Below, in pieces: positions 1 through 64,000 of a stretch of 64,000 nt of DNA. The stretch spans positions 511 through 64,510 of the forward strand of contig DASXTQ010000084.1 in NCBI GenBank assembly GCA_036505295.1, given 5' to 3'. The position numbers were made by a program, and so were the translations under genes. The notes under the pieces are model-generated. The model did no database searches. It was given only the letters and a program-made list of their open reading frames with translations, and was not told the origin of the DNA. The DNA is from Candidatus Eiseniibacteriota bacterium (lineage in GTDB: Bacteria > Eisenbacteria > RBG-16-71-46 > SZUA-252). Within the stretch, counting starts at the first letter, position 1, and each line of letters begins with the position of its first letter.

Positions 1-901
<901 letters not shown>

Positions 902-905
<4 letters not shown>

Positions 906-2338
906 TTTCCGATGCAGAACTGAGAGAAGATGGCTTGGACCACGTCCTGATCGATACCGCGCCCCACGATTTCGCCGAGCGTCTGGCGGGCCTCCGTGAG
1001 ATCGACCGCGATCAGATCGTAGGAAGAATCCTCCCTTAGGCCCCGCTCCGCGCGCTCCAGGGCCTCGACCGCCCGGCGCAGCAGCGCCTCCTGACGGACG
1101 CTCGTCGTCGGTAGCTCTTCGCCGGCGGCGTCGCCCGAGATGCGTCGAAGCGAATCGCGCAGCGCCTCGCGCAGCGGCTCCGCGCCGCCCGGGCGCACGG
1201 CCACGGTCTCAACCTCCGCGAGGAGCATGCTCTTGGGGATCCCGAGCTCCCGCGCGCGCGCGGCTCGGATCGCATCTGCATCGGCGGCCCACCCCGGCAC
1301 TTCGGCCGCGCGGGCGGCAGTGGGAGCGAGATCCGCCTTGTTCCATGCGACGACCAGCGGCCGATCGGCAACCACGGTCAAGACGGCGGCGTCCTCTTCC
1401 ATGCAAGGCTCGGAGCGATCCAGCACCAAGACCGCGAGATCGGCGCGGCGGGCGGCGTCGTTCGTTCGTTCGAGCCCCAGCCGCTCCAGGGGATCCGAGG
1501 AGCGGCGGACGCCCGCGGCATCGCACAAGCGAAGCTCGGTCCCCTCCAGCCAGATCGACTCCTCGACTGTGTCGCGAGTGGTGCCGGGGAGCTCACTGAC
1601 GATCGCGCGCTCGTAGCCGACGAGCGCGTTCAGGAGGCTCGACTTTCCGACGTTTGGTCTTCCCACGAGCGTGACCCTGACGCCTTGCTCCCGCCGGCGG
1701 GCCGCAGGCAGATGCGAGAGCCATTCTCGAAGCGGCGTCGCGATCCTCGAGCACCGGTCCGCGAGCGCCGGGCCGTCGAGCGATGCGTCGATGTCGCTGG
1801 GGAAATCGATGCGCGCCTCGATCTCGGCGAGGAGCGGTACCAGATCGCGATCCAACTCCGCCACCCGGCGCGACAGCGCTCCGCCCAGAGTGGCCCCGGC
1901 GGCGCGAACGGCACGCTCGGATCGCGCCTTGACGAGCGCCGCCACGGCCTCCGCCTGCGCGAGATCGAGCTTGCCGTTCCGAAACGCGCGCTCGGTGAAT
2001 TCGCCCGGGCGCGCCGCGCGCGCTCCTTCCGCGATCAGGGACTCCAAAATGGCGCGCGGGATCACGTACCCGCCGTGGGAGGAAATCTCGACCACGTCCT
2101 CGCCCGTATAGGAGCACGGAGCGCGGAAGATCGAGAGCAAGACGGTGTCGAGCGGTGAATCGGATGCGTCGAGGAAACTTCCGAGGAGCAGTCGGTGGGA
2201 GCCGCTACGCTCCGGGGAGCGCCGGCCGCGGAAGCGGCGCGTCGCGATCGCGAGAGCCGAGGGGCCGCTCATCCGCACGATGGCGACGGCCGACTCTCCG
2301 GGTGCCGTGGCCAATGCCACGATCGTGTCGTTTTCCAC
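902..2338 (-). CDS. mnmE: tRNA modification GTPase MnmE (TrmE)
   Basis: 478 aa with a G-domain (GRPNVGKSSLLNAL) and the family-typical C-terminal ...FCIGK. Synteny with mnmG. Confidence 0.9.
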
Positions 2339-2355
2339 TTTCGGCCATGCCTCGT

Positions 2356-3168
2356 CTACTCGCGCGACCCGGCGCGCTTCTCTTCTTCGCGTCGGATGAT
2401 GACCCGTTTGAAAAGACCGTCTCCGACGCTGGCGCTCGTGAATCCGTCGACTTCCGCGACCTCCAGGTGCACGATGCGGCGCTCGATCGCGGAGAGGGGC
2501 TCCGTCGATGCTTCGGCTCCGGTCTGCCCCACCTCGTCGATGAGATCGCGCGCCAGCTCGCGAAGGCTCTCCACGCGCCGATCGCGGTATCCGGCGACGT
2601 CCACCTCGACGCGCGGAATTGCTTCCTCGGGCGCGCGTGCCCGCAACATTCGCGCGACGAGATGCTGAAGTGCGGCGAGCGTCTCTCCGTCGCGGCCGAT
2701 AAGGAACTGATCCTTGTCCCCGGCTTGGATCGCGACACGGATCCCGTCGCGCGTCTTCTCGGCGCTCACCGTGGAAGGAAAGCCCATCTGCTCCACGATC
2801 CCCGCGCTGATCGAGCGCACCCCTTCGACGAGCTCGGGCGTGATCTTCGCGGGATCGAGGGGAGGCGGCGGGGGACCGTAGGTCTCGGCGGGGGCGCCGC
2901 GCCGTCCACCGCGATGAGCCTCCGCACCCACCGCGGACGCCTGCCGTCGCACGGCGCTGGCAGGAATCCGTGCGCCGTCGGGAGACGAAGTCGGATCCCG
3001 ACGCCAGGCGCGCACCTTCACCGGGCGGAATCCGCCCAGGGAATTGGCCGAGCGGCCAGGATCGATCACTTCGATCGCGAGATCCTTGGGACTGATACCC
3101 AGGCGGTCGGCCGCCTGATGCACCGCATCCCCGTAACTCGCTGCTTCGACCTGTATCGAATCACTCAT
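2356..3168 (-). CDS. jag: Jag/KhpB RNA-binding protein (Jag_N, KH, R3H)
   Basis: 270 aa with a KH/R3H-like C-terminus (RIVHLEVAEVDGFTSASVGDGLFKRV). Conserved position between yidC and mnmE. Confidence 0.8.
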   Translation of the reverse strand: MSDSIQVEAASYGDAVHQAADRLGISPKDLAIEVIDPGRSANSLGGFRPVKVRAWRRDPTSSPDGARIPASAVRRQASAVGAEAHRGGRRGAPAETYGPPPPPLDPAKITPELVEGVRSISAGIVEQMGFPSTVSAEKTRDGIRVAIQAGDKDQFLIGRDGETLAALQHLVARMLRARAPEEAIPRVEVDVAGYRDRRVESLRELARDLIDEVGQTGAEASTEPLSAIERRIVHLEVAEVDGFTSASVGDGLFKRVIIRREEEKRAGSRE

Positions 3169-3192
3169 GTCGTATGCCCAGCACCGGCCGTC

Positions 3193-4905
3193 TCATCCCT
3201 GCGCGGCGAGCTTTCGGTCTTCCGCCAGATTGACCAGATACTGCTGAAGCGCCGAAAGAAGGTTGTTCACGGTCCAGTAGAGGATCACTCCAGACGGAAA
3301 AGTATACATAAAGAAGAGCATAAACAGAGGCATCACGTACATCATGCCTTTCTGGGCCGGGGCGACAGGGGTCTGGGACTGCAGCACATACGTGCTGGCG
3401 GTCATGACGATAGGCATGAGGTGGATCGGGAAGCCGCCGATCGTGGCCAGCACGTCGGGAGCCGAGAGATCGCGAATGTAGCCGACGAACCCCGAAGCCC
3501 GGAGCTCGACGGAAAAGAGGAGCACGTTGTAGAGGGCGATGAAGACGGGTACTTGCAAGAGCATCGGCAAGCATCCGCTCATCGGGTTGACCTTGTTTTC
3601 CTTGTACAGGGCCATCATCGCCTGGTTGAGCTTCATCGGATCGCCTTTGTGCTTCTCCTGAAGCTCTTTGATCTTGGGCTGCAGGTGATGCATGACCTTC
3701 ATCGAGCGCAGGCTCGCTTGGGTGAGCGGGTAGAAGAGAAACTTGGTCGCCGCGGCCAGGATGATGATCGCGATGCCGTAGTTCGGGATCATCTTGTGGA
3801 GCAGATTCAGGCAGGTGAGCATGAGCACGCTGACGCCGCGCATCCACTTCCAACCCAGGTTCGCGACCTCGTCCAAGCCGGCTCCCACGGCCGCCAGCGT
3901 CTCGTAGTGGATTGGTCCCGCGTAGATACGCGCACGGCGCACCACCTCGCCGCCCGGAGGCGCGGCCCCGACGAACCACGCCGTCACGAGGCCGGATCCC
4001 GCGCTGCGAAAAACGACGTCCGAGACCGTTCCCGAGTCCGGAATGACCGCCGCGATGAAATACTTGCTGCGGCTCGCGACCCAGCGGACATTTCCCGGAG
4101 GGACGATGCGCTCTCCGTTCGGCCCCAGCTTCCCCGCCGGAAAGCTCTCGAGCTTGGTGCCGAGGAGAGCCACCGCCTGCAGCTGCTCCCGCTTGGTCGC
4201 CGCCTCCGTGATCGGAAGGGGCGCGCCCCATCCGATGCGATAACGAATGGGGCCCAGCTCGGGGGGCGCCGAAACACGAACGTCGCTCTCGAGGAGCTTC
4301 CGGTCCTGGCCCACCTGATAGCTCTTCACGACCCGGATGCCGCTCGAATCGACCGCCTCGAAGGTCAACGCGCCGCCGACCGGGTCGTCGTGCGTGATCC
4401 GGAATGGCGCGTTCGAGAAGTCGATCGCGCGCGCGCCGGCCTCCACGATGATCAGGAAGGCACGCGCGCCGGGCGAGACCAAGTCCACGGGCGCCTTCCG
4501 GATCTGGTCCTTGTAGGAGTCCAGAATCCAGTGAGAGATCGCTCCGCCTTCGCTTGTGAACTCCGCCCGGAAATGCTCGGTCTTCACCTCGCGGGTCTCG
4601 ATCGGTGCCGGCGAGACCCTGGCGCTGGTCAGGACGGCTCCCGTCGACAGGACGGCCGAGGTAGCGCCCCCGGGAGCCCCACTCGACGAACTGCCGGCGG
4701 GAGCCCCGGCCTGGGGCTCTCCTGAAACGGGCGTTTGCGCGCTCCCCTGAGGCTTGGGAAGCGACGGGGCAGGTTGCCCCGCCGTGCCGCCCGGCTGGGA
4801 CGGGACCGGTTTTCGGCGCGGGCGATAGAAATTCGGCGAGATCACCTGGTCCAGGAGCAGGACCATCATGATCATGACCATCGCGATGAGGACTTTACGA
4901 TCCAT
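3193..4905 (-). CDS. yidC: membrane protein insertase YidC
   Basis: 570 aa with an N-terminal TM, a large periplasmic domain and the conserved C-terminal core (MSGCLPMLLQVPVFIALYNVL...). Confidence 0.9.
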   Translation of the reverse strand: MDRKVLIAMVMIMMVLLLDQVISPNFYRPRRKPVPSQPGGTAGQPAPSLPKPQGSAQTPVSGEPQAGAPAGSSSSGAPGGATSAVLSTGAVLTSARVSPAPIETREVKTEHFRAEFTSEGGAISHWILDSYKDQIRKAPVDLVSPGARAFLIIVEAGARAIDFSNAPFRITHDDPVGGALTFEAVDSSGIRVVKSYQVGQDRKLLESDVRVSAPPELGPIRYRIGWGAPLPITEAATKREQLQAVALLGTKLESFPAGKLGPNGERIVPPGNVRWVASRSKYFIAAVIPDSGTVSDVVFRSAGSGLVTAWFVGAAPPGGEVVRRARIYAGPIHYETLAAVGAGLDEVANLGWKWMRGVSVLMLTCLNLLHKMIPNYGIAIIILAAATKFLFYPLTQASLRSMKVMHHLQPKIKELQEKHKGDPMKLNQAMMALYKENKVNPMSGCLPMLLQVPVFIALYNVLLFSVELRASGFVGYIRDLSAPDVLATIGGFPIHLMPIVMTASTYVLQSQTPVAPAQKGMMYVMPLFMLFFMYTFPSGVILYWTVNNLLSALQQYLVNLAEDRKLAAQG

Positions 4906-4923
4906 GACGTCGCCGCGATCCGT

Positions 4924-5169
4924 TCAAGGGACCGGGTCGTAACCTCCGGGGTGGAACGGATGGCAGCGAAGGACGCGGCCTACGATGAGGATCAACGCGC
5001 GTCGCAGCGGGCGCCGGGCCATCGCCTCTTCCGCGTAGGCGGCGCAGCTCGGCTCGAAGCGGCAGGAGCGTGGCAAGGAGGGAGAGATCGCCGCCCGGTA
5101 AAAGCGGATCAGGCACAAGAGGAGCCATCGTAGCCCCAAGGACGGGGTCGACCTCGCCTTTACGCTCAC
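4924..5169 (-). CDS. yidD: membrane protein insertion efficiency factor YidD
   Basis: 81 aa with the CRFEPSCAAYA motif. Overlaps rnpA by 4 nt. Confidence 0.85.
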   Translation of the reverse strand: MSVKARSTPSLGLRWLLLCLIRFYRAAISPSLPRSCRFEPSCAAYAEEAMARRPLRRALILIVGRVLRCHPFHPGGYDPVP

Positions 5170-5513
5170 GCGGGCTCCCGTCTCAGGAGCGCATTCATCT
5201 CGGCAGAGACGTCGTCGAACGTGGCGATCGAGCAGGCGCTTCGGGCGATCCAGACTCGCCAGGTCGCGCGGTCGCGCACGCCCGGGGAAACCTTCCGGAA
5301 TGCCTCCCTCAGGAGACGCTTCGCCCGATTCCGACGGACCGCGGGGCCGACCCTACGGCTGGCGACGAACGCGGTCCGGCCGTGGTCTGAGGTCCGCGGC
5401 ATGCTCACCAATGTCATCAGGCTGCCGTGAATGGACTTCCCTGATTGATACACTTCGCGGAATTGCCAGCCTTGGTGCAGGCGGCGATCGCGCGGTCGAA
5501 CCGCGCCGGGCAT
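5166..5513 (-). CDS. rnpA: RNase P protein component
   Basis: 115 aa, basic, with the RNRAKRLLREAFR motif. Sits between rpmH and yidD. Confidence 0.85.
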   Translation of the reverse strand: MPGAVRPRDRRLHQGWQFREVYQSGKSIHGSLMTLVSMPRTSDHGRTAFVASRRVGPAVRRNRAKRLLREAFRKVSPGVRDRATWRVWIARSACSIATFDDVSAEMNALLRREPA

Positions 5514-5538
5514 CCTGGCCTCGAGCCTTGGGGCGACG

Positions 5539-5673
5539 CTATACCGTGAGGCGTTTGCGGCCTCGTTCTCGGCGGCGTTTCAGAACGGCGCGGCCGCCTC
5601 GCGTGCTCATGCGCTCACGAAAGCCGTGCACCTTCTTTCGGCGGCGATTGTGGGGCTGAAACGTGCGCTTCAC
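5539..5673 (-). CDS. rpmH: 50S ribosomal protein L34
   Basis: Manual translation of the minus strand gives V(M)[43 protein letters not shown] (44 aa). GTG start. Not in the ORF track because it is too short. Confidence 0.9.
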
Positions 5674-5974
5674 GTGGATTGCCTCTGTCGTTGGGAACGG
5701 GATGGACCGAACACGAGCGTCGGATTCTAACGAATCGCTTGGAATCGGTCAATGCGAAAGCCCAGTGGCCGCAGGCGATACCGCGTCGCCAAAATTTTCG
5801 TTGCGCGGGCTGGAATCGCGAGCGTATTCTGCGGCCATCGCGAAGGCCGAGAGCGTGAATGCTTCTCTCGCGCTCCGGGTCCTCGCCGCACCGGGCTTCC
5901 CCCGCGCAAAACGACGCGCCCCTTCACCCGGACCTAAGAGTTGTGAGCATTCCTCAAGCCGATTTCCCTTCATT

Positions 5975-6011
5975 GGGGCGTAACGGTTTCCGACATTACC
6001 CGTTACGCCCC
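5975..6011. promoter_or_regulatory. Perfect 12-bp inverted repeat (GGGGCGTAACGG-N13-CCGTTACGCCCC) in the rpmH/dnaA divergent promoter region
   Basis: Read directly from the sequence. Lies 10 bp upstream of the paired DnaA boxes. Confidence 0.5.
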
Positions 6012-6019
6012 AATTCATT

Positions 6020-6050
6020 TGTGGATAAATGTGTGGATAAGCGGTGGACA
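6020..6050 (+). promoter_or_regulatory. DnaA-box cluster upstream of dnaA (autoregulatory site)
   Basis: Two perfect TGTGGATAA boxes (the reverse of TTATCCACA) at 6020-6028 and 6032-6040, plus a degenerate GGTGGACAC box at 6042-6050. Confidence 0.7.
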
Positions 6051-7408
6051 CCCTGTGCGGGGATGGGGACGACATGACGACGATGGAAACGATGGTGGCC
6101 GGAGACATCTGGCAGGGCTCGCTCGAAAAGATTCAATCCCACATCTCAAGCCAAGCATTTGAAACATGGTTCCGCTCTCTCGATCCCCTGGAGTTTGACG
6201 GATCCGCGCTCGTTCTGGAGGTGCCGAGCCAGTTCTACGTCGACTGGCTGGATCACCATTACCGGGGGCTCATCGAATCCTCCCTCTCCGCGACGGCGGG
6301 GCGTCCGGTCGCTCTTTCCTTTCACGTCCGTTCCGTCGACGTTCCCGTTTTCGAGGAGCGCCCGCGCGGGCCGCTGCCCGGCAGGATCGAGTGCTACCTA
6401 AGCCCGCATAACACCTTCGAAACCTTTATCGTGGGCAGCGGCAATCAGTTCGCCCACGCGGTGGCGCAGGCGGTCGCGCAGAGTCCAGGGGAACGTTACA
6501 ACCCGCTCTTTCTCTACGGCGGCGTCGGGCTGGGGAAGACCCATCTCATGCACGCGATCGGCCACCAGGTACGCGCCACGCGACCCCAGGCGCGGGTCTT
6601 TTTCGTGAGCGCCGAGAAGTTCATGAACGAGATGATTTACGCCATCCAGCACGCCACGACCCTCGAATTCAAGAGCCGCTACCGCACTGCCGACGTTCTC
6701 CTCATCGATGACATCCAGTTCCTCGCAGGAAAGGAGAGCACGCAGGAGGAGTTCTTTCACACCTTCAACACGCTCCACGACGCGCATAGGCAGATCGTCC
6801 TCACGAGCGACGGCCCGCCGAACGCGATGACCGCGATCGAGGAGCGGCTTGTCTCCCGGTTCACCTGGGGCGTGGTCGCCGATCTGCAGGCTCCCGATCT
6901 CGAAACGCGCGTGGCGATCGTCAAGAAGAAGGCCGAGCTGCAGGGCAGGAACATACCGAACGAGATCGCGCTTCTCCTGGCGAGCAACATCAAGACCAAC
7001 ATCCGCGATCTGGAAGGCTCGCTCTCGCGGCTCCTCGCGTTCGCGGACCTCATGAGCCACGAGCTGACCATCGAGTTCGCACAGGAGGTGCTGCGCGATC
7101 AGATCAAGCCCGATCTCGCCCGGGTCGACCTCTCCGACATCCAGCGACTGGTCGCGAGGCATTTCAACGTCACGGAAGAGTCGATCCGCGGCAAACGCCG
7201 CACCGACGTCATCGCCTTCCCGCGCCAGGTGGGCATGTACATCGCCCGAGCGGTCACCGATCTCTCCTTCCAGGAGATCGGAGCGAAATTCGGCGGCCGC
7301 GACCATTCCACGGTGCTTCATGCCTGCCACAAGATCGAAGGGCTGATGACGACAGACAAGGAACTCAGGGTCGTTGTCGAAGACCTCATGGCGAGCCTGA
7401 GCACGTAA
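6044..7408 (+). CDS. dnaA: chromosomal replication initiator DnaA
   Basis: AAA+ Walker A (GGVGLGKTHL), the DnaA signature and a C-terminal DNA-binding domain. The true start may be the ATG at 6074 (MTTMETMVAG...), because 6044 overlaps the DnaA boxes. Confidence 0.9.
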   Translation: MDTLCGDGDDMTTMETMVAGDIWQGSLEKIQSHISSQAFETWFRSLDPLEFDGSALVLEVPSQFYVDWLDHHYRGLIESSLSATAGRPVALSFHVRSVDVPVFEERPRGPLPGRIECYLSPHNTFETFIVGSGNQFAHAVAQAVAQSPGERYNPLFLYGGVGLGKTHLMHAIGHQVRATRPQARVFFVSAEKFMNEMIYAIQHATTLEFKSRYRTADVLLIDDIQFLAGKESTQEEFFHTFNTLHDAHRQIVLTSDGPPNAMTAIEERLVSRFTWGVVADLQAPDLETRVAIVKKKAELQGRNIPNEIALLLASNIKTNIRDLEGSLSRLLAFADLMSHELTIEFAQEVLRDQIKPDLARVDLSDIQRLVARHFNVTEESIRGKRRTDVIAFPRQVGMYIARAVTDLSFQEIGAKFGGRDHSTVLHACHKIEGLMTTDKELRVVVEDLMASLST

Positions 7409-7789
7409 CCCTTGTCTCTGGATTCAACCTGGCTTGGCGGTGGACACGCGGTGCACAAGTCCAGGAATCCGGGGCCTCCGCGGCGCACCGGGGATAACCA
7501 AAAGCTTATCCACATCTCATCACAGGGGTCCGGCCGCACAAATGACCTCACACTACATTGGCACACAACAACTTACTTTCTAGGCCGGCGCCTCTATCCA
7601 TACAATCCACCGACCCTATTACTACGTCTTCTATTCAAGGAACCTAATCTTCGTAGACCAGAGAGAAATCGCATAAAAATGAGGGGCTTTCCTATTGTGA
7701 AAATGCCCCTATCCACCTATACTTTTTTAGGACTTGAGACCCTCTCCCGAACCATCTGCAAACCCTAATCCAATAAAGGATTAACGGAG
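7409..7789. other. putative oriC (dnaA-dnaN intergenic): DnaA boxes plus an AT-rich unwinding region
   Basis: Perfect TTATCCACA at 7506-7514. 7/9 matches at 7488-7496 (cggggataa), ~7596-7604 (ctatccata) and 7709-7717 (ctatccacc). A locally AT-rich stretch at 7650-7740 (gcataaaaatgagg..., ctatacttttttagg). Confidence 0.6.
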
Positions 7790-7813
7790 ATGATCACCGC
7801 CCAGGAAGTGGCT

Positions 7814-8947
7814 ATGAAATTCTCGATCGCGCAGACCGAGTTCCTCAACGCTTTGCAGGTGGTTTCGAGCGCCGTTCCGACGCGGACGACGCTCCCGGTC
7901 CTGTCCAACATTCTTCTCGAAGCGTCCGAGGATCGCATCGAGATGCGCGCGACCGATCTGGATCTCGCAATCTCGACACGAGCGCAAGCCAGCGTGAAAG
8001 ACATCGGGACACTGACGGTTCCGGCGAAGAAGCTTTTCGAGCTGGTGCGAAAGCTTCCGAGAGAAGAGCTCAAGGTCGAGGCGAAGGATTTGACGCTGAA
8101 CATTGGAAGCAAGAACGGTCGCTACAAGTTCCTGTGCATCCGCCCGGAAGAATTTCCGGCGCTCCCCTCCGTCACCCCGGACGTGGAAGCATCGCTGGAT
8201 GCGGATCTCCTGGAGCGGCTCATCCGGCGCACGATCTACTCCGTCTCGACGGACGAGACGCGGCCGGCGCTGAACGGCTCGCTGCTTCAGATCAGGGATG
8301 ACGAGCTGCGCTTAGTGGCGACCGACGGGCACCGCCTCTCGAAGGCATCATGCAGGCCGGTGGGCGGGATTCCGTCGCCCCCGAAAGGGGACGTGATTGT
8401 GCCGCTCAAGGCATTGAATCAGGTCCTGCGTCTCCTACCGGGAGCCTCGGGGCCTGTCCGGATTGGTATTTCCAAGAACCACGCTCAATTCGCCATCGGC
8501 GACACCACGCTCACGACGAAGCTGATCGAAGGGCCGTTCCCGAACTATGAGCAGGTGCTTCCAAAGCAGAACAACAAGCATCTAAGAGTAAAGCGGGATG
8601 ATTTCGCCCAGGCGCTGGAGCGGGTTTCGGTTTTCTCCGACAGCCTCACGCGCCAAGTAAAGCTCTCCCTTCGCCCGAACCGTTTGACCCTGATCGTGCA
8701 GACGCCCGACCAGGGGGAGGCGACCGAAGAGCTGGACGCCCAGTACGCCTCGGACGATCTCGACATCGGTTACAACGCCGCCTACTTGCTCGACATTCTT
8801 CGCACCGTCGACAGCGAAGAGGTCGACATTCGTCTCAATACGCCGGTGACGGCCGGACTCATCGCGCCCACACCGCAAGGGGACAAGGGGAGCTCTGCGA
8901 ACGAGGATCTCCTTTGTCTCGTGATGCCCCTCCGCCTGGCGAGCTGA
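7814..8947 (+). CDS. dnaN: DNA polymerase III beta sliding clamp
   Basis: The ORF track starts at 7790. The in-frame ATG at 7814 (MKFSIAQTEF...) has an AGGAAG SD 5 nt upstream and the usual DnaN N-terminus. Confidence 0.85.
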   Translation: MKFSIAQTEFLNALQVVSSAVPTRTTLPVLSNILLEASEDRIEMRATDLDLAISTRAQASVKDIGTLTVPAKKLFELVRKLPREELKVEAKDLTLNIGSKNGRYKFLCIRPEEFPALPSVTPDVEASLDADLLERLIRRTIYSVSTDETRPALNGSLLQIRDDELRLVATDGHRLSKASCRPVGGIPSPPKGDVIVPLKALNQVLRLLPGASGPVRIGISKNHAQFAIGDTTLTTKLIEGPFPNYEQVLPKQNNKHLRVKRDDFAQALERVSVFSDSLTRQVKLSLRPNRLTLIVQTPDQGEATEELDAQYASDDLDIGYNAAYLLDILRTVDSEEVDIRLNTPVTAGLIAPTPQGDKGSSANEDLLCLVMPLRLAS

Positions 8948-8957
8948 CCCGGAACGC

Positions 8958-10066
8958 GTGCGACTTCAGTCCATCGAGCTTCGCGAATTCCGGAACCACA
9001 GAGAGGCCAGGTTCGACCTGCGCGGGGATTCCGTGCTGGTTACGGGCGAAAACGGATCCGGCAAGACGAATCTCATCGAAGCCGTCGTGCTGCTCTCGAT
9101 CGGCAGGTCGTTCCGCGGCGCGCGCGATCCCGCGCTGACGCGGCGCGGTGCGGCCACGTTCGAGATTCGCGGGCTGGTGGAAGACCGGCTCGGGGTCACG
9201 AGCGAGATCGTCGCGCGCGGTGGGGCAGGGGCGGCAAAGGAAGTGCTTGTGGACGGCGCGCCTCCCGGCCGGATTTATGACCTTCTGGGACGGTTCTGCA
9301 CCGTCCACTTTTCGGTCGAGGATGTTGCGGTACTGAATGGCGGCCCGGCGTCGCGCCGGCGTTTTCTGGACGTGGCCCTCTGCCAGCTCGAATCGGCCTA
9401 CGTGGGGTCCCTCCGGGACTATACGGCGGCCTTGAGGCAGCGAAATCGTCTCCTGCTCGCCGAGCGGCATGGCCCCGGCACAGACCCAAACGAATGGTCG
9501 GCGTGGGAGGAAATCCTCGCGCGAACGGGAGTGGCGCTCGACCGTCGGCGGCGAACGCTCTGCGCGGAGATGGGTCGCAATCTTCGAGAGCTGTCCCAGC
9601 AGGTCGACCCGACCCTCGATCCGACGGTCGAATACCACGATGGATTCGGGGATTCCGGCACGTCGGAGGAGGAGGGGGTCGCGACCCGGCTCCAATTGTT
9701 CGAGAGGGCGCGCCTCCGCGATCGAAGAATGGGCTGGACGATGAACGGCCCGCACCGGGCGCGGCTTCACTGCGCGATCGGGGGAGAGGAGCTCTCGGAC
9801 GGCGCCTCCCGCGGGTATTCGAGGCTCTACTCGATTCTCCTTCGGCTCGCGCTCGCGCGCGTGTTCGAGGAGCGTCAGAACGACCCGCCGGTGGTTCTTC
9901 TCGACGATCCGGAATCGGAGCTCGATCCTCGCTGGATCGGCAGGGTCTTGAAGCTCGTTCCGGAATCGAGCCAGCTGGTCGTGACCGCGTGCCGGGAGCT
10001 TTCGGAGACGCCGTCGCGCTATCGCCGGCTTCCGATCGACGCGGCCGCGCTTGCGTGGAGCGCCGC

Positions 10067-10070
<4 letters not shown>
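8958..10070 (+). CDS. recF: DNA replication and repair protein RecF
   Basis: 370 aa with a Walker A (GENGSGKTNLIEA) and an SMC-like architecture. Canonical position after dnaN. Confidence 0.9.
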
Positions 10071-12372
<2,302 letters not shown>

Positions 12373-12420
12373 CTCATGGCCGCGTTTTCGTGCAGCGACC
12401 CTGTGAGGAGAGATTGATCG

Positions 12421-14859
12421 ATGGCCACGCGCGATAAAGAAGTTCCGATCTACATCGAAGATGAGATGCGGAACTCCTACATCGATTATTCGATGTCGGT
12501 CATCATCTCGCGCGCCCTGCCGGACGTCCGGGACGGCCTGAAGCCCGTCCACAGGCGGATCCTCGTGGCCATGCGGGAGCTGAATCTCCTCCACGACCGC
12601 CCGTTCCGGAAATCCGCCAAGATCACCGGCGACGTCACGGGAAACTACCACCCGCACGGCACCGCGGCCGTGTACGAGACCATGGTCCGCATGGCCCAGA
12701 CGTTCTCGATGCGCTACCCGCTCGTGGACGGGCAGGGAAACTTCGGTTCGGTCGACGGGGACGCGCCGGCGGCGGAGCGGTACACCGAGGCCCGGCTCAC
12801 CGAGTTCGCGGAAGAGATGCTCCGCGACATGGAGCGCGACACCGTCGACATGCGGCCGAACTACGACGAGTCGCGCGAAGAGCCGGTGGTGCTTCCCGCG
12901 GGGGTGCCGAACCTCCTCGTGAACGGCTCGGCCGGCATCGCGGTGGGCATGGCGACGAACGTTCCGCCGCACAACCTCCGCGAGATCGTGGATGCGATTC
13001 ACCACGTCATCGATCATCCCGATTGCGAGGTCGAGGATCTCCTTTCGATGGTGCAGGGGCCTGATTTCCCAACGAGAGGCGTGATCTACGGCCGGCAGGG
13101 AATCCAGGATTGCTACCGCACCGGCCGCGGCCATATCACCGTGAGATCGCGCGCCACGATCGAAGAGATCAGGAAGGACCGAGAGGCGATCATCGTCACC
13201 GAGATTCCCTACATGGTGAGCAAGGCGGCGCTCCTCGAGAAGATCGCGGAGCTGGTCAAGGACGGCCCGCTCGACGGGATCTCGGATCTTCGCGACGAAT
13301 CCGATCGTGAGGGCATGCGGATCGTGATCGAGCTGAAGCGCGACGCGCAGCCCAAGGTCGTCTTGAACCAGCTCTTCAAGCACACCCAGATGCAGACGAC
13401 CTTCGGCGCGAACATGCTGGCCCTTGTCGGCAACAGGCCGCTCACGCTGACGCTCAAGGAGATGATCGAGCACTACATCGCGCACCGCCGGGACGTCGTG
13501 GTCCGGCGGACGCGGTTCGACCTCGCGGAGGCGGAGCGGCGCGCGCATATCCTCGAAGGGCTGAAGATCGCCCTCGACCACATCGACGAGATCGTGGCCC
13601 TGATCCGCGCGGCGGCGGATACCGAGGGTGCTAAGACCGGGCTCATGAGCCGCTTCGGCCTGAGCGAGATCCAGGCGAACGCGATCCTCGAAATGCGGCT
13701 GTCGAGGCTCACCGGCCTCGAGCGCCAGAAGGTCGAGGACGAGTACCTCGAGGTGATCCAGCTCATCGAGCGGCTGAAGGCCATCCTCGATTCGCCCGCG
13801 AAAGTGCTCCAGATCATCAAGGACGAAATGGCGGCGGTCCGGGAGCGCTTTGGAGACGAGCGCCGGACGGAGATCGTCGCGGGCTCCGGGGAATTCGAGG
13901 CCGAGGACCTGATCGCCGAAGAGGACATGGTGATCACGATCTCCCACGCGGGCTACATCAAGCGCCTGCCGGTGACGACCTACCGGAGCCAGCGCCGCGG
14001 CGGTCGCGGCATCACGGGCGCGGGCACTCGGGAAGAGGACTTCATCGAGCATCTCTTCATCGCCTCGACCCATAGCTACATCCTCGTCTTCACCGACCGC
14101 GGGCGCGTCTACTGGCTCAAGGTTCACGAGGTCCCGCAGGGCGGGCGGACCGCCAAGGGGAAGGCGATCGTCAACATGGTCGAGATGTCGCAACAGGAGC
14201 GCGTGGCTGGGGTGCTCCCCGTCAAGGAGTTCCAGGACACTCACTTCATCATGATGTGCACGGCGAAGGGAACCGTGAAGAAGACGCCGCTCTCCGCCTA
14301 CTCCAATCCGCGACGCGGCGGCATCGTGGCGATCGGGGTGGAACCGGAGGATTCGCTCATCGACGCGGTCCTCACGGACGGCACCCAGGACATCATCTTG
14401 CAGAAGCGGAACGGCAAGGCGATCCGCTTCAACGAACAGGATGTCCGGCCGATGGGGCGCACCGCCTATGGCGTGCGCGGAGTGACCCTCGAAGAGGACG
14501 ACGCGGTGGTCGGCATGATCGCGGTGAAACGGGAGGCCACGCTCCTCGTGGCGACCGAGAACGGCTACGGCAAGCGTTCACCGATTTCCGATTACCGTAT
14601 TACCGGGCGCGGCGGGAAGGGGATCATTTCCATCCAAGCGACCGAGCGCAACGGGCGCGTCGTGGCGGCCCTGGAAGTGATCCCGAGCGACCAGGTCATG
14701 CTCATCACGCGCGGGGGGATCGTCATCCGCACGAAGGTCTCCGAGATATCCGAGATCGGACGCAACACCCAGGGAGTCCGGCTCATCAACTTGGAGGCGG
14801 GGGATCAGTTGATCGACGTCGCCAAGGTGGAGGAGAAGGACGAGGGTGAGGAGGTGTAG
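12421..14859 (+). CDS. gyrA: DNA gyrase subunit A
   Basis: 812 aa with a QRDR region (...[17 protein letters not shown]...) and a C-terminal beta-pinwheel ending in an acidic tail. Confidence 0.95.
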
Positions 14860-14871
14860 CTGGATCCGAGG

Positions 14872-15513
14872 ATCTCGACCTCCACGGTTCGGCGGCTCTC
14901 CGATTACTACCGTGTCCTGGAGGAGCTCGAGCTCGAAGGCGTCAAGACAATCTCCTCGCAGGGGCTCGCCCGCCTGAGCGGCGTCACGTCCGCTCAAGTC
15001 CGCAAGGATCTCTCCTACTTCGGCAACTTCGGAAAACGCGGGCTCGGCTATAACGTCGCGCGCCTGAGGAAGGAGATCCGCCTCATCCTGGGATTGAATC
15101 GCAGGTGGAAGGTCGCGCTGGTCGGCGCCGGGAACATCGGGTCGGCCCTTTTTTCATACAAGGAGTTTCGCCGGCAGGGATTCGATTTTGCCGCCGTATT
15201 CGACGTGAGCCCCGACCGCGTGGGCCAGCGCTGGCGCGACCTGCACATCCTCAACGTCGAGTCGCTGCAACAGGAGACCGAGCGATTGGGGCTCGAGATC
15301 GGCGTGATCGCCGTTCCGGCGCGAGCGGCTCAGGCGGTGGCCGACCGGATGGTCCATGCCGGGATGCGCGGCATCCTGAACTTCGCCCACCGGAAGCTCT
15401 TCGTGCCACCCCAGGTCGCCCTCAGAAACGTCAACCTCGCGGTCGAGCTGGAGAGTCTCTCGTTCTCCATCAAGGCGCTGATCTCCCGGCCCGCCGGCCG
15501 GGCGCGCCGCTGA
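14872..15513 (+). CDS. rex: redox-sensing transcriptional repressor Rex (start codon uncertain)
   Basis: In frame from just after the gyrA stop: ...RRLSDYYRVLEELELEGVKTISSQGLARLSGVTSAQVRKDLSYFGNFGKRGLGYNV...WKVALVGAGNIGSAL..., a Rex winged helix plus Rossmann fold. The only canonical in-frame start is the internal Met at 15094. No ATG/GTG/TTG lies between the gyrA TAG (14857) and 14884, so an ATC (14872) or CTG (14860) start is implied. Confidence 0.75.
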   Translation: MSTSTVRRLSDYYRVLEELELEGVKTISSQGLARLSGVTSAQVRKDLSYFGNFGKRGLGYNVARLRKEIRLILGLNRRWKVALVGAGNIGSALFSYKEFRRQGFDFAAVFDVSPDRVGQRWRDLHILNVESLQQETERLGLEIGVIAVPARAAQAVADRMVHAGMRGILNFAHRKLFVPPQVALRNVNLAVELESLSFSIKALISRPAGRARR

Positions 15514-15531
15514 TGCATTCGGGCGCTTAGC

Positions 15532-16434
15532 GTGGGGCGCGCTGCCTCGCCGACGGCCCCAACCCCCGAAGGGCCCGTCTCGACGAGCCGCGTCGCGGAG
15601 GGATCGCTCCTCCTCATCACCGCGATCTGGGGAACGACGTTTCCGCTCCTGCGCACGACCCTCCACTTCGTCAACCCCTTCGACATCATCGCGCTCCGAT
15701 TCACGATCGCGGGCGCCGTGCTCGCCTTGATCTATAGGAGACGGCTCTTCCGGATGAGAGGCACGGCCGTCCTGGACAGCGTCCGCACGGGCCTTTTCAT
15801 GGTCGCGGGCTACCTCACGCAAGCCATCGGGCTCACGACCATCAGCACCCCACGATCGGCGTTTCTGACCGGAACCGCCGTGGTGTTCGTACCGCTCCTA
15901 TCCTTCTTCGTCCTGCGCTCGGGGGTGGGGGCCGGCGAGGCCGCCGGGGTTGTGCTCGCATTCCTGGGGCTCGGGTTCTTCTACTCCGATGCAGGACTCG
16001 GATTTCGTGCGGGCGACATCTGGACCCTTGCCGGAGCGGTGGCCTTCGCGGGGCAAGTCGTCTATACCAACGTCGCCGCGCGCCGCAGCGATCCCTTCGC
16101 GGTCTCCGCGCTGCAAGCCGTGGTGGCGGCCGCCGTGGGTTGGATATTCGTCGGAGCGCACGGCGGGATTTCGGTCCCTGCGCGTTCCATTCCGTGGGGG
16201 ACGATCCTCTATCTCGGCCTCATCGCGACCGCGTTCATCCTCGTGCTCCAAACGTGGGCCTTGGGCAAGACGAAACCGGTGCGGGCCGGGGTCATTTACT
16301 CGCTGGAACCGGTTTTCGCCTCGATATTCGCGATGTCGTTCTTCGGTGAAGGAATGAGCTCGCGCGAGGTGCTGGGCAGCGCCGCGATTCTCCTCGGGGT
16401 GCTCGTCGCGGAGGTCAAGAAGGCGGCTCCCTGA
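15532..16434 (+). CDS. EamA/DMT family transporter
   Basis: 300 aa with about 10 TM helices and the two EamA repeats. Confidence 0.75.
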   Translation: MGRAASPTAPTPEGPVSTSRVAEGSLLLITAIWGTTFPLLRTTLHFVNPFDIIALRFTIAGAVLALIYRRRLFRMRGTAVLDSVRTGLFMVAGYLTQAIGLTTISTPRSAFLTGTAVVFVPLLSFFVLRSGVGAGEAAGVVLAFLGLGFFYSDAGLGFRAGDIWTLAGAVAFAGQVVYTNVAARRSDPFAVSALQAVVAAAVGWIFVGAHGGISVPARSIPWGTILYLGLIATAFILVLQTWALGKTKPVRAGVIYSLEPVFASIFAMSFFGEGMSSREVLGSAAILLGVLVAEVKKAAP

Positions 16435-16465
16435 GGGAAGCCTTTCCGGCGCGGAACCGGACGGC

Positions 16466-17233
16466 CTAGTGCGGCCCGGGCGGACGCTGGGCGGGCTGGG
16501 GCGCTCCCGGCAAAGCGCGGGCAAAGGCACGGAACGGCTCCTCGAGAGCCTGCGCCAGCTCGGGCGCTCCGGGATATCCCTCGGCCTCGGGCGGGACGGC
16601 CTGGCCGACCTCCACGCTGACCGCGGGTCCCCCGCCCGGTCGAGTCGACGATACGATCGGCGTCAAGTTCTCGCTCGACCCGTCGTACTTGCCGCTCATC
16701 ACAAGCGCCCGCCGCGCCACATCGTAGAGATGGATCCCGACGGTCGCATCCCTTCCCGTAATTCCCATCGCGTAGCCGGTCCTGCCTCCTCCGTCGGCAT
16801 CCGAGATGCCCCGAGCCGAATTGCGCGTGCGGTCCTTTTCCACCCTGGCGAGCACTACAAATCTGGCCACTCCATGCAGCGGATCGGCAATCTCGCGGAG
16901 CGCCGCCGAGTCCAGCGTTCCGTGATACTCGTAACCGAGGAGAATCCGTCGATAGCGCTCGTCGCCGAGCACGTGCCGGACGCTGTCCGCCCGGATCAGC
17001 GGGATATCTCCGCGCTCCCCTCCAAGAGTTTTCTCCAACATGGCGATGAGGGGAGGGCGAACCTGATCGGGCTCCTGAAATTTCACAACGCCGAGGACCG
17101 CGAGCTTCCCCTGGCGCAGATCGGCTGCCGTGAGCCCCGGATCCAGGCGCAAAAGATCCGATTCGGAGGCACACCCTGGGAGCGCTCCCCAAAGCAGGAG
17201 CGCCGCGAGCGCGACACGTTGCCGGGATTTCAC
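16466..17233 (-). CDS. hypothetical lipoprotein
   Basis: Signal peptide with lipobox (LLWGALPGCAS). No recognisable domain. Confidence 0.55.
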   Translation of the reverse strand: MKSRQRVALAALLLWGALPGCASESDLLRLDPGLTAADLRQGKLAVLGVVKFQEPDQVRPPLIAMLEKTLGGERGDIPLIRADSVRHVLGDERYRRILLGYEYHGTLDSAALREIADPLHGVARFVVLARVEKDRTRNSARGISDADGGGRTGYAMGITGRDATVGIHLYDVARRALVMSGKYDGSSENLTPIVSSTRPGGGPAVSVEVGQAVPPEAEGYPGAPELAQALEEPFRAFARALPGAPQPAQRPPGPH

Positions 17234-17276
17234 AGAGCCGATTGTACGCCATGCCGTCCCGGCGGATGCGGGCCGC

Positions 17277-18554
17277 TCACGGGACGCCGCCCATCACCTC
17301 GTCCAGAGCCTGCGTGATCGCGATCGCAATCTGGGCGAAATGGTGCGGATCCGAGACGAGCGGCGGCGCCACCAGCAGGTGATCTCCCCGCTCCCCGTCC
17401 GCCGAGCCGGCGCCTGCGTAGATCAGGATCCCTCGCTCGCGGCAGGCCGCCTCCATACGCTCGGCGATCGCGAGCCCGCGCGGAAACGGCGTCCCCGACC
17501 GGTCCGCTTGGAGCTCCACGCCGCGGAGAAACCCGAGTCCGCGCACCTCGCGGACGTGAGGGTGTCGCGCGAGGGGGGCGAGCGCGCCCGCGAGGAGCGT
17601 TTCCTTCTCGCGCACACGCGCGTCGATCTTCTCCTCGCGCAGCGCGGCGAGCACCCGTCGGCCCACGGCGCACGCGACCGGGTTGCCGCCGTAGGTCTGC
17701 GCGTGGACGAAGGGTCCTTCCGGAGCAGAATCGAGTGCCGAGGCCACGCGGCGGGTGAGGAGAACGCCTCCGACAGGGGCGTAGCCCGCGCCCGCTCCCT
17801 TACCGAAGGCGACGATGTCGGGGACGGCGCCTTGGTCCTCCGGGCGCTCGGCGAGTCTCTTCCAGGCGAAGAGCGGGCCGACCCGGCCGAACCCGGTCAA
17901 CACCTCGTCGGCAATCCATAAGGCGCGGCCCGCATCGCACGCGCTGCGAAGGCGCGTGAGATACCCCGGGGGTGGCACCGGCGCGCCCAGGGCGGCCGCC
18001 GGGACGGTCTCCGCGATCAGCGCCGCGGCGTCTCCCACCTCCTCGTCGAGCGGCCGGCCGCCTGCCTCCTCCGCGAATGCTCGCGAGCCTCCGCCCAGCA
18101 CCCTTTCGTAGGGCGCCCGGCGGGGACCGTAGTCGGTCACCTGCAACGCCGCGAGCGTCGCTCCGTGGAAGTGCCCGCGCAGGTGCGCCACGCGCGTCCG
18201 CCCCGCGGACCCGGCGGCACGCTGGAAACGGTAGGCCGTTTTGAGGGCGGCCTCCACCGCCTCGCTCCCCGAAGAAGTGAAGAGCACGCGCGAGAAAGGC
18301 GGGCCCGCCGCCTCGAGAAGCTCCCGGGCGTATCCTTCCGATTCCTCACTGTCGAACGTGGTGGGGCGGGCGAATGGGAGACGAGAAGCGGCCTCCGCCA
18401 TCACGCGGACCAGGTCCGTGCGGCTGTAGCCCAGCTGAACGCAGAAAGCGCCGGAGATCGCGTCCAAGTAGCGGCGGCCGGCCACGTCCCAGACGTGGAT
18501 CCCTTCAGCGCGGACGAGGGTCGAGCGTAACGATGGCGAGGCGGGAGAAGCCAC
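17277..18554 (-). CDS. class III PLP-dependent aminotransferase
   Basis: 425 aa with FTSSGSEAVEAALK, DEVLTGFGRVG, and a PLP-lysine region. Substrate is not assignable. Confidence 0.8.
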   Translation of the reverse strand: MASPASPSLRSTLVRAEGIHVWDVAGRRYLDAISGAFCVQLGYSRTDLVRVMAEAASRLPFARPTTFDSEESEGYARELLEAAGPPFSRVLFTSSGSEAVEAALKTAYRFQRAAGSAGRTRVAHLRGHFHGATLAALQVTDYGPRRAPYERVLGGGSRAFAEEAGGRPLDEEVGDAAALIAETVPAAALGAPVPPPGYLTRLRSACDAGRALWIADEVLTGFGRVGPLFAWKRLAERPEDQGAVPDIVAFGKGAGAGYAPVGGVLLTRRVASALDSAPEGPFVHAQTYGGNPVACAVGRRVLAALREEKIDARVREKETLLAGALAPLARHPHVREVRGLGFLRGVELQADRSGTPFPRGLAIAERMEAACRERGILIYAGAGSADGERGDHLLVAPPLVSDPHHFAQIAIAITQALDEVMGGVP

Positions 18555-18587
18555 GCCGGCGAGGATGCCAGCGTCGGAGGGGGAAGG

Positions 18588-20090
18588 CTAGCCTGAGTTC
18601 GTGACCCGCGTGGCGGCGCGCTCCAGAGCTGAAAGATGCGAGGAGCCGAGACGTATCGCCGAGGCCAGGAGCAGGCAGGCTTCGGCACGCGAGATATTTT
18701 TCGTCGACTGCGCGAGAGATTCGAATCCTGGGTCGAGAATCGGCACCGGCTTGACCGGTTCGACTTTGGCCCGCTTGGCCCGCTTGGCCCGCTTGGTCCG
18801 CGCGCGTTCGCCGCGAGCGGCGGCCTCTTTGGCGCTCCGGCCGGCCTTCGCAGCGGCAACCTTCCTCCGGGCCTCCGTCTCGGCGGCGGCGAGCCTGCGC
18901 GCCTCAAGTGCGGCGGTGACCGCGGCGTCGCGTCCCGCGAATTCCACGTTGAAATCGTTCGCAAGCTGGTCGGTTCCGATCCGAGCCAAGCTTGGGCTCT
19001 CGGCCGCGCGGCGATCCAGGCACCTGAGCACCAGCTCGAGAGCGTCCGACCGGCTCACATGATCCTCGGCGCGCTGGCCCGAGCGCTCGGTCTCGTCCAG
19101 GATTCCGGCATCCACGAGCGCGTCGAGGTTGGACCGGAACTCGTCCTTGGTGAAGGGGGTGCCCATGTGGAACATGGATACGAGGGCGGCGTAGAAGGCT
19201 CCCCGCGAGATGGAGTCGTCCGGATCGAAGCGCCTTTTCGTCCCCCACATCACGCCGTCCTTGATCGCGGCCAGGGCATAGCGGGACTGCCAGCTCCCGG
19301 GCTCCAAGTCCTCGAAGCGCATGACGCGGTCCTCGAGGAAGGCGAGCGGGTTCACCGTATGCGGAACGCCCGTCTGCGCGGGCTCCCCATCGGCGAGGTC
19401 GGTATCCGATTCCTCGTCCGCGTCGGCGACTTCGGCGCTTTCCTCGATCCGATTCATCCGGATCTCCAGATGGAGGTGCGGAGCGGTCGCGCGCCCGGTC
19501 CGACCCACCTTGGCGATGGGCTGCCCCGCTGCCACGATCTCCCCCTTCTTGACGAGCACCGAGCGCGGCAAGAGATGCGCGTAGAGGGAGTAAACGACGT
19601 CCCCGTTCGGCAGCCTGTGCCGGATCACGACCCGGTTTCCCCAGCCGGTGCGCCAGCGATAGGCCGTCCGGTACCGGGTCGCATGGGCGTAGACCTGCTT
19701 GCCGTCCACGACCTTCGGGAGCTTGACCGTTTGAGCTTTGCGCACCTTGACCAGCGCATTGCCGTCGCTCACGTCGACGACTCCAGCGGCTATCGCCCGG
19801 ACGACATGGCCGCTGGAGCCGGCGGAGAGATCCACGCCGTAGTGGACCCTCTGCGGCCGGCGGTTGCGGGCGCGGCGCACAGCGAGGTAGGGATCCGAAA
19901 CGTGGAACCCCGCGAACTCACCCGGCGCCGGCTTCGTGAAATCCTGCTCGTTTCCTATTGGATAAACGAACGCCCGGGCGATCGGGGCCGATTCTTCCGA
20001 CTGGCCCGGGGTGGGAGCAAGGAGGCAGAGGAGGGCCGCGGTAATCGAAAAACGACACGCCCGGCGAATGATCGTGCCGCGGGGCCGCAC
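18588..20090 (-). CDS. M23 (LytM-type) peptidase with a Lys/Arg/Ala-rich C-terminal tail
   Basis: Signal peptide and an HxxxD...HLHLE M23 core (SGHVVRAIAAGVV...APHLHLEIR). Tail contains KRAKRAKRAK. Confidence 0.75.
   Translation of the reverse strand: MRPRGTIIRRACRFSITAALLCLLAPTPGQSEESAPIARAFVYPIGNEQDFTKPAPGEFAGFHVSDPYLAVRRARNRRPQRVHYGVDLSAGSSGHVVRAIAAGVVDVSDGNALVKVRKAQTVKLPKVVDGKQVYAHATRYRTAYRWRTGWGNRVVIRHRLPNGDVVYSLYAHLLPRSVLVKKGEIVAAGQPIAKVGRTGRATAPHLHLEIRMNRIEESAEVADADEESDTDLADGEPAQTGVPHTVNPLAFLEDRVMRFEDLEPGSWQSRYALAAIKDGVMWGTKRRFDPDDSISRGAFYAALVSMFHMGTPFTKDEFRSNLDALVDAGILDETERSGQRAEDHVSRSDALELVLRCLDRRAAESPSLARIGTDQLANDFNVEFAGRDAAVTAALEARRLAAAETEARRKVAAAKAGRSAKEAAARGERARTKRAKRAKRAKVEPVKPVPILDPGFESLAQSTKNISRAEACLLLASAIRLGSSHLSALERAATRVTNSG
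18769..18795. repeat. 9-bp in-frame tandem repeat (gcccgcttg x3) inside the M23 peptidase gene
   Basis: Read directly. Encodes KRAKRAKRA on the minus strand. Confidence 0.8.
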
Positions 20091-20093
20091 GCG

Positions 20094-21098
20094 CTAGTCG
20101 TTCCCTGGGGCCGCGCTGCTCTGCGGCAGTCCGAAGCGGAACGTCCAGTCGAGGAGCCTTCTCGCCTCCGCAAACCGGAGCCGGTTGCTCGGCGCCCCGA
20201 GCAACACCGCGGTCACCTCCGTGCCGGAGGGAGTCTCGACTAGGGTGGCGAGGCAGTAGCCGGCTTCGCTGATGAAGCCTGTCTTTCCACCGGTGATGCG
20301 CCATTTGCTCCGGAGCAGTCGGTTCGTATTCACGAGCCGGTGGAGCTTCCGGTCCGAGGCGAATGTGTACGTCTGCTTCTGCATGATGGAGCTGACGATC
20401 GGATTGGAGGCGGCGGTCCGCAGCAGCGCGGCGATGGCCTGCGCCGTCGCCACGTTCTGCTCGCTCAGGCCGGTGGGCTCCACGAAACGCGCCCCCGTCA
20501 GACCCAGCGAATCCGCCAGCGTGTTCATTCTCTGAACGAACTCCTCGCTTGGAATGCCGCATGTTCGTACGAGCGCCTTCGTCGCGACGTTGTCCGAGGA
20601 CATGAGCGCCGCGTGAAGGAGATCCCGAACCGTGATCTCCTCGCGTGGGCGAATGTGCGAACGGCTCGAGTTCTTCACGTCTTCTTGCGCAATCTCGACG
20701 ACCTGGTCGAATTCCGGGGCGGTCTGGAAGAAGACGAGGGCGGTCATCAGCTTCGTCAGGCTCGCGATCGGATAGAGCTCTGCCGGATTCTTCTGGAAGA
20801 GCACCCGGTTGCTCGTCGCGTCCACGACGTAAGCCGCCTTAGCGTGCAGCCTCGGGATGCCATCCCGCGTAACCTGCGGCAGCGAGAAAGTCGCTCGCCT
20901 GCGTAGCCGGCGCCGCGGCCGGCGGGTACGCGTCCTCGAAGCGGTCGACGCCGTGACCGACGTGGATGCGAGCCTTGTACCGTCCGGGCCGGGCGAGCGT
21001 GCGTATTGCTGGGCTGGGGCGGCCGGGGCGTGCTCCGCCAGACCCAGTGTTACAAGGAGGCCACAAGCCAGGGAAATGAACGTTCGGCGATAGGTCAT
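20094..21098 (-). CDS. D-alanyl-D-alanine carboxypeptidase (peptidase S11, PBP5/DacA-like)
   Basis: SxxK (ASLTKLMTA) and SDN (SSDNVATKAL) motifs. Signal peptide after the Met at 21098. The track ORF extends to 21200. Confidence 0.8.
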   Translation of the reverse strand: MTYRRTFISLACGLLVTLGLAEHAPAAPAQQYARSPGPDGTRLASTSVTASTASRTRTRRPRRRLRRRATFSLPQVTRDGIPRLHAKAAYVVDATSNRVLFQKNPAELYPIASLTKLMTALVFFQTAPEFDQVVEIAQEDVKNSSRSHIRPREEITVRDLLHAALMSSDNVATKALVRTCGIPSEEFVQRMNTLADSLGLTGARFVEPTGLSEQNVATAQAIAALLRTAASNPIVSSIMQKQTYTFASDRKLHRLVNTNRLLRSKWRITGGKTGFISEAGYCLATLVETPSGTEVTAVLLGAPSNRLRFAEARRLLDWTFRFGLPQSSAAPGND

Positions 21099-21233
21099 AG
21101 GTTCCCAGCCCTCATCCGTGTGGGTCCCAGCGGGTTGTAGGAAAGGGACGTGGGATTGCCCCCCCACGCTTATCGGACTGGGCACTCCGATATGTAGCAA
21201 AAACCGTACGCGTTGCGGTGCTAAAGACGTTAA

Positions 21234-21261
21234 ACGGGACGCATGCTAGCACGCGTCCCGT
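21234..21261. terminator. near-perfect 28-bp palindrome (ACGGGACGC-ATGCTAGCAC-GCGTCCCGT), candidate terminator downstream of the PDZ-protein gene
   Basis: Read directly. A 9-bp GC-rich stem followed on the minus strand by TTAACGTCTTT. Confidence 0.4.
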
Positions 21262-21392
21262 CCGGGTCCAACCTCTTTGGTGTCGGCGGTTGGGAAGAAG
21301 GGAGGGGCGGGTGGGTTTGAACAGTTCTCGATGGGCTCGAACCATCCAAAGGAAACACCCACCCGCCGGTTTACTGGCTGCTCACAACAATG

Positions 21393-22160
21393 TCAGTCCC
21401 CGCTGTCGTTGTCGTCCCGGCCGCGATCGTCAGAACGGTTTCGATCTCTGTTGTTGTCCAGGATGCCGCCGCGCTGAAGGTCGGACCGAAGATCGTGGAT
21501 TTCCCGCTCCAGGCGCGCGAGATCCTCGTCGCGCAGCTTGGACAGTTGCTCCTGAATGTCGCGGAGCTGCCGCTCGAGGTCACCCTGATTCCGGCGAAAC
21601 ATCTGCATCCTGGGGCCGCCGTCGGGCCCGCCGCGGTCGCCGCCCGGACCTTCCCAACCCGGCATCGGCATGGGGGGGGTGGGGGCGTCGTTGCCCTCGG
21701 GGCGTGATCCGACCTTGAGGTTCAGAGTCTTCCGCACGCCGTCGCGCCAAATCAGTACGGGTACCTTCGAGCCCGGCTCCAAGTCACGCACGAGCTGGAC
21801 TAAGTCCGATGGATCGGGCGTCGCCTCGTGATTCACCTCCAGAATTACGTCCCCTCGCCTGACCCCGCCGTTGTCCGCTGGACTCCCGTCCTCCACGGCG
21901 TTGACGAGCGTCCCCTCCGTGGACTCCGGAATGCCTTTCGCGCGACGCAACGCGGCCGTGAGCCGCTGGACCTGGACGCCCAAGTACCCGGCTTGGGCAT
22001 CGCGCTCCTCGCCATCGCGCGTGATACGGATGACTTTCTTTTCGGTTCCGCCCTTTGTGTCCTCGTCATCCGCGCGAGACACGGAGAGGGCCGCCGAGGA
22101 GAGGCCCAACCCCATGGCCAAAAGGGCGGCGCCCAAGGGCATCCATTGACGCAGCTTCAT
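21393..22160 (-). CDS. periplasmic PDZ-domain protein with a Gly/Pro/Asp/Arg-rich low-complexity C-terminal half
   Basis: Signal peptide and a PDZ-like segment (GTLVNAVEDGSPADNGGVRRGDVILEVNHEA). No protease domain. Confidence 0.55.
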   Translation of the reverse strand: MKLRQWMPLGAALLAMGLGLSSAALSVSRADDEDTKGGTEKKVIRITRDGEERDAQAGYLGVQVQRLTAALRRAKGIPESTEGTLVNAVEDGSPADNGGVRRGDVILEVNHEATPDPSDLVQLVRDLEPGSKVPVLIWRDGVRKTLNLKVGSRPEGNDAPTPPMPMPGWEGPGGDRGGPDGGPRMQMFRRNQGDLERQLRDIQEQLSKLRDEDLARLEREIHDLRSDLQRGGILDNNRDRNRSDDRGRDDNDSGD

Positions 22161-22261
22161 TCATGACCTCCTTGCAGGGCTGAAACTTACAGGGCCACCT
22201 ACGCCTCATCCAGGCACTACCGCCCCAGGGCTTCTAAAGTTCCAGCGGGGCGCCCCGGCGG

Positions 22262-23554
22262 CTAATGGCTGGGGGCCATTTTGAAGGAGACGCATCCCTT
22301 GCCGAGGGCGCCGATTTTTCCGCACGAGGTGACGAGGGCGGGGCTCAGGTCTCTCAGGTGAAAGTCCCCCTTTTCGGGGTCGCAGAAGGCGGGATCCCCC
22401 ACGATCGTATTCGCGGAGGGGCGGGCGCCCGGCCCGTCCAGCGATTGGATCAGGTTGCACTCATAGCGCGGGGCACTTTTCAGCTCGAGCACAGCTTTGT
22501 TCTTGGCAGTGCTGTCGATGACGAAGATGTTGCGGACGATTTCGGGGGACACCTCCTGGGCGAAGATGGCGCCTCCCTCCGCATCGGCTCCGTTCCTATA
22601 GAAGGTGTTGCCGTACACGGACGGGTTCACTCCCGCCGTCCGGCGGCCGAGGATCTGAATCGCGGCGCCGGCGGCGGTCGCGCGGTTCCTATTGAAAATG
22701 GAGGTTTGGAGCATGAGAGCGGCATGATCCGTCAGCAGGGCGCCACCCGTCGCCGCGCGGTTGGCGGTGAACACCGAGCTGCGGACACGAAGGTCGGCGC
22801 TATCCGTGGCGGCCAGGGCGCCACCCGCGACCGCGGAGGTGTTTCCCTTGAAGGTACAGTTCATGAACGCGAGCAACGAGTTCTCCCCGTTGGCGGCTCC
22901 TCCCGTGCCCCCGTCCGCGCGGTTCTCCTCGAAGAGGCAGCCGGTGGCGAGTTGAAGCACCGAGTTCACGAGCGACATCGCCCCTCCGGTTGCGCCATGG
23001 TTCGAGCGGAAGGTCACGCCAAAGACCTTCAGTTCGGAATCACTCGCGGTGAGTCCGCTGCCCTTGTTCTCCGAAATCTCGGAATCGGCGATCCGGATGG
23101 CGCTCTGCCACGCAGCGATCCCCGTTTCCCAGTTCGATCGGATATCGCAGCTCTCGATCGCGAACGTTGTGTCCCGCAGACAGTAGATCCCGCTTCCCCC
23201 GGGCGCCTTCCCGCGCTGAATGCGGAACCCGTAGATCCCGCCGCGCACGACGCCCTCCACATGGAGTACCCGCACGCTATCCCGACCGTCCAAGATCGTT
23301 TCGGTCGGCCCTCCCTCGCCGAAGAGCACGAGCCGTTTCTTGAGGACGAACGGGCCGTTATAGGTTCCGGGCGAGACCCAAAGGGTGTCTCCCACGGCGG
23401 CCGCGTCGATGGCGGCTTGAAGGCGCTTGTATTGGCGGGGCACGAAAATGCGCTTCGCCTGCGCGGGCCCGGGAGCGAGGGGGCCCACGAGGAGGAGCGC
23501 CGCAAGCGCCGCAAGCGCGAGACGCCTCGAGTGGAGCCGGCGGATCGGAATCAT
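22262..23554 (-). CDS. secreted right-handed parallel beta-helix repeat protein
   Basis: Signal peptide and a run of repeated ~22-aa Gly/Ala/Asn-containing segments of the kind seen in pectate-lyase/NosD-type folds. Confidence 0.55.
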   Translation of the reverse strand: MIPIRRLHSRRLALAALAALLLVGPLAPGPAQAKRIFVPRQYKRLQAAIDAAAVGDTLWVSPGTYNGPFVLKKRLVLFGEGGPTETILDGRDSVRVLHVEGVVRGGIYGFRIQRGKAPGGSGIYCLRDTTFAIESCDIRSNWETGIAAWQSAIRIADSEISENKGSGLTASDSELKVFGVTFRSNHGATGGAMSLVNSVLQLATGCLFEENRADGGTGGAANGENSLLAFMNCTFKGNTSAVAGGALAATDSADLRVRSSVFTANRAATGGALLTDHAALMLQTSIFNRNRATAAGAAIQILGRRTAGVNPSVYGNTFYRNGADAEGGAIFAQEVSPEIVRNIFVIDSTAKNKAVLELKSAPRYECNLIQSLDGPGARPSANTIVGDPAFCDPEKGDFHLRDLSPALVTSCGKIGALGKGCVSFKMAPSH

Positions 23555-26250
23555 GCGACCCCGGGCGCCGGGGGATCCGCATCGTAGCTTCCCGCGATCG
23601 CCAGCGCATAGCCTCTGGGGCCAAGGTACTTTCTCGCGGCTGCGCGCACCTCCTCAAGCGAGACGCTGTTGATGATGGCGACGTAGCGCTCGATATAGTC
23701 CATGCCCAGCGCGTAGAGCTCGGCCCCAAGCAGCTGGGCGGCGACCCCGGAATTCGTCTCGAGCCTGACAGGGAAGACTCCGGTCATGTAGCTCTTCGCC
23801 TCCCCAAGCTCCGTCGGGGTGGGCCCCGCCTCGTGCATCTGCTTCACCTGGGTCCAGATCTCCTTCGCCGTCCGGTCCGCGTTCGCCGGGTTCGTCCCGG
23901 CCCGGATCTGAATCGGCCCCGCGCCGATCCCCGCGTTCAAATTCGAATAGACACCGTACACGAGCCCCTGCTTGTCGCGAAGGTTGTCCATGAGGCGGCT
24001 CGAGAGGGAGCTCCCACCCAGGAGGTAATTCATGATCATGGCCGGGTAATAGTCGGGATCGGTTCGGGACAACCCCGGCAGGGCGTAGACGACGTCGACC
24101 TGGGATTTCCCTTCCATGCGAACGGTTCGCCGCTCCGCGCGGTCGGGCGGCGCGATCCGCGGCACCGCGAGAGGCGCGGGGTTCTCAAGCTTCCGCCAGT
24201 CGCCGAACGATTGCGTCACCTGCTCGATCGTGGCCTTCGGGTCGATGTCTCCGACCAGAACCAACACGACCGTGTTGGGTCCATAGTGCGCGGCGTGGAA
24301 CGATGTCAGGTCGTCGCGCGCGATCGCGCCGAGGGAAGCTTCGGTCCCGATGGGCGAATGGTGGAACGGGTGCCCGGGGTTGAAGAGAATCTCATTCGCG
24401 ACCTTCGAGGCCACGAAGGCTGTGTTTTCCTCGGCGACCTTGACCCGGATGATCTGCTCGTCGCGAGCCTTCTCGATCTGGTCCGGTGCAAAGGCCGGGT
24501 TCCGGAGCGCGTCGGCCAGGACAGCGAGCACCGTGCCGATGTCCTCCGCCAGCGCGTTCCCGGAGAATGTGGCGGTCTCGGGGCCCCCATCGAAACGGAG
24601 ACTCGCCCCGATGCTCTCGAGCGCCTCCGCCTGATCCAGCGCCGTGCGATTCGCGGTGCCCCTGTCCAGCATCGCTGCCACGAAGCTGGAGAGCCCGCCC
24701 TTTTCGGCCGGGTCGTAGATCGCGCCCGCCTTCACGAGACCGTGGATGGCGACGGTCGGATTCGCAGGATTCACCCGGAGCACGACCACGAGGCCGTTTG
24801 GAAGCTCGAATCGGACCGGCTCGATGGCGCGCGAAGGGGCCTTCGTCGCCGCGGCGGACCCGGCATCGTGCTCCTGGTATCGGTTTTCGGCGGGCCGACG
24901 AACGCGCCCCGCCCCCCCGCGCCTAACCCCCGCGCCTCGGGCGTGCCCTGCCGAGGGGCCCGTGGCGTCCGGGGGAAGCGGATCGTAGTGGCCGACCGTT
25001 CGTGCGTCCTCTAGGAGATATCCGCGCGCCACCCTTTGGATATCCTCGGGAGTCACGTTCGCGATCAGGTCGAGGTAGGTGTCCAGGTATCGGTATGACC
25101 CCACGGTTTCGTAGTACCCCAATTGTTGCGCCAGGCTCCGAACGGAATCCCTGGAATACGTGAAGGATGCTTGGATCTGCTTTTTCGCCCGGCTCAGCTC
25201 ACCCTGCGATGGGGGCTCCGCTTTCATCCGGCCCGCTTCCTCGAGCAGCGCCCGCTCCAGCTTGTCGAGCGGCACGCCGGGAGCCGCGGTGGCCTCGGCG
25301 ATGAAGAAGAGGGGATCGCGCGCCGTCTCGTTCGCCGCCTCGGCATCCGTGGCGAGCTTTCCTTCGACGAGGGCCTGATAGAGGCGGGACGCCTTCCCAT
25401 GGCCCAAGATCATGCCCAGCAGGTCCAGGGCGTACGTGTCCGGGTCCGTGAGCGCCGGGGCCTTGTAGGCTACCATGAGGTAGCGCGTGTCCCCGGGCTT
25501 TCGAATCTTGAATCGACGCTCACCGATCTGCGGCGGCTCCACCGTCACGACGGGCGGCGGCTCCGGACCTCTCTCGATCAAGCCGAAGTGCTTCTTCACG
25601 AGCGCGAGCGCTTCGTCGCGCGCCGCGTCCCCCACGATGACGACCGTGGCGTTGTTGGGCAGATAATGGCTCCGGTAGTAGTCGCGAATTTGCTTCGTTC
25701 GAATCGCTTCGACGTCGCTTCTCCATCCGATCGTCGGCCAGTGATAGGGGTGTGCCTGGAAGGCCTGCGCGAAGAGCTCCGTGTAAAGCGCCCGGTGAGG
25801 ATCATCCTCGTTCCGCTCAAGCTCCGAGCGAACGACGGTCATTTCGAGCCGATGCTCTTCCTCGGGGATGAGCGCATTCGTCATGCGATCGGCTTCAATC
25901 TCCATCGCCAGCTCTAGGCGGTCCGACGCGAGCACCTCGAAGTAGTTCGTGTAGTCCAGCGACGTCGCCGCGTTGAACGAGGCGCCGTTTCGCTGCAGAA
26001 GCCGCGCGATCTCGCCTTTGCCGTACTTCGGAGTTCCCTTGAACATCATGTGCTCGAGCAAATGGGAAATGCCCGTCATGCCGGTGCTCTCGTTTCGGGA
26101 TCCGACCTTGTACCAGACCATGAACGAAACGACCGGCGCCCCCCGCACCTCCTGGATCAGAACTTTCAGACCGTTCTCGAGGACGGCCTCGAAGACCGGA
26201 CTCCCCTTCTTCACCAGTTCCCGGCGGGTCGCCGTGGGCGATTGGCTCAT
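23551..26250 (-). CDS. two-unit peptidase M16 (pitrilysin family, PqqL-like zinc protease)
   Basis: Inverted zinc motif HLLEHMMFKGT in unit 1 and a second inactive M16 repeat. Likely start is MSQSP at 26250; the track extends to 26403. Overlaps the beta-helix gene by 4 nt. Confidence 0.75.
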   Translation of the reverse strand: MSQSPTATRRELVKKGSPVFEAVLENGLKVLIQEVRGAPVVSFMVWYKVGSRNESTGMTGISHLLEHMMFKGTPKYGKGEIARLLQRNGASFNAATSLDYTNYFEVLASDRLELAMEIEADRMTNALIPEEEHRLEMTVVRSELERNEDDPHRALYTELFAQAFQAHPYHWPTIGWRSDVEAIRTKQIRDYYRSHYLPNNATVVIVGDAARDEALALVKKHFGLIERGPEPPPVVTVEPPQIGERRFKIRKPGDTRYLMVAYKAPALTDPDTYALDLLGMILGHGKASRLYQALVEGKLATDAEAANETARDPLFFIAEATAAPGVPLDKLERALLEEAGRMKAEPPSQGELSRAKKQIQASFTYSRDSVRSLAQQLGYYETVGSYRYLDTYLDLIANVTPEDIQRVARGYLLEDARTVGHYDPLPPDATGPSAGHARGAGVRRGGAGRVRRPAENRYQEHDAGSAAATKAPSRAIEPVRFELPNGLVVVLRVNPANPTVAIHGLVKAGAIYDPAEKGGLSSFVAAMLDRGTANRTALDQAEALESIGASLRFDGGPETATFSGNALAEDIGTVLAVLADALRNPAFAPDQIEKARDEQIIRVKVAEENTAFVASKVANEILFNPGHPFHHSPIGTEASLGAIARDDLTSFHAAHYGPNTVVLVLVGDIDPKATIEQVTQSFGDWRKLENPAPLAVPRIAPPDRAERRTVRMEGKSQVDVVYALPGLSRTDPDYYPAMIMNYLLGGSSLSSRLMDNLRDKQGLVYGVYSNLNAGIGAGPIQIRAGTNPANADRTAKEIWTQVKQMHEAGPTPTELGEAKSYMTGVFPVRLETNSGVAAQLLGAELYALGMDYIERYVAIINSVSLEEVRAAARKYLGPRGYALAIAGSYDADPPAPGVA

Positions 26251-26264
26251 GGACGCGTCCCCTC

Positions 26265-27716
26265 TCATCCGGCGCGCTTGAGGGCCGCCACGCATTCGAT
26301 GTGGGGTGTATGGGGGAACATGTCGACGGGCTGGATCCATTCGAGCGCGAATCGCGATTCGCAGAGGAGCGCCAAGTCGCGGCCCAGCGTGCTCGGATTG
26401 CACGATATGTAGACCAGCCGCGGCGAGCCCAATTGGATGAGGCGGCCCACGACTCCGGGATGCAGTCCCGCGCGCGGCGGATCGACGAGCACCGCGTGGA
26501 TCTCCGGGCGGCCGGGGGATCCCGAGGCATCGCGCCCCCCCAAGTCAAGGCGGTCGCGCAGCACTTCCAACGCTTCCCCCCTCCAGAAGCGCGCGTTCGT
26601 GATGCCGTTCCGCTCGGCGTTTCGCTCTGCGTCCCGCACGGCAATCTCGGAAGATTCGATCCCGATCGCCTCGGCCGACCTCATCGCGATGGGGAGGGTG
26701 AACGTGCCGGTGCCTGAGTACACGTCCAGGACCCGCTCCGTTCCGGTCAGGGCGAGCGCTTCCAGCGCCGAATCCAGAAGGCGTTCCGCCTGCTCGGTGT
26801 TGGTCTGAAAGAATGAGTTGGAGGAGATCTCGAACGTAAGGCCCCCGAAGCGCTCCAGAATCGTCGGCTGCCCCTCGAGCAGGCGCTCCTCCTCCCCGAG
26901 CGCGACCTGCGCCTTCCGCCGCGTGAGATTCAAGACGACGCTGGCGACGGAGGGGAAGGCGCCCCGCAAAGCCGCCGCCAGCCGCTCGAGCGCCGGATGC
27001 GTCTCGCTTGCGACGATGTTGACCATCACCTGGCCGGTCCGCATCCCTTCGCGCACGACCAGAAATCGGAGGAGGCCCGTGTGGCGCCTCAGATCGTACG
27101 GCGGCAGCGCTTCCCTCTGCGCGAAGTCACGCACGAACGCGACGATCTCGCTGGAGATGGGGGTCGCGATATGGCAGCGCTCGAGATCGAACGGCTTGTC
27201 GAAAAGCCCGCGCCGGTGGAGGCCCAGCGTCAACCGATCCCCGTCCTTGCCGAACGAGTATTCCATCTTGTTCCGGTAGTGAAAGAGGTTCGTCGCCGGC
27301 AGGATCGGCCGTGAGGGAACCCGGAGCCGGCCCAAATGGGCGAGGCACGCCTCGACTTGGCGCACCTTGTGCCGAAGCTGCTCCTGATAGTCGAGATCCT
27401 GAAACCGGCATCCCCCGCAGATGGGAACGTGGCCGCAGCGCGCCGGCACCCGGGAAGGGGAGGGGGCGAGGATCTCCACGGCCCGCGCCTCCGCGTATTG
27501 ACGCCGCTTCCGGTAGACCGTTGCGAGCACACGGTCTCCCGGGAGGGCATTCTCCACGAACACGACGAACCCACCGATTTTGGCCAGCGCCTTTCCGCCG
27601 AAGGCGAGGTCGGAGATCGTGAGATCGAGCGTCTGGCCGCGTCGGGCCGGAGCCTGGTTTTCAGCCGACCCAAGGGCGGGTGAAACCCCCGCCGGGGTCG
27701 GTTCCGTCGAATCCAT
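26265..27716 (-). CDS. rlmD: 23S rRNA (uracil-5-)-methyltransferase RlmD/RumA family
   Basis: TRAM domain, the CGGCRFQ Fe-S cysteines, and a SAM MTase (VLDVYSGTGTFTLPIA, FFQTN). Confidence 0.8.
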   Translation of the reverse strand: MDSTEPTPAGVSPALGSAENQAPARRGQTLDLTISDLAFGGKALAKIGGFVVFVENALPGDRVLATVYRKRRQYAEARAVEILAPSPSRVPARCGHVPICGGCRFQDLDYQEQLRHKVRQVEACLAHLGRLRVPSRPILPATNLFHYRNKMEYSFGKDGDRLTLGLHRRGLFDKPFDLERCHIATPISSEIVAFVRDFAQREALPPYDLRRHTGLLRFLVVREGMRTGQVMVNIVASETHPALERLAAALRGAFPSVASVVLNLTRRKAQVALGEEERLLEGQPTILERFGGLTFEISSNSFFQTNTEQAERLLDSALEALALTGTERVLDVYSGTGTFTLPIAMRSAEAIGIESSEIAVRDAERNAERNGITNARFWRGEALEVLRDRLDLGGRDASGSPGRPEIHAVLVDPPRAGLHPGVVGRLIQLGSPRLVYISCNPSTLGRDLALLCESRFALEWIQPVDMFPHTPHIECVAALKRAG

Positions 27717-27871
27717 CCCCGGAGTCTACACCATCGTTTCCGCTCAGGATCGGGGCGTTCGGTACCGAAAATTACGTCGACGCGCTTTGTCCCCGGAAGG
27801 CCGAGGTAGAGGTGCGATCCGGGGCGGCGGGCGGGCGGTGATCGCTAGATTCGTTCAAGGAGGAACCGAAC

Positions 27872-29062
27872 GTGCGATGGATCGGTCTGATGCTCGGGCT
27901 CGGGTTTTGCCTGGGGCTGGTTGAGCCGGTGGAATGCGCCTCGGTTGGCCCGGTGAATTTCCAGGGCAACCTGGACCTCGTCGGTTTGAGCCGAACCGAG
28001 CAGGAGGGCATCAACACCCTGAACTTCGGCGAGAACCCGTTCCACACGGCCCGGATCCGTCTCTTTGCCGACGCCCCCATTCAGGATCACGTCCACGCCT
28101 TCACGGAGTTCCTCTACGACGACGAAACCATGATGGCGCGGCTCTTCGGGGGCTTCGTCCGGCTTTCGGATCCGAAAGGGCGCGACATCCATCTTGAGGT
28201 CGGAAAGATTCCGCTCCACTTGGGAGCCTATCCAAACCGCTCGTACGCGCCCCAAAACAACCTGATCGGCGCTCCGCTCATGTACCAATACCATACCGAT
28301 CTCCGCACCGATCAGGCCGCCGTTCGCGGCGAGGATATCGTGGCGAACCGGGGGCAAGGCTACCGTTCGAATTACATGACAGCGGGGCTCACGGGCGTAG
28401 GGGGCTCCGGGGGGGAGGCGGTTCCCGTCCTATACGAGAACTGCTGGGACTTCGGGATGGTCTTGATCGGAACGGCCGCGCCGATCGAGTTTGCGCTCGG
28501 CGTGACGAACGGGAGCGCGGCGCAGCCGGTCATGGGAGACACGAACAACGGGAAGCAGATTCTCGCGCGGCTCGGATTCGTCCCCGCCCCGTGGATTCGG
28601 GCCGGCGTTTCCGGATCGCGCGCCCCCTATCTCTACCAGGATCTGAATGAAGATCTGCCGCCGGGGAAGACGGTGGATCAATTCATGCAGAAGCTCGCGG
28701 CCGCCGACCTGGAGCTTTCCTATGGTCACGGCGTCCTTTACTCGGAGTTCCTCTTCAGCCGATTCGAGTCGCCGTTCATCGGCAACCTGGACCTCCGCTC
28801 CTGGTACGTGGAAGGCAAGTGGACCCTCCTGCCCGGCTGGTACATTGCCGGGCGATTCGACCGCATGATCTTCGCCGACGTGGCGCTCTCCGGAGGCGGT
28901 GTCGCGGCCTGGGACGCGGATCTTTGGAAACGCGAGATCGGGATCGGGTTCAAGCCGTCGAAGCGCCTGGTCGCGAAGCTTGTGCATCAGCAGTCCCAGG
29001 TCAACGTGACGCCTCCGCTCGTGCGCGCGTTCGCCGCGGCCCAGCTCTCGGTGGGGTTCTGA
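27872..29062 (+). CDS. secreted protein, probable outer-membrane beta-barrel
   Basis: GTG start, signal peptide, alternating amphipathic strands and a C-terminal ...SVGF aromatic end. Confidence 0.5.
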   Translation: MRWIGLMLGLGFCLGLVEPVECASVGPVNFQGNLDLVGLSRTEQEGINTLNFGENPFHTARIRLFADAPIQDHVHAFTEFLYDDETMMARLFGGFVRLSDPKGRDIHLEVGKIPLHLGAYPNRSYAPQNNLIGAPLMYQYHTDLRTDQAAVRGEDIVANRGQGYRSNYMTAGLTGVGGSGGEAVPVLYENCWDFGMVLIGTAAPIEFALGVTNGSAAQPVMGDTNNGKQILARLGFVPAPWIRAGVSGSRAPYLYQDLNEDLPPGKTVDQFMQKLAAADLELSYGHGVLYSEFLFSRFESPFIGNLDLRSWYVEGKWTLLPGWYIAGRFDRMIFADVALSGGGVAAWDADLWKREIGIGFKPSKRLVAKLVHQQSQVNVTPPLVRAFAAAQLSVGF

Positions 29063-29733
29063 TGCGCGCCGCACCCGCGACCGCCGCGGTGCTTCTCGTA
29101 GCGCTCCTCCGCGCGGCCGGCGCTTCGGCCGGCGCGATCACGGGAGAGGTTCTGGTCTCGCCCGCCGACCTCGCCATCCGCGATACGTCGAAGCCCAATC
29201 CGTACGTCGGTCAGCTCAGTGCTACCGCGCAGACGGTGGTCGCGGCTACGGTCGACACCGCCTACGGCGCGGCGTGGGTCGCCGATCCCGTACCCGATCC
29301 GGGCCCTCCGCCTCCCCCCGCCAGGATGGACCAGCTGGGCCAGCGGTTCGTCCCGCGCATTCTCGTCGTTCAGGCGGGGCAAACCGTCGAGTTCCACAAC
29401 AGCGATAATGTCTTTCACAACATTTTCTCCTACTCGCCCCCGAAGCACTTCGACCTGGGGCGCTACCCGAAAGGGAAGTCCCGGAGCGTGACGTTCGTGA
29501 AGCCTGGAGCAGTCCAGGTCTACTGCGACATCCACTCCGACATGCGCGCCGACATCATCGTCGCGCCGACACGCCATTTCGCCTTGATCGGGCGGAGCGG
29601 CCGGTTCCGCATCGAGAACGTGCCCGCCGGGACCCACACGGTCAAGGTGTGGCTGCCCAGCTCAGGCGAACGCATGGCCACGGTCGACGTGCCCGCAAAG
29701 GGCGCCGCCTCGCTCCCGCCTCTCGAACCGTGA
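29062..29733 (+). CDS. cupredoxin-like (type-1 Cu motif) protein with a C-terminal carboxypeptidase-regulatory-like domain
   Basis: ATG at 29062 overlaps the upstream stop. Signal peptide. FHNSDNVFHN...YCDIHSDM matches an H...C-x2-H-x2-M blue-copper ligand set. GRFRIENVPAGTHTVKVW is a CarboxypepD_reg-like strand. Confidence 0.55.
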   Translation: MRAAPATAAVLLVALLRAAGASAGAITGEVLVSPADLAIRDTSKPNPYVGQLSATAQTVVAATVDTAYGAAWVADPVPDPGPPPPPARMDQLGQRFVPRILVVQAGQTVEFHNSDNVFHNIFSYSPPKHFDLGRYPKGKSRSVTFVKPGAVQVYCDIHSDMRADIIVAPTRHFALIGRSGRFRIENVPAGTHTVKVWLPSSGERMATVDVPAKGAASLPPLEP

Positions 29734-31649
29734 AGCCGTTTCGGCTTCCCAGATTCCGGTTCTCGCTCGCGGCGAAGATCGCAACGACCACGTCGATCCC
29801 CATTCTGGCGATCCTGGTGGCCGCGCTCCTCGCCGTGAATTTCCGGGTCGCCGCCCAGGAGAACAGGACGGTCACCGCCGACCTCGCCCGCGCGGCCCTC
29901 TCCTTCGAAAAGCAGATGCTGCATCAAGGGGAGGAACTGAAGCGCATCGGGATCATCGTCGCGCGCGATCCGAAGTTCTTCGCGATGCTCACGCTTCCCC
30001 GAGTGGATCGCGGCACCGAGTATTTCCATGCGACGCTCGCAGGCGTCGTCGGCGATTTCCAGCGCGATACAGAGGCACAGGTCTTTGACGTTACGGACGA
30101 GCACGGGGTGGTTCTCGTCCGCGGGGGACGGCCCGACGAGCACGGGATCGACATCTCCGGCTCGAAGCTCATCCGGGAAGCGCTCGCGGGTCGTCCGGCC
30201 AGCGGATACATGGTGGAGGGACGGAAAGCCTACCGCGTCGCGGTCGTTCCGATTCTGGTCGGCGGCGCTCTCGTCGGCACCCTGACGCTCGGAAAGAGCG
30301 TGGACTCCGCGCTCGCGCAGGCTCTCAAGGAAACGACACGGAGCGATGTCGTGTTTGCCGTGGACGGCGAAATCGCCTTGAGCACCCTTCCCGAGTCCGC
30401 GCTCCGGAGCATGCTGCAAACGGAGATTCGCGAGTGGCGGGACGCCGACTCCCGCCGCCAGGCCGCCGCGGGACGACCGGGGCAGATGCTCGAGGTGCTG
30501 CCGGTCCAGGGGGAGCGCTTTCTCGCGCTTCGAGGCGACGTGACGGGTCCGGAAGTGGGAGGCCACCTCGGGTACGTGCTTCTGCGCTCCCTCGACCAGG
30601 AGACGGTAATTCTGAAAAGGATCGGAGTGGACCTCTCCGTCGCGGGGGCCACGGCCGCGCTCCTGGCGCTCTTGCTCGGTCTCGGGGTCGCGGCCGGAAT
30701 CACGCGGCCGATCCGGCGCCTCGTGGAAGCGGCCAATGAGATGCGGGTCGGCAACTACGACTTCCCGCTGAACGTCCGCTCACGGGATGAGATGGGGAGG
30801 CTCGCCGAGGATTTCGAAGCCATGCGCGATACCCAGCGGCACGAGATCGAGCGGCTCGGCGAGATCGACCGGATGAAATCAGATTTCATCGCCGTCGCCT
30901 CGCACGAGATCATCACCCCCGTCACGATGATCCGCGCGTACGCGGACATGCTCGGCGAAGGGGCGCTCGGGGAAGTCACCTCGCCCCAGCGTGAGGGGCT
31001 CTCCGCGATACGCCGGGGAACGGATACGCTGACTCGCTTGGCGCGGGACCTGACCAACATGTCCTTGATCGAGCGCAACCAGCTCCCCGCGCATTTCGCC
31101 TCCTGCGACATCGGCGAGGTCCTCGAAGAGGTCGCGGTGCAAGTCGCCCCCTTTGTGACGCAACGAGATCAGCAGCTCTCGATCGGCGTGGAGCCTGGGC
31201 TCGTCCATCCCCGCATTGATCGTGACTACCTGAGCAAGGCGATCCTGAACATCGCCATGAACGCCGTGCGCTTTACACCGGACGGGGGCTCGATCGGGCT
31301 TGGGGCGCAGAGGGTCGGAAACGCCGTTGAGGTCGAGGTGAGCGACACGGGGATCGGCATCGCCGAAGAGGACCAGGAGCGGATTTTCTCGAAGCTCGTC
31401 GAGCTCAAGGACGTCAACCTCCACTCCTCGGGGACGGCGGAGTTCAATTCCTCGGGTCTCGGCCTCGGCCTCTCGATCGCCCGCGGCATCGTGGAGGCGC
31501 ACGGGGGGATGATCCAAGTGGAAAGCCGCGTCGGTGAGGGGAGCATCTTTCTGATTCGGCTCCCCTTCCCCAGCCCAGAGGTCTATCAGGAAGAGACAAC
31601 CGCTTCGGACATTCGCCGTAAAGTCAACGCGACACATATAATCGACTGA
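29730..31649 (+). CDS. HAMP-domain sensor histidine kinase (orphan: no adjacent response regulator)
   Basis: GTG at 29730 overlaps the upstream stop. N-terminal TM, periplasmic region, second TM, HAMP, HisKA (VASHEIITPV) and HATPase_c (GLGLGLSIARGIVEAHGG). Confidence 0.8.
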   Translation: MKPFRLPRFRFSLAAKIATTTSIPILAILVAALLAVNFRVAAQENRTVTADLARAALSFEKQMLHQGEELKRIGIIVARDPKFFAMLTLPRVDRGTEYFHATLAGVVGDFQRDTEAQVFDVTDEHGVVLVRGGRPDEHGIDISGSKLIREALAGRPASGYMVEGRKAYRVAVVPILVGGALVGTLTLGKSVDSALAQALKETTRSDVVFAVDGEIALSTLPESALRSMLQTEIREWRDADSRRQAAAGRPGQMLEVLPVQGERFLALRGDVTGPEVGGHLGYVLLRSLDQETVILKRIGVDLSVAGATAALLALLLGLGVAAGITRPIRRLVEAANEMRVGNYDFPLNVRSRDEMGRLAEDFEAMRDTQRHEIERLGEIDRMKSDFIAVASHEIITPVTMIRAYADMLGEGALGEVTSPQREGLSAIRRGTDTLTRLARDLTNMSLIERNQLPAHFASCDIGEVLEEVAVQVAPFVTQRDQQLSIGVEPGLVHPRIDRDYLSKAILNIAMNAVRFTPDGGSIGLGAQRVGNAVEVEVSDTGIGIAEEDQERIFSKLVELKDVNLHSSGTAEFNSSGLGLGLSIARGIVEAHGGMIQVESRVGEGSIFLIRLPFPSPEVYQEETTASDIRRKVNATHIID

Positions 31650-31764
31650 TTCTAAATCAATTACGCCTCAATCTACGCTGCAGTCACAAACAAGTCAGTT
31701 TTTGTTGACTGTTTACCCGCCTCGCTCGTGCCTCGGAGTCGCATTTTGCCACACCATCAATCCT

Positions 31765-31785
31765 CTGTAAGACAAACGCTTACAG
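31765..31785. promoter_or_regulatory. 7-N7-7 inverted repeat CTGTAAG-acaaacg-CTTACAG, candidate enhancer/operator upstream of the sigma-54 promoter
   Basis: Read directly. About 45 bp upstream of the -24 element. Confidence 0.35.
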
Positions 31786-31810
31786 ACTATCGGTGCAACG
31801 GAATTGCAAA

Positions 31811-31826
31811 TGGCACGGCGGCTGCT
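31811..31826 (+). promoter_or_regulatory. candidate sigma-54 (RpoN) -24/-12 promoter TGGCACGgcggCTGCT
   Basis: Matches TGGCACG-N4-TTGCW with 1 mismatch. GG at 31812-13 and GC at 31824-25 (12 bp apart). About 65 nt upstream of the first micro-ORF. Confidence 0.55.
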
Positions 31827-31890
31827 ATTACCTTCCGACGTCACCAGTTCCGAAGGTGAGCAGTGAACCCCAAATCAGATGAGGTGTGTG

Positions 31891-31965
31891 ATGGAAGCTC
31901 TTCTCGCGATTCTCGTGATCCTGTCGTTCGCTGGTACCGGCCCTGACGGCAAGGCCGGCTGGTAG
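31891..31965 (+). CDS. micro-ORF 1: 24-aa hydrophobic peptide MEALLAILVILSFAGTGPDGKAGW
   Basis: GAGGTG SD 4 nt upstream and a single predicted TM helix. The C-terminal PDGKAGW is shared with micro-ORF 2. Confidence 0.5.
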   Translation: MEALLAILVILSFAGTGPDGKAGW

Positions 31966-32036
31966 GAAGCAGCTGTACCAAGGAAACCCCCGATCCACCG
32001 GTTCAACGAAGCAACCTGAAGGGAGGTGAGAACCAA

Positions 32037-32108
32037 ATGGAGCTGATTCTCCTGCTAATCGTCGCCTACAGCACGATAGTTCCTCCGGACGGAAAGGCCG
32101 GCTGGTAA
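32037..32108 (+). CDS. micro-ORF 2: 23-aa hydrophobic peptide MELILLLIVAYSTIVPPDGKAGW (paralogue of micro-ORF 1)
   Basis: GGGAGGTG SD 8 nt upstream. The 3' 24 nt are nearly identical to micro-ORF 1 (gacggNaaggccggctggtaR). Confidence 0.5.
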   Translation: MELILLLIVAYSTIVPPDGKAGW

Positions 32109-32174
32109 GAGCGGCGTAGTTCTCGGCTTCGCGGGGAGGGCGAACCCCTGCGAGCCGGAGTAAGGCGGATCGAT

Positions 32175-32213
32175 GGGCCATCAGTTGGCTTCCCCTGATG
32201 GCCCTTCGATTTT
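32175..32213 (+). terminator. rho-independent terminator GGGCCATCAG-N10-CTGATGGCCC followed by TTCGATTTT
   Basis: A perfect 10-bp GC-rich stem with a T-rich tail, directly downstream of micro-ORF 2 and upstream of lon. Confidence 0.7.
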
Positions 32214-32324
32214 GGGGGGCATGGGGGCGGGGGGCGACTGGCCATCGGCAGGGAAGCTGTGATACCGTGGCCTTCGTACCCTCGCCCTCGACCCTCGTCT
32301 TCCCTGGCGGAAAGGATCGCCTTC

Positions 32325-34859
32325 ATGAGCAAGCGACCGATGTCCGAGATCGGCCGGATGCTCGAATGCGACGTGCCCCCGGTCATGCCGGTGCTCCCGC
32401 TCATGAGCACCGTCGTCTTCCCGCTCGGTGTTACCTCGATCCAGATTCGTCTCGAGCAGTCGAAGGCGCTCCTCCGCGATCACGCAGAGCCCGACGAGCT
32501 GGTCGCGCTCGTCTACAGCCCGGCCAAGAGCGAGAAAGATCTTAACCCTGAGCAGCTAAGCAAGATAGGCCTCGCCGCCCGGGTGATCCGGATCCTGAAC
32601 ATGCCAAACGGCAACGTCCAGGTCACCCTCGAAGGATTGCGGCGCATAGCGGTCGAGGAGATACTCAGCAGAGATCCCTACATCGAGGCCCGCGTATCCT
32701 GTCCGCTCGAGAACGAGGTGGACCCGGAGCGCGCGAAGCTCCTCGCGACCCGGATCCTGCAGCACCTCAAGGCGATCTCCCAGCTCGACCACTCCTACCC
32801 CGCCGAGATGGACAACATCTTCAGCATGAACCTGGGGGACCCCGGCCTCTTTGCCGACACCGTGGCTTCGATCGTGCGGCTTCCGGTTGAGGCGAAACAG
32901 AAGGCGATCGAGACCTTGAACATCGAGGAACGCCTGGGTTTCGTGGCCGAATCCCTCGAAAGCGAGGTCGCTCGTCTCAGTGTCGCCGAGGACGTCGTGC
33001 GCCGTGCGTCTGCCCAGGTCGACAAGAATCAGAGGGAGTTTTTCCTCCGCCAGCAGCTCGACGAAATCCGCCGTCAGCTCGGCGAAGAAGACCCCCAAGA
33101 AATGCTCGTCCGGCAGATTCTGGACCGCGCGGATACCTTGGGCCTGCCGCAGCACGTTCGCTCGGTGGTGTACGAGGAGACGAACCGGCTTCGCTATTTG
33201 GCCCCGACCTCGCAGGAGTCCGGGGTGATCCGCAACTACATCGAATGGCTGCTCGCGCTGCCTTGGAACAAGCCGGTGCGCCAGCCGATCGACTTGGACG
33301 AGGTAACGCGTAGGCTCAATGCGGAGCATTTCGGCCTGGACAAGGTGAAGGAGCGGATCCTCGAGTACCTCGCCGTGCTCAAGCTGAAGAACGATCTCAA
33401 GGGCCCGATCCTCTGCTTCGCGGGCCCGCCCGGCACGGGGAAGACGTCGCTCGGGAGCTCGATCGCGCGCGCCATGGGGCGCGATTTCGTCCGGATGAGC
33501 GTGGGGGGCGTGCGCGACGAGGCGGAGATCCGGGGCCACCGCCGCACGTACATCGGCTCCCGGCCCGGGAAGATCATCCGAAGCTTGCGGGACGTCCATA
33601 GCTCCAACCCCGTGTTCATGATCGACGAGATCGACAAGCTCGGCCACGACTCCCAGGGGGATCCCGCCTCAGCGCTCCTCGAGGTGCTCGACCACGAACA
33701 GAACGCCAATTTCGTGGATCACTACATCGAGATCCCGTTCGACCTCTCCGAGACGCTCTTCATCACGACGGCGAACGTGCTCGATTTCATCCCGGCGCCG
33801 TTGCTCGATCGGATGGAAGTGATCCAGATCCCCGGGTATATGGACGCGGAGAAGATCGAGATCGCCAAGCGTCACCTGATTCCGCGGGCGGCCCGCGAGC
33901 ACGGGCTTCAGGAAGGGGATATCGCGTTCGACGACGCCGCGATCACGAAGATGATCCGCGAGTACTCCCGGGAGGCGGGCGTCCGGCAGCTCGAGCGCGC
34001 GATCGAAACCGTATGCCGCAAGTGCGCGCGTCAGAGGACCACCGGGTACACGGGCCGATGGAGTTTCGGCGAGGCCGACATCGAGAAACTTCTAGGTCCT
34101 CCCTATGTCCTCCCCGAAATGGCCGAGGGACACGCCGAGGTCGGCGTGGCGACCGGGCTCGCGTGGACCACGACCGGCGGGGACCTGCTTCTCATCGAGG
34201 CGCTCAAGATGCGCGGGGCCGGGCGCGTGATCGTGACCGGGCAACTCGGAGACGTGATGAAGGAGTCGGTTCAGGCGGCGCACAGCTATGTGCGTGCGCG
34301 GGCGGAGCTACTCGGCATCGACCCCGAGGTCTTCGATGATTTCGATCTCCACATTCACTTTCCCGAGGGCGCGGTTCCCAAGGACGGCCCCTCCGCGGGC
34401 ATCACGATCGTGATGGCAATCGCCTCGGCGCTCGCCGAGGCGCCGATCCGACACGACGTCGCGATGACGGGGGAAGTGACGCTGCGAGGCAAGGTGATCG
34501 CGGTCGGGGGCCTGAAGGAGAAGATCATGGCGGCCCACCGCGCCGGCATCAAGACGGTGGTATTCCCCTCGGATAATCAGAAGGACGTGGTCGAAGTCCC
34601 GGACTCGGTGCGCGCGAGCATGACCCTCGTTCCGGTGAGCGCCGTCGACGAGGTCTTCCGCTATGCCTTCGTCGGGGTTGCGGAGCGCATCGCCGAGCTG
34701 GAGGCCCGAAAGGCCGCCGCCGGCCGGCGAAAGGCGGAGGCCAGGAAGCGGAGGGCGAAACGCGGGAACGCGCGCAGGAAAACTCGACGCCCCGAGCCCC
34801 AACCGCGCCAGAAAGCCGCGAGGGAGCGCTCCCCCGGTGTTCCCAAGGGGAGACGCTAG
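32325..34859 (+). CDS. lon: ATP-dependent protease Lon
   Basis: Lon N-domain, AAA+ (GPPGTGKTSLG) and a Ser-Lys dyad protease (PKDGPSAGIT). ATG at 32325 with an AAAGGA SD. Has a Lys/Arg-rich C-terminal tail. Confidence 0.9.
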   Translation: MSKRPMSEIGRMLECDVPPVMPVLPLMSTVVFPLGVTSIQIRLEQSKALLRDHAEPDELVALVYSPAKSEKDLNPEQLSKIGLAARVIRILNMPNGNVQVTLEGLRRIAVEEILSRDPYIEARVSCPLENEVDPERAKLLATRILQHLKAISQLDHSYPAEMDNIFSMNLGDPGLFADTVASIVRLPVEAKQKAIETLNIEERLGFVAESLESEVARLSVAEDVVRRASAQVDKNQREFFLRQQLDEIRRQLGEEDPQEMLVRQILDRADTLGLPQHVRSVVYEETNRLRYLAPTSQESGVIRNYIEWLLALPWNKPVRQPIDLDEVTRRLNAEHFGLDKVKERILEYLAVLKLKNDLKGPILCFAGPPGTGKTSLGSSIARAMGRDFVRMSVGGVRDEAEIRGHRRTYIGSRPGKIIRSLRDVHSSNPVFMIDEIDKLGHDSQGDPASALLEVLDHEQNANFVDHYIEIPFDLSETLFITTANVLDFIPAPLLDRMEVIQIPGYMDAEKIEIAKRHLIPRAAREHGLQEGDIAFDDAAITKMIREYSREAGVRQLERAIETVCRKCARQRTTGYTGRWSFGEADIEKLLGPPYVLPEMAEGHAEVGVATGLAWTTTGGDLLLIEALKMRGAGRVIVTGQLGDVMKESVQAAHSYVRARAELLGIDPEVFDDFDLHIHFPEGAVPKDGPSAGITIVMAIASALAEAPIRHDVAMTGEVTLRGKVIAVGGLKEKIMAAHRAGIKTVVFPSDNQKDVVEVPDSVRASMTLVPVSAVDEVFRYAFVGVAERIAELEARKAAAGRRKAEARKRRAKRGNARRKTRRPEPQPRQKAARERSPGVPKGRR

Positions 34860-34889
34860 CGCCCCGCGGCTTCGCCCCCAGCTTTGCCT

Positions 34890-35258
34890 TCACCGCTTCG
34901 ATTTTCCCCGCGAATTGAGAATCGAGTCCGCCAGGCTCCACGCCGCCAGGATCAAGATCGGCCATGTGATGTCGAAGAAGAGACGCCGCTCGAAATACAC
35001 GTAGGCAAGCGCGAGCAGGATGAGGAGAAACCCGAAGACGCGATAGAGGACCCCCGGGAGGAGTCCTCCCGAACCCAGCAACCGCCCCTCCCCGGCGGGC
35101 ACGAGGGCGACGGTTCGCGTGAACCCGACGAAATACATCACCATCCCGGCGAGGATGCCGTGCGAGGTATCAGGCGACCATCGGAGGGGAAGGACGGCGA
35201 ACACGCCGCAGCCGATGGCGATCAGGCCGGCGAAGATGGGAATCCAGGAGGGTCGCAT
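34890..35258 (-). CDS. hypothetical integral membrane protein (3-4 TM)
   Basis: Hydrophobic helices with a probable start at MRPSW (35258). Confidence 0.45.
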   Translation of the reverse strand: MRPSWIPIFAGLIAIGCGVFAVLPLRWSPDTSHGILAGMVMYFVGFTRTVALVPAGEGRLLGSGGLLPGVLYRVFGFLLILLALAYVYFERRLFFDITWPILILAAWSLADSILNSRGKSKR

Positions 35259-35262
35259 GGCG

Positions 35263-35976
35263 CTATCCCTTGAAGGCCTGAATCGCACAGTAGAGGGCTG
35301 CGCCTAGGATGGCCGCGCCGGAGCCGACCGTGACGCAGCCGGGAAAGTTTCCCATCGAGTTGCAGGCGTCATCAACATTTCGGAGAAGCATGTCGGCGAG
35401 AGGGATGAAACATACGCCGAACCTTGCCCAGTTGAAACGCTCCGGAGCCCGAACCACGATCCCCGCCGGGGAGGGTGTATAGACGGCGCCCTCTTTGATC
35501 CAGAGACTGTTCTGCCCGGAGTTGACCGGCTGAAACCCCGCTTCCAGCAAGCTCGGATCGCGCCGGCGGACGAGCTCGAAGCTCTGCACTTGAGCCATGG
35601 CGTTCACCTCGAGCAGCGCGAAGTAGACGGCGTGGGCGAGATCGTCACGATATTGATATGGAAGGATCGTGATCCGGACGCGGCGTCCGTCCACCATCGT
35701 TCCAAGCGCCCCCACGATGCCGGTTCGCAGAAGTCCAAGCCGTGGGTCCGTGGCTCGGTCCGCGAGCGCGCGTGCCATCAGCGGGCTCTTCGCCGCGCGC
35801 GCCGCTGCTTCACGAATTTCGCCGTCTCCCGTGATCCACCACGCTTCCCCGATATCCGAGAGACTCGGCTGCGGAGCAGGGGCCGGATCGGTAACGCGAT
35901 GGGCCCCTTGCTTCGTGCACCCGGAAAGTCCGATGGCGATCGCGGAGACGGCGAGGAAAATCTCGAAACGTTTCAT
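35263..35976 (-). CDS. hypothetical lipoprotein
   Basis: Likely start is MKRFEIFLAVSAIAIGLSGC (lipobox) at 35976, with a GGAGGGGTG SD upstream. The track extends to 36045. Confidence 0.5.
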   Translation of the reverse strand: MKRFEIFLAVSAIAIGLSGCTKQGAHRVTDPAPAPQPSLSDIGEAWWITGDGEIREAAARAAKSPLMARALADRATDPRLGLLRTGIVGALGTMVDGRRVRITILPYQYRDDLAHAVYFALLEVNAMAQVQSFELVRRRDPSLLEAGFQPVNSGQNSLWIKEGAVYTPSPAGIVVRAPERFNWARFGVCFIPLADMLLRNVDDACNSMGNFPGCVTVGSGAAILGAALYCAIQAFKG

Positions 35977-36210
35977 ATCGGCACCCCTCCTGGATTCGCG
36001 CGGCCAAGGCCGCGCCGTTGGGCGCCGAGGAGCGAGGGCGTCCATCGAACGAGCACGATCCGTTCCAAGGGGTGCATCGCCACACGATTTCGTCGCGGCG
36101 AGCGAACGGAGTGCCCGCGTGGTGCTTGGAACGGCAAGGGCGCGGACGCGCGTGGAAGCCGGCGCGGATCCGGGCGTCGGAGGTCCGACGGCGTTAGGTC
36201 CGGCGGAGGA

Positions 36211-38904
36211 TCACTTCGCGCCGCCGAGCCCGAATCGCTGGCCCACGGCGATTTGCACCGACCCGTCGAGGTCCTTTGGCAAGGAAGGCCTCAAATGCTG
36301 CACGCGATCGAGGCGTCCTTCCAGGGACACGGCATTGTCCCCGAGACCCGCGACACGCAGCAGCGCGACTTGGAGCCGGGCCGAGTACCGGTCCTCTCTC
36401 GTGCCCTGGAGATCGTAGGTTCGGGTAGACCCGGCGAAGAAGGGCGTGATCAGAAGGCGGCTCGCGATCGCTTCCCATCGCGCCTCGAAGGAGCCCTGAA
36501 TCGTCGTGTCGGTGAGATTGAGATCGCCCAGGCGGTTCTGCTCCAGTCCCAGCGCGAGGCTGCTCACGACGCGCCCCGGATGCCGCCGGGTGGTGACGAG
36601 CGATCCCGACAGGACTCGCCGCTTCGTCGCGGCTCTCATCGCGTCGTTGATGAAGGTGACGTCGAAGCGCGCGGTCGTCCGCCCGCCGAGCGGCTCCGCG
36701 ACCGTGTACTCCGTCGCGACCCTGTGTTCCGTGAAATCGGTGTTCGCGCCGCGATGGGTCACGCGCACAAGCGACGGGGTCACCCAGCTGACCTGATTCA
36801 TCTCGAGCCTCCCGCCGACCGTCCCGGTCTGAACGCGCACGATCGGCTCGAGGCCGGTTCGCTCGGCGGGCTCTTCGGAGCGGAAACTGCCGAAGAGGTT
36901 CCATTTCCAAATACTGCGCTTGAGCTGCGCGAACCCGCCGCGGCGATCCGACAGCGCGTACGGGTTCAGCGCGGTCGCGAGCGCCGGCTGGTAGGAAAAC
37001 GCCTGCCCGAGTGCTTCGAATCCGGCGGCGGCGCCCTTTAGCTCGCCGCGCCATGCCGTGCGCGAGCGGCCTTCCTCGACGCCCGCGATCTTCCGGTGTC
37101 GCACCGTGGCCGCGTCTCCGACGATCGCCCATGTCCCCGGAAGATCGACGCGGGCCATGCCGCCGTAGATCGCGCGGGTTCGCGTCTGCGTCTCGACCCC
37201 GCCCGGCGTAGGGTCTTCGTGGGTGTAGCCGCCGTAGAGTGTCGCCTGGAGGCGGTCGCGGAGCAGCGATCGGCGCAGGCGTGCGGCGTAGAGATCGGAC
37301 TCCGGCTCGCGTAGGGGGCCGCCGGCCGACATCGGATGCGACGCGAGCGCCACGTAGCCGTCGAGATCGCCGAGAGGAGAGCCGTGCCATGCCGCCTGGG
37401 CGCTCCTCCGCGGCACGGGGCTCATGAGGAGCGGCGTCTCGCCGGCGCCCGCGGGGGCGGCGTCGCTCCACTCGAGCTGAGCGTTCCGTGCGGCGTAGCG
37501 AAGCTTCATGTGTTGCGGCGCCCCCCGACCGTTCCCGACCTCGTCGAACCTGAGCCGCATCGAGACCTCCGCCTCGAGGCGGCGTGTCGGGGATAGATCG
37601 TAGCCCGCGTTCCACGCTCCCCATCCCGTCGCGGAGCGATCCTCATCCCGAAAGCGCGAGCGCCCCTCGGCGAGCCAGGTCAACGATCCCTTGAGCCGCC
37701 GTGGGGCTTCGGCCGGCGGCTCAGGGGATTTCCACGCTGGAGGCTCGAGCCCGCTAGGCGGAGCAGTACAGATGAAGGAAACCGGGCTCGCCGCGACGGG
37801 CTGGGGCGCCTCGACCTTGAACTGGAGCCGGTGCTCCCCGAGCCTTCGCGTGGGCAGCGGTCCCCGCATCGTGACCGCGACCGGACGCCCGGCCTCCATG
37901 TAACCCTCCTCGATCGAGACGAGATCCCCATCCATGTAGAAGGCGCCGCGAAATGCGCCCGTTCCGTTCCCGGTTACGACGGCGCGCGGAAGGATCGTAT
38001 CCCCCGCGGCGAAGGCAGCGCCATGGAGCGGCCATTCCAGAACGGCCGAGACCACGAGCACGTCGGAGGCGATCGCCGGCAGCACGCTGGCCTGATGGCA
38101 CGCGACGCTCGTCGAGTCGATGCGGAAGCACGCGTCCACGACGACCGAGGAGGACGTTTCGTCGGTTCCGTAGAACGTCAGGCGCACGCCCAGCGTTCCT
38201 TGGGGAATGATGCGCGCGACGCTCCCGGGGAGCGTGACGGGCGCGGCGAGGTTCACGGCTCCATTGCGTCGAAGGAAGATCGAGATCGGGAGGGTGTATT
38301 CATAGAAGGGCGTGACGGAGTCGTCGAGCGGCGTGGGCTCGGTGTTGAGAACCGTGGGGGAGGGTATGAACTGCACGCGCGCCGAAGTGAATGAGACGTC
38401 GGTGCCCGCCAGCTCCCGTACCGGGATCGGGACCGGCAAGGTGACATCGGGCGTCAACGCGAGGCCCACGTCGCCCGCCTGCACCCGCTCGACCCTGGAT
38501 GGGGCCAGGGTCGCGAAGTAATACGCCTGGTTGTAATACGTCGGGTTTCCGTAATACGTGCTGTCGACGTCCTGAAGCAGGTTGATCTTCATCCCGAATT
38601 GATGTCCGAATTCGAGAGGCAGGAGCGGTGTGATGTAGAGCGTGTCGCCCAGCGGTGACCAGCGGTCCGGCGAGGTTGTGATGGTTCCACCCCCGCCGCT
38701 TGTAAGGTCGGCGACTGAATACGAGACGTGCTTCGCCGTGGGACGGTCGAACGCGAAGATGAGGATCGCGTTCGACGGCACGCGGTCGGCTCCGTCCGCT
38801 GGATACGTGGCCACGATCCTCGGCTGCGCGAGGGACGTGCCGGCGGCAAGAAGAAGCGCCGCGGGAATTCCGAAGGCGGTGAAGCGTCTGAACTTCGAGC
38901 TCAA
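36211..38904 (-). CDS. large secreted hypothetical protein (897 aa) with an Ig-like N-terminal region and a beta-rich C-terminal region
   Basis: Signal peptide (MSSKFRRFTAFGIPAALLLAAGTSLAQ). Codon usage fits the genome. No catalytic motif recognised. Forms a possible operon with the downstream lipoprotein and membrane protein. Confidence 0.5.
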   Translation of the reverse strand: MSSKFRRFTAFGIPAALLLAAGTSLAQPRIVATYPADGADRVPSNAILIFAFDRPTAKHVSYSVADLTSGGGGTITTSPDRWSPLGDTLYITPLLPLEFGHQFGMKINLLQDVDSTYYGNPTYYNQAYYFATLAPSRVERVQAGDVGLALTPDVTLPVPIPVRELAGTDVSFTSARVQFIPSPTVLNTEPTPLDDSVTPFYEYTLPISIFLRRNGAVNLAAPVTLPGSVARIIPQGTLGVRLTFYGTDETSSSVVVDACFRIDSTSVACHQASVLPAIASDVLVVSAVLEWPLHGAAFAAGDTILPRAVVTGNGTGAFRGAFYMDGDLVSIEEGYMEAGRPVAVTMRGPLPTRRLGEHRLQFKVEAPQPVAASPVSFICTAPPSGLEPPAWKSPEPPAEAPRRLKGSLTWLAEGRSRFRDEDRSATGWGAWNAGYDLSPTRRLEAEVSMRLRFDEVGNGRGAPQHMKLRYAARNAQLEWSDAAPAGAGETPLLMSPVPRRSAQAAWHGSPLGDLDGYVALASHPMSAGGPLREPESDLYAARLRRSLLRDRLQATLYGGYTHEDPTPGGVETQTRTRAIYGGMARVDLPGTWAIVGDAATVRHRKIAGVEEGRSRTAWRGELKGAAAGFEALGQAFSYQPALATALNPYALSDRRGGFAQLKRSIWKWNLFGSFRSEEPAERTGLEPIVRVQTGTVGGRLEMNQVSWVTPSLVRVTHRGANTDFTEHRVATEYTVAEPLGGRTTARFDVTFINDAMRAATKRRVLSGSLVTTRRHPGRVVSSLALGLEQNRLGDLNLTDTTIQGSFEARWEAIASRLLITPFFAGSTRTYDLQGTREDRYSARLQVALLRVAGLGDNAVSLEGRLDRVQHLRPSLPKDLDGSVQIAVGQRFGLGGAK

Positions 38905-38978
38905 GAGGGAAAGCCCTTCGCGGGGAGGGGGATTGGGGATTGCGGAGGGGGACGGCGCAAACGTATCATGAGCGGTCT

Positions 38979-40088
38979 ATGCTAGCAAAATCGCGCGGTA
39001 CCGCAACGACTTCGAAGCGCTCCCCCTCAAAAGGCGCGCGAAACGGCTCCGGCCCGAGGGCCGTCGCGGTCCTCGGCGCAACGGGAACGGTAGGGCAGCG
39101 CTTTATCCAGCTCCTCGAAAGCCACCCGTGGTTTTACGTGGCGGAGGTCATGGCCTCGGATCTGTCCGCCGGGAAGACTTACGCGGAGGCGGTCGGAGGA
39201 CGGTGGAAGCTTTCGACCCGGATTCCGGAGCGCGTCGCTGGCCTCAAAGTAAGGGGGCCGGGCGAAAAGCTCCGCTCGCCGATTCTGTTTTCGGCTCTCG
39301 ATGCCTCGGTCGCGGGGGAGCTGGAGGAGCGCTACGCGCACCAGGGGCATCTGGTGTGCTCGAATTCAAGGAATCACAGGCTCGATCCTTACGTTCCGCT
39401 CGTCATCCCGGAAGTGAACCGCGATCACATCGAGCTCCTGGACAAACAGAGCTACAACGGCGGGGGGATCCTCACGAACCCGAACTGCTCGGCGATCGTT
39501 CTGGTGATGGCGCTCGCGCCGTTGCACCGCGCCTTCGGCGTCGAATCTGTGATCGTCACGACGTTTCAGGCTACGAGCGGCGCGGGATATCCGGGTGTTC
39601 CGTCGCTCGACATTCTGGGAAACGTGATCCCGTTCATCGCGGGCGAGGAGCCCAAGATGGAGACCGAGACGAACAAGATCCTGGGCCGCATGGGCTCGCG
39701 GGGCATCGAGTCGGCCGGGATCGCGGTCAGCGCACAATGCCATCGCGTGCCGGTCTTGGACGGCCACCTCGAGGCCGTGAGCGTGAAGCTCAAGCGGAAG
39801 ACATCCTTGAAGCTGCTGATCGCCGCGCTACGCGGATTTCGTCCGCTCGACCGGCTCTCGCTTCCCTCCGCGCCGGCGGAGCCACTTCACGTGCGCGATG
39901 AAGAGGATCGTCCCCAGCCGCGCCTCGACGTGGACCGTGCCTTGGGGATGGGCGTCACGGTCGGGAGAATCCGTCCGTGCGCGGTCCTCGATTGGAAATT
40001 CGACGTGCTCGGCCACAATACAATTCGCGGTGCCGCCGGCGCCGCCATTCTGAACGCGGAGCTTCTCGCCCATGCGGGCAGAGTCTAG
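38979..40088 (+). CDS. asd: aspartate-semialdehyde dehydrogenase
   Basis: VAVLGATGTVGQRF (NAD-binding), NPNCSAIVLVMAL (active-site Cys) and TFQATSGAG. Start is either ATG 38979 or 38940. Confidence 0.85.
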   Translation: MLAKSRGTATTSKRSPSKGARNGSGPRAVAVLGATGTVGQRFIQLLESHPWFYVAEVMASDLSAGKTYAEAVGGRWKLSTRIPERVAGLKVRGPGEKLRSPILFSALDASVAGELEERYAHQGHLVCSNSRNHRLDPYVPLVIPEVNRDHIELLDKQSYNGGGILTNPNCSAIVLVMALAPLHRAFGVESVIVTTFQATSGAGYPGVPSLDILGNVIPFIAGEEPKMETETNKILGRMGSRGIESAGIAVSAQCHRVPVLDGHLEAVSVKLKRKTSLKLLIAALRGFRPLDRLSLPSAPAEPLHVRDEEDRPQPRLDVDRALGMGVTVGRIRPCAVLDWKFDVLGHNTIRGAAGAAILNAELLAHAGRV

Positions 40089-40686
40089 CGTCACGCCCGT
40101 GAGCCAGACGCGCGATTTCGTTCTCGTGCGCCACGGGGAGACCGACTGGAATCGCCAGCGTCGCGTACAGGGCTCCAAGGGAGCGTCGATGAACGACGCG
40201 GGGCACGAGCAGGCGAAGGCCCTGGCTCGCGTCCTCTGGGAGGTGCCGCTCCAGGCCATCTATTCAAGCGCGCTCCCGCGCGCCGTCGAAACCGCCTCCT
40301 ACGTCGCGGGGCCTCATCGGTTGAACGTGATTACCGATCCGCGGCTCAACGAGATCCATCACGGCGAGTGGGAAGGGCTCAGCGAATCGGAGCTGCCCGA
40401 CTTCGACCTCTACCGGCGTTGGCGTGAAGATCCCACGTCGTGCTCGCTCCCGGGCGCGGAGCCTCTCGCCCAAGTGCACGAGCGCGCCGTTCAGGCGATG
40501 CACGACATCGCGGGGCGGCATCCGGCCTCCGACGGGCTTGTGGCGGTCGTTTCGCATCAGATCGTGCTCGCGCTTCTCAAGTGCCACATCCTCGATCGCC
40601 CATGGAACCAGATCCGCCGCCACGCCCTGGGCGTCGCGTCCTACGAAGTACTGACGACCGGAGAAGGCTTTGCACCGAGACCTTGA
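40072..40686 (+). CDS. histidine phosphatase family protein (phosphoglycerate mutase-like)
   Basis: LVRHGETDWN catalytic motif. Alternative GTG start at 40099. Confidence 0.75.
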   Translation: MRAESSVTPVSQTRDFVLVRHGETDWNRQRRVQGSKGASMNDAGHEQAKALARVLWEVPLQAIYSSALPRAVETASYVAGPHRLNVITDPRLNEIHHGEWEGLSESELPDFDLYRRWREDPTSCSLPGAEPLAQVHERAVQAMHDIAGRHPASDGLVAVVSHQIVLALLKCHILDRPWNQIRRHALGVASYEVLTTGEGFAPRP

Positions 40687-40729
40687 TGATAGGGAACCCG
40701 TTGTCACATTGCGGGGTAGAGCTAGGTCA

Positions 40730-41800
40730 ATGACGCGCACTCGGTATCCGACGAAAACTTGGCTGCTCACCGCCTTCGTTTTCACGGCGCTGGCGCCCGG
40801 GTGCGCCCGAGCCACCTCGTTCACGCAGGTCACCTCCGACACGTTGCGTGAGACGGATCCGGCGCCGTCGCCGGACGGGAAGTGGATCGCGTTCACGTCG
40901 GATCGTTGCGGCCACGGCTCGACCCAGGTCTACATCATGCCCGCCGAGGGAGGCGAGGCGCGCCAGCTGACCCACGAGCCCGACAGCGCCCGCGCGGCCA
41001 CTCCGACCTGGGCACCGGACGGCAAGTCGCTCCTTTTCATCTCGACCCGGGGGCATCGGTATAACGTCTATTCGATCCCGTTCGACGGCGGTGAGTCGCG
41101 AAAGCTGTCGCATGGTCCCGGCAGCCACCGCTTCGCGAGCTATTCCTCGGACGCGAAGAAGATCGTGTTCTACTCCAATCGATTGCGTCCGACCGAGCTC
41201 TACGGCTTCAACATCTACGTCATGGACGCATCCGGCGAAGAGGACACCGCGATGGCGAGACAGGTGACGAACAGCATGGGTAGCCCAGGGCATCCGACCT
41301 GGTCGCCCGACGGCAACTGGATCGCCTTCGTCGCGAAGGACTACGATCCTGCGAAGCAGCAGACGATGGAAGGCAGCATCCTGTTCACGAAGTATCACCT
41401 GTTCAAGGCGCGGGCCGATGGCGGACCGGAGATACGCCTCAGCAAGGGCGCGATTGGCGGGCAGCCTATCGAGGACACCTGGCCGTCCTGGTCGCCGGAC
41501 GGCAAGTGGATCGCCTTCGGACGGCAGGTCGGCACCAAGCGTGACGTCTGGATCCTGGAGGTGGCCACGAACAAGACGTTTCGGCTCACGACGGCGGGGA
41601 AATGCATCAAGCCGACGTGGACGTATGATTCCAAGTCGCTCTACTACAGCTCGGTCATTGGTAATGGTAATAACGAAGACATCTGGGTGGCACGGGATCT
41701 CACGCTCAAACCCCCTGCTCCCGCGCGAAAGTCTGCAGCCAAGAAGCCGAAAGCCCGAGCGGCGGCCGCGTCCAGCTCCACCAAAACGACCCACCGATAG
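40730..41800 (+). CDS. TolB-like periplasmic beta-propeller (PD40/WD40-like repeats), lipoprotein
   Basis: Repeated PDGKWIAF/SPDGNWIAF/WSPDGKWIAF blades. Signal and lipobox (ALAPGCA). Lys/Ala-rich C-terminal tail. Confidence 0.7.
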   Translation: MTRTRYPTKTWLLTAFVFTALAPGCARATSFTQVTSDTLRETDPAPSPDGKWIAFTSDRCGHGSTQVYIMPAEGGEARQLTHEPDSARAATPTWAPDGKSLLFISTRGHRYNVYSIPFDGGESRKLSHGPGSHRFASYSSDAKKIVFYSNRLRPTELYGFNIYVMDASGEEDTAMARQVTNSMGSPGHPTWSPDGNWIAFVAKDYDPAKQQTMEGSILFTKYHLFKARADGGPEIRLSKGAIGGQPIEDTWPSWSPDGKWIAFGRQVGTKRDVWILEVATNKTFRLTTAGKCIKPTWTYDSKSLYYSSVIGNGNNEDIWVARDLTLKPPAPARKSAAKKPKARAAAASSSTKTTHR

Positions 41801-41992
41801 CGGGGACAGGATACGTCGCGCATCATTGTCGCGCTTCTGAGTGCGATCGTGATCGTCGGCACTGCCCGAGTTGACGCCTCGGCGGCGTGAGCCGCTACGC
41901 GGGGCAAGACCCCGGTCGCATCGCCGGCGCAGCGAGCCGCAACAAGCCCGGCGACGCCTGCGCCCGCCCCTCGTCCGAGCCTCCTCCCCCAG

Positions 41993-43159
41993 GTGTTGCT
42001 CGACGGCGTGGGACCTATTGCCTGGAACGCGGCGGCCGGCCGCGAGCGCGGCGCCGGCTCCGGCGGCGCGGCACCGGTCTGGCCCGCCGTTCGTGTGCTG
42101 GGCCCTCTCGGCAGCGAGTCTCTGTACGTATTCCCGGCGCGGGGCTCGCGGCCGACTCTTCTCGCGTCCTGGCCGCGCCAGGACGCGATGGCGCACTCCG
42201 TCCGGATCTTCCCGAGGTACCGCTGGATCGTCACGGAAGAGCCCACGGCCTCGGACACGAGCGGGCTGCCGAGCGAGAGGCGGCATGCCCGCTTCTTCGC
42301 CCCTGGCGGCGGGTTCGTGTGGGAAACACGATCGAAGTTCGTGCCTGCCGCCCTGGGCAGGGACCTCGTGCTCGCGCCACGCCCCTCAGCCAGCGATACG
42401 ATCCCGCCGCTCGTGCGGGTGCTTCGGCTCCCGGGCGGGAGCCCTCGTTCCTCCTGGCCCGCAATCGCGGGCTGGGGATCATCCTCACCGCTCGAGAACT
42501 TCCTCGCGGCGAATACGATCGGATTGTATGACTCCGTGGGGATCCGGCAGGACGAGCTGAGGCTCCTGGATCTCGAAGGCAAGATCCTCTGGGCGCGGAG
42601 CGTCGCAGCGGATCAGCATGAGTTCGCGGTCAGCAACTTCGGAGATGTCGCGATCGCGAGGGAAAAGCAGCTCCTGGTCTTCGACCGCACGGGGGGAGAA
42701 AAGCTCCGCGTTGCGCTTCCGCGAAACAGCGTGGGCCGGACCGCGATCACCCCCGACGGCCGCTTCACCTTGGTTGCGGCCACCTCTCCCGTCGCCCATC
42801 GCGCCGAGGGCGATCTGTGGATGGGCCTCTACGAGACCACGCGAAAAACCCCGATCTGGTCGCGGCGCGACCTCGCCTCCGGCGCCGGGAAGGGCGCCGA
42901 TGTCCTCGAGCTCTCGCTCTCGGACGACGGCCAGCGCGCGTTGGTTCGCCTCTCGACGGGGCCCGTGCTGCTCTTGGGGAGCGATGGGAGGCTTCTCGCG
43001 AAATGGGTGCTGGAGCAGATCTCCCGGGGGGAGTACGACCCTGGTCTCGTCCCGCGGCGAACCTGGCTCTCCGCCGACGGCACGCTTGTCGCGTTCACGA
43101 CGCCCGTCGCCCGATCCCTCCCCGCCGCGCGCGGCTGGCTCTACCGCGTACCGCGCTAG
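41993..43159 (+). CDS. hypothetical beta-propeller-like protein (start uncertain)
   Basis: Repeated ITPDGRFTLVAAT/LSDDGQRALVRL/SADGTLVAFTTP segments. The in-frame upstream segment RIIVALLSAIVIVGTARVDASAA (signal-like) is separated from it by a TGA at 41886-41888. Confidence 0.45.
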   Translation: MLLDGVGPIAWNAAAGRERGAGSGGAAPVWPAVRVLGPLGSESLYVFPARGSRPTLLASWPRQDAMAHSVRIFPRYRWIVTEEPTASDTSGLPSERRHARFFAPGGGFVWETRSKFVPAALGRDLVLAPRPSASDTIPPLVRVLRLPGGSPRSSWPAIAGWGSSSPLENFLAANTIGLYDSVGIRQDELRLLDLEGKILWARSVAADQHEFAVSNFGDVAIAREKQLLVFDRTGGEKLRVALPRNSVGRTAITPDGRFTLVAATSPVAHRAEGDLWMGLYETTRKTPIWSRRDLASGAGKGADVLELSLSDDGQRALVRLSTGPVLLLGSDGRLLAKWVLEQISRGEYDPGLVPRRTWLSADGTLVAFTTPVARSLPAARGWLYRVPR

Positions 43160-43204
43160 CGTCCGAGGATCTCGTCGCGGGGAGCTCGTCGCGCGGAGCG
43201 CTCC

Positions 43205-43621
43205 CTAGCGTACGACGAGGGTTCCCCTCATTCCCTTCTTGGCATGGCCGTCCACGTGGCAGAAGAACGCGTACTCACCCGGCTTCGTCGGCGTAAATCT
43301 AGCGTGCTTGGTCCGATGGAAGCTCATGAAGCCCGCCCCTCGGCTCACCGAAATCCCTGCGTCACCGTCGACGCAGGTAAAGTTGTGGGGCACGAACAAG
43401 CTCTTGAAATGGAACGTCAGCTCGACCGGTTTCCCCGATTCCACGATGATGCGGCTCGGCTTGAAATAGAAGGAGTGCACGTCCACGTCGACTACTTGAA
43501 CTCCCCCCGAGTTGGTCCTCGCCGTCATCTCGCTTACCGGGATCTTGCTTCCGGAAGTGCCGCAGCCGTTCCAGAAGGGCAACAGGAGAAGGAGGGCGAG
43601 CGGGATCGCGGCGCGGAACAT
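43205..43621 (-). CDS. cupredoxin-domain lipoprotein (putative copper-binding)
   Basis: Start MFRAAIPLALLLLLPFWNGCGTS. C-terminal FFCHVDGHAKKGM gives Cys/His/Met ligand spacing typical of cupredoxins. Confidence 0.55.
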   Translation of the reverse strand: MFRAAIPLALLLLLPFWNGCGTSGSKIPVSEMTARTNSGGVQVVDVDVHSFYFKPSRIIVESGKPVELTFHFKSLFVPHNFTCVDGDAGISVSRGAGFMSFHRTKHARFTPTKPGEYAFFCHVDGHAKKGMRGTLVVR

Positions 43622-43632
43622 GGAGATCCTCC

Positions 43633-44901
43633 TCAGACGGTCAGCGACTTGAATACCAGGCATGCGTTGGTTCCCCCAAAGCCAAAGGAATTTGAAATCA
43701 CCGTTCGTACCGCAATCGAGCGGCCCACGCGGGGCACATAGTCCAGATCGCACTCAGGGTCGGGATGATCCAGGTTCGCGGTTGCGGGCAAGAATCCCTC
43801 CGACACGGTGAGCGATGCGATGGCCGCTTCCATCGCCCCAGAGGCTCCGAGCGCGTGCGCGTGAAGCCCTTTGGTGCCGCTCACGGGTACGCGTCGCGCC
43901 CTGTCCCCGAGAACTTCCTTGATCGCGAGCGTCTCGGTGCGGTCGTTCAGCACCGTGGACGAGCCGTGCGCGTTCACCGCTTCGATTTCCTCCGGCAAGA
44001 GCCCCGCGTCCCGGATCGCGATCCGCATGGCGCGCGCGGCGTCACGTCCCTGCGGCTGCGGAGCCGTCATGTGGAAGGCGTCGTTCGTGGTCGCGAAACC
44101 CGCAAGCTCGGCATAGATGCGGGCGTCGCGTCGCAGCGCGTGCGCGAGATCCTCGAGGATCAGGATCGCGGCTCCCTCGGCCATCACGAACCCGTCCCGC
44201 CGGGCGTCGAAGGGCCGGGAGGCGCGCGCGGGGTCGTCGTTGGCCGTCGACATCGCCTTGATCACGGTGAACGCGGCGAAGGTGAGCGGCGCGAGCGGTG
44301 CCTCGACCCCGCCTGCGATCATTGCTCTGGCTTCACCGTCGCGAATCATCCGGAACGCCTCGCCGATCGCGATCGCTCCGGAGGCGCAGGAATTGGAGTT
44401 CCCGAGCACCGGGCCTCTCGCACCGAAGGCGATGGCGACGTTGCACGCGCCGGCCCCCGCGAAAACGCGGATCGCCAGGCTTGCCGGGACGGATCGGAGA
44501 CCGGACTCCAGAAACGCGGCGTGGTCCGCTTCCGCGCTGGGGACGCCTCCGAGCGCCGATCCGATCGTGACCCCGAGCTCGGTTTCCGGAACCGCGTGGA
44601 ATCCCTCGCCGATCGCGAGCCCGGCGTCTTCGAGGGCCAGCTGCGCCGCGGCGATGGAAAGATGACCGAAGCGATCCAACCGGCCGGCGCGCTTGGGGCT
44701 GAAGAAAGAGGCCGGGTCGAAGCCCTGGATCTCGCCCGCGATTCGCGTTCGGAGAGCGGAGGCGTCGAAGCGGGTCAGAGGTCCTACGCCGCGGCGGCCC
44801 GCGCGAACGCCTTCCCAGAAATCCTTACGGCCGGTCCCGATCGGAGTGACGACGCCGATTCCGGTCAGTGCGACGCGGCGTTTGATCGTTGGGGCGATCA
44901 T
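43633..44901 (-). CDS. fabF: 3-oxoacyl-[ACP] synthase II
   Basis: KAS family: active-site Cys region (GNSNSCASGA), His motifs and C-terminal NSFGFGGTNACLVFK. Start is MIAPTIKRRVALTGIGV. Confidence 0.85.
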   Translation of the reverse strand: MIAPTIKRRVALTGIGVVTPIGTGRKDFWEGVRAGRRGVGPLTRFDASALRTRIAGEIQGFDPASFFSPKRAGRLDRFGHLSIAAAQLALEDAGLAIGEGFHAVPETELGVTIGSALGGVPSAEADHAAFLESGLRSVPASLAIRVFAGAGACNVAIAFGARGPVLGNSNSCASGAIAIGEAFRMIRDGEARAMIAGGVEAPLAPLTFAAFTVIKAMSTANDDPARASRPFDARRDGFVMAEGAAILILEDLAHALRRDARIYAELAGFATTNDAFHMTAPQPQGRDAARAMRIAIRDAGLLPEEIEAVNAHGSSTVLNDRTETLAIKEVLGDRARRVPVSGTKGLHAHALGASGAMEAAIASLTVSEGFLPATANLDHPDPECDLDYVPRVGRSIAVRTVISNSFGFGGTNACLVFKSLTV

Positions 44902-45368
44902 GGCGCCGCGCTCCCGACCGTGCCCCTCGCGCGGTCCTCGGCCAGGACCCGGAAGCAACCGAGCGTTTTTTGGACGATAGGCTCGATGAACCCACGGGCA
45001 ATGACCTGCTCGGCGAACCAGGGCCCCAGGACCGGGACCTTGAAATCGAGATCGTGGTCGACACGCGCGCGCGTGCCCCCGCGCTCATCCGTGAAGCTCC
45101 AGAGCACCTCCATGCCTCGGGTGATTCCGCGAACGTGCCGAAACCGGATCGTGCGTCTTTGGGGATCGGCCGTCTGGAGGGCCTCCCAGAAAACAGGGAT
45201 CGGTCCGCGGCGGGCGCTCATCGCCGCGTGGGTGGTTCCGTCGTGGCGGCTCAGAATGCGGACGTAGCGATAGTGGGGCAGGATGCTTTTCCAGCCGTCC
45301 AGGTTCGAGACGAGCTCGAACAGGTCCCGGGAAGGCGCCTCGATCCAGATGGAGGTCTCCGAATGCAC
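44898..45368 (-). CDS. SRPBCC (polyketide cyclase/dehydrase-like) family protein
   Basis: 156 aa, with an N-terminal pattern resembling Bet v1-like/cyclase SRPBCC proteins (similarity weak). Overlaps the fabF start by 4 nt. Confidence 0.5.
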   Translation of the reverse strand: MHSETSIWIEAPSRDLFELVSNLDGWKSILPHYRYVRILSRHDGTTHAAMSARRGPIPVFWEALQTADPQRRTIRFRHVRGITRGMEVLWSFTDERGGTRARVDHDLDFKVPVLGPWFAEQVIARGFIEPIVQKTLGCFRVLAEDRARGTVGSAAP

Positions 45369-45372
45369 GGTT

Positions 45373-45852
45373 TCAACGCGGCCTGGGCGAGGTGACGTGG
45401 CGCTTCATCCGGTTCGCGACTTGATCGACCTTCACCCCCAGATCCTTCGCGATTTCGAGCCACCCGGTTCCCTCCGCCCGCATCGCGACCACATCGGCGG
45501 GCGTCTTCCCCATCTTGCTCGCCTTGGCGAAGCCGTAGGCCATCGCGATCTCACCGTATCCCAAACCCCACGCCCCATGCTGGAGCTTGAGAGAATCCTC
45601 GCTGGCCCCGAGCTGGGCGCTCAAGCGCTTCAGGACGGCCGCCTCTCCCTCGGGTGTCTTGGCTTCGGCGTCAATCCTCGCCACGGTTCGCTGGATGCGA
45701 TGGAGCGCGGTCTCCGGTGTGGTCTTGGTCGCCGCGGTAGCACCGGACTTTCCGGCTGCGGCGCGCGCCGGAATGAAGGTCCCCGCCACGGCGCACGCGA
45801 CCAGAGCCGCGAGCGATATTCGTAGGGCGGCTTGGATGGGGTGATGGGTCAT
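45373..45852 (-). CDS. hypothetical secreted protein
   Basis: Signal peptide. No recognisable domain. Confidence 0.4.
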   Translation of the reverse strand: MTHHPIQAALRISLAALVACAVAGTFIPARAAAGKSGATAATKTTPETALHRIQRTVARIDAEAKTPEGEAAVLKRLSAQLGASEDSLKLQHGAWGLGYGEIAMAYGFAKASKMGKTPADVVAMRAEGTGWLEIAKDLGVKVDQVANRMKRHVTSPRPR

Positions 45853-45897
45853 GGTGCGATCCTCCCTGGATTCTATCGTAGCGTGGGAACAAACGCG

Positions 45898-47745
45898 TCA
45901 GCGCAGGACGGCGATCCTCCGCTTCTCGATGCCGTCCGGGGTTTCAACGCGGAAGAAGTAGATACCGCTTCCGACCTGCCTGCCGCGGTCGTCCTCGCCG
46001 TTCCATCGCAATAATCTCTCGCCGGCCGGGTATCTTCCCTCGGCGATCGTGCGGACCAGCCTCCCGCGCACGTCAAAGAGCTGAACGCGCACGTCTCCCG
46101 GACGCGAGATCTTGAGCGCGAGGGCCGCTCCGCCCCTCGACGGATTCTTGGTGGTGAGGCGCGCGCCGGATCCTTGCGCCGCGCCGAGCGCGAGCTTGGG
46201 CGCGGACCTGGAGGCAGCGAGGCGCACCGCCTTGTCGATTTGGATCAAACCCGCTCCGTAGAGCGAATCGTGGAAACCAAACCCAAACTTATTCAACGCC
46301 GTCTCGCGCAGAGTCTGCTCGATCAAACTTTGATTTCTCATCCCGAGCGACATGAGGAGGGCGACGGCGCCCGAGACATGGGGTGCGGATGCGGAGGTTC
46401 CGAAGAAGGGAAACACGCCAAAGGAGTCCGGATTGGCGAGCGATCCCTCAGAGCGGAACGGCTTGATGCTCAGGTTGAAGACGGCGTCCTGAACGCGGTC
46501 GTCGTTCAAATCGGTGAAGTCGCCCCCGGGAGCCACGAACGACAACCCTTTCCCGAATGAGGAATAGGAGGCGATTGAATCGTTCACCCCCGTCGCCCCG
46601 ACCGAGATGACACCCGGATAGGCTGCCGGCAGGCCAATCTCGGGGAGACCGAAATTTCCAGCCGAGGCGACCACGACCACCCCATGGCTTTGCGCATGAT
46701 TGATGGCGTCTCTCAAAGGATGGAATAGGTGCGCCAGGACATTCGGCGGTAGGGTGCGATCTTGGGGCCGGCGACCCAGCGGGAAGAAACCGAGGCTCAG
46801 ATTCTCGATATTGGCGCCATGATCGGTCGCGTAGCGAATTCCCGAAACGATCGTCGACAACGTTCCCCTGGATAGGCTATCGAGCACCTTGATCGGCAGG
46901 ATGGTGACCCCGAACGCGATCCCGGCGCTGCCCGCAATATTGTTGGCCTGCCCGGCCGCGATCGTCGCGGTCATCGTGCCGTGTCCGTTGTCGTCGTTCG
47001 GGTGGTCGTCGTCATTGATGAAATCGTATCCCTGCAAGAACGGGCCGGGAAGTTCCGGTGAGCGCCGGTACATGGTCACGCCCGGCTTGACGAAGGGAAG
47101 CTCGTAGCTGGGTATTCGGTGATCCTCAAAGGCGACACCGGTGTCGATCATCGCGAGGACGATCCCGGGATCTCCGGTCACAACGTCCCACGCGTCGTAC
47201 GCACCCACGCTGCGCAGATTCCAGGTCAGATCGGGTTTCCCGATAAGAGAGTCGTTTGGGACAAAGAATCCTTGCGCGTAGGCATTCGGCACCGCGTATT
47301 CCACGTCGGGATGGGCGTTCCAGCCGTCGATCGCGTCGGGCACCGACATTCCCGGAGGAAGCTTGACCTCAACCAGTCCGTCCGGCGTCAGCATGCGCCG
47401 CGCCGTGGCACCTTTCTCGCGGATCGTGGTCATCGCGCGGTCGGTGCCCACGCCGACCCTGAACTGGACGAGCAGCTCGTCCGGGACGTAGCCAGGCGCG
47501 GGCCATACGAGCTCGGTTTCGGACGGGATGACGTTCGTGTGGGCGCGTGCCGCCGACGGGAGCAGCGAGGCCGTGAGAAGGAGCAGGAGGAGAACGGGCG
47601 TGCGAGAGCGGAGGGGCCTGCGCGTAATGGGCGGAACAGCCGGAATCACAAAACCCCCATTTGGAATGTGGAGCCTGATGCTGGGGACCGCCGGCGAGGA
47701 GAAGCGCCAGTCCAGGAGAGGGGGGAGGCGCGAATCGGCTCGCAT
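45898..47745 (-). CDS. subtilisin-like serine protease (S8) with a C-terminal sorting/Ig-like domain
   Basis: Asp (IDTGV), His (HGTMTA) and Ser (GTSASAPHVSG) catalytic triad motifs. The C-terminus ...GIYFFRVETPDGIEKRRIAVLR resembles FlgD-Ig/T9SS-type sorting domains. The start is ambiguous (47745 or GTG 47649; the track says 47928). Confidence 0.75.
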   Translation of the reverse strand: MRADSRLPPLLDWRFSSPAVPSIRLHIPNGGFVIPAVPPITRRPLRSRTPVLLLLLLTASLLPSAARAHTNVIPSETELVWPAPGYVPDELLVQFRVGVGTDRAMTTIREKGATARRMLTPDGLVEVKLPPGMSVPDAIDGWNAHPDVEYAVPNAYAQGFFVPNDSLIGKPDLTWNLRSVGAYDAWDVVTGDPGIVLAMIDTGVAFEDHRIPSYELPFVKPGVTMYRRSPELPGPFLQGYDFINDDDHPNDDNGHGTMTATIAAGQANNIAGSAGIAFGVTILPIKVLDSLSRGTLSTIVSGIRYATDHGANIENLSLGFFPLGRRPQDRTLPPNVLAHLFHPLRDAINHAQSHGVVVVASAGNFGLPEIGLPAAYPGVISVGATGVNDSIASYSSFGKGLSFVAPGGDFTDLNDDRVQDAVFNLSIKPFRSEGSLANPDSFGVFPFFGTSASAPHVSGAVALLMSLGMRNQSLIEQTLRETALNKFGFGFHDSLYGAGLIQIDKAVRLAASRSAPKLALGAAQGSGARLTTKNPSRGGAALALKISRPGDVRVQLFDVRGRLVRTIAEGRYPAGERLLRWNGEDDRGRQVGSGIYFFRVETPDGIEKRRIAVLR

Positions 47746-47830
47746 CCTACCTATATGGTACCACAGCGGCGCCCGCCAAACGAGAGAAGGGTCCCGCGGT
47801 GGGCCCCTTGAGGGAGGGTAGGGCCTGCGG

Positions 47831-48907
47831 TTAGTCGACGCGGATCCTGGCGCCTCCCGGCTCGAAAAAGAGAGCGCGGGCAGGGTCGAGGATGAGCCCC
47901 ACGATCTCGCCCGGGGCCGGAAGCGCACCGCGTGCCTCAGCCCGCACGATGTGGCGGCCCGACTCGGTCTGTACGTGAATCAGGGTGTCCCCTCCCAGGC
48001 GCTCCACGCGCTCGACCGTGCCGCGCGGCCCCGAGTCAGAGCCCTTACCGAGGACCGCGGCCTCAGGGCGGAGGCCCAGGATGACGCGGCCCGTCCGCGC
48101 GCGCCTGGCCGGCAGCGAGAAGGAGAAACCGGGCGAGCGAAAGGTGAGTGCGTCCCCGTCCGCCGCGAATTCTCCCTGGACGAGGTTGATCGCGGGATCT
48201 CCCACGAACCGGGCGACGAAGAGATCGCAAGGGTCTCGATAGATGGCGTCGGGCGTGCCGATCTGCCGGACGCTTCCGCGTTCGAACACCGCGACCCGAT
48301 TCCCGAGCGAGAGCGCCTCCTTTTGATCGTGCGTCACGTAGATGGAGGTCGTGCGCGTCAGGCGATGGAGGCGCGCCAGCTCCTCCCGCAGCTCCTGCCG
48401 CAGCTGGGCGTCGAGGCTGGAGAGCGGCTCATCAAAGAGGAAGATCCGCGGCCTTCGAACGAGCGCGCGGCCGAGCGCCACACGCTGGCGCTCGCCGCCC
48501 GATAGCTCCCGCGGTCGCTTGTGGAGATGCTCCGCGAGCCCCAAGGTCGCCGCCGCCTCGCGAACGCGCCGATCGGTCTCCTCCGCGGGGGTCTTCCGCG
48601 CGAGAAGCCCGAACCCCATGTTCTCGCGGACGGTCATGTGCGGATAGAGCGCGAGCCCCTGAAACACCATGGCCACGTCACGATCCTTGGGCTCCAGCGC
48701 GGTGATGTCCTTCCCGTCCGTCGCGATCGAGCCCGAGGTCGGTGTTTCGAGCCCCGCGACCAGGCGGAGGAGAGAGGATTTCCCGCAGCCGGACGGCCCG
48801 AGGATCGCGAGGAACTCTCCGCCCGCAATCTCGAGCGTGACGTTGTCGAGCGCGCGGACCCCGTTCGGGTAGGTGAGGGAGAGGCTCTTTAGCGAGAGGG
48901 ACGCCAT
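47831..48907 (-). CDS. ABC transporter ATP-binding protein (MalK/UgpC-type sugar import)
   Basis: Walker A GPSGCGKSS, signature LSGGERQRV and a C-terminal TOBE-like regulatory domain. No permease gene is adjacent (orphan ATPase). Likely start is MASLSLKSL (48907). Confidence 0.8.
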   Translation of the reverse strand: MASLSLKSLSLTYPNGVRALDNVTLEIAGGEFLAILGPSGCGKSSLLRLVAGLETPTSGSIATDGKDITALEPKDRDVAMVFQGLALYPHMTVRENMGFGLLARKTPAEETDRRVREAAATLGLAEHLHKRPRELSGGERQRVALGRALVRRPRIFLFDEPLSSLDAQLRQELREELARLHRLTRTTSIYVTHDQKEALSLGNRVAVFERGSVRQIGTPDAIYRDPCDLFVARFVGDPAINLVQGEFAADGDALTFRSPGFSFSLPARRARTGRVILGLRPEAAVLGKGSDSGPRGTVERVERLGGDTLIHVQTESGRHIVRAEARGALPAPGEIVGLILDPARALFFEPGGARIRVD

Positions 48908-49033
48908 GGTGCGAAAACGTACCACGAACCGGGCAGCCGCCGGTATCCGACCCGGCAGCCGGTATCCGACCCGGCAGCGCCGGGCGCTTTCGAGGTGGTG
49001 GCTGCCCCTTGAACGCTTCCTGTCCCTGGAGGC

Positions 49034-49104
49034 GGTGTTAACACCAAGTGTTGACACTATTGCATCCACCGCTAGGAGTGGTGTTAGCACCAGGTGTTGA
49101 CAGT
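49034..49104. promoter_or_regulatory. two 25-bp direct repeats GGTGTTA(A/G)CACCA(A/G)GTGTTGACA(C/G)T (49034-49058 and 49080-49104), candidate operator upstream of the ABC ATPase gene
   Basis: Read directly. Each copy holds a 10-bp palindrome GTGTTAACAC (or GTGTTAGCAC) plus a GTGTTGACA half-site. Confidence 0.5.
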
Positions 49105-49150
49105 AGCCGCGCCCGGAGAAAGTCTTGTCCCCCCGAGCGGCACGCCGGGC

Positions 49151-50257
49151 CTACTTCTTCCGCGGCTCCTCGAGCCCCGCGTCGGGACGCTTGTATTGCC
49201 CGCTGCGGATCTGACGCACGGTCTCCACCAGCTCGAGCGCCGTGTTGTGGACCTCCTGCTGCACATCGACGTCCTTGTCGAGATCGTCGTGGCTCGTGGC
49301 GTAGGGCTCGTAGTACCCGATGAACCGGTCGATGCCCGCGATCGGTCCCGCGGGGATCATCTCGAGGTCGGTCATCCAGTCGACGAGGATGCGGCGCAGG
49401 TTCTCGGCGCCCGCCGCGTCCGCGTGCACCACCACCGAGAACGCGCGCCCCGCGAGGTGCTTGGGATAGGGCCAGCCCTTGAGCTCGATCGCCTTCGCCG
49501 TCGCGGGATCCTTCCCGCGCGTGGTCGTCGGATCCGGATTGCCTCCGTCCGCGCAGACCAGCCGGTCGATCATGAGCTTCAAGACGCTCGGAGCCTGATA
49601 CCAGTTCACGGGGGTGAGGATCATCACGCCGTGCGCTGCGATCCAGCGCGGGTAGATCTCGTGCATCCAGTCGCCCGTCTGGCGGAGCGCGTGGTTCGGG
49701 TAGCACGTGCACGGCCAGTGGCAGAGCGGCTGCGCGGTCGACACACAGGCTTTGCAAGGATAGATGACGAGGCCGAATTCGCCCGTGAGCCGGCTCAGGT
49801 CCAGGAAGTCCACCTCGCAGCCTTTCTGTGCGGCGATCGCCTCGCGCGCGATCTTTGCGAGCCGGTAGGTCTTCGAGATCTCGCCGGGGCAGGTCTGGTC
49901 GCTCCGGGCGGAGCCGTTGATGACCAGGATCCTCGCAGGGGATTTCGGGTCGTCGTGGCGCGCCTGCGCCTCTTGGATCCGGCGCCGCGTCTGGAGCCAC
50001 TCCATGGGGAGCTGGAATTCCGGATCGGCGAACTCCGGGCCGGCCTTCCGGGTCCGCGGACTCTTGCGGTACCCCATGTAGGCATCCCACGCGATGTCGA
50101 TGACCTTCTCCAGATGCTCGGAGACTGTCTCGAAACCAGGATCGTTGAAGCGCTCGAGGAGGCGAGCGCGGAAGGCTTCGCGATCGAGGGTGAAGTTCTG
50201 GTCGCCCTTGACGACGCGGGGCCCGTCGCCGTCTTTCTTCCCTGAGTCAGTGGCCAT
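49151..50257 (-). CDS. flavodoxin-like fold NAD(P)H-dependent FMN reductase family protein (iron-sulfur flavoprotein-like) with an N-terminal extension
   Basis: Core ILVINGSARSDQT...PCKACVS... pattern. Confidence 0.55.
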   Translation of the reverse strand: MATDSGKKDGDGPRVVKGDQNFTLDREAFRARLLERFNDPGFETVSEHLEKVIDIAWDAYMGYRKSPRTRKAGPEFADPEFQLPMEWLQTRRRIQEAQARHDDPKSPARILVINGSARSDQTCPGEISKTYRLAKIAREAIAAQKGCEVDFLDLSRLTGEFGLVIYPCKACVSTAQPLCHWPCTCYPNHALRQTGDWMHEIYPRWIAAHGVMILTPVNWYQAPSVLKLMIDRLVCADGGNPDPTTTRGKDPATAKAIELKGWPYPKHLAGRAFSVVVHADAAGAENLRRILVDWMTDLEMIPAGPIAGIDRFIGYYEPYATSHDDLDKDVDVQQEVHNTALELVETVRQIRSGQYKRPDAGLEEPRKK

Positions 50258-50308
50258 GGATCACGTTCAATAGGGTCAGCGCCGCGAGGCGCACGATCCG
50301 AAACGCAT

Positions 50309-51301
50309 TCACACCGCGCTCGCCTCCATGATGGAAACGTCGGAGCGCGTCGGATGCACGCGCTGAAGCTCGAAGCCGGCGTGGCGCAACAGGGCATCGT
50401 ATTCCTCCCTGGTGCGCTGCAGCCCGCCCAGCAGCGTCAGCATGTGGATGTCGAGCATCTTGGACCAGTGCGGTCCCGGATCGTTCGGAACCAATTGCTC
50501 GATCACGAGCAGCGTGGCGCCGGGCTTCGCGGCGCGGCGGATCGCCTTGAATATGGCGAGCGATTCCTCATCTGCCCAGTCATGGATCACCTCCATGACG
50601 GTGTAGGCGTCCGCGGTCGGCAGAGGATCCTTGAAGAAGTCTCCGGCCTTAAGCTTGAGTCGATCGCTCGCGGCGCCGGCAGCGTCCTGGATGACATTCG
50701 GCAGGTCGAACAGGATGCCCTTCGCGGAACGATTGGACTCCAGCACCGCCTGAAGCAGGTGCCCGCGACCGCCTCCAATGTCGGCGATCGTTCCGAATCG
50801 CGAGAAATCATAGCCGGCAACGACTGCCGGGACCTGGGCCTGCGCCTTGGCCACCATCGCCTCGTCGAAGATGCAACCCTCCTCGGGATTATCCCGGAAG
50901 TGGCCCCAGAATCCGCGAGGGAGCGTCTTGGTGGTCGCCGGTTGTCCGGTCCTGACGCTGTGCTCGAATTCGCTGTAGGCATTCCAGTTCACGTGGAGGC
51001 CGAACATTCTGGCGAGCGCGCGCATCGACTGCGGATGGTCCGAGCGGAGGAGCCTCGACGCCGGAGAGTGGCGAACCTTGTCTCCGTCGATCTCGAACAC
51101 GCCGTACGCGGAAAGGAGCCGCAGAACCCTGGCGAGCGAGCCGGGGTGCGCTCCCACGGATTTCGCGAGCTCAACCGCGGTCTTTGGCTCGTTACCGAGT
51201 GCGTCGGCGACCCCGAGGTCAGCGACCGCGTGAAGGCAGCGGGGCAGGCATGCTCCTCCCGCGAGCATCACGAGCGTGTCGAAGGGGTTGGCGCCGGTCA
51301 T
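50309..51301 (-). CDS. class I SAM-dependent O-methyltransferase (dimerisation domain plus Methyltransf_2)
   Basis: SAM motif IADIGGGRGH and the plant/bacterial OMT fold. The start is ambiguous (51370, 51340, 51301 or 51268) because of overlap with the upstream ORF. Confidence 0.75.
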   Translation of the reverse strand: MTGANPFDTLVMLAGGACLPRCLHAVADLGVADALGNEPKTAVELAKSVGAHPGSLARVLRLLSAYGVFEIDGDKVRHSPASRLLRSDHPQSMRALARMFGLHVNWNAYSEFEHSVRTGQPATTKTLPRGFWGHFRDNPEEGCIFDEAMVAKAQAQVPAVVAGYDFSRFGTIADIGGGRGHLLQAVLESNRSAKGILFDLPNVIQDAAGAASDRLKLKAGDFFKDPLPTADAYTVMEVIHDWADEESLAIFKAIRRAAKPGATLLVIEQLVPNDPGPHWSKMLDIHMLTLLGGLQRTREEYDALLRHAGFELQRVHPTRSDVSIMEASAV

Positions 51302-51917
51302 CGGGTTGTCGCGGGCTTGAGACTGCGTCGTCGTTGCCATTGCCACCTCCGCCTCTTGTGAACCGATCATACAGGTGACCGCTCTGGTAATGTCGGTGCG
51401 CCAGGAACAGAGCCCTCTCGATGTCGCGCGCCTTGACGCCGTACCTCTTGGCGAAATCTCGAACGATCACCAAGAACTGGCACCAATTGTCGAATGTGAA
51501 GCCTACTCCGTTTGGCGCCCCCGTGACGGTTCCGACTTTGTGAAGGAGCTGCCACACGCGGATATCGATCACGCCATACCGCCGCGGGTAGAGAAGCGTG
51601 AGGATCGCCGACGCCATCGGAACCGAGACGCCTTTGAGGCTGAGCAGGGCCTGGAGTCGGCGCCGCTCACTCCGTGTGTCGAGCGCTCTCTTCGTTGCTC
51701 TCCGCACCTGCTCGGGGTTGTTCGCGCGTACGTGTCGGATGGCTCTCGGGGACTTCCAATTGCAGATCGCCAGAAGCTCCGCTCTTGTGAGATGGCCGCG
51801 GCCCCGCGCGGGTTGGAGTCGGTGAATCAAGGCCACTGTCGACTCCTCCTCGTCCGTCGACAGATGTCGCCGAATCAGTGATTCGAGGGTCGCGTACGGA
51901 AGCTTTCTGAGCGGCAT
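51219..51917 (-). CDS. hypothetical protein with a helix-hairpin-helix-like segment (LKGVSVPMASAILTLLYPRRYGVIDIRVWQLL)
   Basis: ORF with genome-like codon usage. The last ~50 aa are low-complexity and overlap the 5' end of the O-methyltransferase gene in another frame, so the true C-terminus or a frameshift is unclear. Confidence 0.35.
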   Translation of the reverse strand: MPLRKLPYATLESLIRRHLSTDEEESTVALIHRLQPARGRGHLTRAELLAICNWKSPRAIRHVRANNPEQVRRATKRALDTRSERRRLQALLSLKGVSVPMASAILTLLYPRRYGVIDIRVWQLLHKVGTVTGAPNGVGFTFDNWCQFLVIVRDFAKRYGVKARDIERALFLAHRHYQSGHLYDRFTRGGGGNGNDDAVSSPRQPDDRRQPLRHARDARGRSMPAPLPSRGR

Positions 51918-51957
51918 TTCCGGCCCTGCTAAGGGTGTCTGGGGTTCGCGCGTCGCA

Positions 51958-52344
51958 TCAGGTGGTCCTCTTCGCGTATCGATCGGCGCCCAAGAAGTGA
52001 AGCGAGACATACGGCAAGGCGCCGACAACCCAGGAATCGTGAGGGATCGGCGGGATATGAAAGAGCTCTCCAGCCTGCAATTCGATGACCTTGCCATCGT
52101 CAAACGACACCGCCGCGGTTCCGGCGAGGACCAGCCCCACGTGCTCGACCGTGCACCGCTCTGCTCCCACGCTCGGCCCGACGTGTTCGGACCACCGCCA
52201 CCCGGGCTCGTAAGACGCCCGACCGATCGTGAGACCGCCGATGTGAACCAGCTCGAAGCGGCCCTTGAGCATTTCGCGGACCTCGTCGGGCGTCTCGAAT
52301 CGCTTCAAGATGACATCGATGTTTCGCACGTCTCCCCCGGTCAT
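51958..52344 (-). CDS. cupin domain protein
   Basis: Approximately 128 aa, small beta-barrel pattern (start MTGGDVRN). Confidence 0.5.
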   Translation of the reverse strand: MTGGDVRNIDVILKRFETPDEVREMLKGRFELVHIGGLTIGRASYEPGWRWSEHVGPSVGAERCTVEHVGLVLAGTAAVSFDDGKVIELQAGELFHIPPIPHDSWVVGALPYVSLHFLGADRYAKRTT

Positions 52345-52346
52345 CG

Positions 52347-52718
52347 TCAGAACCCGGTCCGGATCGGGTGCGGCGGCGCGCCGTTCTCGAGCAGCTCCTC
52401 GACCAGCGAGCCGAGTCGCGCCGGCGCGAACTTCTTCGACCGTGGCGGCAGGTCGGAAACCGGCCACCACCTCAGCTCGGACATCAGCTCACGCTCGCCC
52501 GGGTCGGGGTTGCCCGAGGAGTCTGCCACGAACCGATCCGCGCGCACGAGGTAGAAGTATTCCCGCTCGGCCCGGACCTCGCCGGCCCAATCGTAGGTGC
52601 CTTCGCGGATCCAGATATGGGCGCCGATCGGGAGGTCGGAGCGGCCGACCTCTTCCCGGTCAGGAGAAAGGATCAGCGCGCGGACGCATTCGCGTTGCGG
52701 CTGAACAAGTCCAGCCAC
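52347..52718 (-). CDS. hypothetical protein (NUDIX-C-terminal-like)
   Basis: 123 aa. No Nudix box. Weak call. Confidence 0.3.
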   Translation of the reverse strand: MAGLVQPQRECVRALILSPDREEVGRSDLPIGAHIWIREGTYDWAGEVRAEREYFYLVRADRFVADSSGNPDPGERELMSELRWWPVSDLPPRSKKFAPARLGSLVEELLENGAPPHPIRTGF

Positions 52719-52828
52719 CTTATGTCAACTTCAACTCGCCCCGGGGCGAGTTGCTGAAGCTCGTAAGTTGTTGGTAGGGCTGACAAGCTCCTCGCACGAA
52801 GCCTCGCGGGCCCCGCGGCCGGGAGAGG

Positions 52829-53473
52829 TCATGCGCGCTTCCGGATAAACACATGGGTCGCGCGTTCGCCCGCCACACTCTTCCAGCACTCGTAGCCCAG
52901 GGCGTGCAGGTCGATGTCGTGCAGGAGATGCTCGCCGGTGCCGAGCAGGATGGGCCGGATCGCGAGATGCATCTCATCGATCAGGCCGGCGTGCAGGAAT
53001 TGCCGGATGGTTGATACGCCGCCGCCCAAACGGACGTCGCGGTCGCCCGCGGCGGCTTTCGCCTGCTCGAGGGCGACGTGGATCCCTTCGGTGACGAAGC
53101 GGAATTCGGTGCCACCCTTCATGGTGATCGGCGCCCGCGGATGATGCGTCAGCACGAACACCGGCGTGTGATAGGGAGGCTCGTCTCCCCACCAGCCCTT
53201 CCAGCTCTCATCCGGCCACGGGCCCCGAACCGGGCCGAACATGTTGCGCCCGAGGATCCAGGCGCCTAGTCCGGCCATACCCTGCTCGGCGATCCCGTTG
53301 TCGATTCCGGTCTCGCCGTTGGGTTGGCCGTGCATCGTCCGGAAAACGCGGGTGGGGAAGAACCACTCCATCAGCTCAGGGCCCCGGACGCCGAGCGGAT
53401 TCTGGAGGTCTTGGTTCGCGCCGGCACCGTAGCCGTCAATCGAGATGCCAAAGCTTTGGACGCGGAGTTTCAC
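52829..53473 (-). CDS. dihydrofolate reductase-like (RibD C-terminal domain) family protein
   Basis: 214 aa with the typical RibD_C/YwjB pattern (IDGYGAG...GGGVSTIRQFLHAGLIDEMHL). Confidence 0.7.
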   Translation of the reverse strand: MKLRVQSFGISIDGYGAGANQDLQNPLGVRGPELMEWFFPTRVFRTMHGQPNGETGIDNGIAEQGMAGLGAWILGRNMFGPVRGPWPDESWKGWWGDEPPYHTPVFVLTHHPRAPITMKGGTEFRFVTEGIHVALEQAKAAAGDRDVRLGGGVSTIRQFLHAGLIDEMHLAIRPILLGTGEHLLHDIDLHALGYECWKSVAGERATHVFIRKRA

Positions 53474-53829
53474 ATATCCTCCAAGGGCCGCACCTCAGAC
53501 TCCCCCTCGAACTCCGGCCAGTGGACCCGGTGCAGCTCCATGAATTGCCGCGCGAAGTGGATGGCTTCCTCTTTCGATTTCACCTCGACCAGCGCATAGC
53601 CGCCGATGATTTCCTTGGCCTCGGTGAACGGTCCATCCGTCACCTTCAACTTGCCGCCGCTCGAGCGAACTCGAAGCCCCTCGGCGGTCCCCTTGAGTCC
53701 GGCGGTGTCCTTGAGGACGCCGCTCTTGAATCCTTCAGTGACGAATTCCCCCATGGCGTCCAGCAGCCCTTGGGGGATGGGTTGGGAACGATAGCTTTCG
53801 GCATGTTTGATGAGCATCAGGTATTTCAT
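53470..53829 (-). CDS. YciI-like (dimeric alpha/beta barrel, DGPF) protein
   Basis: Start MKYLMLIKH... ~119 aa. The track ORF is extended upstream to 53991. Confidence 0.6.
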   Translation of the reverse strand: MKYLMLIKHAESYRSQPIPQGLLDAMGEFVTEGFKSGVLKDTAGLKGTAEGLRVRSSGGKLKVTDGPFTEAKEIIGGYALVEVKSKEEAIHFARQFMELHRVHWPEFEGESEVRPLEDM

Positions 53830-53980
53830 GATCTGGCCTCCAAGGTGCGGAAAGATGTTTGCCTTCTCGGCGTTACCGCGACGCGAGCGGCTAACCACGA
53901 AGTGTGGCGGTCCGTGGTCGCCCTCACCAGGACGACGATCGAGGAGGGCTGAAATCGACAGGGTCACCGGAAGGGTGGCT

Positions 53981-55171
53981 CTATTGACCAAGCAAAATAG
54001 TCACGCTATCGCTCTCGAGGTTACTCGCGGCCAAGTCGGGCTTGCCGTCCCTGTTCACGTCGTCGACCGCGAGTTGCCATACCCCTTTGCCCCTTGCGAC
54101 CGGCGATCGCTGCGCTGGCTTGAACCCGCCCCGCCCGTCGCCGAGTAGAACGCGCACCCCGTCGCCCGCCGCCGCGGCCACGTCGGGCTTGCCATCCCCG
54201 TTCAGGTCCGCGACGGCGACGTGCCAGGCCGCATGGCCCAGGTCGAACGGCGAGCCGGTCACCTCCGTGAAGCCGCCCTTGCCGTCACCGAGCAGGACCG
54301 TCAGCTCTCTGCGCTCGGCATGAGTCACCGCCAGGTCCGGCTTGCGGTCGCCGTTCACGTCGGCGACGGCCACGAACCACGGCAGCACGGTCCGCAGCGG
54401 GATGCGGCCACCGCGAAAGCCGCCCCGCCCGTCGCCGAACAACACCGTCAACGCGCGCGTCGACGCCTCTTGCTCGTGGGTGCGGCGGCCCGTGCTGGTA
54501 GCGATGATGTCGAGGTGGCCGTCACCGTTGAGGTCGCCCAGCGCGCCCGGATACGGGCTGGGCCCAACGGCGAATGGGGACGGCGCGCGGGTGAGGCCGC
54601 CCTTGCCGTCGCCGAAGGCGATCGACACGTCGTTGTCCTCGCTGTTGACGGTGACGAGGTCGAGCTTGCCGTCGTCGTTCAGGTCACCGGCAAGGAGCCC
54701 GTGCGTATGCGGGTGCTGGCCCTCCTTCATGATCACGGGTGATTGGGGCGCGAGGGCGAAGCCGCCCTTGCCATCCCCGAAGAGGAGCGTCACCCGGTAG
54801 CTGTCGTGGTGGGCGAGCGCCAGGTCCAGATCGCCGTCGCCGTTCAGGTCGCGCAGGACCATTTCGGTGGGACGGTCGGGCACTTGGATCGGGCTCCCAG
54901 GCGCGGCGCGAAACCGCCCATCGCCTTGGCCGAAGAGCACGGTAATGCCGCGCCCGTTCGCCACTATGAGGTCAGGTTTCCCGTCATGATTCACGTCACC
55001 GAGGGCGACGTTCCCCGGCGCGCCCGCGACGCCAATGGGCGAGTCGGGCGCGGGCGCAAACAGGGGCCGCTCGGCCCGCGGTGCGGTACAGGCACTGAGG
55101 AGAGCCGCGGCGAGCACCGTCGCGATGAGAGGCCATCGACCGCAGCGCTGTCTCGCCACTGCTAACGCCAC
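53981..55171 (-). CDS. FG-GAP/VCBS repeat beta-propeller lipoprotein
   Basis: Seven repeats of DxNxDGxxD...LLGxGxGxF. Lipobox LLSACTA. Confidence 0.7.
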   Translation of the reverse strand: MALAVARQRCGRWPLIATVLAAALLSACTAPRAERPLFAPAPDSPIGVAGAPGNVALGDVNHDGKPDLIVANGRGITVLFGQGDGRFRAAPGSPIQVPDRPTEMVLRDLNGDGDLDLALAHHDSYRVTLLFGDGKGGFALAPQSPVIMKEGQHPHTHGLLAGDLNDDGKLDLVTVNSEDNDVSIAFGDGKGGLTRAPSPFAVGPSPYPGALGDLNGDGHLDIIATSTGRRTHEQEASTRALTVLFGDGRGGFRGGRIPLRTVLPWFVAVADVNGDRKPDLAVTHAERRELTVLLGDGKGGFTEVTGSPFDLGHAAWHVAVADLNGDGKPDVAAAAGDGVRVLLGDGRGGFKPAQRSPVARGKGVWQLAVDDVNRDGKPDLAASNLESDSVTILLGQ

Positions 55172-55177
55172 AGGAAA

Positions 55178-55693
55178 CTAGCCAGGCTGACCGTCGATCA
55201 GCCGTCGTTGATCGCGAATGCTGTCAACGCGAGACAATTTCCAGCCCTCAGAAGTCCTTCTCCAGATCTCGCGCTGCGTGACCCATGTCTCCACATGGTG
55301 CACCAGACCGTCATTCCGGCGCGCGATTCGGTCGGCATGCTGGCGTACGACCGCACGCGCGAGGTCGCCGGAGACTTCGAGGCTATCGATCTCGAAGGTC
55401 AGCGAAATCCAGCGGTCGATTCCATCAAGGAGCGCGCGGGTGGATTTCTCCATCTCGGCGCGGTAGTGCAGCACGCTGTCCGGGGTCACGGCGTGAAAGT
55501 CTTCTGTTCGGAGCGCCATGATGGCGTTGAAATCCTTTGCGAGGAAGGCGCGTCGATTTTCGTCATACCGCTGCTGCAGCTCGCGCCGAACGGCGGCCGA
55601 ATCCAGTGTGCTCAGGTGCTGTGAGGGGGGCGATTTGGCAGGACCAGCGCAACCCATCGCGCAGACCATGGCCATCGCCAGGAAGAAACGCAT
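55178..55693 (-). CDS. SnoaL-like/NTF2-like (DUF4440-type) lipoprotein
   Basis: Start MRFFLAMAMVCAMGCAG at 55693. About 170 aa with an alpha+beta cone pattern. Confidence 0.45.
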   Translation of the reverse strand: MRFFLAMAMVCAMGCAGPAKSPPSQHLSTLDSAAVRRELQQRYDENRRAFLAKDFNAIMALRTEDFHAVTPDSVLHYRAEMEKSTRALLDGIDRWISLTFEIDSLEVSGDLARAVVRQHADRIARRNDGLVHHVETWVTQREIWRRTSEGWKLSRVDSIRDQRRLIDGQPG

Positions 55694-55739
55694 CGCGGGC
55701 ACTATTCTGATCACCCACCAAGAAGATAGCAAAACGTCC

Positions 55740-55768
55740 TTGACAACTGCACAAATGTGCACTATCCT
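55740..55768 (+). promoter_or_regulatory. lexA promoter (TTGACA-N17-TATCCT) with an embedded palindrome TGCACAAATGTGCA (55748-55761), candidate LexA operator
   Basis: Read directly. The perfect TGCNC-N4-GNGCA palindrome overlaps the spacer. The lexA ATG is 8 nt after the -10 element. Confidence 0.6.
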
Positions 55769-55775
55769 ATGTGTC

Positions 55776-56516
55776 ATGAGCAAGCCCAATCCGCCCAGGA
55801 CGCCGGGGGGTGCCCGGAAACGCAAGCCCAAGCGGTTTGCCGCGATCGACATGGGGGCCGATCGCGAGCAGGCGGTCCTCGACATGATCGCGGGGTCGCT
55901 TCGCGAGCAGGGCCGGCCGCCCACGATTCGTGAAATCGGGGAAGCCTTCGGGATCGCCTCGACGAACGGGGTCCGCTACTACCTGGACCGCCTCGAGCGG
56001 GCGGGGAAGATCCACCGGGACCGATGGACCTCGCGTGGGATCGAGCTCAAGGCGATCCCGGGAGGCGCCGCCGCGAGAGCATCCGTCCCCGCGGTCCGTC
56101 CCATTCCCGAACACACCACCCCACGCAACGCGATCGAAATTCCATTGCTGGGCCGCGTGGCCGCCGGCGCGCCGATTCTCGCCGAGGAAAACGTAGAGGA
56201 CGTGCTCATCGTAGACGGCGCGTTCGTGCGGCCCGGCAAGCATTTCGCTCTCCGCGTGCGTGGGGACAGCATGAAGAACGCGGGGATCCTGGATGGCGAC
56301 ATCGCGATCGTGCACCACGACGCGCCGGTCAAAAGCGGAGAGATCGCGGTCGTGGTGATCGGCGAGGAAGCGACCGTGAAGCGCTTCTTTCCGCGCCGCG
56401 ACAAGCTCCTCCTGATCCCTGAGAACGAGGACTACGAGCCGATCGAGGTGCGTCCGTCCGATCCGGAAGTGCGGGTCGCGGGCAAGGTGGTGGGGGTTTT
56501 CCGGAGGCTTGGCTGA
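55776..56516 (+). CDS. lexA: SOS repressor LexA (S24 peptidase) with a basic N-terminal extension
   Basis: wHTH, an Ala-Gly cleavage site (VAAGAP), and the Ser (GDSM) and Lys (VKRF) catalytic dyad. Confidence 0.9.
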   Translation: MSKPNPPRTPGGARKRKPKRFAAIDMGADREQAVLDMIAGSLREQGRPPTIREIGEAFGIASTNGVRYYLDRLERAGKIHRDRWTSRGIELKAIPGGAAARASVPAVRPIPEHTTPRNAIEIPLLGRVAAGAPILAEENVEDVLIVDGAFVRPGKHFALRVRGDSMKNAGILDGDIAIVHHDAPVKSGEIAVVVIGEEATVKRFFPRRDKLLLIPENEDYEPIEVRPSDPEVRVAGKVVGVFRRLG

Positions 56517-56812
56517 TGGTCCATGCGAACTCATTTCCCAAGGCAAGCGACGGTTACTTCATGATCGAGTCGATCCACGATCCCATCGAAGTCATCACGA
56601 TGTTCGGAAACGGGAAGATGCGTCCCATCCGATTCCGCTGGAAGAACAAGATCGTGAAGGTGGCCAAGGTGACGGGCGATTGGGTTCGCCACGAGGGGCA
56701 GAACAAGATCCACTACTTCGCGCTCCTGGCGGACAGCTCGGATTACTACGAGATCTGCTACAACGCGAAGGACATGACCTGGCAGCTCACCCGCGTTTGG
56801 ATGGAAGGGTGA
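56516..56812 (+). CDS. hypothetical 98-aa protein translationally coupled between lexA and dinB
   Basis: ATG overlaps the lexA stop (TGATG). Ends 6 nt before the dinB GTG. Lys/Asn/Tyr-rich and lower GC (~50% in the first 60 nt). No recognisable family. Confidence 0.55.
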   Translation: MVHANSFPKASDGYFMIESIHDPIEVITMFGNGKMRPIRFRWKNKIVKVAKVTGDWVRHEGQNKIHYFALLADSSDYYEICYNAKDMTWQLTRVWMEG

Positions 56813-56818
56813 CAGGCG

Positions 56819-58015
56819 GTGCGGGTCGTTCTGCACCTCGACATGGACTCGTTTTTCGCCTCGGTGGAGGAGAAGCTGAACCCGCGCCTCAAGGGGAAGC
56901 CGATCCTCGTGGGTGGCACCGAGCGGCGCGGTGTCGTCGCCTCGGCGAACTACGCGGCGCGCCCGTTCGGGATCCACGCCGGTATGCCCATGGCGGAGGC
57001 GAAACGGCTCTGCCCGCACGCGGTCTTCGTCGAGGGTAACCCGCAGAAGTACGTCCACACCTCGCTCCAAGTCCTCGACGTTCTGAAGAGCTTCACCCCC
57101 GCGGTCGAGCCCTTCAGCATCGATGAGGCGTTCCTCGATCTCACCCAGGTCCCGTATGCGGGGAAGCCAGGCGCGGAGGAGCGCGATCCCGCTGTGATCC
57201 TCGACTCCGCGATCCCGGTCGCCCACGCGATCCAGCGCGCGGTCCAGCGACGCGTCGGACTCACCGCCACGATCGGCATCGCGCCCAACAAATACATCGC
57301 GAAGATGGCGAGCGGCGTGCAGAAGCCGCGCGGCCTCACGGTGCTGACGCTCGAACGATACCGGGAGCGTTTCTGGGGCCGCAGCGTCCAGGAGCTGTGG
57401 GGGATTGGCGAGAAGACTAGGGAAGCGCTCGCCAAACTCGGGATCCGGACCATCGGGCAGCTCGCGAAATTCCCGCGTGAGTTTCTCACGTACCACTTCG
57501 GGTTGAACGGCGAGAACATGCAGGAGGCGGCTCTCGGTCGCGACGAGAACGCGGTCGTTCCGTACTACGAGGGGATCCCGGTAAAATCGATGGGGCACGA
57601 GATCACGCTTTCGGAGGACGTCGCCGACAAAGACGCGCTCTCAGCGCAGCTTCTTCGCCTGAGCGACATGGTCGGGCGGCGGCTCCGAGCGGACCACTAC
57701 CTGGGAAGGATCATCTCGGTGAAGATCCGCGATGCGAAATTCCGCACCACAATCCGCCAGCGCGCGCTTCCCTCGGTCATAGACGACGAGCACGAGATTT
57801 TCCACACGGCTTCGTTGCTGCTCGAGGAGCACTGGGACGGGCGGCCGTTGCGGTTGATCGGCGTGTCGGTCTCGGGGTTGGTCTCGGCCGAAGGACATTA
57901 CCAGCACAGCCTCTTCGACCAGGACGAGCATCGGCGGAAAATGCTCGAAGCGGTGGATTCTTTGCGGGATCGCTTCGGAGAGCACGCTCTCGTGAAGGCG
58001 GGAGTGCTCTGGTGA
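56819..58015 (+). CDS. dinB: DNA polymerase IV (Y-family translesion polymerase)
   Basis: GTG start. LHLDMDSFFASVE catalytic DxD, and a little-finger domain. Confidence 0.9.
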   Translation: MRVVLHLDMDSFFASVEEKLNPRLKGKPILVGGTERRGVVASANYAARPFGIHAGMPMAEAKRLCPHAVFVEGNPQKYVHTSLQVLDVLKSFTPAVEPFSIDEAFLDLTQVPYAGKPGAEERDPAVILDSAIPVAHAIQRAVQRRVGLTATIGIAPNKYIAKMASGVQKPRGLTVLTLERYRERFWGRSVQELWGIGEKTREALAKLGIRTIGQLAKFPREFLTYHFGLNGENMQEAALGRDENAVVPYYEGIPVKSMGHEITLSEDVADKDALSAQLLRLSDMVGRRLRADHYLGRIISVKIRDAKFRTTIRQRALPSVIDDEHEIFHTASLLLEEHWDGRPLRLIGVSVSGLVSAEGHYQHSLFDQDEHRRKMLEAVDSLRDRFGEHALVKAGVLW

Positions 58016-58043
58016 TGCGGGCGTCTGCGACGAGGTCCTGCCC

Positions 58044-58955
58044 ATGATCCTCCTCGGGACTTCGGGGTATTCCTACCCGGACTGGTACGGGGTGTTCTAC
58101 CCGCCGGGCCTCGAGCGCGCGAAGCAGCTCGACTTCTACGTCCGCCAGTTCAAGACGGTCGAGGTCAACTCGACGTATTACCGGATTCCGCCTCCATCGA
58201 CATTCGCAGCCATGGAACGGAAGACGCCCGCAGATTTCGAGTTCGTCGTGAAGGCGCACTCCGAGATGACCCACAAGCAGACGCGCGACCCCGAGGTGTA
58301 CGAGGCGTTCCAGGCAGCGATGGCACCCCTGCGCACGGCGCGGAAGCTGAGCGGCGTGCTCGCGCAGTTTCCCCAATCATTCCATCGGTCGGATGACCAC
58401 GAGCAGTTCCTCGTGGAGATGCAGGAGCGCCTGGAGGGCGCCCCGCTCTTCGTCGAGTTTCGGCACAACTCGTGGATGAAGGAGGACGTGTTCGAGTTCC
58501 TGGAGCGCGCGAGCCTGGGATACGTCAGCGTGGACGAGCCTTCGCTTCCCGGGCTCCTCCCGCCCGTCGCTCGCGCGACAGGGGCGCTCGCCTACGTCCG
58601 ATTTCACGGGCGGAATGCGAAAAGCTGGTACTCGGGAGATGAGGGCGGCGGCAAAGGTGCGGGGACCGGAGGCGCGGGGACCCGAGGTGCGGGGGCCCGA
58701 GACGCAGGGACCAGAGACAGCACTCCCGCGCGCCCAGCCCGCGACCGGCAGCTCCTTCGTTACGACTATCTCTACTCCGAGGCGGAGCTCAAGGAGTGGG
58801 CGGATAAGATCCGCGATCTGAATCAGAAGACTCAGAAGACCTTCGTCTTCTTCAACAATTGTCACGCAGGGCAGGCCGCGACCAGCGCCAAGCTCATGCG
58901 CACTCTTCTTGGAATGGCTGAGCCGAACGTGGCAGAACAGACAGGACTCTTGTGA
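58044..58955 (+). CDS. DUF72 (YecE/UPF0759) family protein with a Gly-rich low-complexity insertion
   Basis: N-terminal MILLGTSGYSYPDWYGVFYP, typical of DUF72. Confidence 0.75.
   Translation: MILLGTSGYSYPDWYGVFYPPGLERAKQLDFYVRQFKTVEVNSTYYRIPPPSTFAAMERKTPADFEFVVKAHSEMTHKQTRDPEVYEAFQAAMAPLRTARKLSGVLAQFPQSFHRSDDHEQFLVEMQERLEGAPLFVEFRHNSWMKEDVFEFLERASLGYVSVDEPSLPGLLPPVARATGALAYVRFHGRNAKSWYSGDEGGGKGAGTGGAGTRGAGARDAGTRDSTPARPARDRQLLRYDYLYSEAELKEWADKIRDLNQKTQKTFVFFNNCHAGQAATSAKLMRTLLGMAEPNVAEQTGLL
58657..58716. repeat. four imperfect 15-bp tandem repeats (gYgcgggRRcccgag-like) encoding a (GAGTR)n linker inside the DUF72 gene
   Basis: Read directly. Confidence 0.6.
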
Positions 58956-59137
58956 TGGTCGCTCTGCGTGCGCTGACGGTGGCCGAGCGCTCGCCTGATT
59001 ACGCCACCCCGCCCCGCCTGCTTGCGGTCACGCCATCGCCCTGGCCTTGCGAACGCCGCCCTCGGCTGTCTTTGTCTGTGCCACATACGCCGGCCCCGCC
59101 GCCTCCTCCGGCCAACCACCCCGGTACAGGTGATGCC

Positions 59138-60337
59138 ATGCCGAACTATTCATTGACCCACCTTGGTGACGCGGACCTCGTTCGTCAGCTTGCCGCGCTG
59201 GTGAATCGGGACCGCGCGACCACGGCCATGCTGCTGGCCCACATCGCCGAAGTGGACGATCGTGGGTTGTACCGGCCCCCTGGATACCCCTCCATGCACG
59301 CCTACTGCATGGGGGAGTTGCGGTTCTCAGAGGACGCCGCCTACAAGCGAATCCGTGCGGCGCGCGCGGGACGCAAATTTCCAGTGCTGTTCGCGGCGCT
59401 TGCCGACGGTCGGTTCCATCTGGCGGCCCCCTACTTGCTGGCACCTCACTTCACTCTGGAGAACGTGGACGAGCTGATACAGGCGGCCACACACCGGAGC
59501 AAATCCGACATCGAAGAGCTGATCGCCCGGCGATTCGGTGTCCCTGGATCGCCGATCAGCCTGCGTCCGTTGATCCGCGCTGTCGCGCCGATCCCTCCTC
59601 CGACGCCCAGCGCCCAGCTCATGACGGCAACCGGGAACGACGATTCGCCTGCAGGGGAGTCCCTGACGTGCGATACGCAGCTGGCGATGGCGCCAGAGCC
59701 ATCCCATCAGAAGGACTACGGACAACTGGCCCCGGGGCCAGTTGAGGGCACTCAAGTCCAATCCCTGTCTCAGAATTGCCCAGTGTTTCTCGTAAGGCTC
59801 ACGGTTCCGAAGAGCACGTGCGACAAGCTGCACTACGCCCAGTCGCTGCTCAGCCATGCGGTGCCTGCGGGGGACCTGGCCCAAGTTTTCGACCGGGCCC
59901 TGGACGCTCTGATCTCACAACTCGAGGTGCGGAAGCTTGGTGCCAGTACTCGCGACCTGCGGGGTCGTGAGGAGCACGCGCCGGCGTCTGGCGTAGGCAG
60001 GGCGTCCCGCTACATTCCCGCCGCGGTCCGACGCGCGGTCTGGGAGCGCGATCAAGGGCGCTGCACCTTCGTCAGCATCACCGGAGGCCGATGCAGGTCT
60101 CGCCGATTCCTGGAAATGGATCACGTTGTACCGGCCGCTCGAGGTGGGAAGGCGACGATGGAGAACCTCCGGCTGAGATGCAGCGCGCACAACCAGTACG
60201 AGGCGGAGCGCGCGTTCGGGGTGGATTTCATAAGACGCAAGCGCCAGGAGGCGTTCGCGACGGCCACGGCTCGCGATCTCTCCAAGGCTCCCGCCGCACC
60301 CTCCGCCGCCGAAGAGAACCGCGAGGATCCAGCATGA
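59138..60337 (+). CDS. HNH endonuclease with an N-terminal DUF222-like domain (REP13E12-type architecture)
   Basis: C-terminal HNH (CTFVSITGGRC...LEMDHVVPAARGG...CSAHNQYEAER). The N-terminal helical region resembles DUF222. Likely start is MPNYSLT at 59138. The stop overlaps the next start (ATGA). Confidence 0.7.
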   Translation: MPNYSLTHLGDADLVRQLAALVNRDRATTAMLLAHIAEVDDRGLYRPPGYPSMHAYCMGELRFSEDAAYKRIRAARAGRKFPVLFAALADGRFHLAAPYLLAPHFTLENVDELIQAATHRSKSDIEELIARRFGVPGSPISLRPLIRAVAPIPPPTPSAQLMTATGNDDSPAGESLTCDTQLAMAPEPSHQKDYGQLAPGPVEGTQVQSLSQNCPVFLVRLTVPKSTCDKLHYAQSLLSHAVPAGDLAQVFDRALDALISQLEVRKLGASTRDLRGREEHAPASGVGRASRYIPAAVRRAVWERDQGRCTFVSITGGRCRSRRFLEMDHVVPAARGGKATMENLRLRCSAHNQYEAERAFGVDFIRRKRQEAFATATARDLSKAPAAPSAAEENREDPA

Positions 60338-62838
60338 TCAGTAATCGCACTCATCCCGCACAGCAGGCCGTCGGCCTCAGCGAATTATTCGAGCCTGAGC
60401 CGCGACCCATGGTGACGAGCGTCGAATCAGTCGAGGAATTCCGGGCAATGCTGCTCGCGCTTCAAGAGGGCGGGGCGCGCGGGTCGGGCCGTGGGCGTGG
60501 CGCCACGAGCCCCAACGGTGCACACTCTCGCATTGGCGAGCGTACCGTACGCAACCCGCGACCCTACGATCAGCCCGAGCTTGTCCACGCGGAATCGCTC
60601 CCCGCGCGCCCCGCGCGCTACGCCGATCTCGCCGAGCCGCTTCCTCGCGCGCTCGCGCACGTCCTCGCCGCACAGGGGATCGCCCGCCTCTACGCGCACC
60701 AAGCGCAGGCGATCGACCTCGCGCGCGCGGGGAAACACGTCGTCGTCGCGACCGGCACCGCTTCGGGGAAATCGCTCGCGTATCACATCCCGGTTCTCGA
60801 GCGTCTTCTCCTCGAGCAGCCGGCCACCGCGCTCTATCTCTTCCCGACGAAGGCGCTCGCGCAGGATCAGCTTCGGGGGCTGCACCGATTCGCGGACGGC
60901 TCGCACGACCTCGCGCGCGTGCTCGCGACCGGTTCCTACGATGGGGACACGCCGGGCTCGGCACGGAGGAAGCTCCGCGAAACCGGAAACGCGATTCTCA
61001 CGAACCCCGACATGCTTCACCAGGGGATCCTCCCGTACCACGCGCGCTGGGGGCGGTTCTTCACGAACCTCCGTTACGTTGTCGTGGACGAAGTGCACAC
61101 ATACCGCGGCATCTTCGGCTCGCACGTGGCGAACGTGCTCCGGCGGCTCAGGCGCATCGCGCGACACTACGGCGCGGAGCCTCAGTTCCTCTGCTCCTCG
61201 GCCACACTCCGGAACCCTCAAGAGCTGGCAGAGCTTCTGGTCGGCGACGACGTCCACGTCGTCGATCAGGACGGCTCACCGCGCGGCCCCAAGCTCTTTG
61301 CCTTCTGGAATCCACGCACGTACGGGCCCGACTCACCCGAGCGCCGGAGTGCCTCCATCGATGCCGAGCGGATGCTGGTCGCGCTGCTCCGGCGCGGAGT
61401 GCAGTCCATCGTGTTCACGAAGGCGCGGGTCGTCGCCGAGCTGATCTACCGTTACGCCCGCGAGCGCCTGGAGCGCGAATCGCGCGGACTGGCGGACCTC
61501 TTGAGCCCCTACCGCGGCGGCTACCTACCCGAGGAGCGCCGCGCCATCGAGCGGCGCCTCTTCGACGGGGAGCTTCGCGGCGTGATCTCGACCAACGCGC
61601 TCGAGCTGGGCATCGACGTCGGCACCCTCGACGCCTCGATTCTGGTCGGTTTCCCGAACACGATCGCAAGCACGTGGCAGCAGGCGGGGCGCTCGGGCCG
61701 GAAGCAGGCGCCTTCGCTCGCGGTCGTGGTCGCGTACGAGGATCCGGTCGACCAGTACCTCATGCGGCATCCGAGCTACTTCTTCGGACAGTCGCCGGAG
61801 AGCGCGGTGCTGGACCCGGAGAATCCCTATGTGCTCGCCTCGCAGCTTTCCTGCGCTGCCTACGAGCTGCCGCTGAGCGAGGAGGACGAGGCGATATTCG
61901 GAAGCCGCGCGCCCGCGATCGCGTCGCTCCTCGAGGAGGAGGGTTCGTTCAAGTCCCTCGACGGCCTCCGCTACTGGTCCTCGGCCGAGTACCCGGCGGG
62001 CAGCGTGAACCTGCGCACCATCTCCGACGACACGTTCACCATCCTCGACCAGACGCGCGAGAACGCGGTGCTCGGCACGGTCGATTCGATCAGCGCGCCG
62101 GAGCTGTTATATCCAGAAGCAATCTATCTTCACGAAGGCGACACCTATTTCGTCCGCGATCTTGATTTAAAGCAAAAGATTGCCTACGTCGAGCCGCGCG
62201 AGGTGGACTACTACACGCAGCCTGTGCTCGACACGCACCTGAAGCTCGAGGAGACGCGCGAATCGAAGAAGCTCGGAGACGAGACGATCGGGCTTGGACC
62301 TGCCGGAGTCTCCTGGGCGACCGTCGCGATGAAGAAGATTCGCTTCCGGAGTCTCGATGCAATCGGCTATCACCCGCTCGACCTTCCGCGGCAGAAATTG
62401 GACACGATGGCGCTTTGGATTCAGCCCTCCGAGGGCACGCGAAACCATGTCAAGATCGCAGGGCTCAACCCGCGCGAGGGGATGTCGGGGCTACGAAACC
62501 TCCTCATCACGGTGCTGCCGCTCCACGTCATGTGCGACCGGCCCGATATCGGCGGGATCCTGGACAGAGCCAACCTCGGCGAGCCGACCATCTTCATGTA
62601 CGACCGCTACCCTGGCGGTTTGGGGTACGCCGAGCGCGGATACGCGATCGTCGGGGAGCTGTTGAGCGCGTCGCTCCGGCTGGTCGAGGACTGCCCGTGC
62701 GAGCTGGGATGCCCCTCTTGCGTGGGGCTCCCGATCATGCGGCCCGCGCAGCAGCAGGATCCCGATTTGTATGGCGGCTGGCCGATCCCAAGCAAGGCCG
62801 CGACCCTGGCACTGTTGCGGCGGATGCTCGGCCGGTGA
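60334..62838 (+). CDS. mrfA: MrfA/YprA-like DEXH-box helicase with a C-terminal DUF1998 Cys4 domain
   Basis: Walker A GTASGKS, DEVH box, helicase C, and a C-terminal CPCELGCPSC zinc cluster. Alternative start at 60409. Confidence 0.8.
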   Translation: MISNRTHPAQQAVGLSELFEPEPRPMVTSVESVEEFRAMLLALQEGGARGSGRGRGATSPNGAHSRIGERTVRNPRPYDQPELVHAESLPARPARYADLAEPLPRALAHVLAAQGIARLYAHQAQAIDLARAGKHVVVATGTASGKSLAYHIPVLERLLLEQPATALYLFPTKALAQDQLRGLHRFADGSHDLARVLATGSYDGDTPGSARRKLRETGNAILTNPDMLHQGILPYHARWGRFFTNLRYVVVDEVHTYRGIFGSHVANVLRRLRRIARHYGAEPQFLCSSATLRNPQELAELLVGDDVHVVDQDGSPRGPKLFAFWNPRTYGPDSPERRSASIDAERMLVALLRRGVQSIVFTKARVVAELIYRYARERLERESRGLADLLSPYRGGYLPEERRAIERRLFDGELRGVISTNALELGIDVGTLDASILVGFPNTIASTWQQAGRSGRKQAPSLAVVVAYEDPVDQYLMRHPSYFFGQSPESAVLDPENPYVLASQLSCAAYELPLSEEDEAIFGSRAPAIASLLEEEGSFKSLDGLRYWSSAEYPAGSVNLRTISDDTFTILDQTRENAVLGTVDSISAPELLYPEAIYLHEGDTYFVRDLDLKQKIAYVEPREVDYYTQPVLDTHLKLEETRESKKLGDETIGLGPAGVSWATVAMKKIRFRSLDAIGYHPLDLPRQKLDTMALWIQPSEGTRNHVKIAGLNPREGMSGLRNLLITVLPLHVMCDRPDIGGILDRANLGEPTIFMYDRYPGGLGYAERGYAIVGELLSASLRLVEDCPCELGCPSCVGLPIMRPAQQQDPDLYGGWPIPSKAATLALLRRMLGR

Positions 62839-63725
62839 TCTCCCAGGCGCTGCGGCAACGCATCGGGGAGATGCTCCGGGACGAGGCTCAAGTTGGTCGC
62901 GCCGGCGCGACGCTCGACCCCGCCGTGCGCCGCCCGCGCGAACCGCGGATCGTGCCCGCTTCGATCGAGGACATTCTCCCAGGCGGCGTCATGATCGGGC
63001 GCGAGGGTGCTATGTTCGTGCACGAGCGCCTCTACACGGACCTGAACGAGCGGCCGACGCCGCTGCTCAAGAAGTACGAGCAGATCGGAAGGCTGCCGGA
63101 CCCCGACGAGGCTTCCATGCCCCGCACCCTCCCTGAAGCGATCGAGGCGCTCGATCCGCCCGAGCGAGGGCTCTTCCAGAAGTTCGGGCATCGCCGCATG
63201 CTGTTCCTCGATATCGAGACGTGCGGGCTCCAGTCGCAGCCTGTCTTTCTGGTCGGGCTCTGCCACATCGGGGAGAGGAATCTCGTCTTGCGCCAGCTAT
63301 TCGCGCGCGACTACGCCGAGGAACGCTGCCTGCTCGCCGAGGTGGAGCGGATTCTGGGCGAGCACGACTTTCTCGTCACCTACAATGGGAAGACCTTCGA
63401 CCTTCCGTTCCTGCGCCACCGCGCCGTGTACCACAGGCTGCGCTTCGAGACCCGGATCCCGCACCTCGACCTTCTCTGGATGGTGAGACGCCGCTGGAAG
63501 GATCGCCTGCCCGACTGCAGACTCAAGACGCTCGAATCGCGCGTCCTGCGGCGCCTGCGCGCCGGCGACATCGACGGCTCCGAGATTCCCGGCGCCTATC
63601 ACGAGTACGTGAAGCACGGCCAGCCGCACCGGCTCCTCCCCGTGTTCCACCACAACCTGCTCGACGTGGTCGCGATGGCGGAGCTGCTTCCGAAACTCTT
63701 CGAGCCGGACCCCGAAGTCTACTGA
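62835..63725 (+). CDS. mrfB: MrfB/YprB-like RNase H-fold 3'-5' exonuclease
   Basis: Motifs FLDIETCGL (DxE), YNGKTFDLPFL and HHNLLDVVAM (DEDDh). GTG at 62835 overlaps the mrfA stop (GTGA). Alternative ATG at 62871. Confidence 0.75.
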   Translation: MISQALRQRIGEMLRDEAQVGRAGATLDPAVRRPREPRIVPASIEDILPGGVMIGREGAMFVHERLYTDLNERPTPLLKKYEQIGRLPDPDEASMPRTLPEAIEALDPPERGLFQKFGHRRMLFLDIETCGLQSQPVFLVGLCHIGERNLVLRQLFARDYAEERCLLAEVERILGEHDFLVTYNGKTFDLPFLRHRAVYHRLRFETRIPHLDLLWMVRRRWKDRLPDCRLKTLESRVLRRLRAGDIDGSEIPGAYHEYVKHGQPHRLLPVFHHNLLDVVAMAELLPKLFEPDPEVY

Positions 63726-64000
63726 TAATCGACCATCCTCTCGACATCACGCGTACGGAGCGATTCGCCTAGATGACCGGCCGTGGCCCTCCTTTTGACG
63801 GCGTCGGGAGTCCGTCGCGGGCACGCGACCCCGCACCACCGCTAAAGCACGCCGGATGGCGGATGACCCAAAGGCACGCCGTTTGCAGAGCCGCTGTATC
63901 GTGCCGCGGCCGCTGCGCCCCTGCTTGCGTGACGAGCACGCGGATCACGACCCGCTGGATGGGTAAGCCCGTGGACGGGGTGGTCGGAGGGGGAGGCGGA

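Follow-up and report, generated by a model that had tools for sequence, protein, structure and literature searches.

The window analysed here, a stretch of 64,000 nucleotides (64 kb), comes from an uncultured soil bacterium (Candidatus Eisenbacteria), and its unannotated gap next to lon harbours a conserved, self-contained gene (Table 1). The gap (31650–32324) has a GC content of 57.5% and ranks second in AT-richness in the window; the preliminary description had ranked it first, but the region 7494–8168 is lower in GC (52.1%). The promoter, ORF and hairpin features that had been picked out from the single sequence were all recovered at their positions, and the comparative data supported the way they had been read together, i.e., as a pair of paralogous hydrophobic micro-ORFs beside lon that has a sigma-54-type promoter and a terminator of its own.

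Table 1. Positions in the window of the features of the unit and of its two neighbouring genes.
Feature	Position	Strand	Basis
Sensor histidine kinase gene (dCache_3-HAMP-HisKA-HATPase_c), candidate sensor for the unit	29649..31649	+	Pfam
Proximal enhancer-like dyad GTCAGTTTTTGTTGAC (GTC-N10-GAC), 117 nt upstream of TGGCAC	31694..31709	+	enrichment at a fixed position
A/T-rich dyad CTGTAAG-N7-CTTACAG including ACAA-N4-TTAC, between enhancer and promoter	31765..31785	+	inverted repeat
Sigma-54-type promoter TTGCAAA-TGGCAC-GGCGG-CTGCT (-24 GG, -12 GC)	31804..31826	+	unique in the window; GG-N10-GC kept in every locus
Shine-Dalgarno sequence of ORF1, GAGGTG	31881..31886	+	full 6-of-6 match in 61/66 loci; G201/G203/G204 invariant in the alignment
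Micro-ORF 1, 24 aa, MEALLAILVILSFAGTGPDGKAGW, stop TAG	31891..31965	+	invariant ATG, wobble-only tail, whole-codon lengths, pN/pS
Shine-Dalgarno sequence of ORF2, GGGAGGTGA	32021..32029	+	GGAGGTG conserved in the alignment
Micro-ORF 2, 23 aa, MELILLLIVAYSTIVPPDGKAGW, stop TAA	32037..32108	+	as for ORF1, and in-frame indel
Stem-loop with nearly invariant apex GG-GCGAA-CC, inner stem 32130-32136 / 32145-32152	32122..32160	+	RNAalifold consensus, compensatory changes
Intrinsic-terminator-like hairpin ATCGATGGGCCATCAG / CTGATGGCCCTTCGAT, then TTTT	32169..32213	+	13 pairs in the consensus, covariation
Conserved element CTGGCCA...TGTGATACCGTGG, between terminator and lon, outside the unit	32237..32271	+	alignment of terminator-to-lon regions
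lon (ATP-dependent protease La)	32325..34859	+	Pfam LON_substr_bdg, AAA, Lon_lid, Lon_C; clade homologues 74–91% identical

We found the unit in about 65 further loci (55 unique sequences), all of them within one Ca. Eisenbacteria clade (Lon 74–97% identical), and it was absent from an outgroup locus in which Lon is 51% identical. When loci were sampled through Lon only, all nine in-clade loci (9/9) carried the unit, so that the conservation of the peptides and their tail, on which the preliminary description had made its case depend, was observed there and in 58 loci from a metagenome scan; in the latter the search pattern required the tail, and its invariance among them is thus partly a matter of ascertainment, the Lon-based sample alone being unbiased. 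Two metagenome matches, L090 in a tandem repeat and L093 in an interspersed repeat array, were discarded as chance matches to the pattern. An exact look-up of the Lon of the window found it not on record. The parts that stayed invariant across the loci were the -24/-12 promoter, the ATG and Shine-Dalgarno (SD) signals of both ORFs and the GKAGW-stop tail. As judged from these alignments, the comparative data turn a guess from a single sequence into a conserved gene: the promoter, the enhancer dyads, the SD and ATG signals, the frame, the tail and the terminator are conserved in silico, together with selection at the protein level.

Two tandem micro-ORFs, each behind a strong SD sequence, had been proposed, and in the relatives the start codons and SD sequences of both proved to be invariant. 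The conserved start of ORF1 is the ATG at 31891; an ATG upstream of it in the same frame (31879) is not kept in the relatives. The ORFs are 18–26 codons long, the differences between ATG and tail amount to whole codons only, and ORF2 differs from that of the closest relative (L018) by an in-frame 6-nt indel. The 3' ends of the two ORFs, described earlier as nearly identical, form a direct repeat of 26 nt (31942–31967 and 32085–32110) with 88% identity. The tail pattern GGN AAR GCN GGN TGG TRR occurred twice in the window compared with 0.00 occurrences expected, and in the relatives its codons vary at the wobble position only (GGC/GGA/GGT/GGG, AAG/AAA, GCT/GCC/GCA/GCG, GGC/GGT). The heptapeptide PDGKAGW, put forward as the conserved signature, turned out to be too long, as relatives keep only GKAGW-stop; a genome scan with PDGKAGW-stop returned 25 matches, among which L018 (Ca. 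Eisenbacteria WS_7) was the only real locus, and this signature was rejected as too narrow.

The pN/pS ratios of the peptide body were 0.63 in ORF1 and 0.23 in ORF2, below 1 in both cases, and the purifying selection that had been proposed as a check was thus seen at the codon level. The micro-ORFs end in TAA (77 cases) or TAG (19 cases) and never in TGA (0 cases), whereas TGA, at 51%, is the stop used most often by long ORFs in these loci. Moreover, the two ORFs evolve in concert, with an identity of 0.69 within a locus versus 0.45 between loci. Taken together, the SD and start signals, the conserved frame and the protein-level selection suggest that both ORFs are translated small protein genes. 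Body GRAVY is 1.82 across the 91 unique peptides. Their stretch free of charged residues and proline spans 11–19 residues (median 14), which is short for a transmembrane helix, and only two of the peptides contain a K or R besides the invariant Lys. The tryptic peptides from the micro-ORF products would be M(E)ALLAILVILSFAGTGPDGK and MELILLLIVAYSTIVPPDGK.

Searches of Pfam-A, NCBIfam and PDB with the peptides or their profile gave nothing significant. The Rfam 15 covariance models had no match at the gathering score in the whole window, and at E ≤ 5 over 31500–32450 only a chance match appeared (E = 0.86). In the literature on the motif, on small proteins beside lon and on sigma-54-dependent small membrane proteins, only enterocin HF and glmY were relevant. 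The earlier statement that no described family carries this C-terminal signature therefore holds for Rfam, Pfam, NCBIfam, PDB and the literature, and the GKAGW peptides are a small-protein family without an earlier description.

The promoter sequence TGGCACGGCGGCTGCT (31811–31826) is one mismatch away from the consensus TGGCAC-N5-TTGCW, and TGGCACGGCGGCTGC (31811–31825) is the sole match to TGGCAC-N5-YTGC in 64 kb, where 0.25 would be expected by chance. Since 22 of 100 shuffles gave at least one such match, the motif in a single window is not significant on its own. In the relatives, GG-N10-GC was invariant in 55/55 unique units and always lay 75–105 nt before the ORF1 ATG, which bears out the proposal of a sigma-54-type promoter with a -24 GG and a -12 GC. 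Transcription would start at approximately 31836–31838. Neither an rpoN gene nor a gene for an enhancer-binding protein was present in the 64-kb window or in any fetched locus, and GAFTGA, Walker A and RpoN-box signatures were equally absent from the window and the fetched related loci; thus, it is the promoter alone that points to the sigma-54 machinery.

The upstream palindrome, previously regarded as a possible enhancer site, represents a GTC-N10-GAC motif whose position is fixed and strongly enriched. Across 54 unique upstream regions of 300 nt this motif was observed 70 times compared with 4.3 expected (about 16-fold), and its sites cluster at -117 and -181. In the window, the -117 site alone is intact; the -181 site, the position of which would be within the 3' end of the kinase gene, is degenerate. 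[quoted passage not shown] The dyad is presumably the binding site of a bacterial enhancer-binding protein (bEBP). The A/T-rich dyad downstream of it (consensus ACAAnnnnTTAC, conserved in the alignment of units) resembles the IHF core (WATCAR-N4-TTR) and could mediate DNA bending or be the site of a second regulator.

At the 3' end, an intrinsic terminator with a 10-bp stem had been described. The hairpin itself is conserved, with compensatory changes in the closing pair and in the pair next to the loop, but its size had been underestimated, the arms (32169–32184 and 32195–32210) being 16 nt each and 94% complementary, followed by TTTT. A strict E. coli-style terminator consensus scan did not call this hairpin (32169–32213) because the T-run consists of only 4 T. 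The U-run comprises 4 residues in the window and 3–5 in relatives, and given its shortness termination may be partial. The apex motif of the preceding stem-loop, GGGCGAAC(C/T)CC, is unique in the window.

The ATG of lon follows ORF2 at a distance of 198–322 nt on the same strand in 48 loci. In some lineages, however, other genes, some of them on the opposite strand, separate the unit from lon, and the unit is kept intact. In L096 the order is the unit, a gene for a periplasmic protein of 165–178 aa, two opposite-strand genes and lon. The same periplasmic-protein gene follows the unit in L075, L076, L054 and L083, where lon is not directly downstream, and in L075/L076 there is no lon within 4.6–5.3 kb downstream. 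The single-locus order of L096 implies that, for the L054 type at least, genes have been inserted into one and the same locus, and the idea that this type represents a second, lon-independent genomic copy was rejected on account of it. Therefore, of the earlier suggestion drawn from the placement next to lon, the synteny stands within the clade, whereas a functional link to Lon is not supported, given the unit's own terminator, the conserved element that follows it and the intervening genes; the link between the unit and Lon is one of synteny only. This conserved element, ahead of lon, may serve that gene as a promoter or operator of its own.

In most loci the unit is immediately preceded by a homologue of the kinase gene, and this is also true of one locus in which a gene other than lon follows. 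The kinase gene is not adjacent to the unit in the L027 and L028 lineages, and for this reason we rejected the view that the unit is strictly part of the upstream kinase operon. No response-regulator gene is adjacent to the unit.

We consider it reasonably probable that the unit is a stand-alone, signal-inducible gene of about 380 nt coding for two very small membrane proteins, and an inducible pair of membrane micro-proteins is the most likely reading of the locus. For its transcription and translation, and for the membrane location, partner and physiological role of its products, we infer the following course. An enhancer-binding protein, which is probably the response-regulator partner of the upstream dCache_3/HAMP histidine kinase, would bind GTC-N10-GAC about 117 nt (in relatives also 181 nt) upstream and, assisted by bending at the A/T-rich IHF-like site, would switch on the sigma-54 polymerase at TGGCAC-N5-CTGCT. 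The transcript would run from near 31837 to the hairpin and U-run ending at 32213, and the strong SD sites would allow translation of both micro-ORFs. The resulting peptides of 23–24 residues would combine one hydrophobic helix (about 14 residues) with a Gly/Pro-rich linker and, at the C-terminus, the invariant GKAGW; inserted in the cytoplasmic membrane, they would place the Lys/Trp tail where membrane meets water, as the contact surface for a partner protein. The most likely partner would be a membrane protein from the signalling or stress pathway to which the peptides themselves belong, e.g., through feedback on the sensor kinase as exerted by MgrB on PhoQ; Lon is a weaker candidate. Within the kinase, the transmembrane/HAMP region is the candidate contact, and two conserved proteins of unassigned function encoded downstream of lon are further candidates.

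The enterobacterial proteins MgrB, SafA, PmrR, MgtS and AcrZ are signal-induced regulatory membrane micro-proteins. Like them, the GKAGW peptides have a single predicted hydrophobic helix and an expression that would depend on signalling, were missed by annotation, and are proposed to bind a larger membrane protein, possibly the sensor kinase itself. However, there is no sequence similarity between the two groups. The GKAGW peptides are shorter (18–26 aa) and always come as two tandem copies per transcript that evolve in concert; in addition, their C-terminal pentapeptide is invariant and their promoter is, by its sequence, sigma-54-dependent. Tandem leaderless peptides of 20–26 aa on a short regulated transcript are also encoded by the staphylococcal psm-alpha operon and RNAIII/hld, but those peptides are amphipathic and secreted whereas the GKAGW peptides are uniformly hydrophobic, and neither their sequence nor their regulation is related to that of the unit.

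The apex of the stem-loop and the terminator stem are more conserved than the 3' end of a plain mRNA needs, which points to an additional function at the RNA level. This raises the question of whether the transcript is a dual-function or mainly regulatory small RNA that acts through the 3' stem-loop and terminator hairpin by base-pairing or protein binding, the micro-ORFs being a second output or stabilisers of the RNA. RNAs with both small-protein coding and regulatory roles are known; in RNAIII, a peptide ORF goes together with structured RNA domains of regulatory function. In line with this, the region 32109–32260 is 100% identical to that of the nearest relative while the body of ORF2 has diverged, and throughout the clade hardly any variation affects the apex GGGCGAAC or the terminator core GGGCCA/UGGCCC. 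Furthermore, sigma-54-dependent small RNAs beside kinase genes have precedents such as glmY with GlrK/GlrR, for which the enhancer consensus is related. Nevertheless, both ORFs are under clear protein-level selection, the transcript taken as a whole shows no more structure than shuffled sequence does (z = -0.8), the conserved stem-loop has been replaced by another one in the lineage L032/L041/L044/L081, no Rfam family matched, and no target complementarity was established. We therefore regard a small RNA as a rather unlikely primary identity of the unit.

The likeness to glmY/glmZ and GlrK (QseE)/GlrR (QseF) of Enterobacteriaceae nevertheless extends to several features of the unit: a short stand-alone transcript from a sigma-54 promoter, several dyad enhancer sites with a common GTC-N10-GAC core, and A/T-rich IHF-like sites near the enhancers, upstream of the promoter (PMC3045617). 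In both cases the small gene adjoins a sensor-kinase gene. On the other hand, the glmY/glmZ RNAs show no sequence or structure similarity to the unit (no Rfam match), and the Eisenbacteria transcript, which belongs to another phylum, carries two micro-ORFs and adjoins no response-regulator gene.

An improbable variant of the micro-protein reading would make the GKAGW peptides a new sigma-54-induced class in which the free C-terminus (…GKAGW-COOH) is a tag for quality-control proteases. The peptides would then be a membrane-anchored regulator, adaptor or decoy substrate of Lon or of a PDZ-type protease that reads C-termini, and would couple the envelope signal of the dCache_3 kinase to proteolysis. 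As an addition to this variant, the GNRNA-type hairpin ahead of a weak terminator could provide regulated read-through into lon.

In their size, hydrophobicity and tandem paralogy, as well as in their inducible promoter, the peptides match the type I toxins (TisB, Ibs, Ldr, Fst), which are likewise very small, hydrophobic, present in paralogous copies and linked to stress in their expression. The peptides could accordingly be stress-induced and depolarise the membrane as TisB, Ibs and Fst do, possibly under the control of an antisense RNA. We consider this very unlikely. No antisense RNA, gene or promoter came up in the general analysis of the locus, and with spacers that differ by non-multiples of three the antisense ORF 31828–32181 does not keep its frame in the relatives. 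Both SD sites are strong and the predicted fold gave no clear sign of their sequestration. In addition, the two ORFs share one promoter and one transcript instead of forming separate toxin-antitoxin units, and the locus is single, vertically inherited and syntenic, not a mobile multi-copy element.

The position of the unit on the strand of lon and within a short distance of its ATG in the 48 loci would also fit a role of the ORFs as leader peptides of lon. The sigma-54 promoter would then be the lon promoter, and translation of the micro-ORFs, e.g., through stalling at GKAGW-stop, would set termination versus read-through, for which the short U-run would leave room. The pattern of an invariant C-terminus and a variable N-terminus is that of the arrest peptides SecM and TnaC. 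However, the ORF2 stop and the hairpins lie anywhere between about 15 and more than 60 nt apart, some lineages carrying an additional, inserted hairpin, and a ribosome at the stop therefore cannot affect the terminator in a fixed way. No conserved alternative (anti-terminator) pairing was seen, a promoter-like conserved element follows the terminator, and the arrangements in L096, with its two intervening opposite-strand genes, and in L075/L076, without lon in the downstream 4.6–5.3 kb, speak against a leader as well. The preference for TAA argues for efficient translation termination and against stalling, and the conserved hydrophobic composition of the peptide body would be left without a role. 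A transcription attenuator with a leader peptide was rejected on the grounds of the variable spacing, the lack of conserved alternative pairing and the separation of the unit from lon in some lineages, and the chance that the peptides serve lon as leaders is slight.

The least probable reading, to which we give hardly any credence, is that the ORFs encode precursors of a secreted or modified peptide, either bacteriocin-like or a RiPP, e.g., one in which the Lys and Trp of K-A-G-W are cross-linked: the class IIa bacteriocin enterocin HF likewise has GGKAGW as its C-terminal motif (...TTGGKAGWK), tandem near-identical small ORFs are common for such peptides and M16 peptidase genes lie about 5 kb upstream, but these are on the other strand past a tRNA methyltransferase gene, the peptides have no YGNGV box and no double-glycine or other leader and are far too hydrophobic and non-cationic for a soluble bacteriocin, and no radical-SAM or other maturase, ABC exporter or immunity gene was annotated within about 4–10 kb in eight annotated loci. 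Enterocin HF was the best PDB match, yet non-significant (E = 0.45) and covering only about 7 residues, and the C-terminal GGKAGW that it and related class IIa bacteriocins have in common with the peptides is probably a chance resemblance, the unit lacking a pediocin box, a leader and accessory genes. A class IIa bacteriocin was rejected, as only GGKAGW is common and the YGNGV box, the leader and the immunity and ABC transporter genes are missing; a streptide-like RiPP precursor with a Lys-Trp cross-link was rejected as no maturase Pfam family was found within about 4–10 kb in the eight annotated loci.

Returning to the inducible pair of membrane micro-proteins, annotation almost never captures genes for proteins of less than 30 residues, and beyond the model bacteria very few such genes are known. 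The anatomy of this one, with enhancer, sigma-54 promoter, two SD-led ORFs and terminator, is unusually complete and conserved, and its host phylum has no cultured member. That the GKAGW end is invariant suggests a specific molecular contact; if the peptides do act on Lon or on the kinase, they would constitute a new type of small-protein regulator. With the help of the promoter and enhancer motifs, a sigma-54 regulon could be delimited in Eisenbacteria and an orphan sensor kinase matched to its output. The unit also exposes an annotation error, as existing pipelines either miss both ORFs or call a false protein of 56–72 aa, the frame of which runs through the promoter into ORF1.

The gap that separates lon from the sensor histidine kinase gene upstream of it contained all the elements that the preliminary description had listed there, i.e. 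a sigma-54-type promoter motif, the micro-ORFs ORF1 and ORF2 and a hairpin. The stem had been described as too short, and in AT content the gap ranks second in the window rather than first. The most AT-rich stretch is 7494-8168 (52% GC), which takes in the intergenic region 7409-7789 before an ORF at 7790-8947 and gave no match in an Rfam search. The doubled peptide tail cannot be attributed to chance (2 matches in the window versus 0.00 expected). The promoter match in the window alone is weak evidence, because at least one match was also found in 22 of 100 window shuffles.

Features of the unit and its flanks in the window
Feature	Position	Remarks
Sensor histidine kinase, dCache_3 + HAMP + HisKA + HATPase_c	ORF end 31649	upstream of gap
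Gap, 675 bp	between kinase ORF (end 31649) and lon ATG (32325)	
Dyad GTC-N10-GAC at -117	31694-31709	intact
A/T-rich element, IHF-like core ACAA-N4-TTAC	31765-31785	between enhancer and promoter
Sigma-54-type promoter motif TGGCACGGCGGCTGCT	31811-31826	
ORF1, MEALLAILVILSFAGTGPDGKAGW	31891-31965	behind SD GAGGTG
ORF2, MELILLLIVAYSTIVPPDGKAGW	32037-32108	behind SD GGGAGGTGA
First helix, nearly invariant apex GG-GCGAA-CC	32130-32152	outer stem 32122-32160
Hairpin, 16-nt arms then TTTT	32169-32184 / 32195-32210	
Conserved element CTGGCCAGC…TGTGATACCGTGG (CTGGCCA…TGTGATACCGTGG)	32237-32271	between terminator and lon

When one genome per species was scanned with the heptapeptide PDGKAGW plus stop, a single real relative was found, the Candidatus Eisenbacteria MAG locus L018. 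It has the same gene order and a mean column identity of 93% across the unit; its ORF2 carries an in-frame 6-nt indel, and the 150 nt 3' of ORF2 are 100% identical to the window. Lon was used as a query that does not bias the sampling toward the peptide, and it revealed a tight clade at 74-91% identity, followed by a fall to about 51%. DNA was fetched around eight members of this clade. In seven of them (L026, L027, L028/29, L030, L031, L032 and L094) the unit was located upstream of lon at a distance of no more than about 0.5 kb, as a sigma-54-like motif and then two micro-ORFs in tandem, each 20-25 residues long and ending in GKAGW-stop. The residues preceding this tail vary (…PPPGGKAGW, …GGGGGKAGW, …AYGKAGW, …NPDGGKAGW), and therefore only GKAGW of the initially proposed PDGKAGW signature is conserved. 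The eighth member, L095/L096, apparently lacked the unit, which was ruled out by longer flanking sequence: the unit lies 4.6 kb upstream of lon, separated from it by a gene for a 169-aa periplasmic protein and two opposite-strand genes. No such unit was present in the outgroup locus L033 (Lon 51% identical). When metagenomes were scanned for pairs of GKAGW-stop tails separated by 110-140 nt, 60 loci were obtained (soil, rhizosphere, sediment and groundwater), 58 of which carry the unit, the other two being false positives in repeat sequences. As far as sampled, the unit is restricted to one Ca. Eisenbacteria clade. One of these unrelated false positives, L093, contains at 5560-5900 an array of CRISPR-like or REP-like appearance, in which direct repeats of ~33 nt (CCCTCAGTCCCCCCGCAGAGCAGGGGGGAGG), each with a palindromic core, alternate with short spacers.

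The 66 loci provided 91 unique peptide sequences, 18-26 residues long. Both SD sequences and the ORF1 ATG show little or no variation, and the start-to-tail distance, with eight different lengths for each ORF, changes in whole codons only; if the DNA were non-coding, just a third of indels would keep the frame. The five tail codons differ between loci solely at wobble positions, and this invariance, although partly due to how the metagenome loci were found, also holds for the Lon-based sample. In comparisons of orthologue pairs with the same length and a nucleotide identity of 75% or more, the pN/pS of the body was 0.63 for ORF1 and 0.23 for ORF2, and in the tail pN was 0 at a pS of about 0.2. 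The micro-ORFs stop at TAA (77) or TAG (19) and never at TGA, though the search pattern allowed it, whereas TGA makes up 51% of the stops of long ORFs in the same loci. On the combined evidence of frame, wobble-only tail, pN/pS below 1 and stop bias, both ORFs are under protein-level selection. The peptide body conserves composition rather than sequence (GRAVY 1.82): a median stretch of 14 residues lacks charge and proline, residue 2 is mostly Ala or Glu, and only two peptides have K or R beyond the invariant Lys. Outside the tail, identity is 0.69 between copies within a locus versus 0.45 between orthologues of different loci, the linkers of the two copies co-vary, and the spacer and SD between the ORFs are homologous throughout the clade; therefore the duplication is an old one, with the copies evolving in concert. 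ORF2 is called in none of the annotated loci. The public calls of a 56-aa protein (L026 5475-5645) and a 72-aa protein (L094 3378-3596) start upstream of or within the promoter and read into ORF1, their …CKWHG.C… being translated promoter; they are annotation artefacts.

The proposed sigma-54-type promoter gained support from the relatives. The block TTGCAAATGGCACGGCGGCTGCT is nearly invariant in the 37 aligned units, and every locus has GG-N10-GC 75-105 nt ahead of the ORF1 ATG. The upstream palindrome, suggested earlier as a possible enhancer site, belongs to GTC-N10-GAC dyads that were observed 70 times versus 4.3 expected in 54 unique regions. They are nearly confined to -117 and -181 from TGGCAC, which puts them 64 bp, some six turns of the helix, from each other; in the window the -181 position falls within the kinase gene end and is degenerate. 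The dyad core agrees with the GlrR/QseF consensus TGTC-N10-GACA, whose sites accompany the sigma-54 promoters of the GlmY and GlmZ small RNAs, where IHF is also needed (PMC3045617). This predicted layout is canonical for an activator-dependent sigma-54 promoter. Neither rpoN nor enhancer-binding protein genes are encoded in the window or any fetched locus. Near the window end, another sigma-54-like motif, AGGCACGCCGTTTGCA, is found at 63872-63887 (+), with a single mismatch to TGGCAC-N5-TTGCW; inspection by eye showed no GTC-N10-GAC dyad ahead of it, and the gene that follows it is truncated by the window end.

On the best-supported reading, which we consider reasonably probable, the unit is an activator-dependent sigma-54 gene making two membrane micro-proteins. 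A dual-function or mainly regulatory RNA is unlikely, though the over-conserved 3' domain hints at one. In 30 diverse 3' regions RNAalifold predicted two helices, the first replaced by another hairpin in one lineage, the second a terminator-like stem of 13 pairs followed by 3-5 U, with compensatory changes at the closing and loop-adjacent pairs. The apex and the GGGCCA/UGGCCC core are more conserved than a simple terminator would need; the structure of the whole predicted transcript is not unusual (z = -0.8). The dedicated terminator claimed at first corresponds to this conserved, terminator-like hairpin with its U-run; a strict terminator scan made no call there because the T-run is short. 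The products also resemble type I toxins, but an antisense partner was not found, and toxin-like peptides seem improbable.

Placement next to lon was found in 48 loci, where lon starts 198-322 nt after ORF2. However, the ORF2 stop-to-hairpin distance is variable, in several lineages genes for a FadL-like outer-membrane protein, a 165-178-aa periplasmic protein and a beta-barrel protein lie 3' of the unit, and the element at 32237-32271, common to most lon-linked loci (not L027 or L035), is a possible promoter or operator of lon itself. These findings speak against functional coupling with Lon, although such coupling may exist, and the unit is therefore best regarded as an independent transcription unit with an ancestral place beside lon. 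Variable spacing, inserted genes and the TAA bias likewise make leader peptides of lon very unlikely. Bacteriocin or RiPP precursors are the least credible reading, as no maturase, transporter or immunity genes are annotated near the unit in the annotated loci and the GGKAGW match to enterocin HF is not significant.

In the membrane micro-protein reading, the inner membrane would hold the hydrophobic helix, and contact with a partner at the membrane surface would be made through the invariant Lys/Trp carboxy-terminus. Our guess, by analogy, is feedback on the adjacent kinase, which best fits the gene order, with Lon as the alternative; MgrB acts on PhoQ in this manner. A dCache_3 kinase homologue directly precedes the unit in most loci, including L075, where the downstream gene is not lon, and is absent upstream in the L027 and L028 lineages. 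The predicted regulation is like that of glmY with GlrK/GlrR, and the products are similar to enterobacterial regulatory micro-proteins. Membership in described families failed against Rfam (unit), Pfam and NCBIfam models (peptides) and PDB, and literature searches found no description; the GKAGW unit is a new family inside a known kind of gene. It has an unusually clean anatomy that lends itself to tests in a heterologous host; the organism is uncultured.

The neighbourhood has further recurrent genes. A three-gene block (27872-31649) of a 396-aa secreted protein (no Pfam match), a cupredoxin-like protein and the dCache_3 kinase is found again ahead of the unit in many loci, with no adjoining response regulator gene. 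Two opposite-strand genes after lon, 34890-35288 (-) and 35263-36045 (-), are conserved in nearly all loci, diverge fast (27-93% identity) and have no Pfam match. The conserved 165-178-aa protein (…ADNMxxLRxKLKADKKLVV…FWPVY…; L096 5738-6247, L076, L075, L054, L083), also without a Pfam match, is encoded directly after the unit or after the FadL-like gene behind it, and adjoins the beta-barrel protein gene. In L096, about 2 kb without a called gene (3009-5088), between a tRNA methyltransferase gene and the unit, occupies the kinase gene's place in other loci and may be a decayed kinase gene.

Follow-up and report, generated by a model that had tools for sequence, protein, structure and literature searches.

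Gene content of the locus

The window analysed in this work is a 64-kb stretch of a Candidatus Eisenbacteria contig. Positions 55776–63725 are occupied by seven genes that are all on the plus strand, and the ORFs and domain matches agree with the co-directional gene set and the domains given in the initial annotation. The features are listed in Table 1. The junctions, as read from the sequence, are TGATG, 6 nt, 28 nt, GTGA (−4) or +182 nt, ATGA, and GTGA in that order, and the description of them as overlapping or nearly so was also borne out. The orf98 start overlaps the lexA stop, the HNH stop overlaps the mrfA start (ATGA), and the mrfB start overlaps the mrfA stop (GTGA).

Table 1. Coordinates and main characteristics of the features at the locus.
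Feature	Position	Strand	Characteristics
Promoter/operator cassette	55740..55768	+	−35 TTGACA 55740–55745; TGCACAAATGTGCA 55748–55761; −10 TATCCT 55763–55768
lexA	55776..56516	+	246 aa; PF01726, PF00717; TIGR00498
orf98	56516..56812	+	stand-alone ImuB-C; borderline PF20114 (DUF6504)
dinB	56819..58015	+	IMS and IMS_C; PRK02406
DUF72 TIM-barrel protein	58044..58955	+	303 aa; PF01904
HNH endonuclease-family gene	58952 (GTG) or 59138 (ATG)..60337	+	PF01844
mrfA	60334..62838	+	DEAD, Helicase_C, WHD_HRQ1, MZB
mrfB	62835..63725	+	296 aa; RNase_H_2 PF13482

LexA consists of a wHTH DNA-binding domain and an S24 autopeptidase domain, and its N-terminus carries a basic extension of about 25 aa. The protein matches TIGR00498 at 181 bits (cutoff 111) and has the cleavage site VAA|G at residue 128, the Ser in GDSM (163), and the Lys in TVKR (200). 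LexA looks functional, judging from this intact cleavage site, the Ser/Lys dyad, and the match above the cutoff. The lexA start is placed at ATG 55776, which corrects the initial annotation, and the lexA genes called in relatives are likewise 246 aa. This ATG lies 7 nt past the −10 hexamer, so the mRNA would be leaderless or nearly so.

The second gene, orf98, had been left as a nameless ORF, and it is now assigned to the ImuB-C family. It encodes a stand-alone ImuB-C protein and is no orphan. Its family has 514 representatives of about 83 aa, and its AF2 model is a small, all-beta, six-stranded fold (pLDDT 71.6). The C-terminal Trp89 is invariant in 60 sequences. The protein is 36% identical (E 1e-5) to an 84-aa ORF located between lexA and dinB in Geobacter anodireducens pSD, and three of four distant homologues are located directly 5' of a Y-family polymerase gene.

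DinB matches NCBIfam PRK02406 at 294 bits (cutoff 256) and has the motifs DMD (9–11), SIDEAF (100), and the beta-clamp motif QHSLF (362). These domains and motifs predict a catalytically competent Y-family DNA polymerase IV. The C-terminal LEAVDSLRDRFG resembles the RecA-NT motif when compared by eye with its published description (PMC6511836).

The DUF72 protein matches PF01904 at 213 bits and is homologous to TM1631 (PDB 1VPQ; E 7.5e-51). Its Gly-rich insert is encoded by a 15-nt tandem repeat of four copies (58655–58716).

MrfA belongs to the MrfA/YprA/SftH/Hrq1 family of SF2 DEXH helicases and carries an MZB zinc domain (CPCELGCPSC) at its C-terminus. It aligns with B. subtilis YprA (PDB 6ZNP) over residues 86–801 (E 2.7e-189). 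MrfB is a DEDDh 3'-5' exonuclease with the exonuclease domain at 117–284. It matches B. subtilis MrfB (PDB 8UN9) at E 1.7e-17 with FLDIET, YNGKTFD, and HHNLLD aligned.

Promoter and candidate LexA box

TTGACA-17-TATCCT is the sole sigma-70-like promoter in 55000–64000. The spacer between its −35 and −10 hexamers contains the perfect palindrome TGCACAAATGTGCA, which is a single match within the window even with three mismatches allowed. The box has the form TGCAC-N4-GTGCA. The scan of 55000–64000 for sigma-70 consensus sites and terminators revealed no internal promoter or terminator that would separate the genes, a separation that the initial annotation had named as contrary evidence; terminator-like sites were not in excess over shuffled sequence (3 found and 4.2 expected).

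The consensus cassette cccTTGACAac-TGCACAAATGTGCA-sTATCnT is kept 5' of lexA. In split loci it is also kept 5' of dinB, and detached orf98 has its own copy. In relatives with LexA identities of 64–100%, the exact 14-mer is located 28–43 nt 5' of the lexA ATG, and the −35 and −10 hexamers around it are also conserved. In the split loci, unrelated DNA lies between lexA–orf98 and dinB–DUF72–mrfAB, and a second −35/box/−10 cassette precedes dinB. This second cassette was found in 15 loci, where dinB–DUF72–mrfAB is split from lexA–orf98 or the contig begins upstream of dinB, with an exact box in 13 and a single mismatch in the other two. Each transcription unit of the split loci thus retains its own putative LexA operator. 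Further cassettes of the split type were found in metagenome loci (L115, L132, L171, L173, L184, L195, L204, and L206). A cassette scan of metagenomes gave 126 matches in 120 stretches, where the next gene is lexA in 39, orf98 in nine, and dinB in eight.

Conservation of the gene order

About 30 species-level Candidatus Eisenbacteria genomes share the order lexA–orf98–dinB–DUF72–mrfA–mrfB, and many metagenome contigs have it as well. All Eisenbacteria-type loci with sequence 3' of DUF72 have mrfA there. The gene order is conserved across the phylum and is no chance juxtaposition, which settles the synteny check that had been proposed. These Eisenbacteria are all uncultured MAGs, and the phylum is a soil phylum.

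Of the 14 loci that lack the HNH gene, 11, including the distant locus L050, have a GTGA/ATGA overlap between the DUF72 stop and the mrfA start. Among the 43 distant DUF72 loci whose upstream sequence is 1.5 kb or longer, 15 have dinB directly 5' of DUF72. In Bacillota, the dinB–DUF72 loci have no exact GAAC-N4-GTTC box 5' of dinB. Outside Eisenbacteria, mrfA adjoins DUF72 in only two of 48 distant DUF72 loci (L050 and L068), so the proposed partnership may be lineage-specific or mere co-regulation.

The HNH gene is distributed differently. It was found in six of 32 species-level loci, all of the closest clade (L001–L016, L102, and L160; it is absent from L017–L041). It is far more divergent than the neighbouring genes, and its homologues form a large dispersed family in unrelated contexts (NJ tree, no bootstrap). 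The protein matches PF01844 at 24.1 bits (cutoff 21.4) and has the motifs DH…N…HN. The DUF222 label that it had been given is not supported, because Pfam DUF222 does not match the window protein and matches only two of 32 homologues, weakly. The frame extends back to GTG 58952, where it overlaps the stop of DUF72, and the start called in the closest relative corresponds to ATG 59138 here (399 aa). Judged by these sequence comparisons, the HNH gene was inserted in this clade and is not ancestral to the cassette, of which it had been taken as a member, and it is probably selfish.

Comparison with known systems

The pairing of the repressor with pol IV had been described as known, and the lexA–ImuB-C–dinB module is indeed published (PMC3765255; PMC6511836). 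Geobacter sulfurreducens GSU0041–GSU0043 resembles the first three genes of the locus in order and tight junctions and is of the type that has a 'GeoPolY-like' active Y-family polymerase with a stand-alone ImuB-C. However, the Eisenbacteria operon runs on into DUF72–(HNH)–mrfA–mrfB, its ImuB-C has a conserved 15-aa N-terminal extension, and its box is different. DUF72 and DUF1998 are unmentioned in the available part of the supplement of the paper with the LexA→ImuBC→DinB neighbourhoods, and neither dinB–DUF72 nor DUF72–mrfA coupling is mentioned in the literature searched. DUF72–mrfA–mrfB is the newly described part of the operon.

The mrfAB (yprAB) genes of B. subtilis, which function in mitomycin-C repair, are similar in the full-length MrfA homology that includes the four-Cys MZB, in the DEDDh catalytic motifs of MrfB, and in being adjacent and overlapping. 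The Eisenbacteria pair differs in its placement 3' of a LexA box and after a coupled DUF72 gene, and its MrfB is extended at the N-terminus, with no TPR domain detected in it. The suggested role in crosslink repair was overstated, because the reported substrates of B. subtilis MrfAB are mitomycin mono-adducts or intrastrand crosslinks and not interstrand crosslinks.

The window DUF72 protein is a strong member of the TM1631/YecE family, whose TIM-barrel relatives are UVDE and endonuclease IV. A small-protein gene directly 5' of, and coupled to, an SOS-controlled Y-family polymerase gene is also seen in umuDC and yqjX/yolD–yqjW/uvrX, but ImuB-C has no relationship to UmuD or YolD and lacks peptidase motifs. 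Several mycobacterial REP13E12/DUF222-HNH genes are reported to be LexA-regulated. The HNH gene resembles them in its length of about 400 aa, N-terminal helical region, C-terminal HNH motif, and dispersed multi-copy family, whereas it lacks a Pfam DUF222 match and is embedded in an operon with no SOS box of its own.

The LexA box is GAAC-N4-GTTC in Gram-positive bacteria and TGCNC-N4-GTGCA in Fibrobacter succinogenes. The window box fits the latter, and its half-sites are 4 nt apart as in the former. In related lineages the box is TGAACAAATGTTCA, and the Eisenbacteria sequence is a candidate LexA box.

Alternative explanations

LexA may govern lexA–orf98–dinB only, with DUF72–HNH–mrfAB constitutive from an internal promoter and the link to SOS merely positional. 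Compatible with this, DUF72 is preceded by a gap of 28 nt and the HNH ATG by one of up to 182 nt, SOS regulation of mrfAB is not reported in the literature found, and the promoter scan detects sigma-70 consensus sites only. An unrecognised internal promoter could lie in the 182 nt between the DUF72 stop and ATG 59138. However, the split loci consist of the cassette followed by dinB–DUF72–mrfA–mrfB and have no other box, so DUF72–mrfAB is always 3' of a LexA box. The overlap of the DUF72 stop and mrfA start in relatives without HNH and the absence of internal signals in the scan also make this explanation unlikely. It is very unlikely that a non-LexA regulator uses the palindrome as its operator, or that the palindrome is a promoter element conserved as such. 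The −35/−10 cassette around the box is itself fully conserved, so promoter and operator cannot be told apart by conservation alone, and the metagenome scan recovered no classic SOS gene (recA or uvrA) 3' of the exact cassette. However, that scan demanded fixed −35/−10 flanks and would miss other SOS promoters. The half-sites of the box form a perfect inverted repeat and are spaced as in the Gram-positive LexA box, intermediate forms (TGCACAAACGTTCA and TGAACAAATGTTCA) are located 5' of lexA in related lineages, and its position 5' of lexA in dozens of lineages is an autoregulation signature. The other genes that follow it function in DNA repair (dinB, ImuB-C, and a Hel308-like helicase gene).

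DUF1998/MZB helicases occur in DISARM, Druantia, and Dpd, and MrfA gives partial PADLOC matches to the BrxH, DruE, DrmA, and DpdF/J helicase cores. With an HNH nuclease gene adjoining the helicase gene, the HNH–helicase–exonuclease genes could be read as an anti-phage defence module that is beside SOS genes by chance. The PADLOC matches span the generic SF2 core only, whereas the full-length match is B. subtilis MrfA/YprA and the partner is MrfB. No further defence-system components are present, and HNH is missing from most relatives, in contrast to the constant DUF72–mrfAB and LexA box. We regard a defence module as highly improbable.

Proposed operon and its implications

The core of the initial annotation, a packed LexA-headed operon that joins pol IV, DUF72, and MrfAB, holds in view of the conserved synteny and operator. 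We consider it probable that the seven genes form a single LexA-autoregulated SOS operon made of two older units and one later insertion. The first unit would be the lexA–ImuB-C–dinB repressor and translesion-synthesis module. The second, the translationally coupled DUF72–mrfA–mrfB, may be an excision-repair set of a putative incision nuclease (DUF72), a 3'-5' helicase (MrfA), and a 3'-5' exonuclease (MrfB), which would cooperate. In one sub-clade, the HNH gene would have entered the DUF72/mrfA junction seamlessly, and it would now use the ancestral coupled start and ride on SOS induction.

A LexA dimer bound to TGCACAAATGTGCA would occlude RNA polymerase. Upon DNA damage, RecA-ssDNA filaments would stimulate the self-cleavage of LexA at Ala-Gly, and the promoter would fire. 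The resulting polycistronic mRNA may be a single transcript that spans the seven genes, along which the stop/start overlaps would couple translation.

DUF72 proteins have been predicted computationally to be DNA-repair nucleases similar to endonuclease IV/UVDE (PMC3828134; PMC4939058; PMC11791011), and published work reports that DUF72 is enriched near polB2/lexA. The DUF72 protein of the locus is hypothesised to be such a nuclease. To our knowledge, no member of the family has a known biochemical function. The lead on DUF72 that the initial annotation had offered is upheld by the conserved placement beside mrfAB under a LexA-box cassette, and the layout of the operon is a testable lead on the role of DUF72 proteins.

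Operon layout and transcription signals

Domain searches of positions 55740–63725 bore out the seven plus-strand ORFs and the domains that the initial annotation had read from the sequence, except for the DUF222 label on the HNH gene. The junctions are also as claimed, which are, in gene order, TGATG, 6 nt, 28 nt, GTGA or +182 nt, ATGA, and GTGA. The coordinates of the genes are shown in the table.

Genes of the lexA-headed operon, with their positions in the window
Gene	Position	Strand	Description
lexA	55776–56516	+	246 aa; TIGR00498 above cutoff
orf98	56516–56812	+	borderline Pfam DUF6504
dinB	56819–58015	+	IMS and IMS_C; PRK02406 above cutoff
DUF72	58044–58955	+	PF01904, 213 bits
HNH-family gene	58952 or 59138–60337	+	PF01844, slightly above cutoff
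mrfA	60334–62838	+	DEAD, Helicase_C, WHD_HRQ1, MZB
mrfB	62835–63725	+	RNase_H_2

The sole sigma-70-like promoter within 55000–64000 is TTGACA-17-TATCCT at 55740–55768, and no excess of terminator-like sites was found in the same interval. The lexA ATG lies 7 nt past the −10 hexamer, and this geometry suggests that the transcript is probably leaderless. No Rfam family was detected at its gathering score in the operon region.

A gene for a DUF4440/SnoaL-like lipoprotein (55178–55693, minus strand) is divergent from lexA and lies 82 nt from the lexA start codon. An extra DUF4440/SnoaL gene of 128–129 aa lies between lexA and orf98, within the operon, in the related loci L001 (9568–9954), L002–L004, L006, L008, L010, and L024.

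LexA and its operator

The LexA protein consists of a winged-helix DNA-binding domain (PF01726, 52 bits) and an S24 peptidase domain (PF00717, 109 bits), and it scores 181 bits against TIGR00498 (cutoff 111). The VAAG cleavage site is at 128 and the Ser/Lys dyad is found in GDSM at 163 and TVKR at 200. In front of the canonical DNA-binding domain, LexA has a basic stretch of about 25 additional N-terminal residues (MSKPNPPRTPGGARKRKPKRF, window 55776–55850), which is kept in relatives.

The −35/−10 spacer of the lexA promoter contains the perfect palindrome TGCACAAATGTGCA at 55748–55761, which has no second match in the whole window even with up to 3 mismatches allowed. Relatives with LexA proteins only 64–100% identical have the exact 14-mer 28–43 nt 5' of the lexA start. 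This comparative evidence points to a lexA gene that regulates itself by way of a palindromic operator within the lexA promoter, and LexA is predicted to bind the box and to make the operon inducible by DNA damage. The forms TGCACAAACGTTCA or TGAACAAATGTTCA are found 5' of lexA in related lineages, and they link the Eisenbacteria box to the Gram-positive GAAC-N4-GTTC type. No exact GAAC-N4-GTTC Cheo box was found 5' of dinB in the Bacillota dinB–DUF72 loci.

Many Eisenbacteria have split loci, where unrelated DNA separates lexA–orf98 from dinB–DUF72–mrfAB. Most of the intervening genes are oriented opposite to the operon, and their products include a methyltransferase, a Tag-like glycosylase, a HAD hydrolase, and membrane proteins. 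Every split locus, like the contigs that start just upstream of dinB, has a second box some 70–80 nt 5' of dinB, and each detached orf98 gene has its own box. Alignment indicates that the whole cassette is reused, as cccTTGACAac-TGCACAAATGTGCA-(c/g)TATCnT. Among the metagenome matches listed (at least 120 stretches), the gene downstream of the cassette is lexA in 39, orf98 in 9, and dinB in 8. At least 8 further metagenome split loci have the box followed by dinB and DUF72, and by mrfA and mrfB where the contig is long enough. The chance expectation for the 14-mer is about 1e-4 per 20-kb locus. The presence of a box ahead of each transcription unit, together with this low expectation, is strong comparative evidence that dinB–DUF72–mrfAB would be under the same control as lexA.

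The dinB cassette in split loci L013 (~1880–1960) and L016 (~2760–2840) was duplicated from the lexA promoter and still carries traces of the opening lexA codons (…tcATGatcaagc…), which shows how the operator was copied. The methyltransferase and Tag-like genes of L025 (7166–8625) and L034 (6629–8085), on the minus strand, point away from the dinB promoter and its LexA box, so that the box could regulate both directions in these loci. The Tag-like gene was called 3-methyladenine glycosylase I-like by eye from the sequence.

The cassette is also found ahead of other genes. It precedes small Cys-rich proteins in several dozen cases among lower-GC contigs (GC 0.37–0.58; L103–L222, e.g. L140, L163, L117, and L103). 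These proteins are 55–131 aa long, end in …CPDCGxGMIRQGxCxxCPxCGFxSC, and have no Pfam match; they look like a recurrent, unnamed small zinc-ribbon family tied to the SOS box. A Hel308-like helicase (DEAD, Helicase_C, archaeal helicase domain 4, and HhH) follows the cassette in 6 contigs (L104, L130, L144, L154, L168, and L192), and an HD-domain protein follows it in one contig (L120).

The lexA–orf98–dinB module

The profile search of orf98 against 1.8 billion representative proteins identified 514 relatives; most have a length of about 83 aa and begin at orf98 residue 16. The family scores at or just below the threshold of Pfam DUF6504, and no mention of DUF6504 was found in the literature searched. 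The AF2 model of orf98 exhibits six strands. W89 is the sole invariant residue in a 60-sequence alignment of the family, and the PxRFxW motif is conserved.

The stand-alone ImuB-C domain has been reported as small and beta-rich with a conserved C-terminal tryptophan, and as commonest beside DinB and LexA, e.g. LexA→ImuBC→DinB in Geobacter sulfurreducens (PMC3765255, PMC6511836). The protein orf98 is a good match to the stand-alone ImuB-C domain on each published feature, which makes it a predicted stand-alone ImuB-C protein of the GSU0042-like kind. An 84-aa ORF on the Geobacter anodireducens plasmid pSD (L099) is 36% identical to orf98 over residues 16–94 (tblastn, E 1e-5), and it is flanked, at overlapping junctions, by lexA and a frameshifted dinB. 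This ORF is a close analogue of GSU0042 and not GSU0042 itself. A Y-family polymerase gene is directly downstream in 3/4 distant orf98 homologues. In the window, across Eisenbacteria, and on the plasmid, an orf98-type gene neighbours lexA and a Y-family polymerase gene or lies between the two. The features of orf98, the Geobacter similarity, and the gene context together identify lexA–orf98–dinB as an already known module.

The DinB protein matches IMS (163 bits), IMS_C (102 bits), and PRK02406 (294 bits, cutoff 256). It has the DMD and SIDEAF motifs with the catalytic acidic residues, and the clamp motif QHSLF.

The Eisenbacteria ImuB-C proteins have 15 extra N-terminal residues (window 56516–56560), with F7, P8, G13, Y14, and F15 invariant, which the wider ~83-aa family does not have. 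These residues are disordered in the AF2 model and may act as an interaction peptide.

Conservation of the array in Candidatus Eisenbacteria

The order lexA–orf98–dinB–DUF72–mrfA–mrfB is kept phylum-wide (tblastn), so the synteny is not unique to this genome. The exact orf98 protein is present on at least 23 public contigs, with identical gene order in all. A scan with the DUF72 protein, limited to one genome per species, identified 80 loci, the nearest of which are from Candidatus Eisenbacteria MAGs. The conserved array comprises 32 loci (L011–L041 and L048), where DUF72 identity ranges from 81% down to 50%, and mrfA is downstream of DUF72 in all of those that have sequence there. The most conserved protein of the array is orf98 (71–100% identity).

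The mrfB gene (62835–63725) is 91% identical to that of L001 and 66% identical to that of L005, whereas all other operon genes are nearest to L005 (94–100%). This mismatch suggests recombination inside the operon. In one relative, L102, a gene for an AlkD-like DNA_alkylation protein (PF08713; 10482–11177) follows mrfB on the same strand and may extend the repair operon.

DUF72, MrfA, and MrfB

The DUF72 family is widespread, with E. coli YecE and Thermotoga TM1631 among its members, and it has solved structures and no assigned function. The DUF72 protein of the operon far exceeds the PF01904 cutoff of 25.3 bits and matches TM1631 (PDB 1VPQ) with E 7.5e-51. TM1631/DUF72 has been predicted computationally as an endonuclease-IV/UVDE-like DNA-repair nuclease, and DUF72 has been reported as enriched near polB2 and lexA (PMC3828134, PMC4939058, PMC11791011). 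The literature searched yielded no experiments on YecE/DUF72 function. A 15-nt unit repeated about 4 times at window 58655–58716 encodes a Gly-rich insert (GAGTGGAGTRGAGARDAGTRD) that breaks the TM1631 match and is variable among relatives.

The MrfA protein matches B. subtilis YprA/MrfA (PDB 6ZNP) over nearly its full length (E 2.7e-189). Burby & Simmons define MrfA by a DEXH helicase core, a C-terminal domain, and four conserved cysteines, and all of these are present here (GTASGKS, DEVH, QQAGRSGR, and the four-Cys CPCELGCPSC; MZB 78 bits). The TIGR03817 score is 751 bits, below the cutoff of 874. The DEDDh motifs of MrfB (D/E, D, H…D) are aligned with those of B. subtilis MrfB (PDB 8UN9). 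B. subtilis MrfB has a C-terminal TPR domain, whereas Pfam gives only RNase_H_2 and exonuclease models and no TPR domain for the protein here, which has 12 residues past the exonuclease domain and an N-terminal extension of about 115 aa. In the published MrfAB model, MrfA unwinds and MrfB, which prefers linear ends, degrades the adducted strand; the incision nuclease is left unassigned, and a genetic screen gave no other candidates. LexA regulation of DUF1998 or yprA (mrfAB) was not found in the literature searched.

Of the 14 HNH-less loci examined, 11, the distant locus L050 among them, have a DUF72 stop codon that overlaps the mrfA start (GTGA or ATGA). This overlap suggests that DUF72–mrfA–mrfB is a translationally coupled trio. 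Distant DUF72 loci (n = 48, 39–50% identity) were also compared, with 1.5 kb or more of sequence upstream of DUF72 in 43 of them. The dinB gene is directly 5' of DUF72 in 15 of these 43, and mrfA is downstream of DUF72 in only 2 of the 48. Four distant loci have lexA–(ImuB-C)–dinB–DUF72, where the box before lexA is palindromic in three and degenerate in L050.

The proposed control by LexA was weighed against other readings of the same region. An internal, LexA-independent promoter that drives DUF72–mrfAB is possible, and the 182-nt stretch would leave room for it. This reading is disfavoured by the overlapping stop and start codons and by the split loci, where the box is always 5' of the whole dinB–DUF72–mrfAB unit. 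The palindrome could also be the operator of a regulator other than LexA, which is disfavoured since it stands ahead of lexA in dozens of lineages and resembles Cheo-type boxes. The suggestion that part of the operon is a phage-defence module was rejected, as the PADLOC matches are confined to the generic helicase core. A LexA-controlled repair operon is thus the preferred interpretation.

The HNH-family gene

The HNH protein had initially been labelled DUF222-HNH. Pfam lends the DUF222 part of this label no support for the protein here, with no PF02720 match even at E ≤ 10 and HNH as the only Pfam domain; weak PF02720 matches are found in 2 of 32 HNH homologues (best E 3e-4). The protein scores 24.1 bits against PF01844 (cutoff 21.4) and has the catalytic motif DHVVP…N…HN.

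The gene is found only in the closest clade (L001–L016, L102, and L160). The copies there are 53–59% identical to that of the window (98% in L005, the closest relative), whereas the neighbouring proteins are 80–90% identical. The HNH family has more than 1,450 matches, of which many are 53–60% identical. The surroundings of four homologues from long contigs are unrelated, and the L102 homologue is at the same operon position. An NJ tree built without bootstrap, which is suggestive, places the operon copies in at least 2 groups, and copies found in unrelated contexts group with the L001/L002 type. Only short repeats, probably due to chance, were found in the search for terminal repeats around the gene.

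In loci of the window type, the open HNH frame extends back to the GTGA/TGATG of the DUF72 stop, and the HNH stop overlaps a new mrfA ATG (ATGA). These overlaps suggest that the gene was slotted into an ancestral coupled junction without breaking the coupling. The HNH gene is best read as a dispersed, probably selfish gene that now shares SOS-linked expression, and not as a core repair component.

Discussion

SOS regulons differ widely among phyla. Already known are LexA-regulated pol IV, the lexA–ImuB-C–dinB module, the mrfAB pair, and the predicted repair-nuclease role of DUF72. In the literature searched, we found no report of mrfAB under a LexA box, a coupled DUF72–mrfA junction, recurrent dinB–DUF72 adjacency, or the Eisenbacteria promoter/operator cassette. 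The cassette and its cargo provide a first comparative-genomics picture of SOS for the uncultured phylum Candidatus Eisenbacteria, where the MrfAB pair appears to sit under a LexA box outside Bacillus. An HNH-family gene can also enter a translationally coupled operon without disruption and gain SOS-linked expression.

DUF72 is tied to MrfA by overlapping codons and to Pol IV by recurrent adjacency, which makes it a candidate excision-repair nuclease. We infer that DUF72 could supply the incision step of MrfAB; that it is the incision nuclease so far lacking from an excision-repair pathway of MrfAB type, independent of UvrABC, is possible, if rather doubtful. DUF72 would nick at bulky adducts or at sites of stalled Pol IV/ImuB-C, after which MrfA would unwind 3'-5' and MrfB would degrade the displaced strand. 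The whole excision pathway would be wired to LexA in Eisenbacteria, alongside translesion synthesis. The locus makes the functions of DUF72 and ImuB-C, as well as the MrfAB incision step, directly testable. If this role of DUF72 is true, a function would be assigned to a widespread DUF, and the repeated occurrence of dinB beside DUF72 in other phyla would represent the same repair/tolerance partnership.

Follow-up and report, generated by a model that had tools for sequence, protein, structure and literature searches.

Gene content and promoter of the lexA locus

The 64-kb stretch of DNA analysed here, referred to below as the window, carries a lexA gene preceded by a consensus-like promoter and followed by genes with predicted repair functions (Table 1). 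The palindrome TGCACAAATGTGCA sits inside the 17-nt spacer of this TTGACA/TATCCT promoter, the order read being TTGACA, AC, TGCACAAATGTGCA, C, TATCCT, ATGTGTC and then the ATG of lexA, and its half-sites TGCAC and GTGCA are exact reverse complements. A sequence-only reading made before this analysis had placed a palindrome at 55748-55761 between the two hexamers, in the spacer of the lexA promoter; coordinates and description proved exact on inspection of the sequence and in a consensus promoter scan. Its assignment of the gene to lexA was confirmed by family and domain matches and by alignment to E. coli LexA structures, and the fit to TGCNC-N4-GNGCA that it had claimed was an exact match in a pattern scan. 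The mismatch to CTGT-N8-ACAG and to the Cheo box CGAACRNRYGTTCG was also borne out, two positions per half-site differing from the Cheo box. Together with its flanks the site reads CTGC-N8-GCAC, the commonest form in related promoters being CTGC-N8-GCAG.

The lexA promoter had 10 of 12 consensus matches on the plus strand with a 17-nt spacer (one found versus 0.3 expected in shuffles) and was the sole promoter-like site between 54500 and 58500 in the consensus scan. It was also the single match to TTGACA-N16-18-TANNNT on either strand of the window, which suggests that most promoters of the Eisenbacteria host deviate from the E. coli consensus. A divergent promoter shared with the upstream gene, encoding a SnoaL-like lipoprotein, was rejected because no minus-strand consensus promoter was present and upstream conservation of the gene does not extend to relatives.

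In the LexA polypeptide, the cleavage site A130-G131 and the residues Ser165 and Lys202 align with E. coli A84-G85, S119 and K156, and the protein is predicted to be complete and cleavable. With its ATG 7 nt past the -10 hexamer, the lexA mRNA is probably leaderless; the corresponding distance is 6-11 nt in every Eisenbacteria-type lexA promoter. Ahead of the usual LexA start lies a conserved basic N-terminal extension of ~25 aa (MSKPNPPRTPGGARKRKPKR..., window 55769-55850), the first lexA codons differ among relatives mostly by synonymous changes, and the in-frame ATG of Met26 (55851) represents an alternative start.

Table 1. Features of the lexA promoter and of the genes behind it in the window
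Feature	Position	Strand	Evidence and remarks
-35 hexamer TTGACA	55740..55745	+	Promoter scan; invariant across orthologous promoters
Extended operator (putative) ACTGCACAAATGTGCACT	55746-55763		Consensus elsewhere ACTGCAC-N4-GTGCAGT
Core LexA operator (putative) TGCAC-AAAT-GTGCA	55748..55761	.	Perfect 5-4-5 palindrome; sequence and conservation before lexA orthologues and dinB
-10 hexamer TATCCT	55763..55768	+	17 nt from the -35 hexamer
lexA (246 aa)	55776..56516	+	TIGR00498, 181 bits vs cut-off 111; LexA_DNA_bind PF01726 and Peptidase_S24 PF00717
DUF6504-like protein (98 aa)	56516..56812	+	PF20114, E = 4e-4, below gathering score; start overlaps lexA stop (TGATG)
dinB (DNA polymerase IV, Y family)	56819..58015	+	IMS, IMS_C; NF002677, 294 bits vs cut-off 256
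DUF72 protein	58044..58955	+	PF01904, 6.6e-63; after dinB in L001-L004
HNH-motif protein, start codon uncertain	58952..60337	+	PF01844, 4.9e-5; 56% identical homologue at same position in L004
MrfA-like helicase (DEAD, Helicase_C and MrfA Zn-binding domains)	60334..62838	+	~80% DNA identity to same position in L004 and L182
MrfB-like RNase H-fold exonuclease	62835..63725	+	GTG start overlaps mrfA stop (GTGA)

The downstream repair cluster

Seven co-directional genes on the plus strand (55776-63725) lie behind the single operator, separated by overlaps or by gaps of at most 28 nt; dinB, for instance, starts 6 nt past the DUF6504-like gene. The promoter scan identified no further consensus promoters within the cluster, and no convincing terminators were identified on the coding strand, terminator-like matches occurring only inside the mrfB-like gene and not above shuffle expectation. 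Because the gaps are short or replaced by overlaps and consensus promoters and convincing terminators are lacking, we infer that the whole 8-kb cluster would be co-transcribed.

Copies of the DUF6504-like gene, 78-98% identical, are found after lexA in the related loci L001-L004 (L numbers designate the loci compared), and in other contigs the gene heads or precedes dinB. It was seen either between lexA and dinB or heading the dinB operon right behind the operator (L088 1629, L098 7536, L114 1567). The domain search detected no DNA-binding domain in the DUF6504-like protein, and the literature search found nothing on it. We regard it as a candidate accessory factor of Pol IV or of the SOS response.

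Host lineage and conservation of the site upstream of lexA

Among one-genome-per-species contigs, the nearest LexA proteins were from Candidatus Eisenbacteria MAGs, namely L004 (88% identity), L003 (66%) and L012 (49%); L001 (69%) and L002 (64%) are MAGs with other labels, and the next was a Latescibacterota MAG (50%). NCBI treats Eisenbacteria as a separate candidate phylum. In DNA alignments, identity of the window to L004 across the repair cluster was 75-81%, and a soil metagenome contig reached 91%. We know of no cultured representative of Candidatus Eisenbacteria, which we take to have an affinity with the Fibrobacteres-Chlorobi-Bacteroidetes (FCB) group; Eisenbacteria, Latescibacterota, Ignavibacteria and Zixibacteria are presumably all non-Bacteroidetes lineages of that group. 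Loci labelled Latescibacterota, Ignavibacteria and Zixibacteria share the motif, which therefore indicates a broad lineage and not a precise placement. A bearing of the motif on phylogenetic placement had been suggested from the sequence, and this holds for the broad lineage; a precise placement, or one with Fibrobacter, does not follow, the nearest matches being Candidatus Eisenbacteria.

Judged on the window alone, the palindrome lacks significance. TGCNCN4GNGCA was found twice versus 1.47 expected (two or more in 39 of 100 shuffles), the second copy, at 52142, being inside a coding region, and there were 133 perfect 5-N4-5 palindromes of any sequence. The motif was not enriched inside the window, which has just one good site, and a relaxed scan of the window (at most 2 mismatches) gave 14 hits, none of which besides the lexA site was operator-like, the others having no promoter context and none lying near a repair gene. 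The significance of the site therefore rests solely on its position and on its conservation across genomes.

This conservation was assessed in lexA loci picked from the one-genome-per-species contigs by protein similarity only. The promoter-operator reads TTGACAAC-TGCACAAACGTGCA-C-TATCTT in L001, TGCACAAACGTTCA in L002 and L003, TGCACGAATGTGCA in L005, TGCACACGCGTGCA in L007 and TGCACAGGCGTGCA in L012. In L008 and L013 the operator is TGAAC-N4-GTGCA; weaker versions are present in L006 and L010 and a one-mismatch version further upstream in L009, and the L004 contig ends 23 nt upstream of the lexA ATG, still showing ...CAAATGTGCACTATCCT. The hybrid sites found in relatives include both TGAAC-N4-GTGCA and TGCAC-N4-GTTCA. 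When ~20 related promoters were anchored at the -35 hexamer (a few rows of this footprint being the dinB promoter of a locus, not the lexA promoter), only cCCTTGACAacTGCACAAATGTGCAcTATC.T was conserved and the upstream flanks were unalignable. Operators outside the promoter-spacer context numbered six in 1.9 Mb of compared loci, three of them having this architecture with a variant -35 and the remaining three being without recognisable promoter context.

Other damage genes behind the same putative operator

In L001, L002, L003 and L004, where inserted genes separate dinB from lexA-DUF6504, a second full copy of the promoter-operator immediately precedes dinB-DUF72. The lexA operon of the window has taken in dinB, hence the single operator there. 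As the part of the cluster from dinB to mrfB owns an operator copy in these four loci, the MrfAB-type genes appear to be under SOS control in the Eisenbacteria-type lineage. The dinB promoter of L004 (1890-1960), which adjoins two inserted minus-strand genes, resembles a duplicated lexA promoter, with the first lexA codons surviving in part (ATGATCAAGCGAAATCCCATAG).

Metagenome sequences were searched with the pattern TTGACANNTGCACNNNNGTGCANTAT, which fixes both half-sites and the promoter and is silent on degenerate sites or other promoter geometries. At least 120 stretches matched, including near-duplicate contigs of one population, and with two viral contigs this gave at least 125 sites. 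Among the matches listed, 103 of 125 sites had lexA, (DUF6504-)dinB, the helicase operon or an HD hydrolase behind them in the sense direction. By class these were lexA, lexA-DUF6504 or lexA-DUF6504-dinB (at least 38 sites), a small Cys-rich protein and/or a ~900-aa DEAD/Hel308-like helicase (at least 41), DUF6504 and/or dinB (at least 18) and an HD-domain hydrolase (at least 6). Absence of the motif upstream of other damage genes had been named beforehand as evidence against a LexA operator; it is present before dinB in the four related genomes and, in metagenomes, before dinB, the helicase operon and the HD hydrolase. No recA, uvrA or imuA-type targets were among the matches listed, which is not to be read as true absence. 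Homologues of the Hel308-like helicase, the HD hydrolase and the Cys-rich protein were not detected in the window, the sole hit being the MrfA-like gene, faintly matched through helicase motifs.

The contigs bearing the pattern range from 34 to 69% GC among the matches listed, and the positions left free by the pattern were biased: AC preceded the site in 66 of 114, the spacer was AAAT in 60 of 114, and the base after the site was G in 86 and C in 24 of the 114 listed. Because the free flank positions are non-random, the palindrome extends to 18 bp, ACTGCAC-N4-GTGCAGT.

Several features of these loci were recorded in addition. The commonest non-lexA target of the promoter-operator among the matches listed was the Cys-rich protein/helicase pair, in which a 55-131-aa protein with a C-terminal zinc-ribbon-like motif (CPDC...C..C..CG..SC) and no Pfam match precedes the ~900-aa DEAD/Hel308-like helicase (L081, L086, L111, L131, L153, L159, L184 and ~15 others); a conserved GCCGATAA box lies ~13-20 nt past the -10 hexamer in these transcripts. 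Helicase-only operons (L082, L101, L176, L179, L200) have long 5' UTRs with runs of GTTCAT/ATGAAC-type repeats, arranged as inverted repeats in the stretch from the promoter to the start of the helicase gene. In L113, L115, L129, L139, L171 and L084 an HD-domain phosphohydrolase of ~434 aa (HD and HD_assoc_2) is located right behind the promoter-operator, often with a leader of 5-16 nt. The promoter-operator was also found before a phage SU10-type portal-like gene (sub-threshold in Pfam) on two metagenome contigs (L195, L091) and on two IMG/VR viral contigs (L201, L202), which may reflect SOS-controlled prophage genes.

Recognition helix and phylogeny of LexA

The recognition helix of the window LexA, S62-T63-N64-G65-V66-R67, aligns with S39-P40-N41-A42-A43-E44 in the DNA-reading helix of E. 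coli LexA. An alignment of the LexA N-terminal domains from all compared loci showed that the motif co-varies strictly with this helix. The TGCAC-type operator is associated with helix (A/S)STNGVR and wing SRGIE, CGAAC-N4-GTTCG with helix SSSTVH and wing PRA(I/M)E; gammaproteobacterial loci have helix S(A/P)NAAEEH, and a group labelled Kryptoniota/Bacteroidota, with a different palindrome, has KW(S/N)HG(V/I)ER. In the protein-selected set, the site (at most 1 mismatch, at most 300 nt upstream) was present at eight loci of the STNGVR type and at none of the other helix types. Comparison with the known LexA classes, which had been proposed as a check, thus showed the window helix to differ from both the Gram-positive and the gammaproteobacterial helices. 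A rough neighbour-joining tree placed all STNGVR LexAs, together with nine sequences with other helices (the KW(S/N)HG group and Verrucomicrobiota, Gemmatimonadota and Nitrospirota loci), in one clade, with the Gram-positive and gammaproteobacterial types outside it.

Two further arrangements were observed among the compared loci. In L020, L022, L023, L026, L037 and L040 (Kryptoniota/Bacteroidota labels) palindromes of the AGTAGA-N6-TCTACT type lie just past the -10 region, and LexAs with KW(S/N)HG(V/I)ER and these palindromes appear to be a separate LexA motif class. In L011 (Gemmatimonadota label; ~2230-2350), whose LexA helix is STKGVEDH, lexA is preceded by 4-5 tandem copies of a ~16-nt sequence (GGTGTCGCTACGGGAC) and no palindrome.

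Comparison with known LexA systems

The LexA box of F. succinogenes, an FCB-group member from whose genus this type of site was reportedly first described, is said to have been given by Mazon et al. in 2004 (Microbiology 150:3783) as TGCNCN4GTGCA, and these authors are said to have viewed the TGCAC-type box as an intermediate between the Gram-positive and gammaproteobacterial boxes, a view that the window site supports. The motif string for F. succinogenes was not found in the literature searched; compared with the reported consensus, the window site is of the Fibrobacter type at the sequence level. The two share the half-sites, the 5-4-5 spacing and the location in the lexA promoter of a Gram-negative bacterium, whereas the host of the window is a member of Candidatus Eisenbacteria with ~65% GC and its site is a perfect palindrome positioned exactly in the promoter spacer. 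The host does not group with Fibrobacterota, its closest LexA and DNA matches being Candidatus Eisenbacteria MAGs, and the LexA protein search of one-genome-per-species contigs returned no Fibrobacter locus. The LexA of F. succinogenes itself has been characterised (PMC3091678).

With the Cheo/DinR box CGAACRNRYGTTCG the site has in common the 5-bp arms, the 4-bp A/T-rich spacer, a predicted autoregulatory role and the predicted control of dinB, and hybrid half-sites occur in relatives. It differs in having T for C and C for A in each half-site (4 of 10 positions) and in the helix, STNGVR instead of SSSTVH, so that by half-sites and helix it is not a Gram-positive Cheo box. The SOS box of E. 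coli and the Gammaproteobacteria is CTGT-N8-ACAG (PMC8565304). Here the likeness lies in a LexA dimer predicted to repress at the core promoter, in the conserved residues for RecA-dependent self-cleavage and in the family consensus CTGC-N8-GCAG, one base per half-site away. The differences are in the core reading, in the helix (STNGVRYY in the window versus SPNAAEEH) and in the number of operators, one in the window and two at E. coli lexA; with CTGC-N8-GCAC and a different helix, the window site is not of the E. coli type.

Verrucomicrobia are said to have a LexA motif TGTTC-N4-GAACA, described by Erill et al. in 2016, which is likewise a 5-4-5 palindrome starting with TG and ending with CA but differs in the middle bases of the half-sites; L017 (Verrucomicrobiota label) has TGCTCAAATGAGCA at the same promoter position. 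In Balneolaeota the LexA motif is a direct repeat, TTACACATATTTTWTACATA (PMC7739468), and the non-canonical LexA proteins of Bacteroidetes are CI-like repressors with other palindromes (PMC8565304). These neighbouring lineages resemble the present one in having regulons centred on lexA, translesion polymerases and a helicase, whereas the window has a canonical LexA and a palindromic box.

Proposed mechanism and alternative explanations

The locus combines the features of an autoregulated LexA operator, with a canonical LexA downstream, a palindrome in the core promoter, conservation before orthologues and a motif shared across a regulon. We consider the palindrome to be, with a probability of about 85%, the operator of the SOS repressor LexA, which would shut its own promoter and the downstream repair cluster in this uncultured soil bacterium. 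In this model the two winged-helix domains of a LexA dimer, each with helix STNGVR, would occupy one TGCAC half-site apiece. The site so bound would take up the spacer except for the 2 nt adjoining the -35 hexamer and the 1 nt adjoining the -10 hexamer and, in its 18-bp extended form, overlap the first base of the -10. Since the site fills the spacer and in extended form overlaps the -10, bound LexA would exclude RNA polymerase from the only recognisable promoter of the cluster lexA-DUF6504-dinB-DUF72-HNH-mrfA-mrfB. Once DNA is damaged, LexA would be stimulated by RecA filaments to cleave itself at Ala130-Gly131 by means of Ser165 and Lys202. Transcription from the freed promoter would yield a lexA mRNA, probably leaderless, and expression of the translesion polymerase and the helicase/nuclease genes, until newly made LexA re-closed the loop.

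The palindrome might instead bind another factor, either unlinked or the DUF6504-like protein itself, that co-regulates lexA, dinB and the helicase while LexA acts elsewhere or does not bind. The tight linkage of the uncharacterised DUF6504-like gene to this type of promoter would fit such a view, but we consider it quite unlikely: motif and LexA recognition helix change together from lineage to lineage, the targets lexA, Pol IV and helicase are the classical SOS core (PMC8565304, PMC7739468), and the geometry is LexA-like, 5-4-5 as in the Cheo box. Among the matches listed, 23 contigs have lexA alone with no DUF6504 detected downstream, though many of these are short or incomplete, and the lack of a detectable DNA-binding domain speaks against the DUF6504-like protein as the regulator. 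That the site is an ordinary Gram-positive-type Cheo box, slightly degenerate and read by a Gram-positive-type LexA, and so no distinct class, is very unlikely, despite the shared geometry, the 6 of 10 half-site positions matching CGAAC-N4-GTTCG and the hybrids in relatives. T at position 1 and C at position 3 are kept in both half-sites at most protein-selected loci, the TGAAC/GTTCA hybrids being exceptions (the metagenome matches cannot test these two positions, which the pattern fixed), and true CGAAC-N4-GTTCG LexAs carry SSSTVH instead of STNGVR and fall in a separate clade.

It is extremely improbable that the palindrome is a conserved spacer without repressor function that spread with a duplicated promoter cassette, its symmetry being incidental. 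The abundance of perfect 5-N4-5 palindromes in the window and the duplicated appearance of the L004 dinB promoter could be cited for this. However, sigma-70 spacers are normally unconstrained, and here the half-sites are symmetric across contigs of 34-69% GC among the matches listed and persist while UTRs and upstream flanks diverge completely. Natural variants, moreover, shift to other symmetric LexA-like half-sites (TGAAC/GTTCA), and the downstream genes among the matches listed are restricted to DNA-damage functions.

Implications for the SOS response of Eisenbacteria and related lineages

The LexA operator proposed for the window leaves the understanding of LexA repression unchanged; it is well supported that it represents a known type of LexA motif in an undescribed lineage, a real and not a surprising occurrence. 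Tentatively, and at somewhat less than even odds, ACTGCAC-N4-GTGCAGT in its near-invariant TTGACA/TATNNT cassette may be the common LexA box of Eisenbacteria, Latescibacterota, Ignavibacteria and Zixibacteria, controlling a compact, undescribed SOS regulon. If so, this regulon would comprise a leaderless lexA whose product has a basic N-terminal tail, a DUF6504-like protein as Pol IV partner, an HD hydrolase and a Hel308-like helicase together with a small Cys-rich zinc-ribbon protein, as well as MrfAB in Eisenbacteria, and the DUF6504-like and Cys-rich proteins would be unrecognised SOS components. The site can serve as a motif in searches for SOS regulon members in Candidatus Eisenbacteria and neighbouring lineages, and tying the STNGVR helix to a DNA motif helps the prediction of LexA specificity from sequence. 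It also flags small uncharacterised proteins, the DUF6504-like and the Cys-rich ones, as candidates for a role in the damage response.

Follow-up and report, generated by a model that had tools for sequence, protein, structure and literature searches.

A standalone ImuB-C family protein predicted between LexA and a Y-family DNA polymerase in Candidatus Eisenbacteria

Introduction

A 98-codon ORF (positions 56516-56812, + strand) is wedged between lexA and dinB in the window, i.e. in the whole 64,000-nt stretch of Candidatus Eisenbacteria DNA analysed here, and raises the question whether it is a genuine gene and, if so, which of its neighbours it serves. In public records the exact protein carries the label “hypothetical protein”. 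The original prediction, made from the sequence of this locus, regarded the product as a protein of unknown family, co-translated with its neighbours, and considered it a possible new accessory or regulator of polymerase IV, with YafN/O/P of Escherichia coli as an analogy. The evidence given below places the ORF, hereafter imuB-C, in the ImuB-C family, one of the least understood recurrent parts of bacterial error-prone polymerase systems. To our knowledge, neither the fused nor the standalone form of ImuB-C has a solved structure or a demonstrated biochemical activity. In the case of the standalone ImuB-C proteins, the function of none has been defined by experiment (PMC8072749).

Layout of the locus

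The ATG of the ORF (56516-56518) shares its A with the stop codon TGA of lexA (56514-56516), which gives the overlap TGATG, and its own stop codon TGA (56810-56812) is followed by 6 nt (caggcg) and then by the GTG of dinB at position 56819. Both junctions had been read in the same way in the original prediction, and its naming of the flanking genes as lexA (the start of which was taken as the ATG at 55776) and dinB agrees with the domain and family-model matches collected in Table 1. The claim of joint expression is likewise supported: imuB-C, which overlaps the stop codon of lexA, has a Shine-Dalgarno sequence of its own, TTGACA-N17-TATCCT is the sole promoter-like site detected in the region 55500-60500, and no terminator-like site was found on the + strand between lexA, imuB-C and dinB. 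Given the overlapping start and stop codons and the embedded ribosome-binding sites, coupled translation of the three proteins would follow.

Table 1. Features of the lexA-imuB-C-dinB locus, in positions of the window
Feature	Position	Strand	Remarks
Sigma-70-like promoter TTGACA-N17-TATCCT	55740..55768	+	10/12 consensus matches
Perfect palindrome TGCACAAATGTGCA, putative LexA operator	55748..55761	.	Within promoter spacer, 28 nt before lexA ATG
lexA, 246 aa	55776..56516	+	LexA_DNA_bind and Peptidase_S24; TIGR00498 at 1.9e-53
Shine-Dalgarno GGAGG of imuB-C	56503..56507	+	8 nt before ATG, within lexA 3' end
imuB-C, predicted standalone ImuB-C family protein, 98 aa	56516..56812	+	
Clade-specific N-terminal extension, residues 1-15, M-[VLI]-H-A-x-[ST]-F-P-x3-[DS]-G-Y-F	56516..56560	+	
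GGAAGGG, Shine-Dalgarno-like, for dinB	56803..56809	+	Lies in last imuB-C codons (W-M-E-G)
dinB, Y-family DNA polymerase, 398 aa	56819..58015	+	IMS and IMS_C; above cutoff of Pol IV model NF002677
QHSLF, beta-clamp-binding-like pentapeptide, DinB residues 362-366	57902..57916	+	Aligns with QLPLF (Geobacter PolY) and QLNLF (E. coli UmuC)
RecA-NT-like motif KMLEAVDSLRDRFGEHALVKAG, DinB residues 374-395	57938..58003	+	Aligns with RecA N-termini and with GeoPolY and UmuC motifs
DUF72 gene	58044..58955	+	DUF72 match 6.6e-63; start 28 nt past dinB

In 14 loci the junction between imuB-C and dinB consists of TGA, exactly 6 nt of variable sequence, and then ATG or GTG. The DUF72 gene, which is located 3' of dinB in most Eisenbacteria loci as well as in locus L039, is probably the fourth gene of the lexA-imuB-C-dinB unit. 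A Hrq1-like helicase gene follows dinB in locus L006.

Evidence for a real, conserved gene

The absence of homologues anywhere, together with that of a translation signal, had been named at the outset as a sign of a non-coding spacer; the search, however, returned 18 close homologues and 429 cluster representatives at E≤0.001, and 33 orthologues are present in Candidatus Eisenbacteria. The dN/dS ratio of the ORF is ~0.17 (21 orthologues), with variable sites mostly in third codon positions, and GGAGG stands at an identical spacing from the ATG in 33/33 orthologues, even where lexA is not upstream. The imuB-C ORF is a real gene.

As had been pointed out for the start of the ORF (~50% GC against ~68% in the flanks), its first 60 nt contain 50.0% GC (55.6% over the whole ORF) compared to 67.2% in lexA and 64.6% in dinB, and just 2% of 60-nt segments of the window have a GC content of ≤50%. 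The reported richness of the product in Lys, Ile, Asn and Tyr is borne out by the counts as well (8.2, 8.2, 5.1 and 5.1%, respectively, versus 4.8, 6.4, 2.0 and 2.0% in the proteins encoded on either side), with Trp and Phe being likewise enriched. At third codon positions the ORF is as GC-rich as its neighbours (GC3 83.8%, compared to 83.4% in lexA and 85.0% in dinB). Its low overall GC content is therefore an effect of amino-acid composition, and a foreign origin was rejected as its source on the same ground. A GC content below that of the neighbouring genes is what a non-coding spacer or a spurious ORF might display, but the matching GC3, the dN/dS ratio, the third-position bias, homologues numbering in the hundreds and a confident fold prediction (see below) leave this explanation with practically no probability.

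The first 15 residues deserve separate attention. Most relatives from outside the Eisenbacteria clade lack them and start at the equivalent of Met16. The dN/dS ratio of codons 2-15 is 0.21, and their variable sites were scored at third (13/14), first (7/14) and second (5/14) positions; judging by these substitution patterns, the extension is under purifying selection. A start at Met16 (ATG 56561), which is chosen by some gene callers, was rejected for the Eisenbacteria clade because of this selection on the upstream 15 codons and the fixed spacing of GGAGG before the ATG at 56516.

Membership of the ImuB-C family

The hhalign comparison of the profile built from the ORF and 69 relatives (70 sequences) with Geobacter sulfurreducens GSU0042 (AAR33377), the archetype of standalone ImuB-C proteins, yielded a probability of 99.1% and an E-value of 1.2e-18, with residues 17-96 of the ORF profile aligned end to end with residues 1-80 of GSU0042. 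By BLASTP the two proteins share 28% identity (E 1e-11). In hmmsearch the ORF-family profile scored GSU0042 at 70 bits, Calditerrivibrio ADR18603 at 60 bits and Herbinix CUH93807 at 22 bits, all of which are named ImuB-C in PMC12926913. Within the 70 sequences the C-terminal Trp, W89, is invariant (70/70), Lys or Arg occupies positions 39, 45 and 93 in 79%, 84% and 81%, respectively, aromatic residues are conserved at several positions, and polar residues of catalytic type do not stand out as conserved. A conserved Trp and basic residues of ImuB-C were described by Aravind 2013 (PMC3765255). By these sequence criteria the ORF product is a standalone member of the ImuB-C family, of its GSU0042-like branch.

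The Pfam model DUF6504 (PF20114) matched the ORF with 20.9 bits (E 4.4e-4, profile positions 5-85 of 103), below its gathering score of 24.2 bits. Matches at E≤0.01 were obtained for 53 of the 70 family members (best 8.7e-9), and relatives such as L054 (24.7 bits) pass the threshold; by this measure the ORF is a divergent relative of DUF6504, below the threshold for curated members. The model recognises neither GSU0042 nor the ImuB-C proteins of Deinococcus/Chloroflexi type, and of four ImuB tails tested it detected one (E 0.009). Since it misses GSU0042 and three of the four tails, DUF6504 covers only a part of the ImuB-C superfamily, and equating the two, which was also considered, is only partly true. 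No papers on DUF6504 turned up in the literature searched.

[quoted passage not shown] Using ImuB tails from a paper supplement in small target alignments of 7-15 sequences, hhalign gave a probability of 45% (E 2.2e-4) for seven ImuB1 tails, 63% (E 7.1e-5) for ImuB1 and ImuB2 tails together, and 0.9% for actinobacterial ImuB2 tails alone. The register of the alignment between the ORF family and the ImuB tails appears sensible. Similarly weak E-values for this link were given by Aravind 2013 (PMC3765255). Among the 120 matches listed in a profile search of a 5.8-billion-protein set no fused ImuB was present, all being standalone small proteins.

The GSU0042 match and the sub-threshold match to DUF6504 mean that the original description of the family as unknown has to be abandoned. 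Homology to a characterised, unrelated family, the other outcome regarded in advance as adverse, was encountered only halfway, the family having a name and a tie to translesion synthesis. The analogy with the YafN, YafO and YafP proteins fares worse. That the product is a toxin, an antitoxin or a mutagenesis modulator of this sort had been proposed purely by analogy, from a small gene co-transcribed with dinB; yet no toxin or antitoxin family occurs among the Pfam or NCBIfam matches, the ORF profile matches ImuB-C, and a single unpaired gene holds a fixed position in an SOS cassette across phyla, which makes such a role extremely improbable.

Predicted structure

Structure prediction, one of the checks suggested initially, produced a confident all-beta AF2 model (pLDDT 89.4, pTM 0.82), in which the core of ~80 residues is predicted to form a beta-barrel and residues 1-9 have low pLDDT. 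The Foldseek search of the PDB with this model returned only noise (E≥0.18; FabZ, CRABP, the substrate-binding domain of DnaK and others) and no recognisable DNA-binding fold. A fucose-binding lectin that matched weakly in the PDB sequence search (E 0.012, repeats) was regarded as spurious. The lack of a PDB relative in either the fold or the sequence search agrees with the designation of ImuB-C as a “novel fold” in PMC12926913.

Candidate promoter and LexA operator

The palindrome within the spacer of the promoter is one that we take to be akin to the Fibrobacter LexA box TGCNCN4GTGCA. This pattern has 3 matches in the 64-kb window versus 0.31 expected, and in those Eisenbacteria loci that contain an exact match the box is positioned 22-43 nt 5' of lexA; the palindrome is likely to represent a LexA operator. 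The promoter-operator module is kept upstream of lexA in orthologous loci, and the full module also precedes unlinked imuB-C in 7 loci and unlinked dinB in 8 loci. The presence of its own promoter-operator copy whenever imuB-C is unlinked provides comparative support for imuB-C as a member of the SOS (LexA) regulon in its own right, for which LexA binding and damage induction are predicted. The ATG of lexA lies 7 nt past the -10 hexamer, hence the lexA mRNA may be leaderless.

Gene neighbourhoods in related genomes

Related loci were gathered with a 14-sequence alignment, and 88 loci were compared overall. The majority of them have lexA upstream and a Y-family polymerase gene downstream of imuB-C, the latter being by far its commonest neighbour; recurrence next to dinB or lexA, which the original prediction had proposed to survey, is therefore seen for both. 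At 15 Eisenbacteria loci and 18 distant ones (33-53% identity; Calditrichota, KSB1 and unclassified MAGs), the polymerase gene downstream lies within 30 nt of imuB-C. The arrangement lexA-imuB-C-polY as such has already been published (PMC3765255, PMC6511836, PMC12926913), and in Geobacter it is reported to be a damage-induced operon forming one transcription unit (PMC6511836).

Within Eisenbacteria imuB-C abuts lexA in 27/36 loci and dinB in 15/36. At the loci where dinB does not abut, it is situated 0.9-4 kb away in 9, and at about 10 the available flank showed no dinB. Seven of the Eisenbacteria loci have no adjoining lexA. Since dinB is distant or undetected at many Eisenbacteria loci, imuB-C needs no translational coupling to the polymerase, and since imuB-C adjoins lexA more often than dinB in this group, its designation as a polymerase IV accessory cannot rest on adjacency alone.

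The same figures bring up the possibility that the partner of ImuB-C is not the polymerase but LexA or RecA, so that the protein would tune, for example, LexA self-cleavage or RecA filament activity and hence the SOS response. It is in line with this idea that in 27 of the 36 Eisenbacteria loci, some without dinB in the available flank, imuB-C starts on or directly next to the lexA stop codon, and that fused ImuB-C touches the RecA homologue ImuA in models of ImuA-ImuB-DnaE2 (PMC12926913). Among the more distant loci (Calditrichota, KSB1 and others), however, imuB-C and the polymerase gene are separated by gaps of -4 to 27 nt only, while in many Calditrichota loci some 0.5-1.6 kb lie between imuB-C and an upstream lexA, in several of them with an S24-like gene in this interval, and in others lexA is absent from the flank. 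As 7 Eisenbacteria loci also dispense with an adjoining lexA, and whichever gene comes first in an SOS cassette would be expected to adjoin lexA, a LexA or RecA partner in place of the polymerase seems highly improbable.

A conserved arm in a gene that is kept on the lexA stop even when dinB has moved away might also point to a dual-purpose SOS factor. By analogy with the arms of UmuD' and YolD, that of ImuB-C would enter the cleft of the Y-family polymerase and the barrel would contact RecA or LexA, so that a “UmuD-like” regulatory solution would have evolved independently for a third time. The in-frame TGA and 6-nt spacer between imuB-C and dinB would moreover allow an occasional read-through fusion of ImuB-C and the polymerase. 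We consider these ideas speculative and improbable.

The adjoining Y-family polymerase

The DinB protein carries the Pol IV active-site motifs DMDSFF and SIDEAF and scored 294 bits against the Pol IV model NF002677 (cutoff 256), and is predicted to be catalytically competent. The pentapeptide near its C-terminus is presumably a clamp-binding motif. It is followed by the RecA-NT-like motif, in the alignment of which Gly387 is invariant; this is an alignment of short motifs, with no statistics attached, for which the GeoPolY and UmuC sequences were taken from PMC6511836 and PMC12926913. DinB ends 3 residues past the motif (...VKAGVLW), whereas the GeoPolY examples continue for 14-27 more, and the extra conserved C-terminal tail of the Geobacter-group PolY has been discussed as a possible contact of ImuB-C (PMC6511836). 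Because it lacks a tail of this type, a point against the partnership with ImuB-C proposed below, DinB was not filed in the GeoPolY-like group.

Proposed role

It seems fairly probable that the product of imuB-C serves a Y-family polymerase complex induced in the SOS response, either as a small subunit without catalytic activity or as a regulator, and that it is encoded by a LexA-repressed lexA-imuB-C-dinB operon. Transcription would proceed from TTGACA-N17-TATCCT, with the spacer palindrome TGCACAAATGTGCA as the probable LexA operator; given this position of the operator, DNA damage, through RecA-stimulated self-cleavage of LexA, would switch on all genes of the operon jointly. Translation of the ORF would begin at the ATG at 56516 by means of the GGAGG in the 3' end of lexA, and its last codons would serve as the ribosome-binding site of dinB. 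ImuB-C would then bind the co-expressed, presumably competent Y-family polymerase as its small subunit, and may control how active the resulting PolY-ImuB-C-RecA translesion complex is or how it is recruited. An analogous role has been proposed for the fused ImuB-C domain in ImuA-ImuB-DnaE2. In the case of Geobacter, AlphaFold-Multimer models of PolY-ImuB-C-RecA reached an ipTM of about 0.83 (PMC12926913). The accessory or regulator suggested originally is accordingly retained as the best-supported reading, albeit not as a new family and not on the strength of adjacency, lexA being the more frequent neighbour.

A broader alternative follows the suggestion of Aravind and colleagues, according to which ImuB-C would be a general SOS-induced DNA-binding or damage-sensing adaptor, recognising damaged DNA and recruiting several repair activities instead of being a dedicated polymerase subunit. 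Basic residues at positions 39, 45 and 93 (79-84% Lys or Arg), conserved aromatics and the lack of catalytic-type polar residues would suit such a protein, as would the LexA-box promoter retained in the 7 loci where imuB-C is unlinked from lexA and dinB, and the DUF72 gene, or the helicase gene of L006, after dinB. Published neighbourhoods of the family include, besides polymerases, Ku/ligase, SplB photolyase and SRAP genes (PMC3765255). Nevertheless, the model contains no DNA-binding fold that Foldseek could recognise in the PDB, among the 88 loci no other neighbour comes near the Y-family polymerase gene in frequency, and the published multimer models seat ImuB-C on the polymerase-RecA assembly (PMC12926913). 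A general adaptor therefore appears rather unlikely.

Comparison with known systems

The present locus offers useful facts for annotation and for the definition of the regulon and leaves the picture of translesion synthesis unchanged. In E. coli the genes yafN, yafO and yafP, among them a toxin-antitoxin pair, follow dinB. They share with imuB-C the small size and the co-transcription with dinB (predicted in our case), but imuB-C is a single gene upstream of dinB and its product displays no sequence or profile similarity to them (Pfam, NCBIfam).

A functional parallel may be drawn, by analogy, with UmuD' of Pol V and YolD/YqjX of Gram-positive bacteria, which are small, SOS-induced, non-catalytic partners next to a Y-family polymerase with a RecA-NT-like motif. 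In both, an N-terminal arm matters for function (PMC12926913). Their core, however, is SH3-like, ImuB-C being described as another barrel (PMC12926913), and the ORF product has no S24 peptidase domain and shows no sequence similarity to them in the Pfam search.

[quoted passage not shown] P..F.W.G+.Y.V, GPW and the C-terminal Trp align with the ORF family, and both are predicted all-beta barrels with no PDB relative. What differs is that here the protein is standalone, its putative partner is a polymerase predicted to be competent, and the operon lacks dnaE2 and imuA.

The best match is the GSU0042 PolY-ImuB-C-RecA system (Timinskas and Venclovas), with which the locus has in common the core of ~80 residues with its Trp and basic residues, the order of lexA, imuB-C and a Y-family polymerase (predicted here to be active), and clamp-binding-like and RecA-NT-like motifs in the latter. 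The Geobacter LexA box reportedly differs from TGCAC-N4-GTGCA. Besides this candidate operator, the present system is distinguished by an ORF only 28% identical to GSU0042, by the extra 15-residue N-terminal arm of the Eisenbacteria protein, by a polymerase without the GeoPolY-type C-terminal tail, and by its occurrence in Candidatus Eisenbacteria and in mostly uncultured groups (Calditrichota, KSB1). The lexA-imuB-C-polY cassette is hereby extended to Candidatus Eisenbacteria and, in a more distant form, to Calditrichota and KSB1, together with a candidate LexA operator for the Eisenbacteria phylum, copies of the promoter-operator module at unlinked imuB-C and dinB, and the N-terminal extension as further new features.

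Gene organization and coding evidence

The 98-codon gene between lexA and dinB (imuB-C hereafter) is positioned as the original prediction had it: its ATG has an A (56516) in common with the TGA of the upstream gene, six nucleotides (caggcg) separate its own TGA from the GTG of the downstream gene, and the domain and NCBIfam matches agree with the naming of both flanks. The active-site motifs DMDSFF and SIDEAF are both found in DinB. The low GC content and the residue bias were likewise correctly described, with 50.0% GC over its opening 60 nt and 55.6% in the whole ORF versus 67.2% in lexA and 64.6% in dinB, and with Lys, Ile, Asn, Tyr, Trp and Phe enriched in the protein. Foreign or non-coding DNA as the source of this composition was ruled out, since GC at the third codon position (83.8%) equals that of lexA (83.4%) and dinB (85.0%); the lower GC content is therefore due to amino acid composition.

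Features of the lexA-imuB-C-dinB region, in window coordinates
Feature	Position	Strand	Description
TGCNCN4GTGCA match TGCTCGACCGTGCA	52142-52155		second match, non-palindromic
Promoter-like TTGACA-N17-TATCCT	55740-55768	+	sole promoter-like site in 55500-60500
Perfect palindrome TGCACAAATGTGCA	55748-55761		inside the promoter spacer
lexA	start taken as ATG 55776; TGA 56514-56516	+	LexA_DNA_bind and Peptidase_S24; TIGR00498 at 1.9e-53
imuB-C	56516-56812	+	98 codons; ATG 56516-56518, TGA 56810-56812
dinB	GTG 56819	+	Y-family polymerase, Pol IV type; IMS and IMS_C; above the NCBIfam NF002677 cutoff
DUF72 gene	58044-58955		starts 28 nt past dinB
461-aa ORF	58952-60337		overlaps the DUF72 stop; by eye, C-terminal HNH endonuclease-like motif (…DHVVPAARGG…NLRLRCSAHN…)

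That the ORF is spurious, a reading which its low GC content might invite, is scarcely credible. A search of 5.8 billion proteins returned 18 close homologues, most of them exactly 98 residues long and 71-91% identical, and 1.84 billion cluster representatives, scanned in full with HMMER, gave 429 relatives at E≤0.001. Among 80 loci from GTDB species representatives, the nearest relatives (71-100% identity) belong mostly to Candidatus Eisenbacteria MAGs, and the remoter ones (33-53%) mostly to Calditrichota and KSB1, which places the window in an Eisenbacteria genome. Over 21 orthologues dN/dS is 0.17, with variable sites clustering at third codon positions. AlphaFold2, given a 70-sequence alignment, returned a confident model (pLDDT 89.4, pTM 0.82) made up of six beta strands. 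The gene is thus real, and public databases list the identical protein as "hypothetical protein" or "Uncharacterized protein" (TMQ53406.1, TMQ62142.1, HEY3156645.1, UniRef100_A0A538SPV8).

Relationship to the ImuB-C family

No motif of a recognised family had been noted in the ORF. Profile comparison places it with GSU0042, the Geobacter sulfurreducens archetype of the standalone ImuB-C family (sequence from the supplement of PMC12926913): in hhalign, residues 17-96 of the 70-sequence profile align with residues 1-80 of GSU0042 end to end (probability 99.1%, E 1.2e-18), and pairwise BLASTP gives 28% identity (E 1e-11). The family HMM scores GSU0042 at 70 bits, and the ImuB-C proteins of Calditerrivibrio and Herbinix at 60 and 22 bits, respectively. 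Aravind and colleagues defined the ImuB-C superfamily, whose proteins are all-beta and share a C-terminal Trp that is highly conserved and two or more conserved basic residues, its genes lying most often beside dinB and often with lexA too (PMC3765255); in our 70 sequences W89 is invariant (70/70), and Lys or Arg occupies positions 39, 45 and 93 in 79-84%. The domain has been described as a beta-barrel of novel fold without a close PDB relative (PMC12926913), which agrees with the outcome of both PDB searches: Foldseek of the model against the PDB gave no match better than E 0.18, and searching the PDB sequences with a profile turned up nothing credible. Taken together, the GSU0042 alignment and scores, the Trp and basic residues and the lack of a PDB relative make membership of the standalone ImuB-C branch well supported, and by these sequence criteria the ORF is not a new family but of an already described kind.

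Pfam DUF6504 matches the ORF below threshold (E 4.4e-4, 20.9 bits versus a gathering score of 24.2) and 53 of the 70 relatives at E≤0.01; a literature search found no paper mentioning DUF6504. A more remote connection, with the domain fused into true ImuB proteins, emerged only weakly: hhalign probability was 45-63% (E 7e-5 to 2e-4) when ImuB tails from a supplement, in small alignments, were the target, and 0.9% with actinobacterial ImuB2 tails alone. This connection rests mainly on the published analyses.

Probable translational coupling and start codon

Co-translation, as originally proposed, is indicated at both junctions. A GGAGG for imuB-C lies in the 3' end of lexA, whose stop shares a base with the imuB-C start, and the final imuB-C codons (tgg atg gaa ggg) make up a ribosome-binding site, GGAAGGG. 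In 14 loci the imuB-C TGA is followed by a spacer of variable sequence and exactly 6 nt before the dinB start, leaving the two genes in one reading frame (56810-56821 of the window and 13 orthologous loci). The common frame and fixed spacer fit translational coupling of imuB-C and dinB; if the TGA were read through, an N-terminal ImuB-C-PolY fusion would result.

The genomes of the two closest relatives (L010, 4568-4954, and L011) have an additional gene, a SnoaL_2/DUF4440 gene of 128 aa, placed precisely where lexA meets imuB-C. Either end of the insert bears a copy of the 17-nt junction CGGAGGCTTGGCTGATG (window counterpart 56500-56518), so that the inserted gene assumes the overlap with lexA (TGATG) and imuB-C retains an SD and ATG of its own.

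Beyond the Eisenbacteria clade, most relatives begin where Met16 lies in the ORF, and several JGI gene calls in the 90% cluster of the ORF use the corresponding 83-residue form. In the Eisenbacteria clade, all 33 orthologues have an ATG with GGAGG at 8-nt spacing; the 15 extra residues follow the pattern M-[VLI]-H-A-x-[ST]-F-P-x3-[DS]-G-Y-F with many synonymous changes, and codons 2-15 are constrained (dN/dS 0.21; 13/14 third, 7/14 first and 5/14 second positions vary). This fixed spacing, conserved pattern and constraint favour ATG 56516 as the start in this clade.

Candidate promoter and operator

No terminator-like site was found on the plus strand in 55500-60500, and hence none between the genes. 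The motif TGCNCN4GTGCA, the LexA box described for Fibrobacter succinogenes, which TGCACAAATGTGCA resembles, occurs three times in the window versus 0.31 expected. Eisenbacteria loci with an exact box match carry it 22-43 nt 5' of lexA. The lexA ATG lies 7 nt past the -10 hexamer (55768-55776), and as the box-to-start distance is alike in orthologues, the lexA message may be leaderless.

In all seven loci where imuB-C lies away from lexA (L023, L026, L028, L033, L034, L036, L037), the module cTTGACAac-TGCACAAATGTGCA-gTATCnT is found 71-124 nt upstream of imuB-C, and where dinB lies 0.9-4 kb off it is found 71-95 nt upstream of dinB in eight of nine loci (L009, L013, L021, L025, L030, L031, L033, L035). 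Remnants of the 3' end of whichever gene once lay upstream move with the relocated genes: unlinked imuB-C genes have a lexA-like 3' end on their upstream side, and in L021 and L030 a QLTRVWMEG* coding sequence lies 5' of dinB. Compared across loci, these promoter-operator copies argue strongly that all three genes, with imuB-C among them, are kept under the same putative operator, and TGCACAAATGTGCA is read as the candidate LexA box of the Eisenbacteria phylum.

Gene neighbourhood

Among 36 informative Eisenbacteria-type loci, imuB-C adjoins lexA in 27, is separated from it by the SnoaL-like gene in two and is unlinked in seven; dinB lies 6 nt past imuB-C in 15, 0.9-4 kb downstream in nine, and was not seen within the available flank in about ten. 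The separators are unrelated minus-strand insertions, e.g. an MqsA-like antitoxin, a methyltransferase and a HAD hydrolase. In 18 loci of more distant relatives (33-53% identity; from Calditrichota, KSB1 or unclassified MAGs) the junction with the polymerase gene is the tight one, at -4 to 27 nt. Many Calditrichota loci have lexA ~0.5-1.6 kb upstream, and in several of these an S24-like gene without an HTH lies in the interval. Given this spacing, the polymerase is the recurrent close partner across phyla, and all cassette members appear to be SOS-controlled. A modulator of LexA or RecA, although imuB-C so often adjoins lexA, is unlikely.

In L009 the separator (1080-1855, minus strand) is an MqsA-like gene (HTH_3/MqsA_antitoxin) with an adjoining 97-aa ORF, past which dinB has its own putative LexA-box promoter. 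On L005 (JGI contig Ga0137420_1365194) two diverged copies of lexA/imuB-C point in opposite directions and the gene calls are broken up (tblastn pieces, lexA separated from the S24 part, an IMS fragment of 207 aa); its assembly appears to be frameshifted or chimeric. In two Calditrichota loci (L054, 4414-4848; L050, 3795-4241) the order is lexA, a 144-148-aa HTH-less S24 peptidase-like gene, imuB-C and polY; the L054 protein has RAMDDG in place of the LexA catalytic GDSM and hence may be inactive. The literature examined yielded no description of a UmuD-like and ImuB-C combination.

Most Eisenbacteria loci, and the distant locus L039 as well, have a DUF72 gene 3' of dinB. In L006 and L007 the dinB stop and the DUF72 start overlap, and in L006 (3687-6883) a gene for an Hrq1-like helicase (DEAD/Helicase_C/WHD_HRQ1/MZB) comes next. 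DUF72 may be part of the SOS unit.

Proposed role and comparison with known systems

DNA damage would lift LexA repression at the promoter; a single transcript with coupled translation would then supply LexA, ImuB-C, DinB and probably the DUF72 protein, and ImuB-C would join a PolY-RecA translesion complex, either as a small subunit without catalytic activity or as its regulator, in line with published multimer models (PMC12926913). Window DinB contains QHSLF, a clamp-binding-like motif, and KMLEAVDSLRDRFGEHALVKAG, which aligns with RecA N-termini and published RecA-NT-like motifs. We consider this scheme reasonably probable: that the gene is genuine, its family, the layout of the operon and the conservation of the operator-like box are established by the present data, while binding by LexA, co-transcription and contacts between the proteins are inferred. 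A more general damaged-DNA adaptor, after Aravind and colleagues (PMC3765255), is conceivable with distinctly lower probability; no standalone ImuB-C protein has been biochemically characterised (PMC8072749). Of the original prediction, a polymerase accessory probably stands and a new family does not; a YafNOP-like toxin system, suggested by analogy with small proteins of the E. coli dinB operon, is highly improbable for an ImuB-C family member.

LexA-ImuB-C-PolY operons were listed by Timinskas and Venclovas, who cite evidence that the Geobacter operon is a damage-induced single transcription unit (PMC6511836), and their 2026 survey modelled the PolY-ImuB-C-RecA complex (PMC12926913). The Geobacter polymerase group has an extra C-terminal tail, whereas window DinB is without it. 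New here are the Eisenbacteria phylum for ImuB-C, the candidate LexA operator duplicated before unlinked genes, and the conserved N-terminal arm.
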